A stretch of DNA of 63,836 nt, counting the filler, from Reclinomonas americana ATCC 50394 (lineage: Eukaryota), in assembly GCA_048213135.1 (NCBI GenBank). It is 5 parts of 4 records of this genome, joined end to end, with 100 filler letters (N's around TTAATTAATTAA, not from the genome) between each part and the next. Parts side by side here need not be neighbours in the genome. Positions count along the whole stretch, not along the records: positions 51,904 to 61,059 come from PS015459.1; 4 more parts are not named here. One strand, 5' to 3'. The translations under genes and the position numbers were made by a program. The notes beneath the pieces were generated by a model, which was not told the DNA's origin, made no database searches, and was given only the letters and a program-made list of their open reading frames with translations. Positions 1 through 63,836 of the stretch are shown piece by piece. Position 1 is the first letter of the stretch. Every line of letters begins with the position of its first letter.

Positions 1-15030: not shown

Positions 15031-15482
15031 TGAACTCAATGCACACATATTGCACGTTTGCGACGCACTCGTTGACGCCGGCTTGTGCACAGCCGTACAG
15101 AAAACATGAAAGAGCAGAAAATAGCCACACTCGCACACATGCGCATAATGGGGGACATGGCGCACTACACATTATTGATGCGGCCAAACGAGACACATTG
15201 CATCACACACAAATGCGAGCGGATCACCACAAGAGAAGAAAAGACAGGAGGGCAAAAGGTGCACGGTGCGCGCGACTGTGCTGCGCGTGCGCTGCGTGTG
15301 TGCGTGTGCGCGCGCGCGGACATGAGGGGAAATGGTGCAGCCCACTCCACGCACACAGTATATACTCTCGCCCACAATCTCGAACATGCAGCTGTATGTG
15401 TGTGGCAAAGGAGGACACCCATGTATAACAGCACACGACAGCGCAGCACAGCAATCATGACAGTGAGTTAGACAACACACTT

Positions 15483-15524
<42 letters not shown>

Positions 15525-15808
15525 TCTCTCGGTGACGGTTGGTGCAAGCTGCCGCAGCATTCATGGCGGTGTGTGAGAGAGCGTGTGTTCGCACACGCGA
15601 GTGTGTTGTGCTTCTGAGCGGTTGGGTGCACGAATGACGCACGACCCAGCTGCTTGACTGGAACCCACACACAAGCACGTGCGCACTCCACTATATGCGT
15701 GTTCGAACCTGCTTCACTGCTGCCGATAGCCGCCACCGTCAACAGGAGCACACATATCACCAGTGTGCAATGTGCCGCACATGCCGCAGTCGACGCGCGC
15801 AAGATCAT
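1..15808 (-). CDS. Giant secreted/surface protein with at least 6 tandem modules of [FN3-like N-half + NHL beta-propeller + FN3-like C-half]; multi-exon; 3' end runs off the window
   Basis: Many exons encode NHL blades (VSTVAGxxGxxGxxDGxGxAARFNxPxGxAVD...YVADxxNHxIRK) joined in frame by GT-AG introns. A signal-peptide exon at 15808-15709 (MILRASTAACAAHCTLVICVLLLTVAAIGSSEA) is phase-compatible with the acceptor at 13662. The gene spans N gaps and one linker. Confidence 0.85.
1190..3325. repeat. Near-identical copy of the module at about 9215-11365, introns included
   Basis: Long exact matches at an offset of about 8.03 kb, e.g. 2581-2870 vs 10611-10900. Confidence 0.95.
9215..11365. repeat. 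Near-identical copy of the module at about 1190-3325
   Basis: Direct sequence comparison of exons and introns. Confidence 0.95.
13146..13157. other. Artificial six-frame-stop scaffold linker
   Basis: TTAATTAATTAA flanked by 44 N on each side. Confidence 0.97.
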
Positions 15809-15888
15809 GAGTGAAAGATTGATTGAGTGTGCCGACACAGCGCGAGCACCAATACATCTTCTATCGATATCGCAGCGCACAATCTCCC

Positions 15889-18800
15889 TCACAGAACCCC
15901 ACGCGGAGAATCGGCGGCTGCTTGCCCGTCGGCACCATCGACCTCCTCCTCTCTCATTGGTCCATCGATGCGCGTAATGGTGCCATCCTCCACGCGAAGC
16001 ACATAGTCGCAGAGTGACGGCGGCACCATCACGTGCGAAATCGTGAGCAGTGTCGCGCCGGTGTCGTTGCAGTACTGCGCGTGTGTGTGTTAAAGCGAGA
16101 GCAGAGTGTGACCACACGCACATATACACACGCAAACACACACACACACATGAAGTCCTCTGCTCTTACCGTCTCCAGTGCAGTGAACACCTGTCTGGCG
16201 TTGGCCGGATCCAAGCCACTGGTGGGTTCATCGAGAAGCAGAATACTCGCGCGACGGAGGAATGCTCTTGCCAGTGCAATGCTGTGAGAGGACGACAGTT
16301 TTCGGTTTGGCAAACTCTCTTCGTGATCGTCTCTCTTGCCTTCCGGGAAATCCCACTCGCCCACATCGCTTCGGTCTTCTTTTCTGCCCTCTGTTTCTTC
16401 CATTTGTTCTTCTTCTTCCACATATGGCGCGCTCTCTCTCTCTCTCTCCATTCTCTTTCTCTTTCTCTTTCTCTCTCTCTTCTCTTCTTCTTCTTCTTCT
16501 TCTTCTGTCTACTCTCTCTCTCTCTCTCTCTCTCTTCGTACTTCGTCTCTTCTACGTCTCTCTCTCTCTCTCTCTCTCGTCTCTCTCTCGTCTCTCTCGT
16601 CTCTNNNNNNNNNNNNNNNNNNNNNNNNNNNNNNNNNNNNNNNNNNNNNNNNNNNNNNNNNNNNNNNTCTCTCTCTCTCTCTCTCTCTCTCTTCTCTTCT
16701 CTCTCTCTCTTTCTCATTCTCTTTCTCTTTCTCTTTCTTTCTCTTCCCTCTCCTTCTTCTCGTCCCTCTACCCTTCCTCCTCTCCTTTCTCCTCACCCTT
16801 CTCTTGGCCTTTTCTCTTCGCGTTCTCTCTCCTCTGCTTGTCTCCTTGAGTCTCTGTTTCTCTCCCATTCTCTCCATTCTCCTACTCTCTCTCTCTTCTC
16901 GTATCCTTTGTTCTCTCTTCCCCCTTTCTTCCCCTCTCTTCCCCCTTTCTTCCCCCTCTCCTCCCTCTCTCCTCCCTCTCTACACCTCCTGCGGCTGTCT
17001 TCGCCTCCTCTCTTCTCCTTCCTTCTCCCCTCTATCCTCCTTCTCCCCTCTATCCTCCTCCCCTCCCAACCCCTCCACTCACCGCTGCTGCTGCCCGGGA
17101 CTCAGCTCACCACCCTGACTGGCCACATTGACGTCCAGCACCGTGTCGTACCCATCTCGCTTCGCCATAATATCATCGTGCACCGACGCTCTCTGCGCGG
17201 CCGCCACAATCTCGTCACGGGACGGCACACCCGCCTCCGGCGGCAGTCCGTACGCAATGTTGTCGGCAATGGTGCCCTTGATGATGAACGGCTCGGTGGA
17301 CATTTGTTGTACAAAGGCAATGTTGCGTCGGAGGAACCGCACGTCTGTCGGCAGCATCTGTGGAGAAGAGTGGCGGTGAAGTGAGCGCACTATTTTTCTT
17401 TGAGTGTATGTGGGCATCGCATGCAGTTACCATGTCTGACGTCGAAAAGCCGGCGACTTTTACCGATCCGTGATCCGGTCGGTAGAAACGAAGGAGCAGA
17501 CCGAAGAATGTCGACTTGCCGTGCCCGCTGGGACCAGCGACCACGACGCGGTCACCCATGCGAATTGTCACATTGGCGTCCCTCAGCACCGGTCGCTGCA
17601 CGAGAGGTGGTGGTGAGTCGCTGACAAGAGTGGGAGAGCTGAATGTGCAAGCTCACCTCGATGTGTTGTACGTTGCCATACTCGTCGATCTCCTCCGTCG
17701 CATACTTGAACGTCACGTTGCGCAGTCGAATAATGGGGTGGCCGGCAGCAATGGTTGACGACGACGGGGGTGTTCCTTGCTTGCTGGACGACGATCCAAT
17801 GCCAGAGGCACTCCCAGCAACCAACATCTTTGGTATGCTTTCCTGCTCACGGGGAGACACACAGCGCGGCAATGAGTTACAATGACAGCGTTGAATGCCA
17901 GACAAGTAACAGCACCGCAGGCAACGTACTCCATTAGCCGGCGGCGACATGAGCAGAGTGAAAATGTTCTCCACTCCTCCCAAGTGTCTCATCAGCGAGG
18001 AGTAGCTGTCGCTGGACATGCTCACCGCGTGAGTGGCGGAGCCAGAGATGCCTGCAACGAAAGAGAGACAGGATATCCATGTCAGCTTCCACCGCCACAT
18101 GAACAGACACTTTCACATCAATAAGCATCTGCCAGTGATCGCCTGCAACTCATTCTCGACATCGACAACACACTGAAACCGTCTTAGTTGAGACTTGAAG
18201 GTGCAGAGAACAGAAAACTTGTTGGTAATCACTGCTTGATGCTCATTGTTGTGTATTTAGCAGTGGAGTTGTCGGTGTTGAGAATGAAATCCACTTCTCT
18301 CCACTCTATGTCACTCACTGATATTGCTCTCATCTCACTCTCACAATATCCACATTTGCATATCATATATCGCCACGCTCTCATCTAGATCTAGATCTGT
18401 GTAGACATATGCATGCCAACTTCTTTGATTCATCCACACTGATTGTTTCGCTGGGAGAGAGAGGAGAGTAACGAACACAAAGTCGAGGACACCAGTGACG
18501 ATTGTTCTGTTAGCTTTCTCTCTTCTGAAAGCCAGCTACCTGGTCGTTACTCAACTGTAGTGATCATCAAAACTCTCTGCGCAGTAGACGAGGAGTCTGA
18601 CTGTGGACAAGATGCAATATAGGAGCTCACACAACAAGTAAACAGTCGTAACTCTCACTCTTTCTCTCCCCCAATCCCTCCCTTTCTGCCTCCCTCCGTC
18701 CCTCTCTCTCTCTCTTTCCATCTCTCTCTCCCACTCTCTCCATCTCCCACTCCATCTCTCTCTCCATCTCTTCCCCCTCCCTCTCCCTCTCCCTCTCCTT

Positions 18801-21800
18801 CTCCTCCCATCTCCCTCTCCCCATCTCCCACTCCCCATCTTCCTCTCCCCATCTCCCTCCCCCCCTCTCCCTCTCCCTCTCAGACCTTGAAACGCAGTCA
18901 TGTCGCCGAGAGACAGGTGCCCGCGAACAACATTCCAAATGAGCACAAACTGACTGATGAGGGTGACGGCACCAGTGGCCACCATCACAATGACGTTGAA
19001 GACGGTGGAAATGGCCAGCATGCGGTTGGACACCTTGGTATGCTCCCAGCAGGTGTCCTCGTAGCGCTTGGACTCGGTGGCCTCTCGTCCGGTGCTGCGG
19101 ATTCCGCGGATGCGCCGCAAAATGTCGTCGGCTACGTTGGAAGTCTCGCTCTGGGTCTGTACATGTTCCGGGATGCAGTGGTGAGAGAAAACATTCATCA
19201 CACATGCTGCTGAGGTGAGCGAGAGGACGTGATGACTGCAGTGTTTCTTCTCCCTATCGCGATCGATTCGCTTCTGTTAAATGCCTTTCTTTTTTCTCTC
19301 TTCTCTCTCGCAAGCCCTTCATCACTCTATTCTACTTTCCCTTCCACCCCCTTCTACCTCGACGCAACATTATAGAAGAGCTGCGACAAACCCCGGTGTC
19401 AGCACAGTATAATGGCAGGAGGCAAAGCACATTGGTGAACACTCACAATGGTTCTCTCGCCGAGCATCTTGCCCTCAACGAGCGAGACGCACACAATCAC
19501 CACAAATGCAACGTAGAACCCCTGGTGGAAATCAGCACTCGATCAGCACCCCCCTCTCTGGCACCGCCCAATGCATCCAGACACTCGACGTACGAACCGC
19601 CGCCATGGGAGGGTAAATGGTGAACATGATAACGGAGCTGCTGATGAACACAAAGAGTGGCTGCACCATCATGTAGAGTGCGTTCGGAATGCCGCACAGC
19701 TGCTCCATGTTGGTGACTCTGCCAGGCGAGTGTATTGTCTGTCAGCAGCAGCGGGAGTACAACTCATGCACAATGACTTGCTTCCGCAACAGTCGGGTGA
19801 GCAAGTCGCCCTGGTGAGCCGTGTGGAAGAAGCTCATACGTTGACAAAGCAGCACATCTACGAATCGGGTCTTCGCACGTTGCATGACCTGTTGAGGGAG
19901 AGCACTGCGCGTTCAGTAGTGGAAACCATGACTTCACTGATCGCAGCGCAATGATTTCTTTCAGTGGAACGAGCAGTCACCAACAAACGGGGGCTTCAAC
20001 AAGCAAATAAAAGAAGAACGAGTAGGTAACAAATACTATATATGTCGGCTGCTCGTTCTTCACTTTTAAAAACCATAGCATCAAAACATACAGCTACTCT
20101 TCCCCGACCAGTGCTTATGTGTTTTGCCTAGTCTTCGCGTGCCAAGGTCATTGTTGGCAAGGGATCTGTGGGCATTTGTCACGACGTTGCAATGTGGCGC
20201 AAACGTCCACAAAATCCTTGCCGTCGATGACCTTGGCACGCCAACAATATCTTATCACACTGCTTCCTCATCTCCAACAGTCATTCTCCCTTTCCAAGTA
20301 ATCACCAACAAGCCTCGTGTGCTCTTCTTCCACTTGTAGCTGTACATGTTGACTCTCCCTCACTTCGCCCTTCCTCACTGCTACCCCTAAACACTCACCA
20401 CATTGTTGATGTACATCGACAAGGTGACTGCAATCGTGCCAGTGACCTCTTTCAAGATGACGACTGCCAGCCACGCTAGCAGCTGGCCCTTTACGTTCTG
20501 CCAGTCACGCTCACTGTGCCATCACAGTCGCCAGCGTCATCAGTACGTGAATCTAGAGGACTCAAATCATCACATCGTCATCGCAACGCAACGCAGTGTT
20601 GTCGGTCCTCTCCAGCTCTTGCTGAACGGCTGTCACAATCTTGCCAATGAGGAGCGTATCAATCTGCTGCAATACCACTGACACCGTGCTGAGAAACATG
20701 AGCGTGATAAGAAGCCACTTCTCCGGACCGAAGAAACGCAGAACCCGCCACAGGAGCTTCAGGACGTGTTTGACGCTCATGCGCTGCTCGACGTCGTCGT
20801 CGCGACAGCCGAACAGGACGCAGCAAGAGTTGCAGCAGCCTCCTGTAGTCCCCGGAGTGCCTTGCTCGGGTGCCTGCGGCTGAGCGGCGTTCTGTTTGGC
20901 GAAGAGTGAGTTTTGGTGACAAGCGCATTGGTGTGGTGACTGTTACTTCCTCACCGACGGCGTCTCTGGCGATTGCGCGGCGGCCTCCGGGATCATGGTT
21001 TGGTGCATGGCGTACACGAGTGCACTAGGCGACACTGGTGACTGGACCGCGGGCGAAGGAGGACCATCCTCCTGTTGGCGTACTGGAGAAGCAGCTGCTG
21101 GACTAAAGCGAGCAGAAGTAGGTCTGTCAGACGCACGCATCGCGACCGATACTGGCCGCTGTGAGTGGTAGCGGTCGTCCGAGTGCTGCTGACCGCCGTG
21201 CAAGTGCTGCACTGGCATTGGCATGTACACTGGCTGAGCTCGCATGTAGCCATCGACTCCACGCACAGTGCGTGCCGGCATGGCGTTCGACATGTTGTAT
21301 CGCAGCAGCTGCAGCGAGTTGATCAGCTGCTCGAGATTCTCGTCGACCCGATCGCGGTTTTCCACGTCAGCGTCCGCAGGGGGCGCGTCGTCGTCGAACG
21401 AGACGGCGGTTGGCGGGGATGGCGATCCATACGGGCTCGGCGCATTCACCCCGGGTGCTTCGTTCCCAGAGAGCCCCTGTGTGCGTACACCATATGCTCG
21501 TGAGTTCGCGTGCATATGTAAAGGTCCACGAGCTTCTGTGTGCGACTAGTGCCAGAATACAGAGATTGTGAAAGCAAGCATGAAGGGCAGCAATCATAGG
21601 GTGTTGTGCATGAAGACTGCAGGCATTGCTGCGTGCACATGACAATGATGCGCAACTTGTGAGTGTCGGTCGCGAGAACCACGAGCTCGAGGTGGTGGCG
21701 GAGGGAACCCTGAGGGGTCGGATATGGCCGCTGCACCGGCGGCCGCTGTTCAAGTCACACGAAAGCACACAGCGCATTGATGAGGCACAGAATATCGAGA

Positions 21801-21891
21801 GCATTATTTGTGCTGCGTGAATATCCACACACGCACCACCACTGCCCCCTCCTCTCGTGTTTTTCAACACTTCTCCTGCCGACATGGACAT
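15889..21891 (-). CDS. Half-size ABC transporter (TMD-NBD, ABCB-like) with long low-complexity N-terminal extension; multi-exon
   Basis: Walker A GPSGHGKST (about 17530), RNIAFVQQ Q-loop, signature LSPGQQQR (about 17100), Walker B ILLLDEPTSGLD (about 16230) and TISH H-loop. TMD exons include LLCQRMSFFHTAHQGDLLTRL and GHLSLGDMTAFQ. Start codon uncertain. Confidence 0.9.
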
Positions 21892-23203
21892 TTCTCCAGT
21901 GTGCAGCGTGTCTGTTTAACACACACTGACTCACACACACTCACACGAGCAGCTCTCTCTGTTGTCGAATTGAATTGATAACGTGATAACAGCTAGCTGC
22001 CTGCCAGCTCTTCTTGTCCGCCTCCCTGGCTTATCGATCGCCTCCGCCACTTCTTTCATATACGAGCCACCGGCAGCAGTGGTGGCGTTGCACAGTGCAG
22101 AGCAAATGCAGTAGAAGAGACTGAGAACCTTGACGCATTGAAATCGGAGTGGTGACGGATTCAATGCGCTTGCGCTAATCTGTTGCATGCTCACAATAAC
22201 TGGCAATCTCTCATGATCAGCGGCGAAGGGGTGGAGGATAGGTTGGCAGTCGTGGTTGCTGCTGCTGTTGCGGCGGAGCCACCATGTTGGTCACGACGTT
22301 CAAGCCGAAATCGAGCATCGTGTGGGAACCGGAAGAAGCAATGGGACGCGGTGGTGGCTCGTACGCCCTGACGCCACCAGCTCTGCTTGCGCCGCCGCCC
22401 ATGGTCTGCTCTGTTTGAGTGGTGAAAAAAGACTAAAGGACGGAGAGCGGCGCGTATATTGTCCGCTATTTTTTCAGCCACAAGAATGATTCATGGCAGC
22501 ACTGCAACTGGTGGAGCGCATGAATCTAAGACCTCGAGTCAAGGACACACACGAGAGAGACATGAACAGGAAGGTGAGAACGCTGCGATGTTCCTGTTCT
22601 TATCCGTCTTCGAATTCAACTGGCGTGCTGCAGCTGCCTTGCAACCGCAGTTGCAGAGTCATGCCTATCGACATCCATGGACGGATGGCTTTTTCCATGG
22701 CGAAGGATACATTTCCGAAAGCCAATGACAGAAGAACAAGAACACGGCACTGCGAAAGCCAACAGTACCAGTGTGCGGAGAACGACAGGTGGACATGGAA
22801 CGACCATCGGCTAGTACAGCACAGGCCCCCCCTGAGGACGTCCAATGGGTCCCGGTTTCGGGAAAGGCAGTGGGTGAGGGCGGCCCACAATAGGGCGCGG
22901 ACCAACAATCGGACGCGGCGGACGTGGGGGATCTTTCGGATGGTGGTTCATGGCTAGTTGACACAGACAAAAGGGTGCGCTTGCTCACACGTGCAAGAAA
23001 AAACAAGAATAAACAGGACAATCAAGAACAACTGGCTGAAACCAGGTGTTTGTCCGACGACACTTTTACAGTACTCAATACAGAAGTTCTTCCTGAAGTC
23101 TACAAGCTAACAAAACAGTCTCTGAGCACCAATCTCTGCAAACACCAATCTAGTCTACATTCCATCATTCTCAGCATTCTCAACTCCCAGCACAAGAAAC
23201 CAC

Positions 23204-24951
23204 CTAAGACATCACCGCACGCGACGGCGGCGCAAACACCGCAGCGGCAGCAATAGCAGGAGCACGCAAATGCTGACGACTGCGTGCATCTGTATCGCCA
23301 CCCTCCTGTTCATGCGCAGTCGAGGTAGGTGTGGACGGCAACTCGAGAGGTGTCAACACAAGGCCTCTCGAAACGTGACCATGCATTGGCGACACTGGCG
23401 AGGACGGAAGCGGAGGTGGTGTGAGCGGAAGTAACAAAGCCGGTGGCGACGATGGTGACCGTGAAGCAGAATGCAACAAAGGCTCCACGCCACTCGCGCT
23501 GACCGGACTGACACTGTCGAACTTGACGCGCGCACTCTCAAACTGCCGCTCGTGCTTGTCGCGCAGCCGCTTCTGCAGTTGCCGCTTGCGCAGGAACCAC
23601 AAGAGCAGCAAAAGTAGCAAAAGGAGAAACAGCAACGGCAGGACCACGCTGAGCGCAATTGCCCAGTTGGCGAGTCCGCGACTCCCTCCGCTGCTGCTGC
23701 TGCTGCTGCTGGTATCTGTTGACGACGTCGAGATCGGACCTGACGGCGAAAAAACGCGAGAGAGCTGTGTCAGTCGCTGCGCGACTCGTGTGCACTGCAC
23801 ATGTCACGAAACTCTGCAGTGTGAACTCGGCACTCCGTGCGACCACCGATGGCTGATCGGCATCCATCACCGTCGCCTGCCAAGTCAGCAGCAACAAGTG
23901 AGTGTGTCCGTTTGAGAAAGAAGAAGAGAGCAGAGCACAGCAAATGTCACCTGATAAATGAGGTCCTGACTGGCAAGCGACGAGGCTGCCGAGAAGCTGA
24001 TGCTGTTGAACACGTCGTCGGCAGCAGCGCGTGAACTCGTGCTGTTGCTCTCCGCTGTGTTGACACATTAAAAATGAGACGAAAAGTCCACCTCCAACCG
24101 ACAGAAACAGCGTGGACACGCAACTGCACGTCGATGTAATGTTGAACGCTACGATCCAGAAATGCTGTGCACTGGCACCCGAAACCACCACGTGATTGAG
24201 GCTGCCAACAACTGCAACGAAATGATATGCGGCGAGTTAGTTCACGGAGATCGCGACAGCATGCAGCGCGGCAGCACGCCACGAAACTCGCAGTCGACGG
24301 CAGGCCACTTTCAGATGACGGACTCGTCGTGCCACTGCCAGTGACAATCGCAGTCGAGTTGCGCGGGTTGGCAGTGAGCAACACATGCACGCGCTGCGAG
24401 GCCGCGGCTCGACGCAGACACTGCCACTTGAGTGTGTAACCGTCCGTGTACTCGAGCACCGGAGTCGTCGTCGTGTTCGTGTTCATGACGGGTTGCAACG
24501 GAGGAGCTGCGGGGGAAACCAAACAGAGTCAGTGAATGTATCAATGGATTGCAGGAGAGGTATTACAACAAGAGGTGGTGGCACGATGCGCATGAAGACA
24601 CCATGCCGTGCTCACGTCACATACTCTCCAACACATCAAGAAGACACAGTGGAGCACTGAACACGAAGTGGTGGCACGAGGCAAGTACAAACACCAGACG
24701 GTGCCTATGCCAACGTCGATTGTGCCTTCAATCTTACTACATCTCGTCCTGCCGCACTTGCCTCGTTCACCTTTCCTCTCATTGTCTCTCAGCCTCCATT
24801 TTCCTCCACCTCACCGCCCTCCCACTTCCCCATTACTATCCCTCCTATTATCGAATGCCTAACTCGTACTAAATTTCGTGCCTTCCCCGCCACTCCCTTC
24901 CTCCCAACTCACCCAACACTGACAGCACATCNNNNNNNNNNNNNNNNNNNN

Positions 24952-24983
<32 letters not shown>

Positions 24984-27900
24984 CACAAAGTCGCCACTGT
25001 TCAATTGCTGCAACACAAAAACTGAGTTCCATCCTGCATTAACACACGCACGCCTCTTCCCTCTGTCATGAGGTGAGCGACTCTGCACTTCACTTGCAGA
25101 CAGAGAGTACATAAACACACTCATCTCTTCCCCCTCATCATCGAAGAAGCAAAGGGACTCGCTCTGCAGCTCCTTTCTTTCTGCGTCCCCTATCTCCCCT
25201 TCATTTTCCCTGCAAACTCTAATGCGCTCGATTTTCTCTTCTCATCCCTCCTGCCGCACTCTCCGCCTCCCTTTAGCGTACACTCCTCATGCGCCTTCCT
25301 CTCTTTCCACTTCCCCTGTTCCCCTTCCCCTCTCTTTCCCCTTCCCTCTCCTTCCTATTCCCCTCTCATTCCCCTTCCCCTCTTCACCCTCTCCTCATCA
25401 AACTCACGTTGCACGGCAAACGCCAGCGTCCTCAACGCCACGTTGCGCAGGTTGTCATACACCTCCACCTGATACGTGTCGGTCGTCACCTCGGCAGGCA
25501 GCGTCCACACATACACGTTTTTCGCGTCCCATTGCGGTGAACATCGCACCGGCGACACCACCACCGTCGCCTCCACCGCCGACGAGGTGAGGCTGCTGAC
25601 GGCACGAATCAAGCGCAGCTGCATGGACTGTGTGGCGGGATTGTTGCACTGCCAGCCGACCTCGATATCCTCACCGGCCACCACCACCGCCACGTCGCCA
25701 TCGGCCGCCCGCACTGACGCATTGCGCAACTGCGTGCGATACAACTGCGGTACCTGGATGGCCGCCGACTCAGCACTGGCGCGCACCGCGTCACGCACGA
25801 GTAGACCGATAGGCTGCGATGGCAGTGTCGCGTCGACACGCCAGTCGAACGCAGTCACCGGTGACGCAAGGTCGCACACAAACGGATCGATTCGGCGCAC
25901 AACAATCGTCGCTCCAGATGACTGCCGCGCAATGACCTCCACTGCCGTGATTTGCGGATTGCCAAAACACTGGAAGCCGACGCGAATCAGTTCGCCGGTG
26001 AAGATTGGCGTCGTGCTGCTGATCACTGGGTACACCATGGCCAGTGCACGACGAACTGTCACGCTGACACCGTCGAAAACCGTGGTCGGCGACGAACTCA
26101 ACTGCACTCGCAGTGCCCACACGCCTTCAGTAGTCGTCGCTGGAGTAGCAAAGGACACGGTCGGCCAGGTGGCACCTGCCGTACGCGGATGACATTCCAG
26201 CAGCGATGCCGTGGCGAGAGCGACAGTCGTCGTTCCGCCGCCACCCACAAGCAGCACATCAACATCGACCGATCCACTCACGCTGTCTTGCACGCACTGC
26301 ACCGTTGCCTCGTATTGGTAGTTGTGATACAGGACCGTGCCGGCGGCAGGCGACGTCATCGTAAACGTCGGGTCTGTGAGATGTGTCAGCAAGATCCCAC
26401 ACGTCCATCAGCACCACCTCAGAAACTCACCAGACAAGACAAAGGCCGACGACGTGGCAGTACGTGCAAACGAGCCACCGTCCGTCCCCGTCACTTGCAA
26501 TACGTATGACACACCAGTCGGCTGCGCACCGACGACAGCCGGTCCCACCGTCAATGCAGTTCCTCCAAGCGCGCATGTCACCGCCTGTGAAGGCACCACC
26601 ACAACAGCAGCGCCACCTCCAGCCGGCAACACAGCCACACTGACGGCAGTCACCGACGGCAGGTTGCACTGCACTTGAAGTGTGATGGCGCTGACCTCAA
26701 ATGCTGTCGACGGTGTTGTCCACGGTAGCTGGAGAGACGTCACACTGAACACGGACGCTGTGCATGACGACCGAGTGAGAAGGTCAATCAACTGCTATTT
26801 TCTTCAGTCGTGCTCTCTCTCTTCTCTTCTCCCTCTCAATATATCTGCTCTCACTCTCTTGCCTTCACAGTCTCTCTCTCACTCGCATCCCGCGTCTGCG
26901 GTTCGATGTCGTCTCGCCTTTGTATGCTCTCTATTCTCGTCCGTCATCAGACGTTTCCTCGTTGCTCACTCCCTCCCACTCTCTCTCCCTCTATATATCC
27001 TCTCTATCTCTCTTGCTTTCTCTCTAATTCGGCTCCCGCATCTGCTGTTCCAATGCCGTCACGCCTTGTGTGGCTGTCTGTACATACCGCGATCTCTGTT
27101 CTTGTTCGTCATCGGGCATTCCTCCTTGCTCTCTCTCTCTCTCTCCCTCTTCTTCTCTTCTCCCTCTCCCGCCGTCACTCACTCTCTCTCTCTCTCTCTC
27201 TCGCATTCTTCTCCCACGTCTGCGGCTCCGTTGCCGTCTCGCCTTTGTGTGCTCTCTACTCTCGTCCGTCATTAGGCGTTTCCTCCGTGCTCTCTCTCTC
27301 TCTCCCCACANNNNNNNNNNNNNNNNNNNNNNNNNNNNNNNNNNNNNNNNNNNNNNNNNNNNNNNNNNNNNNNNNNNNNNNNNNNNNNNNNNNNNNNNNN
27401 NNNNNNNNNNNNNNNNNNNNNNNNNNNNNNNNNNNNNNNNNNNNNNNNNNNNNNNNNNNNNNNNNNNNNNNNNNNNNNNNNNNNNNNNNNNNNNNNNNNN
27501 NNNNNNNNNNNNNNNNNNNNNNNNNNNNNNNNNNNNNNNNNNNNNNNNNNNNNNNNNNNNNNNNNNNNNNNNNNNNNNNNNNNNNNNNNNNNNNNNNNNN
27601 NNNNNNNNNNNNNNNNNNNNNNNNNNNNNNNNNNNNNNNNNNNNNNNNNNNNNNNNNNNNNNNNNNNNNNNNNNNNNNNNNNNNNNNNNNNNNNNNNNNN
27701 NNNNNNNNNNNNNNNNNNNNNNNNNNNNNNNNNNNNNNNNNNNNNNNNNNNNNNNNNNNNNNNNNNNNNNNNNNNNNNNNNNNNNNNNNNNNNNNNNNNN
27801 NNNNNNNNNNNNNNNNNNNNNNNNNNNNNNNNNNNNNNNNNNNNNNNNNNNNNNNNNNNNNNNNNNNNNNNNNNNNNNNNNNNNNNNNNNNNNNNNNNNN

Positions 27901-30900
27901 NNNNNNNNNNNNNNNNNNNNNNNNNNNNNNNNNNNNNNNNNNNNNNNNNNNNNNNNNNNNNNNNNNNNNNNNNNNNNNNNNNNNNNNNNNNNNNNNNNNN
28001 NNNNNNNNNNNNNNNNNNNNNNNNNNNNNNNNNNNNNNNNNNNNNNNNNNNNNNNNNNNNNNNNNNNNNNNNNNNNNNNNNNNNNNNNNNNNNNNNNNNN
28101 NNNNNNNNNNNGCTCTCTCTCTCTCTCCCACCACTCTCTCCTCTCTATGTCCTCTCTATCTCTCTCCTTCTCGCCTCTCTCTCTCTCTCCCTCCCTTTCT
28201 CGGCCTCTCTCTCTCGACCTGCCTCTCTCTCTTTCATTCCCTTCTCCTCTCCTTGCTGTCTCCCTCCCACTCTAACTCATTCTCCTTGTCATCTCTCTCT
28301 CTCTCTTCCCTCCCTCCCTTCCTCCCTTCCGCACCTGGCACCACAAACGCCGCACTCGTTCCCGCAATCATTGCGTCGGCTGCATACACCAACTGCACCG
28401 TTAGTGACGTCCCCACAGGCAACGTGCTCGTGCTCCACCACAGTAAACTCTCCGTCGCCGCACTGGCGCAGCTCAGTGGCGCACCCGTCTGCAACGTCAC
28501 TCCGTTCGATGCCACCACATTCACCGCCGTCACCAGCTGATGCGCGCAGCGCACACCAACATTGACACGCTCCGGCCACACCGACACAATGCGCACCGCC
28601 AGCTGCCACGCGACCACCGTCACACTGCTCGAACTCGAGCGCTTGCTGCCAGCAACAGCCGCATCACGCACCGATAGCACCACCGACCCGCCCAGAGACA
28701 CTAGTGCCGACGGCGGTCGCCAATCAACGGTGATGGAGCCACTCGGACACGCCGTCGCGCCATTCACAGTGCCAATCACAATTGGTGCCGTCGACATCGG
28801 TGCCGTCGCCTCCACCACCACACTCGTGCCAACGAGCGGATTCGCCACACAGCCGAATCGAACGCGATACAGCGTGTCCGTGCTGACAGTGCTCACCACA
28901 GTGGGCATGCCGCCGACAGTGATCACCACTGGCACCGGTGTGAACGTGTCTGCAATGGCACCCACTTGGCCGACGGCACTCACCGCACCGCTCGCAGCAC
29001 CAAACACGAGTGCACTGTGCATCACCTCAATCGACACCGTGTACCCGCCAGCCGCCGCACCGCCCATGGCCAACGACGCACGCGCCGCAGTCCAACTCAG
29101 CGCCGTCGACGCACACGCCACGGTCGACGACGACGTTACTCGTGCCACCTCCACCGTATCCGCCGCATTCGCACTGCCTGTCACTGATACCAGCAGCCGC
29201 ACGGAGCCGCCAGGCACATTGCAAGTGTACGGCACGGAGTACGTGTAGCCCTCGTACACAGTGCTCGGAAACATGCCGCCCGTCGGAGTCGCACTCGCCG
29301 TCAGCACCTGCATCACGGACGACTGACCGGCTGCGCCGGCATAGCCCGTCTGTTGCACTGACACCCGCGTGTTGTTCGATCCGCTCAGACTGCTGTTCAC
29401 CGTCCACTGCGTCGTGTTCTCCACCGCCAAGTCGCCACACGTCGACGACACACCAGTTCCCACCGTTATCGTTCCATTCACGGTCACGTCGACGCTGCTG
29501 GTTGCTGCTCGTGCACACCGCCACCCAATCGTGTACTGCACGCCCACAAACACCACACCACTGTGACCCGTCGGCACCACCACTCGCACACCCGTCACAT
29601 CCATCGTCGGCAACGAAAACATCGCACTCGACGACCGACTCGTCAGTCGCGGCAAGTCGGCCACATCCAGCGCCAGATCAACGGCTCCCGAAAACGACAC
29701 ACTCGGCTGCCACACATACGTCTGGCTGGCGGCACTCGGCCCGCACGTGGCAGCCACATTGCTGCCAATCACCGTTTCGGCACTCGCACTGGTCGCCGTC
29801 CGAACCGATACTTGCACGGCCGAGACAAGTGCGTTTCTACACGTGAACACGAGGCTGACGCTGTCCGCCGACGCCACCGACACCGAGTTGACCACAATGC
29901 TGCTGAGCGACGACCCGAATGCAGACGATGTGCGGCTCAGTGACAGTCCGTCCACATCAATCAGCTGCACTTGCAGTTGATACGTGCTCGCAGCAGCCTC
30001 GTCCATCCCCACCGCCACCCACACTCGCGAGTTGAGCGTGGCGCCAGCATCGCACCGAGCCGGATAGGCTTCAAGAACAGCGCGCACGTTGCTGCTGTCA
30101 CTCACACGCTGCACAGTCACCGCCACTCGAGCATTCACATCGCGTGACCAGCACCGCCATCGAAGAGTGTACTCGAAGCCGCGGAACACTGTGCTTGGAA
30201 TGCTGCTGCCATCGATCGTCAAGTCCTCTGCGGAGAAAAGAGAGCATGTGAGCACACCCATAATGTGAATGACTGTCGCAAGCTCTCCTTTCTTGTCTCT
30301 CTCTCTCTCTCTCTCCACAAATAACGCACCGATCGCAATGGTTCCGGCTGATGTGTACGGTGATGTAGACGAGAAGCGGACGCACACAAGAAGCCCGTTG
30401 ATCGCGGCCAACCCGTTCAAGCCAAGCACAAACGAGATGCGAGTACTCGACACAAATGTCACACTGCTCGGCACGCGAGTCCACGCGTCCGCCATGTTGA
30501 TCGGAGAGCACGACCGCGCAACAACAACCGCCTGCGCATCTCCACCGGCCGTGAGGTCCGTGAACGACTGACCGTTGATGTTGAACGACTGCTGCGACCC
30601 AACACCGCCAATACTGACAGCGGCAGGTGACACGGACGAGAACCCAGCTGTGCACATCAAAGTAAACACACACATATATCCACACAAGTGAGTCGATTGA
30701 TCATTCGGCCAAAGAAAAAACACCACGATACGAACCCACGTCAAGTGTGCCGACGCTGGAAAACGGCGCTCCTGTTCCCCACGATGCACATATCTGGTAC
30801 GTGCCAGACACGCTGCTCAGTCCCAGATACGGAACACCCAGACTGATACTATTGTTCGTGATGGCTGTCGCCGTGAGCGTGGCCACAGACGGCCCACTGG

Positions 30901-33900
30901 CACACGAGGCACGAAGTACAAATGATGTCGTCGACTGGCTGCCCACGTAACCCCCGCCGCCAGTCACTGTCACCATGCCCGGCGTCAGATCTCGCAGCAT
31001 CATTGGTGGACTCGTAGTGGTCGTCGACACAGTGTAAATTCCGAGTGACGCCAACATTGATGGAGGTTGACTGGGAATCTGGGTGCACAAATAGTACACG
31101 CCGCCAGTCTGGCCACTTCCGTCCACCGTCAACGACGCCGTGGTTGACGTGACTGACCCAACTGTCACTCCCACGGTCGTCGGTACCATACATGCGCTGT
31201 CCGATGTCACAAACACAATCAGCGTGCCACCGAAGCCGCTCCCTTTCAGCACCTCAATCTGTCCTCCGACAGCCGGAATCGCCGTTGGCGACACCCCAGT
31301 AACAACAAACACGCCAATCTGGCCTGCATCCACATATCCGAGGGTCGGCCACAATCGCACACACAGTCGATAGACGTTAGTCGACACGCCGGTGGCATCG
31401 AAGCCAAATACCAACTGCGTGGTGCTGGCCGACGACAGAGATGTCGTGTACCGCACAGCGGAAATGTCGGCGTTGCTGCACGTCGGGTTGGACGCAGCAT
31501 CCACCACCAATGCCACTGGGTCTGTCGGCACCGTGCGCGCACCAGGCGGTAGCAAGCCAGTTCCTGACACACGAAGCTGGTGTGTCACACCGACGCCGGC
31601 CAGAATCGAACTGGGAACGAGCGAAGAGAATGATGCTGCTCACACACACACATCATTTCACACCGTGAGACAGACAAGCAAACTGAAGGAAGCGAGAGCA
31701 CACGCACTCACCCACGGTGACACCAGCCGAGTACGTATCCTCATACGGAACACCGGAGGCGGCGGAAGCACGCATGCACACGCGATACACGCCACCCGTC
31801 GACGATCCACTCGGCAGCACCGTCACTGCCATGGCTGTCGAGCCCGTCACTGAGTCGACTGTCCCGCCCACACCCGCAGTCGTGTCCGCGCTCACACTGC
31901 ACGAGCCGCTGGTCAACACCAGCATGCGCGTCACTGTCTGCAGCGACGCCAAGAAGCCACCACCCGAGATCTGCAGCTGCGTGCTGTACCCCGCAGGAAT
32001 AATCGGCGGCGTGATGCTTGTGACAGAAGCCAGCGCCAAGGCGCCAGCACTCTCGTATGTCGTTGCACCAGTCGACCACCGAATGCCTGTGCGCAAACAC
32101 CCGGGCGTGAGAACGAAGCAAGTGACACTCAAAATCGATGAACTGCATATTCCTCTCCCTTCTCTCCCCCAAACTCACACAGCTGATAGTTGCCAGCTGG
32201 CGTTGTCGCCGATGCACTCACGACGCTGGTTGACAACGTCTGCGCGTCCACATACTGCGTCGACTGTGTCGACGTTGACATGACTGCTGTCGGTGCCGCG
32301 GCCGCACACGACGATGACACCACAAATAGGGAAGCGTCGCCGGTCAACGAGGCCACGAATCCACCACCTCCGACTTGCACCGTGTGCCTGTGAGAATGAA
32401 GGGGCATTATGAGATCCAAATTCGTTGTCATGGGCGCATCACTCTTCAGCAAACTCACGAGTTGCTGGCTGAGATGAAGATCAGAGCCGGTGTCACAGAG
32501 GTTGCACGGGCAATGTTGACCACGCCGAGTGAACCAGCGACTGCCGACGCACTCCACCGAATGCTGTGCGCATCGACACCAACAATCAGTAACCCGTGGA
32601 AAACGCACAAGAAGCACAAGACTCTCCATGCAGACGCACCAGAGAGTGTAGGCGCCCGATGGAATGCTGGTCGTATCCAGCGTAGCTTTCATCAGCGATG
32701 CACTGGTGTACGTGCCCGTCACGGCAGCTGCCGTAGCTTGCGCAACGCTCTCCTGACACCCAAAGCTGAGAGCACCGCTGTCCGATCCAAACACATTGAC
32801 AAACAGAGTGCCACTGATCGTGATCTGTGCCGTCGCTGAGGACCCAATCACAGCCGGCGACAGGCTGAATGATGGAATCGTAATGGTGGTCAGCGCCGCC
32901 CAGCTCGTGCACGCAGAGGTGGGTCTGGGAGGGAGCACAGGGAGGATTGAGGTGCACGGATCATACAGTAAACAGGCAAACAACACAAACACAGCGCGCA
33001 CCGCACGCAAAGCGTGTACGTTCCCACCGCCAGCGACGACGAATCAAACGTGAACGTCGAGCTGGTCGTCGATGGGTACGACGCTGTGATTGCCACTGAC
33101 GATGAAGCCGCTGCGCACGTAGCGCCAGACGACAGTGCATACGCTTGCGAGTCGGCCGACAGATCTGGCAACGAAGTGCCGGTCACTGTCACCACCTCCG
33201 ACGCACGTCGGAACAGCGCGAGCGGTGAAACTTGCGTGACGGCAACTGAGGTAAAGGGGACACAGCAAATCAGGTGACCATATCGAGGGAAAGAGAAAGT
33301 GAACAACAAGACCGCACCTGACGCCTGTACAGACCCAGCATCATAGTACGGCGACGAAGACGACATGCGACCGCACACTCGGTACGTGGTGGCCGGCATC
33401 AGCAGCGATCCGTTGATGGCGGCAAGAACTTGCGTGTTCGACACCACTGTCGCAGGGAGGGAGAAGGCGACAGCGAACCTGCAACAGAGAATGTGAGAAA
33501 GGGAGAGAAGAAATCGTTACAGACAGGGACACGTGAAGTGGTCAATGCGTTGCACCATACACACGCGCACACAGAGAGAGAGAGAGAGAGAGCCAAGTTC
33601 ATGCACATGATGCTTCGAGAGACACACACACACAACGCACACACAATGCACACAATGCACACACAGTGCACACACAATGCACACATCCACAGGAAGTGAG
33701 GAGAAGCACACACTTACGAATATAGGAAGACAGAGAGATGCAAACCAAGCACACAACGCCCCGTCACTCCACACGGATGCGTGCATACACACACATTTGC
33801 ATGAGCAATTCAACAACACAATGCTCCACAACACGCACTCACTACGGATCTGGTCGCACATGATCCTTCTCTCTTTCTCTTCTCTCCTTTCTCTCTTCCC

Positions 33901-36900
33901 AACCACCACGCACCCCGTGTTGCATGTCGTAGCACTGAGCACCACAGCTTGCGCATCGGCTCCCACATTCTGCGAGCTGTCCGTGCGCGTCAACGACAAA
34001 CACTGACCGGCAACTTGAAACACGTTGGCCGGGGTCGATGCCGTGAAGGTGGCCTCGGCCACAAACGTGCGCAGCGTGCCATACTGCACCACAAGGCCAA
34101 TCGTCGCCACAATACGGTAAAAGTACGTCCCTCGCAGCGTCAACGCCGTAGCAGCGCCACTGGCGGTCACTGTCGATGAGCCTGTGACGGGACTCGGTGT
34201 GCCAGCCACCGACGTGGCCGTCGGAGTCGTCAGCGTGCGCAGCGTGTAATTGGTTTGATCAGTGATGTACAGGATGCCGGATATCGGATCCAGCACGATG
34301 CCATACTGCATTCAATGTGTGAGTCACAAGTTGGCCACGCATCCGAATGTTGGGAAATGACGCAACGGGTTGATTGAATCGTGCAGCCAATGAGGCGCCG
34401 TCCACCGAGTCGATTGTCAGTGAAGCCAAACCAGCGACTGTCGTGATCACGCCGGTGGAGGACACAGATCGGATGCTGTTGGATGTTTGCTGCGCGCGCG
34501 AAACAACAAACTTGTGAGAGCACAACAACAGATGTACGCTTGGTCATATGCTGTCGCGACGCAACATCGGCCACATACAGCACGTTCCTTGCGGTGTCTT
34601 GCGTCGCTGACGTAGGGAAGCGCAAGCGACCCACACCAACCGCGCCGTCAGTGAACCCGCTGTTACTCTTGGTGCCGGCAAACGTTGTCACCAGCATGGT
34701 GTTGAGGTCGATTTTCCGGATGCAATGATTGGAGCGGTCCACAATGTAAAGCAGGTTGTTGGCTCGGTCAAACACAGCATGGTACGGGCTGTTGAACTTG
34801 GGAGTACCGCCACTGCTGTCTGTGCTGCCGGCAGAGGCTGTACCGGAACCGAAAAGAGTGACCACGGTGCCACTTGCAGCAGCAGTGACCGTGCTGCACG
34901 AAAGATACAAAATGAGTTACAAAAAAGAAGAAGGCCAGTGGTTGACACGAGAAGAGAAAGCACCAACAATGAGACATGATCCAGCTGTTATTTTCTCTCT
35001 CTCCCTCTCTCTCCTCTCTCTCTCNNNNNNNNNNNNNNNNNNNNNNNNNNNNNNNNNNNNNNNNNNNNNNNNNNNNNNNNNNNNNNNNNNNNNNNNNNNN
35101 NNNNNNNNNNNNNNNNNNNNNNNNNNNNNNNNNNNNNNNNNNNNNNNNNNNNNNNNNNNNNNNNNNNNNNNNNNNNNNNNNNNNNNNNNNNNNNNNNNNN
35201 NNNNNNNNNNNNNNNNNNNNNNNNNNNNNNNNNNNNNNNNNNNNNNNNNNNNNNNNNNNNNNNNNNNNNNNNNNNNNNNNNNNNNNNNNNNNNNNNNNNN
35301 NNNNNNNNNNNNNNNNNNNNNNNNNNNNNNNNNNNNNNNNNNNNNNNNNNNNNNNNNNNNNNNNNNNNNNNNNNNNNNNNNNNNNNNNNNNNNNNNNNNN
35401 NNNNNNNNNNNNNNNNNNNNNNNNNNNNNNNNNNNNNNNNNNNNNNNNNNNNNNNNNNNNNNNNNNNNNNNNNNNNNNNNNNNNNNNNNNNNNNNNNNNN
35501 NNNNNNNNNNNNNNNNNNNNNNNNNNNNNNNNNNNNNNNNNNNNNNNNNNNNNNNNNNNNNNNNNNNNNNNNNNNNNNNNNNNNNNNNNNNNNNNNNNNN
35601 NNNNNNNNNNNNNNNNNNNNNNNNNNNNNNNNNNNNNNNNNNNNNNNNNNNNNNNNNNNNNNNNNNNNNNNNNNNNNNNNNNNNNNNNNNNNNNNNNNNN
35701 NNNNNNNNNNNNNNNNNNNNNNNNNNNNNNNNNNNNNNNNNNNNNNNNNNNNNNNNNNTCTTCGTCGTCGTACGTAACCGTTACGTACCGTACCGTACCT
35801 ACTTCGTACGTACGTACGTTACGTCCGTACTACGTTCCGTTCTACTCAGTCTTGTCTTTCTCTCTTTCTCTTTCTCTTTCTCTTTCTCTCCTTCTCCAGC
35901 ATCCCGTTCCTGTCTCACGCACTCCTTCCCTCACGCGTACATGCGCAACGCTTCCAGCTAGGGCACAAACGCTGCCAGATGAATCTCTCGCACACTTTCG
36001 CTCTCCCACTTTCACACGTACACACACAAACAAGACATGCGAGCCACGCTCCACTCTCTTTTCCTCTTCTTCTTTGTCTTCCTGTTCCTATTCCTCTTCC
36101 TCTTCTCTTCTAATTCCTCTTTCTGTTCCACTTTCAGTAGCATTATCTCAGGTACTATGACACATTCTTCTCTTCTTCTATGTTCTCTTCTCCTTCAGCT
36201 CACCGAATGGCGTGGTTGGACGTATCAGCGACATAGAGCATTTGGCCGACGGGGTCCACAAACACGCCACGCGGAGTGTTGAATGCCGCCGCAGATCCAG
36301 TGCCATCTACCCACAGCGGAGTGCCTGGCTGCCCGGCAATGGTGGTCACCACACCGCCGGTGGTGATACGGCGGATAATGTGACTGAGGCTGTCGGCCAC
36401 ATACAGGAAGTTGTTGGCAGTGTCATACGACACAGAGCCAGGACTGCAAACCGCAGAAAGTTAGAAAGCTTGTGCTGCATAGCACTTGCACGAGAGTTAC
36501 GATGCACGCACGAATTAAAACGCGCTGCACTCCCGGTGCCGTCAAGGTAGCCGCGGAAATTACCGGTGCCGGCAAATGTGCTCACTGTGAACGAGCTGAG
36601 CACCACTTTGCGAATGGTACTAAATCTGTTCGTCACAGAACACAGGCACATGAGTTTAGCCCGCAAGATGTGTGAATGAGATTACTGTGCCACGTACCCG
36701 CTGTCCGCAATGTATGCGTTGCCGAGGCCGTCGAGAGTGATGCCTTGGGGAATGTAGAACCGCGCTGCCGTACCAACACCATTCGTTGTGCCATTCACAG
36801 TGGCAACTCCAGCAACCGTCGACACATTCCACACAAAAGCCGGCATGGTAGTGGCGTACTCAAACGTGACAGAAACGGAGCCGACACTGCTGGCATTCAC

Positions 36901-37174
36901 CGTCCCGTACATGGTGGCAGCACTGTCGGCCGTCACGGCCGTCGTCGTGCTGGCCAGCTGCGGTGCGCTGGACATGGTGGTCACGCCAAATACATTGCCG
37001 TAGATGGGAACCGCAGACGACGTGGCCACGACTCGGTAATAGTAAATGGTGTTGGTGGTGAGTCCGGTGACAGTGGCGGTGACGAGCGATGATGAGGTGC
37101 CGGTGAGTGTGGAAGGGGTGGTGGAAACCACCGACGCTTGTGGAAATGTCATCTTGCGAATCACGCTGTTGAGA
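23204..37174 (-). CDS. Giant type I membrane protein: split-FN3/NHL module(s), many Cys-containing Ig/IPT-like repeats, TM helix and Ser/Pro-rich tail; 5' end missing
   Basis: NHL exons at about 34250-36830. Repeats end in YxLC/YRVC (about 30300-34050) or contain YxLxWxC (about 24200-30230). The TM segment WAIALSVVLPLLFLLLLLLLLLWFL is followed by RKRQLQKR at about 23670-23570. Stop at 23204. Confidence 0.8.
26880..27300. repeat. Intronic degenerate repeat, 3 copies (CGTCTGCGG..CGTCTCGCCTTTGT..CTCGTCCGTCAT)
   Basis: Copies at about 26893, 27039 (diverged) and 27217. Confidence 0.7.
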
Positions 37175-37348
37175 CTGCAACGATGGCGGGAAGCAAGTGA
37201 GAGGGGAGAAAAAGGGGGTAGGAAGATGGAAGACGAAGAGGGGAAGAAGAAGGGGCGAGCGACAGGGGGGAAGCGACAGGGGGGAAGCGACAGGGGGAAG
37301 GGACNNNNNNNNNNNNNNNNNNNNNNNNNNNNNNNNNNNNNNNNNNNN

Positions 37349-37360
37349 TTAATTAATTAA
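37349..37360. other. Artificial six-frame-stop scaffold linker
   Basis: TTAATTAATTAA inside an N block. Confidence 0.97.
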
Positions 37361-38025
37361 NNNNNNNNNNNNNNNNNNNNNNNNNNNNNNNNNNNNNNNN
37401 NNNNGGCACGCTTTCTTTTATTTGGTGTCAATACTGCTGATTGGGCAATAGAGCGCGAGAGTTAATATGATGGCGGACGAGAGACAGCAGGCAATGAAGG
37501 ATGAAGAGACAGCTGGGAGAGCGAGTGGGATGAGAAGAATGGCGGACGAGCGATACAGAAAGAGCAAGGGAAACTGCGGGAAGACACAGGAGAAATGAGG
37601 AGGAAGAGACGGACGAGCGATGTGCTGTATCTCTCCCCCCACTCCCCACTTTTCCTGTATCTCGTAATTGTTCTCATTGTTCTTTTTCTCGTTTCTTCCG
37701 TGTCTCCTGCCCTGCCTGCTGTTTCTCGCCCTTCTGTGGAGGTGCGATGAGAGCAGCAGAAAGAGTGCAAGAGCGAGAGATGCAGAATGAGTAAGGAAGG
37801 GATGCTGGGAAACATCAGGATGGGCGAGAGGCAGGGGGGAAAGAGGAGGATTCATGTGGGGACAGAAGCGAGGGATGCAAGAGTCGACAGATGGGCAAGG
37901 TAGAGTGCTTGGAGTTTGAGAGTCGTAGGTGGAAGAGGGTGAGAGAGCATGGCTGACGTCGCAACATACTTCCCCATCTCGCCTCTCTCCGCATCCTCTC
38001 ACCGCTCTTTATTTTTCTTACGCAG

Positions 38026-40156
38026 TACTCGTCGTACGGCTATGTTGGTACGTGCTCCCGTCTCCCGCTGTGCTGTGCGTATTTGTGCTTGTGCTGAGTT
38101 ATGCCATCAGCCTACGATGGCCATGCCAACCGCCTGATTGTGGCCTTCAAGGGCACCGACGACCTCGCCGACACCCTGGCCGACCTCGACATGTGCCACA
38201 CCAAGCTGTGGGACACAGGTTCGTGCAATGTGTACATTGCGCTGTGCTTGCTTTCGCTGACACATCGCTTTAGGTGTCAAGGTGCACAAGGGCTTCCTGC
38301 GCTCATACGAGGTGCGTCATGGCCTCGCCCGCTTTTATGTGCTCCATCCGCTAATTGCTCCCATTTTGTGCAGGCCTGCAAGGAGCAGTGGTATGAGGAC
38401 TTTGACCGCCACAACAAGAACCACCCCGACGCGGAGATTGTCGTCCTCGGGTTCGTGTACTTGTCGTCTCCCTGCTTATCTGGCACGCACTGAATGCTCC
38501 CTCATGTTTATGCAGACACTCGCTCGGTGGCGCGCAGGCTACGCTGGCGTCGTTGGATCTGACCTACCGCCACAGCATTGACGTTGCGTGGGAGGGTACT
38601 TTCTCCTTGTGTCCCTTGTCCTTTTGTTTGCTTGCAGTTCCTCCTCCACATACTTCTCCCTGCCTGAGTTCCCTCTCCTCCCCCGTCCTAGTCTCCCGAT
38701 TACTCCTCTCTCCTTTCCTCCCTCTCCCGTTGTCTCTCCTCATCTCTCCTCTCTTCACTCCTCCCCTATCCTCTCCTCTCCCCTCTTTTCTGCTTCCTCA
38801 CTCTGACTCCTCGTTTGCTTTCACACGTCTTCTTTTACTTTCTCTCCGCTTCCTCCTCTTTCCTGTCCTCATCGTGTTTCACTCCTTTCATACTTGCGTT
38901 TTGTCAGTTTTCTCCCCTGTCGCTCTTGTTGTCCATTTCCTGGCTTCTTCTCATCCTCTCCGTCTCACTGCTCCTCTCCTCTTCAAATTCATCGTGCTCT
39001 TCCTCATCTGTCTCTTCTTCCGCCTCCCGCCCCCTCCCCCTTGTCCTTCCTCCTCTTTCGCCCTCCTCCTCCCCCTCACTTTCCCTCCTCCCTCCACCTC
39101 GTTCGCCCTTCTCCCTCATCCTCCTCCCGCCTCACTTCCATCTCCCACTCCTTCCATCCCTTTTACCCTCCTCCCTCTCCCTGCCCTCCTCCCCCTCCCC
39201 TCCCTCGCCTCCACCCTCACTCTCCCTCCTCCTCCCCGCCACCCACAGCCGAACCGCATGATGGTATTCACTTTCGGCAGCCCGCGCGTTGGCGCCGACA
39301 ATTCGTTCTACCCGTTCTACATCAGCGAGATCCCGCTCGGACGCTCGTGGCGCATTGTGCAGTTGCGTCTCTCGGTGGACAGCAGTTCCTTTCTGCATTA
39401 ATTCTCACATTCTCCTTCTCCACTTTGCAGCAACCACGACATTGTGCCTGGTGAGTCTTTTCTCGGTGTGAATTTCTACGTACTGTTTCTTGATCTCACA
39501 CATCTCTCTCTCTCTCCATTGTGCAGACGTGAGTGATCGTGATGGAGAAACAAGTGGTGTTACTCAATAATCGAGCTTATTAACCCTTGCGTCTTCCCGC
39601 AGTTGCCGCCGAGCTACTTCAACTACGAGCACGTGCCGATCGAGGTGTGGTACAACAAGGTGCGTTCGTGCTTTTGACAAGCCATTTCGCTTCGTTCCCT
39701 CTCTCACCACTCACTCTCTCCTCGCAGGACAACACCCAGTTCAAGGTGTGCGAGCCGACCAAGGACTGCGGACCCCGTTGCGTTGCATTTCCCCTCCAGA
39801 GAAATGCATGCTAGCGTGTGCTCACTCTTGCCGTTTCCGTGCACAGAGCTCAACCTGTCGTCTGCCGGTACGCTTGCTTTGCACATTCACACACGCTCAT
39901 CTACCACTCATGTTTCTTTTGTTCTCCTCGTGCCGACCGCCAGACCACCACTTCTACGTTGCGTTGCCATTTCTTGTTCACCTTACACAACGGACAATCG
40001 TCTTATACAAACACGCACACACAGGTCGGCGTGCCGATCGACTGCGGCCTCAAGAGCGTGCAGATCGACGACGGCGCCTATGTGCGCGCCCTCGCCCGCA
40101 ACACGCACCGCTTCAACATGGCCGCCAACGTGTCGGAAGTGGAGCAATCCGAGTAA
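38026..40156 (+). CDS. Class 3 lipase (Lipase_3), multi-exon, 5' partial; contains a 2-nt microexon
   Basis: The spliced product contains LIVAFKGT, KVHKGFL, VLGHSLGGAQA, FTFGSPRVG, RIVHNHDIVPDLPP, YEHVPIEVWY and DHHFYVG. Confidence 0.93.
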
Positions 40157-40214
40157 CAAACGCGCGAGCAGCATTGTCGGTATTGTCAGTCAGTTTATAG
40201 TGCGCGAGTAAACT

Positions 40215-40594
40215 ATGACTGAGCAGCACATGCAAGCGACCACGCGTGCTCTTGTGGACCACTTGCGTCCACTGGATGAACGTCTGCGCAATCGCGCGGG
40301 AATGACTGCGCGCAAGGCGACAACGTACACGCTGAGTCATGGCACGAGGGTGGCACGACATGCGAGTCTCTCGCCTGTGCGGCATAAGCCACTGGCGCCT
40401 GCCAAGCAAGAGGTAGAAAGAGAGAGAGAGAGAGAGAAGAGGAGAGGGAGGGGGAGGGGGAGGGGGAGAGGAGTGGGGAGGGGGAGGGGGAGAGAAAGGG
40501 GAAGAAACGGAAGAGATGCACGTGTTGTGTGTGAGAGAGAGAGATTAGGTGTCTGCAGGTGACGGATAGTCGCACCTATTGACTCCGTCTGTCT

Positions 40595-40631
<37 letters not shown>

Positions 40632-43600
40632 TGTGTGTGTGTGCATTGTGGGTTTGCGAGAGATTAGGCGTCTGTCGGTGACGGATAATCACGCCTATTC
40701 TTCTTCTTATTCTCCTTCTTCTTCTTCTGCTGCTGCTTCCTCCTCCTCCTCTTCCTTCTTCTTCTTCCTCCTCCTCCTCCTCCTCCTCCTCCTCCTCCTC
40801 TTCTTCCTTCTTCTTCTTCTTGTTCTTCCTGTTCTTCTTCTGCTTCTTGTTCGTCTTCTTCTTCTCTCCTCCTCCTCCTCCTTCTTCTTGTTCTTGTTCT
40901 TCTTCCTTCTCTTTCTCTCGCTCTCGTTACTGACTGTTTTCTTTGTTTGTTTGCTTCCGTAGGCGTTGCATGTGTTGAATGCGAGTGTCGGGCGCGACAC
41001 GCATCTCAGTGAGACCATGGTGAAGCACACGAGCAAGCCGGCGAATGATCCGGCGGCGTTGTACAAGCGGGCGCCGCTGAGTACATCACTTACTGTTGCG
41101 TGGCTATGGGGGAGAGGCAGAGAGGGTGGGGGGACGTTTGAAGAGATATCGAACCCGATATCGGAATTCACAGTGCTTTCTTCTCCCTCTCTCCATTTTC
41201 TTTCATTCACTCTCAGAGGGGTGCACGGAGAGAGAGTCTCCGTGTAAAGAACGATCAGACCACACATTTCCGATCGTGGGTTCGATTTCTCTCGCCGACT
41301 CTCTCCCTCGCACTCTCGGAGTGATGTTGGCAGGTGCACGAAGTAGAGAGGAGAAGCGATCAGAACACTGCTTGTCGATCGGGGTTTCGATATCTGTCAC
41401 TCGATGTGCCTCTTTCTCTCACTCGGAGTGGGGATGTTGTTGACACATGCATGGAGAGACGATCAGATTACTCATTTCCGATCGCGGGTTCAATTTCTCG
41501 CTCCTCTGACATTCACATTCCTCCGTCTGCATTCTCCCTCATCGGAACGCGCTTTGCGAGTCGTGGCTTGCCTCTTATCTGTTTTTCCCAGTCTCATCTT
41601 TCACTCTCAGAGGTGCAGCTCCGTGCAGATTGATCAGAGCGCTCGTTTCCGATCGCGGGTTCGATATCTGTCACTCGTGCCTCTTTCTCGCGTTTGCTCT
41701 CTATCACTGAGGGAGTCGCCGACGCATATTCGACATCGCGTGTCCCTCTTTGCTCTCCCCACTCTCTTTCTCTCTTGCTCTTCCGCGAGTAGGGCATTAT
41801 GCGACGCTGCACTCCGACAACGTGTTTGGCCGCTCCTCTACTTCTTCTTCCCGCTGCACCTCATCTACATAGATCGAGTTCACAGAGCGCTGCACTCCAA
41901 TCGCTCCTCTTCGGCCTTCTTGCCTCCGCCTGCATCTCGCTCTCTGAAAGTTGGGAAGAATAACAGCTATGCACAACAGTAGGCATAGCATTCTGATCGG
42001 ATTCCGTATCTCTCTCTTCATTTCTCCCCTCTCTCCTCCTCTCTTTCTCCCTCCCTCTCGCTCTCCTTCACTCTCTCCTTCTCACTCACCGTCCCCTGCG
42101 CGCAGTACTCACAATCCCGCGACCCACGCGCCACTGGCTCCGCGCACCGCACGAGAATGATGGTGACGCAGTCGACGCAGCACGCGGTGCACCGCGGTGC
42201 CGGCCATCCAGAGAGTGTACAGCGTGCCTTCAACGACCGATTGATGAGTGGCGTCAAGGCCGCAGTGGATAAGACGGCCACGGTGAGTGGAAAGAGGGAT
42301 GCAACTTTCGGTGCTTTCGTCTCACGCCGCACTACAGTTCAAGACGTACACGGATCCGATGTTGGACCATCAGTGGCGAACGACTAACCGCAACGCGCTG
42401 CGTGGCCACAGCGACGTGCTGGACGATCCGTTTCGTTTCTGCCGAGGGAGAAGAGAACAGAGTCATGTGTCTCGTCGCTCACTCTTGATTCGATGCAGTG
42501 TGACGTGGGCCACGACGCAGGGGCAGCGTAGTTACTTTGTCGATGGTGGCGATGTGCCGATTGGTGATTCGGGTGAGTACTCTCTTCCCCTTTGCTCTTT
42601 CCCCTTGTCTTCTTCACCTTGCTCTTCCTGCTTGCTTTCTCGCTTACTCCTCCCCTTGCTCTCTCCCCTGTGCCTTTCCCCCTGTGCCTTTCCTCCTGTG
42701 CCCTTCCCCCTTTGCCCTTCCCCCTTTGCCCCTCCCCTTTGCCCTTCCCCTTTGCTCCCCCTGTTCTCTTCCCCCCTTGCTTTTCCCCCTTTGCTCTTCC
42801 CCTCATGCTCTTCCCCCTTCGCTCTTCCCTCTTTTGCTCTTCCCCCTTTGCCCTTCCCCTTTGCCCCTCCCCTTTGCCCTTCCCCTTTGCTCCCCCTGTT
42901 CTCTTCCCCCTTTGCCCTTCCCCCTTTGCCCCTCCCCTTTGCCCTTCCCCTTTGCTCCCCCTGTTCTCTTCCCCCCTTGCTTTTCCCCCTTTGCTCTTCC
43001 CCTCATGCTCTTCCCTCTTTTGCTCTTCCCCCTTTTGATCTTCCCTTTTTTGCTCTTCCCCCTGTGCCTTTCCCCCTGTGCCTTTCCTCCTGTGCCCTTC
43101 CCTCTTTTGCTCTTCCCTCTTTTGCTCTTCCCCCTTTGCCCTTCCCCTTTGCCCTTCCACCTTTGCTCCCCCTTTGCCCTTCCCCCTTTGCCCCCCTTTG
43201 CTCTTCCCCTTCGCTCTGCCCCCTTTGCTCTTCCCCTCATGNNNNNNNNNNNNNNNNNNNNCTCTTCCCCCTTTCCCTTTCATCTCCGCAGCTGGGGGCA
43301 GCCGCGACGGCATGAGCCTCAAATCACCCGTCCGCGCGGTCAAATCGCAAGGCTTCATCGGCCTGCAGACCACCTACCAGGCGTTCCACACCAACCAGCG
43401 GGAGCACCCGCTGTACCCGAGCAGCTACGACCCACTAGGCAATCGCGTGCACCCGACGGTGCCGCAGGGCGTGCAGAGACCACAGACCACGTACGGTGAG
43501 TTGACACTGGAGCGGCCGGGACTGCGAGACGAGAAGGAGGACGGCTTCCCGCGCTCGCACGTGTTCGACGCCAAGCGTGGCCACGTGCGCTTCAACGACG

Positions 43601-43761
43601 CCGGTATTGGCGGACAGCAAGTGCAGGAACGAGCGGACGAGCCGCTGTTGGGTGTGGATGCGGTAAAGCGACGAGCGTTGGGTCCGGATGGCGCCGCCGT
43701 CGGGCACGCGGTGGTGCCGGATCACTTTTTGAGCACGGCCCACCAGGTGCACCGATTGTGA
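40215..43761 (+). CDS. Uncharacterised basic protein with recurring (S/T)T(Y/x)xxx(H/Y/F) motifs; possible ciliary microtubule inner protein
   Basis: In-frame exons at 40215-~40412, 40963-41094, ~42106-42283, ~42338-42429, ~42499-42572 and ~43292-43761 with compatible splice phases. Product assignment is inference. Confidence 0.6.
41140..41680. repeat. Intronic degenerate repeat with core GATCAGA..TTTCCGATCGCGGGTTCGATATCT; 4 direct copies and 1 inverted copy
   Basis: Direct copies start at about 41253, 41358, 41461 and 41632; inverted core at about 41143-41166. Confidence 0.8.
42585..43280. repeat. Intronic C/T-rich minisatellite (TTCCCCCTTTGC(C/T)C-like units)
   Basis: Visible 12-13-nt tandem units. 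Confidence 0.9.
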
Positions 43762-43976
43762 GAGTAGTTTTGTGGGGTGGGGAAAGGGGATCACAAAGAG
43801 TCCTTTTTGTTGTTGTTGTTGTTGTTGTTGCGGATTTGTTGAAGCCCATTGTTTCTTTTTGCGTTGGCGAAATACACGGGGAGAAAAAGGAGGAGCCAAA
43901 CAGAGAGAGTTGTATATTACATGCACGATATGTACAGCGAAAAAATAGTGGAGATCTCAACCCGCAGTGGGTGCTC

Positions 43977-45759
43977 CTATTGATGGTGTGGTTGCGGTTG
44001 CTGTTGCTGTTGTTGTTGCGCCGCGGCGGCGGCGTTTATGTGCGCTGCCATCACGACTTCCTCCACAGCCTCTTGCACGGCCTCCTCCACGACAGCATTC
44101 GGTGAAGCGGCAAGAGCCTGAGCAAAACGATGGAACCGATTGTTGTACTGGCGCGAAGAAAAGGAAGAGCACAGTGAGTTCTGGTTCACAGTGAGGAAGC
44201 AAGAGGAGACGCACCTGTCCGTGGACCCAGTAAGAGAAATGGTCACAGACGCGGATTCCCGTGATGCCAGGCACGTCAGGCAGTGGCCCGACATTGCCGA
44301 GCGGTCGGTCGAACTTGCTCATGAGGCGAAACATGGATTGTAAAAGAAAGTCCTGCGCGGGAGCAGCAACGTGAGTGTGCACGCGACTGGAAAAAGACTC
44401 ACTCGCGTGCGCTACCACGCCACCTTTGGCGTGAAATAAATAAACGTGTGTTCCAAGGCAGGATCGACCAGCAACCGAGTACTCGCCGTCATGGTGACAG
44501 CGGGGGCACACAAGTGGAGCTGTGCGTGGAGTTGAAGTGAGCACGTGAGACACTTCAATCACAGCTGCCTCTCTCTCCCTCTCGCACCTCGTCGGGTCGA
44601 TGGCTCTTGGGAATCTGCGAATCTCATGAATGAGTGACCACATGAGAGCACAAAGAGGCGGACAACGCAACGAGTTGCAGGGCTTCGAGCACGTGCTTGC
44701 AACCGACTGTGACAGACAGTAAGCCACTCACGTTTCTAAACATCCTCTTCCATCCCACACGCACAAACGCAACGAGAGTGCGCCACGATGCGAACGCGAT
44801 CGTGGTACAAACGAAGCGATTCTATCTCCTGCGCGAGATGATGCGCGCGGCGCTCGGCCTCCAACTCGGCCTTGTGCCACTGATACCACAACGAACCAAG
44901 AATGATGACAGCGTCCTGTGCACTCATGCCCACAGTGAGCCACCCAGCTGCAGATTCACAGATGCTCCACCCGCGTGCACCTGCGCAGTCGAGGCCAGCA
45001 GCAGCTCGGGGTTGAACTTGCTCAAGCTGCGCGCCTTGCTGTAGACCACATACACCAGCGAGGAGATGGTGGTCCACGGGATCGGAATACGCCCGTAGCC
45101 GGGAAACACGCGCCCACTCGGCCACTGCCAGCCATACAACTACAGCAGACGACGAGGGTGAGCTTAGGAGGAGACGGTGTGAGCGAGGAAGGCAGCGCAC
45201 CCGCGGTGACCACTGATGCGCTGGACTGTCGACAAGCACCTCGTGGCACTTGATCCACTCACGAAACGATTCCGGTCGCTCACTCTGCCAATAGCGATCG
45301 TCAGCAAGAGGAAGACGAAGACAAAGAAGAAACCGAATGATCGATCACCGGTGCAAGGAAGCCTGTGGCGCACACAGAGGGCGACAATGAGCTCACGCGA
45401 TCAATGAGGAAAACACGACGAAAAAGCGATATACCTTTGATGTACAGAGTAGCCTCTCGATCGACATCTGCGCCCAATCATTGATCAGCAAGAGGTATCA
45501 ACTGCCATTGTGTCTCACTCACGCACGCACCTGCGCCTCTCTGATAGACATGCGATGGGGAGCACGGGATGAGCTTTGTGCCGCCCTTGCGCGCATCCCA
45601 CGCGCGTCGCTGTGTGAGTGGCAATCGTTGCGCGGCGCGGGTGACGACGGGCGGAAGATCGCGAACGGTTTTGACGACTCCGCGCACGAGTTCTTGGGGT
45701 TTGTGTTGGAGGGCGGCGGGGAGCTCGCGAAGGAGCTCGCCCACGCCGGCGACCACCAT
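43977..45759 (-). CDS. Alpha/beta hydrolase (DUF726/DUF900-like), multi-exon
   Basis: Splicing gives LYIKGFL, YGWQWPSG, the nucleophile elbow RIVAHSLGCKHVLEAL, LHLCAPAV, YFTPKDFLL and VHGQY (putative Ser-Asp-His triad). Start codon uncertain. Confidence 0.75.
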
Positions 45760-46362
45760 TGGGGAGAAGATAGGAGATGACGTCGCGTCCTGTGAGGAGA
45801 GGGAAAGGGCGGCGAGGAGCGAGGGCGTAGTCGATGTGAATCACGAGCCGGCGATTGCGGTGTGGCTGAAGGCGACGCGAAGCGGCAAAGAGAGCGCGAC
45901 GTCGACGGTGTTCGAGATTCGTTTCGCACAACTATGCTGCTGGGGCATGCGCAGTGGACGCGACACACGGGTTCTGCACATTGTACACGAAGTTATCCGT
46001 AGGCTGGTGCAGGTTGTGGATCGCATGCTCGCTTGCTGCAGATCTCAAGCCCTTCGACGTCGACGTTTGTGTTTTCTTGCTTCTCTCGTCACTTTCGCTT
46101 GTATTAAAGCTCGGACCGTGTTATACACTTGCCATGCATGCATATCCTTTGCTCATAGACGACCAGGCATGATTGCTTGTCACAGGAGGCAGCTCGACGC
46201 ACGAGAAATTCCATGTAGAGGCTCTCGAAATGCCACGCAAACGCTTGCAATGCGCGGACCCGCACGTACAGCTAATCGCCCGTCTACTCACACGTGCACA
46301 ATCGGAGCCCCGATTCACCTTGCAGATTATTGGACACAGGACACTCATTGCACTTTCCAGAC

Positions 46363-46690
46363 ATGCACGCGCGCACACACCGCCTTCTCCTCATCGCCCT
46401 CGCCCTCGCCGCGGCCTTGGCCTACACATGCACCGCCGCTCCCGACAAGCCCGTGTGGCCCACCTCCTTTACGTTACGCACACTCACTCAATACACAAAC
46501 TCCGATGCCAACTCGGGGGTCACTGACTGCACAACACGAACAGCGCGCCCTTTGGTCTCAACTCCGTCGTGCCAAAGTGTTGCGTCTCTCTCTCTCTCTC
46601 TTGCAGTCTGCTCTTCTTCACTGCTGTTACTTACTGTGTGCACACGCGTGCAGTTTCCAATGGTAATGACTGTGTGTGTGTGTGTGAGTG

Positions 46691-46731
<41 letters not shown>

Positions 46732-49409
46732 TAAAGTGTGTGTGTGTGTGTGTGAGGGAGAGAGAGTGAGTGTGAGAGAGTGTTAGTGTGTCTTTCTGTC
46801 TTTCTCTGACTGTGTTATGTGTTTGTTTGTGTGTGTGTTTGCAGCAGTCAGATGCTGTACCGCTTTGACAACACGATTCAGGCGCAGCGCATTGACTACT
46901 TCCAGCACTGCTTGGTGAGTGGAGTTGAGCATGTAAGAAAGAGAGAGTATTTCTCCGCGTACTCACTCTCTCTCTTTCTCACTCATGCAGCGTTGCGTTC
47001 TTTGTGTGTGTGGTTACTGGTCACTGTGACTGACTTTGCTCACCTGTGTCTCTGTCTTTGATGCATCATGATTAGCGTTGCGTTTTCTTGACTGGTTTTC
47101 TTCCTCAGCTTTTGCACCTGGTTTCTCACTCTTTCTCTCTCTCTGTGCAGGCTTGTGCACTGGGACGCCTATCGTTTCCCGTGCCAGGTGAGCGGAGGGT
47201 TGTGTTTTGTCTCTCTTTGTCTCCTCGCGCGCGTGACTGACTGCTTGTTTGCGCCAGTTGTACTTCCTGCCCGCTGGTTTGTGTGGCAGTGTGTGTTTGT
47301 ATGTGTGTGCTGTTGTTTGGTCATGGTGTGTGTGGTGTGCAGGTATCTATGTGCACCAGCCGCAGACCGGACTGGAGGTGAGTCGCTTCCTGCCTGTGCT
47401 TCTCTCTCCTCCTCTCTCTCTTCCGTTCGCCGCCGTCTCTCTTCCTTCGACATTATTTCTCGGAATATCTCTCGTCACCTCCCCTTTTCTTTCTTTTCAT
47501 CCAACCTTATCACCTTCGTCTTCCTCACCTCTCTCTGCTCTTTTCCTGTTTCAGCTCTTCCTCTCTGCTGCTTCGCCTCTTTGCGCCTTCTTGCCTTTCG
47601 ACCTTGCATTCCTCTTCCCTTTTCCTTATTCCTCCTCCTTCCTTTCCGTTCCCTTGTCACTCCAATTCACCTTCACAATCCTCGGCATCGCCTCTCACTG
47701 CTCTTTCCTGTTTCAGCTTTTCCTCTCTGCTCCTTCGCCTCCTTGTGCCTTCTTGCCTCCCTTCGAACCTCACTGTTTCCCTATTCCCCCTTCCCTCTCT
47801 GTCCGTTTCGCTCCTCCTTCCCCTTTTTTCTTTCCCCCGTTTCCTTCCCTTTCTTCCGCACCCTTTCTTGTCTACGTCTTCCTCGTTGTCTGTCAATGTT
47901 TTTCTCGAATCTGTGCTCTCTTCGCTGCTTTCCATTTCCTTGTCTTCCTCCTCCTTCCCTTCGCCTCCGTCATCCTCGTCTTCACCTCTCTCTGCTTTTA
48001 CTTTTGTCAATGTTTCTTGTCTCCAGCTTCCTTCCCCTCCTTCTCCCTTTGACCCCCTTCCCCCCCACAGTGCTGCATGATGACCGCCAATGTCGGCGCC
48101 GTCCCGCCCGATTTCCTCCGTGGCTTCAACTACTCGAGCGTCGAGTCGGCCATTGACTACTACGGCAAGGTGAACGCATGTATCTTAGTCCTCGCTCGCC
48201 AGGCATCGTGTGCTCATCACCTCCACTTCGCAGACTCACCAGTGCAACTACTGGCGTGCGTGAGATCATCTCTCTTCCACAGTTGCATTTTGTTACACTC
48301 ACTCGCTTATCTCTTCTCGTTCACGCACACAATTGTAGTCGGCGAGGAGGGTTTCGGTGCGTATTGCTCTCGCTGCAAGCCGCATCTCTTTCCATTTCTC
48401 ATGCTGTGCTCCACGCAGGCTACTGGACCGATGTCACCACCGGCTTTGACGTGCACTTCCGCGACGGTACGCTCTCCTCCCGACTGACCTTGCCTTCTTG
48501 CAACTCTCTTCCGCACCGCTTCTCATGTTTCCAACTCTCCTTGCCCCTCCTTTTCTCCGTCGCCGTGTTGCAAGTCTCCTCTCATATCTCTTTCTCCCCT
48601 CGTCTCTCGCCTTGTCCAACGCTCCTCTTCCATCCCTTCCTCCCTCCCCGTATCTCGCTTTTTACAACTCCCTTCTCCCTCTGCATCCCATATCCCTCGT
48701 CTTCTTGGACCTCCTTTCTCTCTCACCTCTTTTCTCTCCCGGCCTCATCTTTCCCCTCATCCATCCCTCTCCTCGTACTCCCGTCACCTCTCGCCATCTT
48801 GCATATCTCCATTCTCATACCTCCTTCCCCTCTTTCCTCCGCTCCCTCCCCGTTCTCACCTCCTCCTTCGCCTCTCCGCTATTCTCTGTCACGTACCCCT
48901 TCCTCGTCACGTCCCGCCACATTGCAACTCTCCTCTCACCCCGCCCTCCCGTTTCTCTTCACCTTGCAACTCTCCTGTTCTCCCTTTCTTGCTCACTTCC
49001 TTCCCCTCACCTCTTGCCTTCTGCATTGCTCTTCCCACAACCCTTTTCCCTCACCCTTACCTTCTTCCCCCTCCCCCTCTCCCTTCCCCTCTTTCTTCCC
49101 CTCTCGCAGGCCCCACGGGCGTGACGTGGAACTTTGGTGACTTTGCCGTCAACACGGTCGACGTGAAGGAGTTCGCTCTGCCCGGTTTGTGTTACCCCCT
49201 TGTACGCGCACACACGCTCTTCCCCTCGCCTCACCTCTGCTCACTTGTAATACATGCACACACACACAGACGACGTCTCCAAGTGCAGCACCAAGTGCCC
49301 GTTCCTCGGCGAGGACGTGCGCTACGAGGAGCACACCATGGACCCGATGGTCAAGCTCGCCGCCGCGCACCACCGTCGCGCCGCCTCCATTTCCCTCACG
49401 CAGCAGTAA
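46363..49409 (+). CDS. Secreted ependymin-related (EPDR-like) protein, highly fragmented, with 1-nt microexons
   Basis: Signal peptide MHARTHRLLLIALALAAALAYTCTA, then PVWPTSF, YRFDNTIQAQRIDY, ECCMMTANVGAVPPDFL, TWNFGDF and EFALPDDVSKC. Family assigned by motif recognition only. Confidence 0.7.
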
Positions 49410-49560
49410 GCACTCTCACGAGCTCGAGAGGAGACTACCAAGTATGAGTACTCTCATTACAAGCGCGCAAAATACGGGAATGTTCCCATGATGCATTAGC
49501 CCCGAGCGAGCACGGCCGAATATTCATTTCCTCTCACTTTGACCGCCGACGCGCGCGACC

Positions 49561-49851
49561 ATGATGTCCCTCATGCAAAGTGTTTCGTCTCTCCCCGCCT
49601 CCCGCCTCGCGCACCGCCCACACACGATGACTCATCTCCCACTCCTGCACACACAGATGTCCCCGTTTGACGGCGGACTGCCGACGTTTGTCGCCGTGAC
49701 TGTGTGCCTCCTGACTTTTGCCGGCTTCCTCATTCGCCACATTCTCACCTCGCGCGGCCCCAATGGCGAGAGTCGCACACAGCTGCTCCACGAGTCCCGC
49801 GGTCGCCAGGTCGCAGAGAATGATCTGCAGGACTACGTCTCGTACTATGAG
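49561..49851 (+). CDS. Probable N-terminal exons of the sterol C24-methyltransferase (membrane anchor and QDYVSYY)
   Basis: MMSLMQS|MSPFDGGLPTFVAVTVCLLTFAGFLIRHILTSRGP...QVAENDLQDYVSYYE resembles the plant SMT2 N-terminus. Intron 49582-49656 has a GTTTCG donor; a gap follows. Confidence 0.6.
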
Positions 49852-50908
49852 GTGCGTGTGAGTGCGTGTGTGTGACATGGACATTTCCCACTCTTTGTTT
49901 TGTTTGTTTTTTCTTTTTTTGCTGCGTTCTTCTTGCCTTGTGTTGTCATGTGTTGTCTCTCTCTCTCTCGCTCTCGCGCTCCGTTTGTGTGGGAACTCTT
50001 CTCGCACACGTTTGCGAAAAACTTTTTCGATTCTCATGTCCGTTTGTTCACAATTTTCTTACCTTTTGTGTGGNNNNNNNNNNNNNNNNNNNNNNNNNNN
50101 NNNNNNNNNNNNNNNNNNNNNNNNNNNNNNNNNNNNNNNNNNNNNNNNNNNNNNNNNNNNNNNNNNNNNNNNNNNNNNNNNNNNNNNNNNNNNNNNNNNN
50201 NNNNNNNNNNNNNNNNNNNNNNNNNNNNNNNNNNNNNNNNNNNNNNNNNNNNNNNNNNNNNNNNNNNNNNNNNNNNNNNNNNNNNNNNNNNNNNNNNNNN
50301 NNNNNNNNNNNNNNNNNNNNNNNNNNNNNNNNNNNNNNNNNNNNNNNNNNNNNNNNNNNNNNNNNNNNNNNNNNNNNNNNNNNNNNNNNNNNNNNNNNNN
50401 NNNNNNNNNNNNNNNNNNNNNNNNNNNNNNNNNNNNNNNNNNNNNNNNNNNNNNNNNNNNNNNNNNNNNNNNNNNNNNNNNNNNNNNNNNNNNNNNNNNN
50501 NNNNNNNNNNNNNNNNNNNNNNNNNNNNNNNNNNNNNNNNNNNNNNNNNNNNNNNNNNNNNNNNNNNNNNNNNNNNNNNNNNNNNNNNNNNNNNNNNNNN
50601 NNNNNNNNNNNNNNNNNNNNNNNNNNNNNNNNNNNNNNNNNNNNNNNNNNNNNNNNNNNNNNNNNNNNNNNNNNNNNNNNNNNNNNNNNNNNNNNNNNNN
50701 NNNNNNNNNNNNNNNNNNNNNNNNNNNNNNNNNNNAGAAAAACAAGAGATATAGAAATAGGTGTGTGTGGACACTGCAAGTACCAAGCCAGGCAGCTGAC
50801 AAAGCGGTACGGACATTAGGGCGACAAGAGTGCCTGTGTAGAGAGAAGGAGGGTGAGCCCACTGGGCGGCAAGCACAGCAACAGTTTTTGAAGCACCGCA
50901 CCATTGGT

Positions 50909-51802
50909 TTAGGCCTTCAGCGGCTTCTGGAACACGCAATAGTACCTGCAGAGTGGCCGTCACAGGTGACGTCAGCGAGTGCGGCTGCTTCACAAAAAAG
51001 AACAAAGAGAGACGACGGCACGCAACATGGGAGTGAAGATACCGCACTCGCCAGCGTCCGACAGATCCTTGGCGGTACGCATGAGCAGCGAGCTCACACC
51101 GACGGTGCCCTTCGGGGCCCAGCGGATGAACTCCAGGAACTTGCAAGTGAGGTGCGTCACCCAGAACGAAATGCGGCCGCGCTTCAGCGGGTTCCACCAC
51201 GGGATCTGCAAGTGGATCGCTGCTGTGAGCAACAAAGCACGACCGAGCACCGAGCAGAGGCTCAAATATTCTCGCAAACCTCAGCGTCGTCCACCAAGTC
51301 CTTCTCCATCACCACGTCAAAGCCGACCGAGCGGGCCTTCTCGCCAATGTCGACACGGCGGCGCATCTCGGGCAGGCCGTTGCCGAGGTTGATGGCCTCG
51401 ATGATGCCGCGGTGCTCGGGGTTCTCGTGATCGTACTTGTCGGTCTGCGTATTGTTCAAGCATGTGAGCAAATGCATCCCCGCGCGTCTCAGCAGCTGTG
51501 CCACTCACCGTCACCCACTCGTACACGGCAAACTTGCCACCGGGGCGCAGCACACGGTATGCCTCGGCGTACATGTCCTCCACCTTGGGCGCGTGGCAGC
51601 TGGCCTCAATCGCGAAAATGGCATCAAACGAGTTGTCCTCGAACGGCAGATCGAGGAAGTTGGCCTGCAGCACGCGGCACGTGGACGAGAAGCCGTCCTT
51701 CTCAATGTACTCGTTGGCGCGCTTCACCTGGTACTCGCAGATGGTGACGCCGGTGATGTGGGCGCCGGAGAAGCGAGCAATGTTGCGCAGCGGGCCGGCC
51801 AC
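50909..51802 (-). CDS. SMT: Sterol C24-methyltransferase (SMT2-like), C-terminal part, 4 exons
   Basis: GPLRNIARFSG, LPFEDNSFDAIFAIEASCHAP, YRVLRPGGKFAVYEW, INLGNGLP, PWWNPLKRGR, APKGTV and GIFTPMYYCVFQKP. Confidence 0.93.
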
Positions 51803-51847
51803 ANNNNNNNNNNNNNNNNNNNNNNNNNNNNNNNNNNNNNNNNNNNN

Positions 51848-51859
51848 TTAATTAATTAA
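51848..51859. other. Artificial six-frame-stop scaffold linker
   Basis: TTAATTAATTAA inside an N block. Confidence 0.97.
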
Positions 51860-51956
51860 NNNNNNNNNNNNNNNNNNNNNNNNNNNNNNNNNNNNNNNNN
51901 NNNCCCTCTCTCTGTGTCTCACTCTGGCTGCACGCTGACCGCTGTCTTGTGTACAG

Positions 51957-53057
51957 CGCGCTCCGTCGCGACATGGAAGGCGCCGTGCATCACGTTCTCT
52001 TTGCCGACGTCAACATTACGCGACCCATGGCCGACAGTGTCGGCGAGGCCATTCAGCAGGTCATGGAGCACCGCTTGCAGCAGGCGGCCACTGCTGCTGC
52101 AGCAGCAGCAGCGGCGGTGGCGGCAACGACTGCAGCAGCAGCAGTGGTGGTGCCGGCAGTCGCGGTGACAGAGATGGCGGTGGATGCGGCGCCGACATTG
52201 TATCTGCCGAGTCATGTGCGCCAGAAGCAGCAGGCGGCACGGTCGGTGATGCAGCAGCGCAAGCCGGGCAATCGGACGAGTGCGGGAGGAGGTGCGGTTG
52301 CGGTGAATCGAGCTGCGCCGGCAGTCGCCACAACCACGGCTGTCACCACGGTAGCTGGCATCAACAAGAGAGCACGATCGACGGAGATGGGCAACTCGGA
52401 TCACGAGGGCCACTCAGACGACGAGTACGAACCTGGCAAGAACAAGAAAGGTCACTTGCACGCGTGTGCACAGTTCGTCTCTCCTTTGCACTGAACTGCG
52501 ACGATGCAGGTGGTGCGCGTGTTGGTGGCGGTGCGCCGCAATTGAAGCGACGCCGAACGTCGACTGGCGATGTGGCTGGCGAGGATGATGAGGCGGGTGA
52601 GGGCGAGGCGGGTGGTGAATCGGCTGCGCGGCCTGCTCGTCGGCGTACGACGGCTGTGGCGGGCACGACGCAGAGTAATGTGCGTATTGCGGAGCTGGTC
52701 GAGGCCGGGCTGTTGTGGGTGGGCCAGGAGTTGCGTTTCCGGTTGAGGGAGAAGATTGCCGATGTGCGCATTGGTGCGTCGGGCAGCATCGAGTTCGACG
52801 GCCGCGAGTTCGAGTATGTGTCGGCGTTTGCCAATCATGCGACGCGTGTGTTGCCGCCACTGGATGGATTCTCGCAGCAGAATGGATGGACGCGAGTGTG
52901 GGCATTCTTCCCGCCGCGTCCCGAGGCCAATGTGCCGGCGGGAAGTGAGACGCTGTCGGTGCTGATGGGCGATCTGAGGAGAATCTGGCGCCACGAGAAC
53001 GACGTCAAGGTCGACAAACTCAAGATGCAACTGCGGGCGTATGGATACACCAGCTGA
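51957..53057 (+). CDS. Low-complexity protein with C-terminal RAMA domain; 5' partial
   Basis: VRIAELVEAGLLWVGQELRF...IGASGSIEFDGREFEYVSAFA...QNGWTRV matches the RAMA pattern. A basic, NLS-like LKRRR is present. One intron at about 52452-52510. Confidence 0.7.
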   Translation, partial: RAPSRHGRRRASRSLCRRQHYATHGRQCRRGHSAGHGAPLAAGGHCCCSSSSGGGGNDCSSSSGGAGSRGDRDGGGCGADIVSAESCAPEAAGGTVGDAAAQAGQSDECGRRCGCGESSCAGSRHNHGCHHGSWHQQESTIDGDGQLGSRGPLRRRVRTWQEQERSLARVCTVRLSFALNCDDAGGARVGGGAPQLKRRRTSTGDVAGEDDEAGEGEAGGESAARPARRRTTAVAGTTQSNVRIAELVEAGLLWVGQELRFRLREKIADVRIGASGSIEFDGREFEYVSAFANHATRVLPPLDGFSQQNGWTRVWAFFPPRPEANVPAGSETLSVLMGDLRRIWRHENDVKVDKLKMQLRAYGYTS

Positions 53058-53369
53058 GTTGATTGAGTCTTCGTGTGTGCATTTCACGAGCTCGTGTTGA
53101 CGTTGGTTTGCTTTCCGTTGCGCAGATCCTTTGCTGTTGCTGCCTGGTGAGGTTGGCGCGTCGCAGCCGCCGCCGCAGCAGCAGCATGTTGGTCCATTGC
53201 TTTCACCAACCACTCCGACGTCGACAATGTCAGTGGATCCGTCGCCCACAGCGGGTGGTGTGGTTGAGTAAATGATGTGATGATGTGCTTACAGCTCTAG
53301 ACACGAGGAACGTCTGCTGTCTGCTAGAATGCATCGTCCTTCACGATACTGTCAGTCTCGTCCGTCGTC

Positions 53370-56300
53370 ATGCGTCGGAGCGGAGGTCGTGTTGCGCCGA
53401 CTTTCGAGGAGATCAAGCGGCAGTACGATGAGGCCTTGCAGCATTTTGACAGTGGTGACTATGCCACCGCCGCACCCCTCCTCGCTCGATGCATGCGAGA
53501 CTTACAGGACTTGCGCGGCCCCGACGATGAATGGACTCTTGCGTGTGCACAGAGCTACGCGAATGCACTCTCGGCTTCAGGAGATGCACAGAGCGCATTG
53601 CCGGTGTACGAGGATGTGTTGGAGAGGAGGAAGCGCGTGTCGGGTGCGACTCACAAGGAGACATTGAGTGCGGCTGCTGAGACAGGAAATGCGCTGAGGC
53701 AACTCGGGCGTCATCGCGAGGCCATTGCGTTGCTGCGTGACACGGCGGAGAAGCAAGAGCGCTACGGGGCCAAGGGGGACGTCAAGGATGTGTTGAAAAC
53801 CTTGCACGAATTGGCCGCGGCACTGTATGACAACAACGAAGGAGTACGAGGAGTCGATTCGGATTTCACGTGACGTTGTGCGCCGGAGACGTGAAGTGTT
53901 GGGCGAAGTTCACCCTGAGACGCTGACGAGCATGCACAACATGGCATGTGTGCTGGCCAAAGCAGGCGGCTTGGCCAATCTGGAGGAGGCTTTGGGGATC
54001 TATGAGGAGGTGTTGCCGCTGCAACGCCGCGAGCTGGGACCGGAACACGAACACACCAAAACCACGGCTGCCGACATCACCAGCGCCCGCGCAGACCTGG
54101 CGGCACTCTGCAAGGCTTCGTCGACGACCTCCCCTTCCGGTACGTCAGTGACACACTCTTTGAATCCCTCTCCACACTCGTTGTTCATCCGCTACTGCAG
54201 CTACCTCGGCTTCTGCATCGGCTCCACCGCCAGCGCGTTCTTCGGTGAGAGTAAACTGACATGTGCCGATGCTTACCCGTCACTTACCTCTCTGTGCACC
54301 AACCAGCCGACACCGGTGAACTCGGCCCGCGAGCAGCAGCTGGAGGCAGCAAACGCACAACTGCAACGCGATCTGACCGAGCAGCAGCGCCTCGTGCGAC
54401 AACAGACGCGAGAATTGACCACACTTCGCAACCAGCAGTCACAGTCGCAGGCCACCATCGCCCAGCTGCAGCGTGACCTGGCGCAACAACGAACGACAAC
54501 TCAACAGCACGAAGGAACGATTGCGCAACTGCGGCGCGAGGTGGAAGAGCAACATGCAGCGGTCCGCGAACGGGCCGCCCAAGTGGATGCAGCACAGCAG
54601 CGAGTGCAGCGTCGCGATGCCACGATTGCGCAACTGCAACGCGAGAAGAACGATCAGCAAGCCACTATCTGCGAGCAGATTGCCCATGTGGAAGCAGCAC
54701 AGCAGCGGGCGCAGCAACACGAAGCCACCATCGCCCAATTGCGTCGCGAGCTGGAGGCGCAGCAAGCCGCAGTTCGCGAGCGGACCACGCAAATGAATGC
54801 CGCGCAGCAGCTAGTGCAGCAACACGAGGCCACCATTGCGCAGCTGCGGCGCGAGGCGGAGGAGCAGCGGCGACAGGTTGTGCAGCTGACCGCTCAAGTG
54901 GGCGCAGCACAAGCGACTGGTCGAAGCCTGCAGCTGGAGCTGGAGGAGCAACGAGCGCACGCACAGCTTCAAGAGACAGGAGCTACGGGCTGGTACAACC
55001 GTGCTCGTGAGATGGAGACCACTGTGGTCAACCTGCGTCAGTCACTCGCCGCCAACAAGACCACAATACACCAGCTGCGCACTGCGCTCTCGCATGTGCA
55101 GCCGCAGCGAGAGGCCGCGGTGCAGCGCTTGCGCGAGGAATGTGCGGCTCTTCGAGTCTCCTTGGAACGCATGGACGAGCAGCGGCAGCAAGAATACGAC
55201 CGCGCACAACGACTGGCTGCTGATTTGGCCGCCGCGCAGCACGAGCTCAACCATCGTGGTGAGTGCGAANNNNNNNNNNNNNNNNNNNNAAGAACGCATG
55301 ACATGCTTGCTTCGTTGTTCGGAGATCGTGGCGGCATTGCATAGGTGAGGCAGCAGCTGCAGTGGGAAATCGGGTGCTTGTGGTCGTTTCTCATCATCTC
55401 TTGTTGTACAGGATGGTTTGTGTCGCTGTCGTGCTACTTGATGACGTCGTTTCTCACTCCCCTTCCCTCTCACTGTCACTGCTTTCTGTTCTCGCCGTCG
55501 CCCAGAATGGTGAGTCTCTGTGCGCTCATTTTACGTCGTGGCCTCAAATATTCACCATGATTCGCAGTCATTCATCGCGACTTGAAGCCCGCCAACATCC
55601 TGTTTGACGAGCGTGGCCAGGCGTGCATCTCGGATCTCGGAATCGCGCACTGGTTCCGCACCGGCGGGGTGAGTGTGCTCTCTCCCTTCCCTCGCCTTCC
55701 CGCCGATAATATACTCATGAGTGCACGTGTGGCGACAAGCAGACACACTTGTCGGTGCAGTTCGCCGGCGACCACGACTATGCTGATCCACAGGCACTGC
55801 GTGGCATTCTGCGCCCCAGCACCGACGTGTACTGCCTCGGACTCATTCTGCTGCAACTGTTCTCCGGTCAGCCGATCGCCGAGGTACACAAGTGGATCGA
55901 GGGGATGGTGGAGGACGACGACGTGGCGAGACTCGATGAGGCCGCTGTGCAACTGGCCGATGTCGCGGTCGGCCGGGGGTTGCCGACATCCGTCAGTCGG
56001 CGTCTTGTGCGGTTGGCCATGCGGTGAGTAGTAAGCATCAGCCCCGTTCTTGTTTGCACTGTGTAGTTCCCTCATGGTTCGGGGTGCTGCAGCTGTGTCG
56101 ACTATCGACCCAATCGCCGCCCGAGTGCCGACGACATGGTGGCCGAGTTGCGCGATCTCACTGCGTTGTCGTGCCGTCGCGCCTGCGTTCTCTGTTACAA
56201 TGTGCGCAACACTCGACTGCATCCATGCGGACACGAGGTGGTGTGTCGCAATTGTGCGCAGCAAGTTGTCGACCGTCGCGGCGAGTGTCCTCTCTGTCGC

Positions 56301-56390
56301 ACCTCGGTCGCCCGTTTTGAATCAGGAGACGAGTTCGGCTTCCACGCGTTTGTGCCAGAACCACCTGCCGCGGCAGCCGTTCGAGTATGA
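53370..56390 (+). CDS. TPR (kinesin light chain-type) + coiled coil + IRAK/Pelle-like kinase + C3HC4 RING; apparent frameshift at about 53840; kinase N-lobe presumably lost in gap
   Basis: TPR motifs LGEVHPETLTSMHNMA and LGPEHEHT; 35-aa coiled-coil repeats; VIHRDLKPANILFD, ISDLG, YADP and TDVYCLGLILLQL; RING CVLC...PCGHEVVCRNC...CPLCR. Confidence 0.85.
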
Positions 56391-56429
56391 TGACTGCAAA
56401 ACATGTAGTTACAGATTTCATTCGGCAAG

Positions 56430-56474
<45 letters not shown>

Positions 56475-56479
56475 GTCGT

Positions 56480-57213
56480 CTACTGCGTGCAGCTGTCAAA
56501 CGGAGACTGACTGCAAGTGGAACCACTGTAGCTGCCGCAGCAGTTGCCGTTGCCGAGGTGAGAGCTGGTGCCGGGGCACGAGGCGGTGCCAGCGGCCACG
56601 GCGGGGTAGTTGTTGCAGGCGTAGTGGCACTGGCAAGTCAGATCGGCCGTGCAGTAACCGTGGTTGTTGCATGCGCCGGGGGCATCAGTGCACACCGGCA
56701 CCGGCGGCCACACGGCCGGGAACGGCGAGTTCTCGCAGTGGCTGCCCGACCAGCTGCCACAGCAGTTGCCTGTGAGGGAGAGAGGGGGAGGAGTGTTGAG
56801 TCATTGCGGGAATGAGAGAGAGAGCAGACAAGTGACAAACCGTTACCAGCATCGTTGGTGCCGGGCGGGCATACGGCAGTGCCGAGGGCCACCTGCACGT
56901 AGTTGACGCAGTTGTAGTAGCAGGCGCAGGTGAGGTCGGGCTTGCAGAAGCCGTTGCTGTTGCAGGCACCCGGCTCGTTGGTGCACACGGCGACTGGCGG
57001 CCACACGGCGGGGAAGGGAGAGACGTCGCAGTTGGCGCCCGAGTAGAAGCCACAGCAGTTGCCGTTGGTGAGGTCGCTGGTGTTGGGTGGGCACGAGGCG
57101 GTGCCGAGACGCACGGCGTCGTAGTTCTTGCAAGTGTAGGCGCACGAATCGGCCAGTGCGACGGCCACACAGACGGCCAGCACGGCGACAAAGAGAGTCT
57201 TGGAGGCGATCAT
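56480..57213 (-). CDS. Small secreted Cys-rich protein with about 2.5 repeats (about 75 aa) of an EGF-like unit; 2 exons
   Basis: Signal peptide MIASKTLFVAVLAVCVAVALA, intron 56840-56770, and repeat SPFPAVWPPVxVCTxxPGACNxxGxCxxDLTCxC...GNCCGxxSGxxC. Confidence 0.85.
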
Positions 57214-58196
57214 TATGGGAGGGGAAGGGAGGGAGGGGATGAGGTTGGCTCACAGACAGAGGTTGAAGGCGGCGATGCGTTCGGTTTCGGATAAATCACA
57301 GTGAGATATCGGATATTGGGACACACGATTTGCAGCTTTTGGTGTGGCGAAAGGATGGTGACAAGTTTGTGAAGGTGGGCCACCTGCGAGTGGCGGTTGG
57401 TGACACGCGTCTTGTGTGNNNNNNNNNNNNNNNNNNNNNNNNNNNNNNNNNNNNNNNNNNNNNNNNNNNNNNNNNNNNNNNNNNNNNNNNNNNNNNNNNN
57501 NNNNNNNNNNNNNNNNNNNNNNNNNNNNNNNNNNNNNNNNNNNNNNNNNNNNNNNNNNNNNNNNNNNNNNNNNNNNNNNNNNNNNNNNNNNNNNNNNNNN
57601 NNNNNNNNNNNNNNNNNNNNNNNNNNNNNNNNNNNNNNNNNNNNNNNNNNNNNNNNNNNNNNNNNNNNNNNNNNNNNNNNNNNNNNNNNNNNNNNNNNNN
57701 NNNNNNNNNNNNNNNNNNNNNNNNNNNNNNNNNNNNNNNNNNNNNNNNNNNNNNNNNNNNNNNNNNNNNNNNNNNNNNNNNNNNNNNNNNNNNNNNNNNN
57801 NNNNNNNNNNNNNNNNNNNNNNNNNNNNNNNNNNNNNNNNNNNNNNNNNNNNNNNNNNACAGTTGGGAACATGGGACGGTGGTGAGGTCGACTCTGGGGT
57901 GGCAGTCTGTGGAGTGCAAAGTGTGGTGCGCACACCAATAACGAAATTAATTGGTGAAAACGCACTTGGCACTCAGTGGTGACACACAGACAATCGCTTC
58001 TGTCAACGCTCGTGTGCCCGTGTGTTTGGGCGCTGTGCTCACAGACTCTTGACGAAAACAATCACGATTGATATTTCTTGGTTTACAGCGGATGTTCTTC
58101 ATCGATTTCGTCGTCGCCGGGCGTCAGCGACTGTGCGCGTGCGATTCGGATTTGGAATTCGACTTGGTGCGGCTTCCTCGCATACACTGAGAAGTT

Positions 58197-60840
58197 TCAC
58201 GAGGATGCTCCCGACAGCGGCGCATGTGGGATCTCCTGACTGTAGGCAATGTGATTCTCGGGCACCGGTAACCGGAAGGGGCCGGCCAAGTTCACCTCCA
58301 CCTCGATCGGCAGCTCCACCTTGGAGCTGTACAGGCAGATGGTGGGGAAGAGTGCGTATTCTGGCACAGAAATGCTGACTTTGCCACTGTACACGCGCCC
58401 TCCAGGAGTTAGCGCTGAAGGGAGGAGCGACACGAGGGCGATGTACGCAACTAGTGGCCAATCGAGCGCACGAGTTCGCCATTGCGGAAGAACTGCATAA
58501 ACTTGCGATCCTGGTCCAGAGAGATGCCCCACACGTCGCCCTCCTCAATGGCGGTTTGCACATAGTCCGCACGGCCGCTCAGATAAAACACTGCAGCGCA
58601 GCAGTGAGATACATGTGGAGTGATTATGGACTGCTCTTCTTCTCTCAGTACCTCCCGTGCTTTGCAGTCCGCACGCGAACCACTTGGACGGGTCACGCAG
58701 TGGACACGTGCGGCCGGGGATCACACCGCGCGTGTGCATCAGCTTGTCTTGTTGCACGTCCCACCCAATGCTGACACTGTGATTGGAGTGTCAGTCAAAC
58801 AGTTTCAGCGCATGTGCGAAGAGGCCACCAAACCTCGAGCCAGGCGCGTCTGGGAAACGGTGAATGTACACCTCGAAGTAGAACTTGCCCCAGTCCGTGT
58901 TCAGCTTGCCGCTGTCGGTCTGTACCGACATGTACTTGAGAGGGACCTGTTGCAAGAGACAGGAGTCAATGAAGAGCAGTGACAGACGTCTCGTTCTGCG
59001 CTTGCAGGTCACCTTGGTGCTCATCCGCAACCCCAGTTCGTCAAAGGCCAAGTTCGAGGACGCAGTTTCCTGCAAAAGTAGACACAATCAGTCCTCAGCA
59101 TAGCGGCTGGTCCACATCCTCCCGTAAAACGCACCCGATTGAGAACGACTTTCACCCGCCGCTTTCTCCGATTGTCAATCTCCACTCGCAACTGGTCGGG
59201 GAACGGTGTTGTGCCGGATTCGAGTAATTCAACCAGGTCCTCGATTGTCTTTCGTCTGACCAACCGCACGAAGGTCAGTCAATCAGCGAGAAGAAACCAG
59301 GGAATAGGACACGCCACACCTTAGATCCTCAGTAAAGATCAGCTGCCGATATCTCAGCTCCTTCTCGAGGTGTTCGTGTTGAATGAAANNNNNNNNNNNN
59401 NNNNNNNNNTACTGGGCCAGTCTTTCAGTCTGCTTATCTCTCCTCTTCCTCTCCCTCTCAATGCCTCTCTCGCTTTCTCTCTTTCTCTGTCAATCGGCCT
59501 TTCGGCCTCTCTCTCTTTCTGTGTTATCTTTTCCTTCTTTCTGTCTGTGCGCCTCCAAGCCAGCCTGTCTGCTTAAGTCTCACTCTTTTGCACACATTCT
59601 CTGGGTTTGTATATTTCCCACATTGCCTGTCGCAAGTCTCTACTCGCCTGTCTCCTCTCTCTCTCTCTCTCCCTCCCTCTTCTTATCATTCTTCTTCTTT
59701 TCATTCTTTTCTGTATGTATGTCGATTATGTTTGCCTTGCTGATCTTCCTTCTTTCCATTCTCCTTTCTCACTGCCGTTTGTCATTCTTTCCGTCTGCCT
59801 GTCTCTACGTCTCTCCTCCTTTCCCTTCCATTTCCCTCTCCCCTTTTTCCCCTCCCTTTCCCCCTCCTCCCCCTCCCTCGCCCTCACCTCAAATCCGTCA
59901 CCTCCAGCGCACTCGACAACAAGAACAACTTCGACAAACCCTCCGGCTCAAAAATAAACGCCGTCGCCGCCGCATTGCGCTCCTGCTCCCGCTCCAGCGT
60001 CTGAATCTCCGCACCCGAAACGCGCAACACAAGAGTCCTGCGGCACGCAGTCAGTCACAACTCACCCGTCGCCAACCAAACAAGTCATCGCAACTCTGCG
60101 TCCTGACTCTCGCGTTCACACAACGAATTCTTCTCGTGCTTCAGGTGCTCACAGATGGTCTCCACCTTCTTGATCTCGTTCTGCACACAGGCAGGAGTAA
60201 TCGGTGAGTGAACAGACTCATTGAAGCGGGAACCTTGCGCGTTGAGCTCGACCGCGAGCTGAAACCAGCATCTCTCTCTCTCTCTCTCCTCGCACACGCA
60301 CCTCCATGTGGAACTCGTACATGCGCTGCAAATTCTTCAAATCCTTCTGGAACGACGCCTCGAAATCCTTCTTGATCGCCGCCTTGCGGTCGTCGCACTC
60401 ACGACTGCCACGCACAGAGAGAGACATACCGTCAGTCGCAGAGACAGCAGAGCCCTCCTTGCCCCCCATGCGCAACTTGATCAACGCCTCATAATCGTCG
60501 CGCTTCTTCGCAAAATCACCTACGAGCTCGGCAATCGTGTCGTCTCTTCGCTTCTTGGCGGCCGCCACCTTGTTGGCCAGGTCGATTTCCTGCAGAGGTG
60601 GTAGAATGAGCAACCACTCCTCTCACTCCCCGTCGTGCTGCCTGCACGCAACTCTCTGACGCGAATCCGAGTCCTTGGAGAACGCAGCCATCTTCTTGAT
60701 ATTATCTTCACTGTACATGCCAAAGGTGTTGAACTTGGCCAAGTCACCGGCCATGTCGTCCAACACGATCACCGTGTCGGAGCGGTCGAGGTCCAGCCGG
60801 TCTTCGTCCTCGATAAACAAATTCTCCATCACCATGCGCT
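58197..60840 (-). CDS. Coiled-coil protein with possible BTB/BACK-like segment and C-terminal SPRY (B30.2) domain; 5' partial
   Basis: GKFYFEVYI, VSIGW, EEGDVWGISLD, FMQFFRNGELV, LFPTICL and VNLAGPFRLPVP are SPRY-type motifs. Upstream exons are charged and helical. Confidence 0.8.
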
Positions 60841-60845
60841 GCGGA

Positions 60846-61059
60846 CGGGAACATGAGGGGAACATGAGGGGAACATGAGGGGAACACAAGGGGAACACAA
60901 GGGGAACACAAGGAGAATACAAGGGGAACACAAAGGAGAATACAAGGGGAACACGAGGGGAACACAAGGGGAAGACGAGGGGAAGACAGGGGGAACACAA
61001 GGGGAACACAAGGGGAACGACAAGGGGAACGACAAGGGGAACGACAAGGGGAACGACAA
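60846..61059. repeat. Minisatellite of about 11-nt units (GGGGAACACAA / GGGGAACGACAA)
   Basis: Visible tandem array running into a gap. Confidence 0.9.
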
Positions 61060-61103
61060 NNNNNNNNNNNNNNNNNNNNNNNNNNNNNNNNNNNNNNNNN
61101 NNN

Positions 61104-61115
61104 TTAATTAATTAA
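61104..61115. other. Artificial six-frame-stop scaffold linker
   Basis: TTAATTAATTAA inside an N block. Confidence 0.97.
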
Positions 61116-61159
61116 NNNNNNNNNNNNNNNNNNNNNNNNNNNNNNNNNNNNNNNNNNNN

Positions 61160-61370
61160 TGTGTGTGTGTTGTTGTTATTGTGCGAATGGATGTGTGTGT
61201 ATGCTGTCAACTGACTGTGCATGTGGCGTGTGTTTTGTGTGTGTGACGGCGACAATGGCGATGGATGCATGATGGTGATGCAGGGAGTTGAGTATATGCG
61301 TGTATGTGTGTGAAGAGAGAGGGAGGGAGAGAGTGTGTATGTGTGTGTTATTGGCATTGTGCGACTGGAT

Positions 61371-61432
<62 letters not shown>

Positions 61433-61673
61433 CGTCGACTGACTGTGCATGTGGCGTGTGTTTTTTGTGTGTGATACGGCGATAATGTCGATGGATGCAT
61501 GATGATGGTGCAGTTGGTGAGTATATGCGTGTTTGTGTGTGCAGAGAGAGAGAGAGAGACAGGGAGTGTGCGTATGTGCGTGTTGTTGTTGCGTGTTATT
61601 GGCTTTGTGCGAATGAATTATTTAGTGTGTGTGCGTGTTGTTTGTTGCGTGTTATTATTTTTGTGCGAATGAA

Positions 61674-61709
<36 letters not shown>

Positions 61710-61740
61710 GTGCGTGTGTGTCGTCGACTGACTGTGCTCC
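61160..61740. repeat. GT-rich tandem duplication, unit about 230 bp, with embedded (GT)n
   Basis: ACTGACTGTGCATGTGGCGTGTG...GATGGATGCATGATG recurs at about 61210 and 61438, with a partial copy at about 61726. Confidence 0.8.
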
Positions 61741-62787
61741 AATTGCGCAGCCGGTATGTGCTTGTTGCCAGCCGACTACTTCTTCAATGTCCTACTCAAC
61801 GATTGCTTTTGTGATCATGTTGGCCAGTTCAACGCGGTACGCACTTACTGTTCGTGTAATATTGCCGTCACTTTTGCTGACACGTCTCGGCAGATGGTAT
61901 ATTGGCGTACAGTGCAGTGTTCATAAGTTGCTGCCTTTGTTCACAGTAAGTTATGCGCAGGTGACGCAGATGGAAGAAAAGCATGCTCAAGGAAAGCTGG
62001 TATGTCTTGTGGGTCATGTGTGTGATGTGATGGTCACGCACTTCTGACTGCTGCTGCTGCTGCTGCTTCCAGCCCAACTTCAAATGGACGTGCTGCAACT
62101 CGACCGACCTCCACGCTCCTGGATGCAAACAAGCCTCGGCGCACGTGATTTGAGATTACTTGCTATTGCGTTCACGCGCTCGTTGCGAGGTGATTGCCGT
62201 GTCTCGAAGAGCAGCTAGATCATGTGATGCCGTATGCTAAGTGCAGTTGCAATCAGACGAGCGATGGATACACGAACACACGCGTGTAGTTTGCGAAGTG
62301 ATTCTGAACGCGAATGAAGGTTGTGACTGCGCGATGAACGAGCGTTTTCCACACAACCAGCTCAGCTTGTGACGCACGCACGCTGCCGGACCGCTCACTC
62401 TCTCTACTCCATACCACTGGTGACTGCCCAGCGCTGTTGCGCTTCAGCGGCATCGACATGCTGACCACCACACGCGGTGGGTATCATCATCCACACACAA
62501 GCAAACGTATAGCACCATTCTGTGAGATAGACACAGGTTGCTCGAGTGCGCACCCCACTCAAAAGCGATCGAGAGCTCGTGGAACAGCACTTGCACCAGC
62601 TGCAAAAAGGCTGCTGACTAAAGCAAGAGAAGAGCGGGGCCTTATCCCCGCAAGCTACTACGTTCAGCGCAGCACGTCGCCGGGGCGTTTTAACGACGTG
62701 AGGCATCCTCACGTGGCGAAAAACGTGAAGAACTTTCGCTCCCTCCCGCTCCCATCATGTATCTCCCACTTCGTTTATCATCCACCA

Positions 62788-63836
62788 TCACCAGGCCGCC
62801 GCCGACGACGGCAGCGTCGTGTCTTCTCTCTTGCCGCCTCGTGATCTCTCGCTCGCCTTTGGCACCGCCGCCGTGGCCGCGTCCACCTGCGCCTCGTCGA
62901 CAGACCGGCACGAGCTCGGCAAGTAGACCACCGAGCCCAACAGGAAGAAGCCGGAACCGACGGCCCACGCCACACTCGCCACGTCCTCACGCCACGCGGC
63001 CAAGTACAGCGCTCCACCCAGCAAAAAGCACACAGCGCCGCAGATAAACACCGATGGAGCCACAACAGCGGCGACACACGGTCGCCTGCAGCTGCCCGCC
63101 GGCAGCGTCACCAGGCTCCACACGCCCGCAGTGATGTACGACAACGACCCGAAGCGATACGTCCAGTTGCCTGCACACCAGACAGTGAGCGACCATACAC
63201 GCACACACGCCCAGTGCACACACTGTGGATGCACCAACAAGCGATCCAGTGTGACCAAACGACGGCCAAAAGCCGACCGAGCCCACGAGGAAGAGCAGAC
63301 CGCCGAGCACCGAGAACATCACACGCACCATCGACCAGTACGGCCACCGCGGCACCGGCGTCGACTGCAACAACAACCGCGACGACTCGTTGATGGACGA
63401 CTGGAAAGACGACGAGTGAGCATGCAAGCAGTGAGAGTTCGGGAATGCGGAAAGAGAACCGTCATTGACGCCTCTCGTTGCTGCTTCCGTGTGGCCGCCC
63501 ACTGATCCATTGCATTCTGCAACGCCGCAGTCGTGAAGAACGCCGATCCGATGATGAACCCGAGCACGCCCATGTGATACAACGTGAAGGGCGACGACGT
63601 TGATGCAGACGAAGACACAATCACCGACGACACTGTCGGGTAAAAGAAGATGCTGGCAGCAATGAAGAGCACCGAGCCGATAATGTAGAACGTGGTGTTG
63701 ATGATGGCCGCCACGTTCTTGCGTCGCCTCATCTCACAAAGTGTGCAGGACAACTCCGTCACTCGCGTGTGTTCTTGTTCATTGGAGACATGGACGTGGA
63801 CTCATTCACTGCGCAGGCGCTCAAGGGCGCGCGGTT
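62788..63836 (-). CDS. Multi-pass membrane protein with YrhK-like helical-hairpin repeats; 5' end outside window
   Basis: Repeated NxxFYIIGSVLFIAASIFF / LGGLLFLVGSVGF / GFIIGSAFF / WAVGSGFFLLGS segments. Confidence 0.7.

What the first reader, a model, noticed from the sequence alone, without database searches (positions are those of the whole stretch)
55345..55567. Two consecutive 4-nt microexons just before the kinase catalytic loop
Seen: TTG CAT AG|GTGAGG...GTACAG|GATG (55412-55415)|GTTTGT...CCCAG|AATG (55506-55509)|GTGAGT...CGCAG|TC ATT CAT CGC GAC, with introns of 67, 90 and 58 nt. The joined product reads AALH-R-M-N-V-IHRDLKPAN, the standard LH-xxx-VIHRDLK spacing of protein kinases. 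Skipping either exon causes a frameshift. This is the third independent gene with extreme microexons in 64 kb, so the trait is probably genome-wide.
Basis: partly seen in the sequence, partly recalled or inferred. Interest (0 to 1): 0.75.

Follow-up and report, generated by a model that had tools for sequence, protein, structure and literature searches.

The report
Two 4-base exons in kinase gene
A protein kinase gene of an unidentified intron-rich eukaryote can only keep its reading frame if two exons of just four bases each, separated by short ordinary introns, are spliced in; such tiny exons are already known from plants and some protists, and no RNA data could be found to prove these two.

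Summary
The upstream exon ends at 55344. GATG (55412-55415) and AATG (55506-55509) lie between GT..CAG intervals of 67, 90 and 58 nt. The catalytic-loop exon starts at 55568.

I enumerated 2661 GT/GC-AG splice paths. 233 keep the frame without a stop, and 0 of these use a single intron. The 4+4 path ranks first: 69.0 combined bits against 60.1 for the best rival, a single 8-nt exon.

Its product aligns without gaps to a profile built from 255 kinase segments (70.1 bits, against 56.4 for the catalytic exon alone). It has five residues between the helix-E His and HRD, as do 198 of 295 kinase segments.

Each interval has its own donor, CTCAY branch-like motif and CAG, and their splice scores mostly lie within the range of 77 other predicted introns. 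Of 5349 AG-N1-12-GT sites in the window, 4 reach these scores. Two are these exons and one is a 2-nt exon in a lipase gene.

No RNA run was listed and no close relative was found, so splicing is inferred, not shown. A 20-N gap hides the kinase N-lobe.

This is a new member of a known kind. The same scan noted 1-, 2- and 4-nt exons in Naegleria on other DNA.

The parts
55270..55289 (.). 20-N assembly gap inside the gene. The kinase N-lobe exons are presumably lost here.
   Evidence: No Pkinase N-lobe match was found in any ORF of at least 125 aa (150 of 175 scanned; the other 25, most of them in and around this gene, were not) or in the five ORF pieces scanned. Joining the coiled-coil exon (donor at 55259) directly to 55325 gives a stop, by my reading.
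55292..55344 (+). Exon (or the end of one) encoding the kinase helix-E segment, ending ...A-A-L-H plus AG. Its true 5' end is unknown: either the gap, or an acceptor at 55324 that would make a 20-nt exon.
   Evidence: Frame seen. It adds 13.7 bits to the kinase profile score and beats all 200 shuffled controls. The acceptor at 55324 scores 2.8 bits.
55345..55411 (+). Intron 1, 67 nt, GTGAGG...CTCAT (branch-like A 18 nt from the end)...ACAG.
   Evidence: Donor 1.6 bits, acceptor 8.1 bits. CTCAT position.
55412..55415 (+). Microexon 1, GATG. It supplies the last base of the Arg codon and the Met codon.
55416..55505 (+). Intron 2, 90 nt, GTTTGT...CTCAC (33 and 49 nt from the end)...CCAG. Its only AG is the terminal one.
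   Evidence: Donor 2.7 bits, acceptor 5.1 bits. GTTTGT is the donor in 3 of 77 training introns. CTCAC positions.
55506..55509 (+). Microexon 2, AATG. It supplies the Asn codon and the first base of the Val codon.
55510..55567 (+). Intron 3, 58 nt, GTGAGT...CTCAT (39 nt from the end) / TTCAC (13 nt)...GCAG.
   Evidence: Donor 4.0 bits. Acceptor 1.3 bits, which is weak (9th percentile of the training set). Motif positions.
55568..55668 (+). Exon encoding the catalytic loop (HRDLKPAN) and the DLG (DFG-equivalent) motif.
   Evidence: Pkinase PF00069, profile positions 118-149, E 1e-8. 801 library proteins at E<=0.001.
55669..55742 (+). Intron 4, 74 nt. An alternative in-frame acceptor lies at 55760.
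   Evidence: Donor GTGAGT 6.8 bits; acceptors -1.1 and -0.1 bits. Frames read.
55743..56023 (+). Exon encoding the activation segment through kinase subdomain X.
   Evidence: Weak Pkinase match, profile positions 154-200, E 0.016. Open frame.
56024..56092 (+). Intron 5, 69 nt, GTGAGT...CTCAT...TGCAG.
   Evidence: The acceptor score printed was computed one base off and is not used.
56093..56390 (+). Last exon: kinase subdomain XI, then a C3HC4 RING finger, then the stop codon.
   Evidence: zf-C3HC4_3 PF13920, E 8.8e-10. ORF end.

Best explanation
Three short spliceosomal GT-AG introns (67, 90 and 58 nt) interrupt 12 consecutive coding bases of a protein kinase gene. They leave two constitutive 4-nt exons, GATG and AATG. 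Once spliced, AG + GATG + AATG + TC reads Arg-Met-Asn-Val. This is the turn between helix E (...A-A-L-H) and the strand that leads into the catalytic loop (I-H-R-D-L-K-P-A-N).

Shown here: the sequence anatomy; that extra bases are needed for the frame and for the kinase spacing; and that each interval carries its own donor, branch-like motif and CAG, of a strength mostly seen in other predicted introns of the window.

Inferred: the introns are recognised one by one (intron definition) and removed in sequence, because a 4-nt exon cannot hold the 3' splice-site factors of one intron and U1 at the next donor at the same time. Missing either exon would shift the frame and give a truncated product.

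The gene also encodes TPR repeats and a long coiled coil upstream, and a RING finger at the C-terminus. Its kinase N-lobe lies in an assembly gap.
For: - Exact AG|NNNN|GT anatomy.
- The downstream exon is a kinase catalytic loop (801 library hits at E<=0.001).
- The upstream 17 residues raise the kinase-profile score from 56.4 to 70.1 bits in a gapless alignment. This is above all 200 shuffled-upstream controls (mean 61.1, maximum 67.7).
- 198 of 295 distinct kinase segments have five residues between the helix-E His (or Asn) and the HRD His, as this model gives.
- Of 2661 GT/GC-AG paths with up to 3 introns of at least 30 nt, 233 are in frame and stop-free, and 0 of those have one intron. The 4+4 path is first on profile score and on profile plus splice score minus 8 bits per intron (69.0 against 60.1).
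- Splice scores with the locus left out. Donors 1.6, 2.7 and 4.0 bits fall at the 26th, 40th and 57th percentile of the training set. Acceptors 8.1, 5.1 and 1.3 bits fall at the 69th, 43rd and 9th percentile.
- The rival donors score -0.6 and -3.5 bits (3rd and 0th percentile).
- CTCAY lies in the last 50 nt of 36 of 77 training introns, against 11% of random 44-mers, and is present in each of the three intervals.
- All three intervals end in CAG, as do 73 of 77 training introns. Their lengths fit the training median of 80 nt (10th-90th percentile 55-173).
- Only 4 of 5349 AG-N1-12-GT sites in the window reach these scores, and two of them are these exons.
- A self-trained exon-chain finder picked the same path.
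- The rest of the kinase C-lobe and the RING finger are open and intact over three further exons.
Against: - There is no transcript evidence: no RNA run was listed.
- No orthologue or paralogue was found for comparison.
- The splice matrices come from introns predicted by my own crude finder, not from validated introns. Earlier training rounds included this locus, so there is slight leakage.
- The finder mis-predicts other exons of this very gene.
- The intron 3 acceptor is weak (1.3 bits) and its best branch-like motif sits far from the 3' end (39 nt).
- Single 8-nt-exon models score nearly as well on the protein profile (68.7 and 65.7 against 70.1 bits).
- The locus lies 55-280 nt from a contig end next to a gap, where draft sequence is least reliable.
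- The N-lobe is missing, so it is not shown that the gene is complete.
Confidence: 0.7

Rival explanations
1. Only one microexon, of 8 nt, is used. Either it is 55412-55419 (GATGGTTT, donor GTGTCG at 55420, second intron 148 nt), or it is 55506-55513 (AATGGTGA, donor GTCTCT at 55514, first intron 161 nt). Both restore the frame and the five-residue spacing.
For: Both are in frame and stop-free. They rank 3rd and 2nd on the kinase profile (65.7 and 68.7 bits against 70.1). They need one intron fewer.
Against: Their donors score -0.6 and -3.5 bits, the 3rd and 0th percentile of training donors. Each would ignore a better donor 4 nt upstream (GTTTGT 2.7 bits, GTGAGT 4.0 bits). Each would also leave a high-scoring acceptor (8.1 or 5.1 bits) unused inside an intron. 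Combined scores are 60.1 and 57.2 against 69.0.
Confidence: 0.1
2. The first small exon is longer through an alternative donor: 55412-55430, 19 nt, donor GTGCTA. It is followed by AATG and gives a five-residue insertion in the linker. This form might coexist with the 4-nt form as an in-frame alternative 5' splice site.
For: It is in frame and stop-free, with a combined score of 58.9, third overall. GTGCTT/GTGCTC-type donors occur in 5 of 77 training introns. 11 of 295 kinase segments have a 10-residue spacing.
Against: The kinase-profile score is lower (63.5 against 70.1 bits). The splice sum is lower (19.4 against 22.9 bits).
Confidence: 0.05
3. Nothing here is spliced as proposed. The kinase is a decaying or truncated pseudogene, or the draft sequence near the contig end carries an indel. 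In that case the AG-NNNN-GT pairs are chance features of one 223-nt intron.
For: The 20-N gap lies 55 nt upstream and the N-lobe is absent from the assembly. No expression evidence was obtained and no relatives were found.
Against: A single intron corrected by an indel would leave at most 2-3 residues between His and HRD. 0 of 295 kinase segments have fewer than 3, and 8 have 3. The downstream 680 nt of coding sequence, in three exons, is open and keeps the kinase and RING motifs. Two sites of this quality 94 nt apart are unlikely by chance: 4 in 118 kb of both strands, Markov mean 1.9.
Confidence: 0.1

Closest known systems
Plant microexons of 15 nt or less, including the 1-nt exons of APC11 and VPS55 and two adjacent microexons (5 and 12 nt) in a rice transcript (Yu et al. 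2022, PMC8831610; I read passages only)
   Same: They are constitutive, coding, ultra-short exons with ordinary GT-AG borders, and gene finders and aligners usually miss them. Adjacent pairs occur. In Chlamydomonas, Pkinase is among the top motifs encoded by microexons. The authors argue that the flanking introns are removed one after the other because the exon is too small for simultaneous assembly.
   Different: Here both exons are 4 nt, and three introns fall within 12 coding bases. The organism is an unidentified GC-rich protist-like eukaryote, not a plant. The plant cases have RNA-seq and RT-PCR support, and this one has none.
Naegleria gruberi ultra-short exons noted earlier in this scan (e1-670276: 4-nt and 1-nt exons in a Rho GTPase; e1-636783: 2-nt exon in Zn2Cys6 genes; AI notes seen, not checked by me)
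   Same: The tiny exons are inferred from the need to restore a conserved motif and the frame between short GT-AG introns in a protist. One case also has two tiny exons in a row.
   Different: It is a different genome (AT-rich Naegleria against about 55% GC here) and a different gene family. Some of those cases had a conserved counterpart in a relative, and none is available here.
Animal neuronal microexons (3-27 nt, SRRM4-dependent). This is recalled knowledge and was not looked up here, apart from the ITSN1 note e1-613777.
   Same: They are very short exons that insert a few residues into folded domains.
   Different: The animal microexons are alternative, mostly multiples of three, and lie in long introns with dedicated enhancers. 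These two are not multiples of three, so they must always be included, and they sit between introns of 58-90 nt.

Membership tests
Ultra-short constitutive spliceosomal microexon | The exon is bounded by AG on the 5' side and GT on the 3' side. | tested here: met
   CAG|GATG|GTTTGT and CAG|AATG|GTGAGT.
Ultra-short constitutive spliceosomal microexon | Each flanking intron is complete in itself: donor, branch site, pyrimidine-rich 3' end, YAG, and a typical length. | tested here: met
   With the locus left out of training, donors score 1.6, 2.7 and 4.0 bits and acceptors 8.1, 5.1 and 1.3 bits. Five of the six lie between the 26th and 69th percentile of the training set; the intron 3 acceptor is at the 9th. 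CTCAY is present in each interval. Lengths of 67, 90 and 58 nt compare with a training median of 80. The training introns are predictions, not validated introns.
Ultra-short constitutive spliceosomal microexon | Inclusion is needed for the reading frame and for a conserved protein motif. | tested here: met
   0 of 233 in-frame paths have a single intron. The model aligns gaplessly at 70.1 bits. The five-residue spacing occurs in 198 of 295 kinase segments.
Ultra-short constitutive spliceosomal microexon | The exon is present in mature transcripts. | not testable with these tools
Ultra-short constitutive spliceosomal microexon | The exon, or the same coding bases inside a larger exon, is conserved in orthologues. 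| not testable with these tools
   No close relatives were found. One search gave none at E<=0.001. One search gave five generic kinase loci at 41-49% identity over about 40 residues. No genome is held.
Eukaryotic protein kinase (Pkinase, PF00069) | Catalytic loop HRDxKxxN and the DFG motif. | tested here: met
   HRDLKPAN and DLG in the exon 55568-55668. Pkinase profile positions 118-149, 35.3 bits against a cutoff of 31.7.
Eukaryotic protein kinase (Pkinase, PF00069) | N-lobe: glycine-rich loop, VAIK lysine and helix-C glutamate. | tested here: inconclusive
   It was not found in the ORFs scanned (150 of the 175 ORFs of at least 125 aa went into). The 20-N gap at 55270-55289 lies exactly where it should be encoded.
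Eukaryotic protein kinase (Pkinase, PF00069) | C-lobe: activation segment and subdomains IX-XI. | tested here: inconclusive
   The exon 55743-56023 gives only a weak Pkinase match (E 0.016, profile positions 154-200). The motifs that I read by eye (D-V-Y-C-L-G, R-R-P-S) fit subdomains IX and XI as I recall them.
RING finger (zf-C3HC4_3, PF13920) | C3HC4 zinc-binding pattern that matches the profile above its cutoff. | tested here: met
   38.7 bits against a cutoff of 27, profile positions 3-48 of 49.

The most novel reading that the evidence does not exclude
Exons of 2-5 nt are a regular feature of this unidentified, intron-rich, roughly 55% GC eukaryote, at a percent-level share of internal exons (3 of 109 crudely predicted internal exons here are 8 nt or shorter). 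That would be well above my recalled impression of plant rates, which I did not look up. It would imply a spliceosome and a splicing order adapted to introns that are packed a few bases apart, perhaps as the trace of a burst of intron gain.
Probability: 0.25. Interest if true: 0.6.

Novelty: new member of a known kind. Interest (0 to 1): 0.4.

Why it matters
If real, these two exons show that three introns can be packed into 12 coding bases and still be spliced accurately. That constrains models of splice-site recognition, because the introns would have to be removed in order and defined as introns rather than across exons.

In practice, standard gene finders and spliced aligners would miss both exons and would report this kinase as frameshifted, truncated or a pseudogene. 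The same would happen to the lipase gene with its 2-nt exon. Any annotation of this genome would therefore need microexon-aware modelling.

The phenomenon itself is already documented in plants (PMC8831610) and was noted by this scan in Naegleria. The value here is as one more lineage and as a rather extreme double case.

Tried and rejected
- **Whole genome.** None is held, so I could run no genome-wide count and no paralogue search.
- **Close relatives.** The kinase exon 55743-56024 against the 5.8-billion-protein index, longer proteins only: 534 candidates, none at E<=0.001. The same exon in metagenome contigs gave five loci, all generic kinases at 41-49% identity over about 40 residues, and I did not use them. 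An ABC-transporter ORF, tried to obtain an intron training set from homology: 3047 candidates, none significant. The sterol methyltransferase exon gave at best 58% identity, so the organism and its near relatives are not in that index. Its spliced alignment showed no microexon.
- **Introner or repeat origin.** blastn-short of five introns of this gene against the window found no other copy. The 11-mer shared by introns 1 and 2 matches the extended branch-like motif (TTTCTCAY) seen in other introns, so I do not take it as evidence of duplication.
- **RNA structure bringing the sites together.** The fold of 55325-55600 has z = -0.17, and 90 of 200 shuffles fold at least as well.
- **Hidden small RNA.** Rfam gave no match in the window at gathering scores.
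- **Pfam support for the lipase microexon.** The pieces were too short and one reference was a base out of frame. Only the GHSLGG exon matched.
- **Earlier notes on this genome.** There are none.
- **Organism identity.** I compared against the chlorarachniophyte figures in PMC12730881 (passages): GC of 27% and 45% does not fit. The organism remains unidentified.
Full report
**Observation**

- An exon ends ...TTGCATAG at 55344.
- Three intervals follow: 55345-55411 (67 nt, GTGAGG...ACAG), 55416-55505 (90 nt, GTTTGT...CCAG) and 55510-55567 (58 nt, GTGAGT...GCAG).
- They are separated by GATG (55412-55415) and AATG (55506-55509).
- The next exon begins TCATTCATCGCGAC at 55568.

**The gene**

The exon 55568-55668 matches the Pfam protein kinase profile at positions 118-149, which cover the catalytic loop HRDLKPAN and the DLG motif (E 1e-8).
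- Downstream, two more GTGAGT introns (55669-55742 and 56024-56092) separate an exon for the activation segment and C-lobe from a last exon. That last exon ends in a C3HC4 RING finger (PF13920, E 8.8e-10).
- Upstream of the gap lie TPR_10/TPR_12 repeats and about 400 residues of coiled coil. Further upstream is a RAMA domain.
- All four GT[GA]AGT hexamers on the + strand between 51900 and 57400 sit at ends of open frames of this gene.
- I found no kinase N-lobe in the sequence scanned (one search took 150 of the 175 ORFs of at least 125 aa). Joining the coiled-coil exon directly to the sequence after the gap gives a stop codon. I therefore infer that the N-lobe exons lie in the gap.

**Is an insertion of coding bases needed?**

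The frame that ends ...E-I-V-A-A-L-H plus AG and the frame of I-H-R-D-L-K differ by 8 nt modulo 3.
- I enumerated every path through GT or GC donors and AG acceptors between 55325 and 55575, with one to three introns of at least 30 nt. Of 2661 paths, 233 are in frame, stop-free and keep the catalytic-loop frame. None of the 233 has a single intron.
- To judge which path makes a sensible kinase, I searched the 1.84-billion-protein representative library with the 33-residue catalytic exon. This gave 801 hits at E<=0.001, of which I retrieved the best 150.
- From these I cut 295 distinct 85-residue segments around the HRD motif. In 198 of 295 there are five residues between the helix-E His (or Asn) and the His of HRD. 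Another 37 have eight, 13 have seven, 11 have ten, 8 have three, and none has fewer.
The alignment is gapless: A-L-H-R-M-N-V-I-H-R-D falls on the consensus L-H-s-k-g-i-v-H-R-D.
- The upstream 17 residues add 13.7 bits over the catalytic exon alone (56.4). This exceeds all 200 controls in which those residues were shuffled (mean 61.1, maximum 67.7). The upstream frame is therefore truly kinase-like.

**Are the three intervals introns in their own right?**

No transcript or homology-defined intron set was available. I wrote a simple exon-chain finder that uses codon log-odds from Pfam-supported and long ORFs, requires GT-AG, and charges a penalty per intron. I let it train donor and acceptor matrices over four rounds.
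- It is crude. It mis-predicts two downstream exons of this very gene. Even so, it chose 55412-55415 and 55506-55509 on its own, and also a 2-nt exon in the lipase gene.
- For scoring I rebuilt the matrices from 77 predicted introns of 200 nt or less, leaving out 55200-56200 and 39400-39650.

| Site | Score (bits) | Percentile of training set |
|---|---|---|
| Donor 55345 | 1.6 | 26th |
| Donor 55416 | 2.7 | 40th |
| Donor 55510 | 4.0 | 57th |
| Acceptor 55411 | 8.1 | 69th |
| Acceptor 55505 | 5.1 | 43rd |
| Acceptor 55567 | 1.3 | 9th |

- All six sites lie between the 85th and 99.5th percentile of all GT or AG dinucleotides in the window.
- GTTTGT is the donor of 3 of the 77 training introns and GTGAGT of 10. 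73 of 77 end in CAG, as all three intervals do. The median training length is 80 nt, with a 10th-90th percentile range of 55-173.
- A branch-like motif, CTCAY, lies in the last 50 nt of 36 of 77 training introns, against 11% of random 44-mers. Each of the three intervals has one, 18, 33 (also 49) and 39 nt from its 3' end. By my reading, no AG lies between that motif and the terminal AG in any of them.

**Chance**

Over both strands of the window there are 5349 AG-N(1-12)-GT sites.
- Only four have an acceptor of at least 5.0 bits and a donor of at least 2.6 bits. They are the two exons here, the 2-nt exon at 39527-39528, and a 5-nt candidate at 809-813 on the minus strand.
- Twenty Markov-1 simulations gave a mean of 1.9 per window. 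Two such sites 94 nt apart, in exactly the gap that needs 8 bases, is far from expectation.
- The thresholds were chosen after the fact, and real introns are richer in pyrimidines than the simulated sequence.

**Rivals**

I added the profile score and the splice scores and subtracted 8 bits per intron.

| Model | Combined score (bits) |
|---|---|
| One 8-nt exon, 55412-55419 (donor GTGTCG, -0.6 bits) | 60.1 |
| 19-nt variant of the first exon, 55412-55430, plus AATG | 58.9 |
| One 8-nt exon, 55506-55513 (donor GTCTCT, -3.5 bits) | 57.2 |

- All three rivals still need at least one exon of 8 nt or less.
- A pseudogene or a sequencing indel near the contig end cannot be excluded without RNA. A single intron plus an indel would leave at most two or three residues between His and HRD, a spacing that none of the 295 kinase segments falls below. 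The remaining 680 nt of coding sequence are intact.

**Mechanism (inferred)**

With introns of 58-90 nt, recognition is most likely by intron definition. A 4-nt exon cannot hold the 3' splice-site factors of one intron and U1 at the next donor at once, so the introns should be removed one after another. This is the argument made for plant microexons in PMC8831610 (passages read). I found no RNA structure that would help (z = -0.17), no repeat or introner copies of these introns in the window, and no Rfam family.

**Comparison with what is known**

Ultra-short constitutive exons are documented in plants: 2398 microexons of 15 nt or less, 1-nt exons in APC11 and VPS55, and an adjacent 5-nt plus 12-nt pair in rice. 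In Chlamydomonas, Pkinase is among the top motifs they encode (PMC8831610; abstract, passages). This scan had already noted 1-, 2- and 4-nt exons in Naegleria gruberi on other DNA (notes e1-670276 and e1-636783; I did not check them). The present case is therefore a new member of a known kind. It is notable for two 4-nt exons in a row and three introns within 12 coding bases.

**The 'genome-wide' claim**

I could confirm one further case in the window. In the Lipase_3 gene, the exon ending ...D-I-V-P plus G (39431-39450) and the exon starting L-P-P-S-Y (39603) are joined in frame only through AC at 39527-39528. That 2-nt exon has the best acceptor in this comparison (10.7 bits) and a GTGAGT donor. 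That lipases carry D-I-V-P-x-L-P-P there is my recollection, not a tool result; the Pfam pieces were too short to test it.

Three of 109 crudely predicted internal exons are 8 nt or shorter. No genome is held, so the frequency cannot be measured.

**Verdict**

Adding the two rival models that also need an exon of 8 nt or less (0.10 and 0.05) gives about 0.85.
- It is unproven at the RNA level.
- Novelty is modest.

Noticed in passing
window 39527-39528 (+), Lipase_3 gene about 38100-40160: A 2-nt exon (AC) sits between a 76-nt and a 74-nt intron (CCTG|GTGAGT...TGTGCAG|AC|GTGAGT...CCGCAG|TTGCCG). It is needed to keep the D-I-V-P exon and the L-P-P-S-Y-F exon in frame. Its acceptor score is the highest in the comparison (10.7 bits).
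   Followed up: partly
window 55270-55289: A 20-N gap lies inside the kinase gene. The whole N-lobe (glycine loop, VAIK, helix C) is absent from the assembled sequence, so any gene model here will be truncated or split.
   Followed up: partly
window 55742 / 55760 (+): Two in-frame acceptors 18 nt apart at the start of the activation-segment exon, both weak (-1.1 and -0.1 bits). This could be an alternative 3' splice site that adds or removes six residues.
   Followed up: no
window 809-813 (-), 60401-60402 (-), about 41084-41093 (-): Further AG-N-GT candidates with pyrimidine-rich upstream sequence and GTGAGT/GTAAGT/GTGTGT donors (5, 2 and 10 nt). I did not test whether they are needed for a reading frame.
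   Followed up: no
window 51939-53054 (+): A RAMA domain (PF18755, Restriction Enzyme Adenine Methylase Associated; E 1.6e-9) lies in an ORF that my exon-chain finder joins to the TPR / coiled-coil part of the same gene. This is an unusual partner for a eukaryotic TPR-kinase-RING protein.
   Followed up: no
window about 1100-3800 and about 9100-11700 (-): Two stretches about 8 kb apart share near-identical splice-site contexts (for example the donors at 2219 and 10257, and at 1596 and 9633). They lie in genes with NHL repeats, which suggests a recent segmental duplication.
   Followed up: no
window 13102-13201, 37305-37404, 51804-51903, 61060-61159: Four gaps share an identical odd layout: 44 N, 12 real bases, 44 N. 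This looks like an assembler or masking artefact rather than biology.
   Followed up: no
window 38598-39248 (+): A CT-rich low-complexity intron of about 650 nt in the lipase gene. The phase of its flanking exons did not close with the simple donor I tried, so another small exon or a different donor may be hidden there.
   Followed up: no
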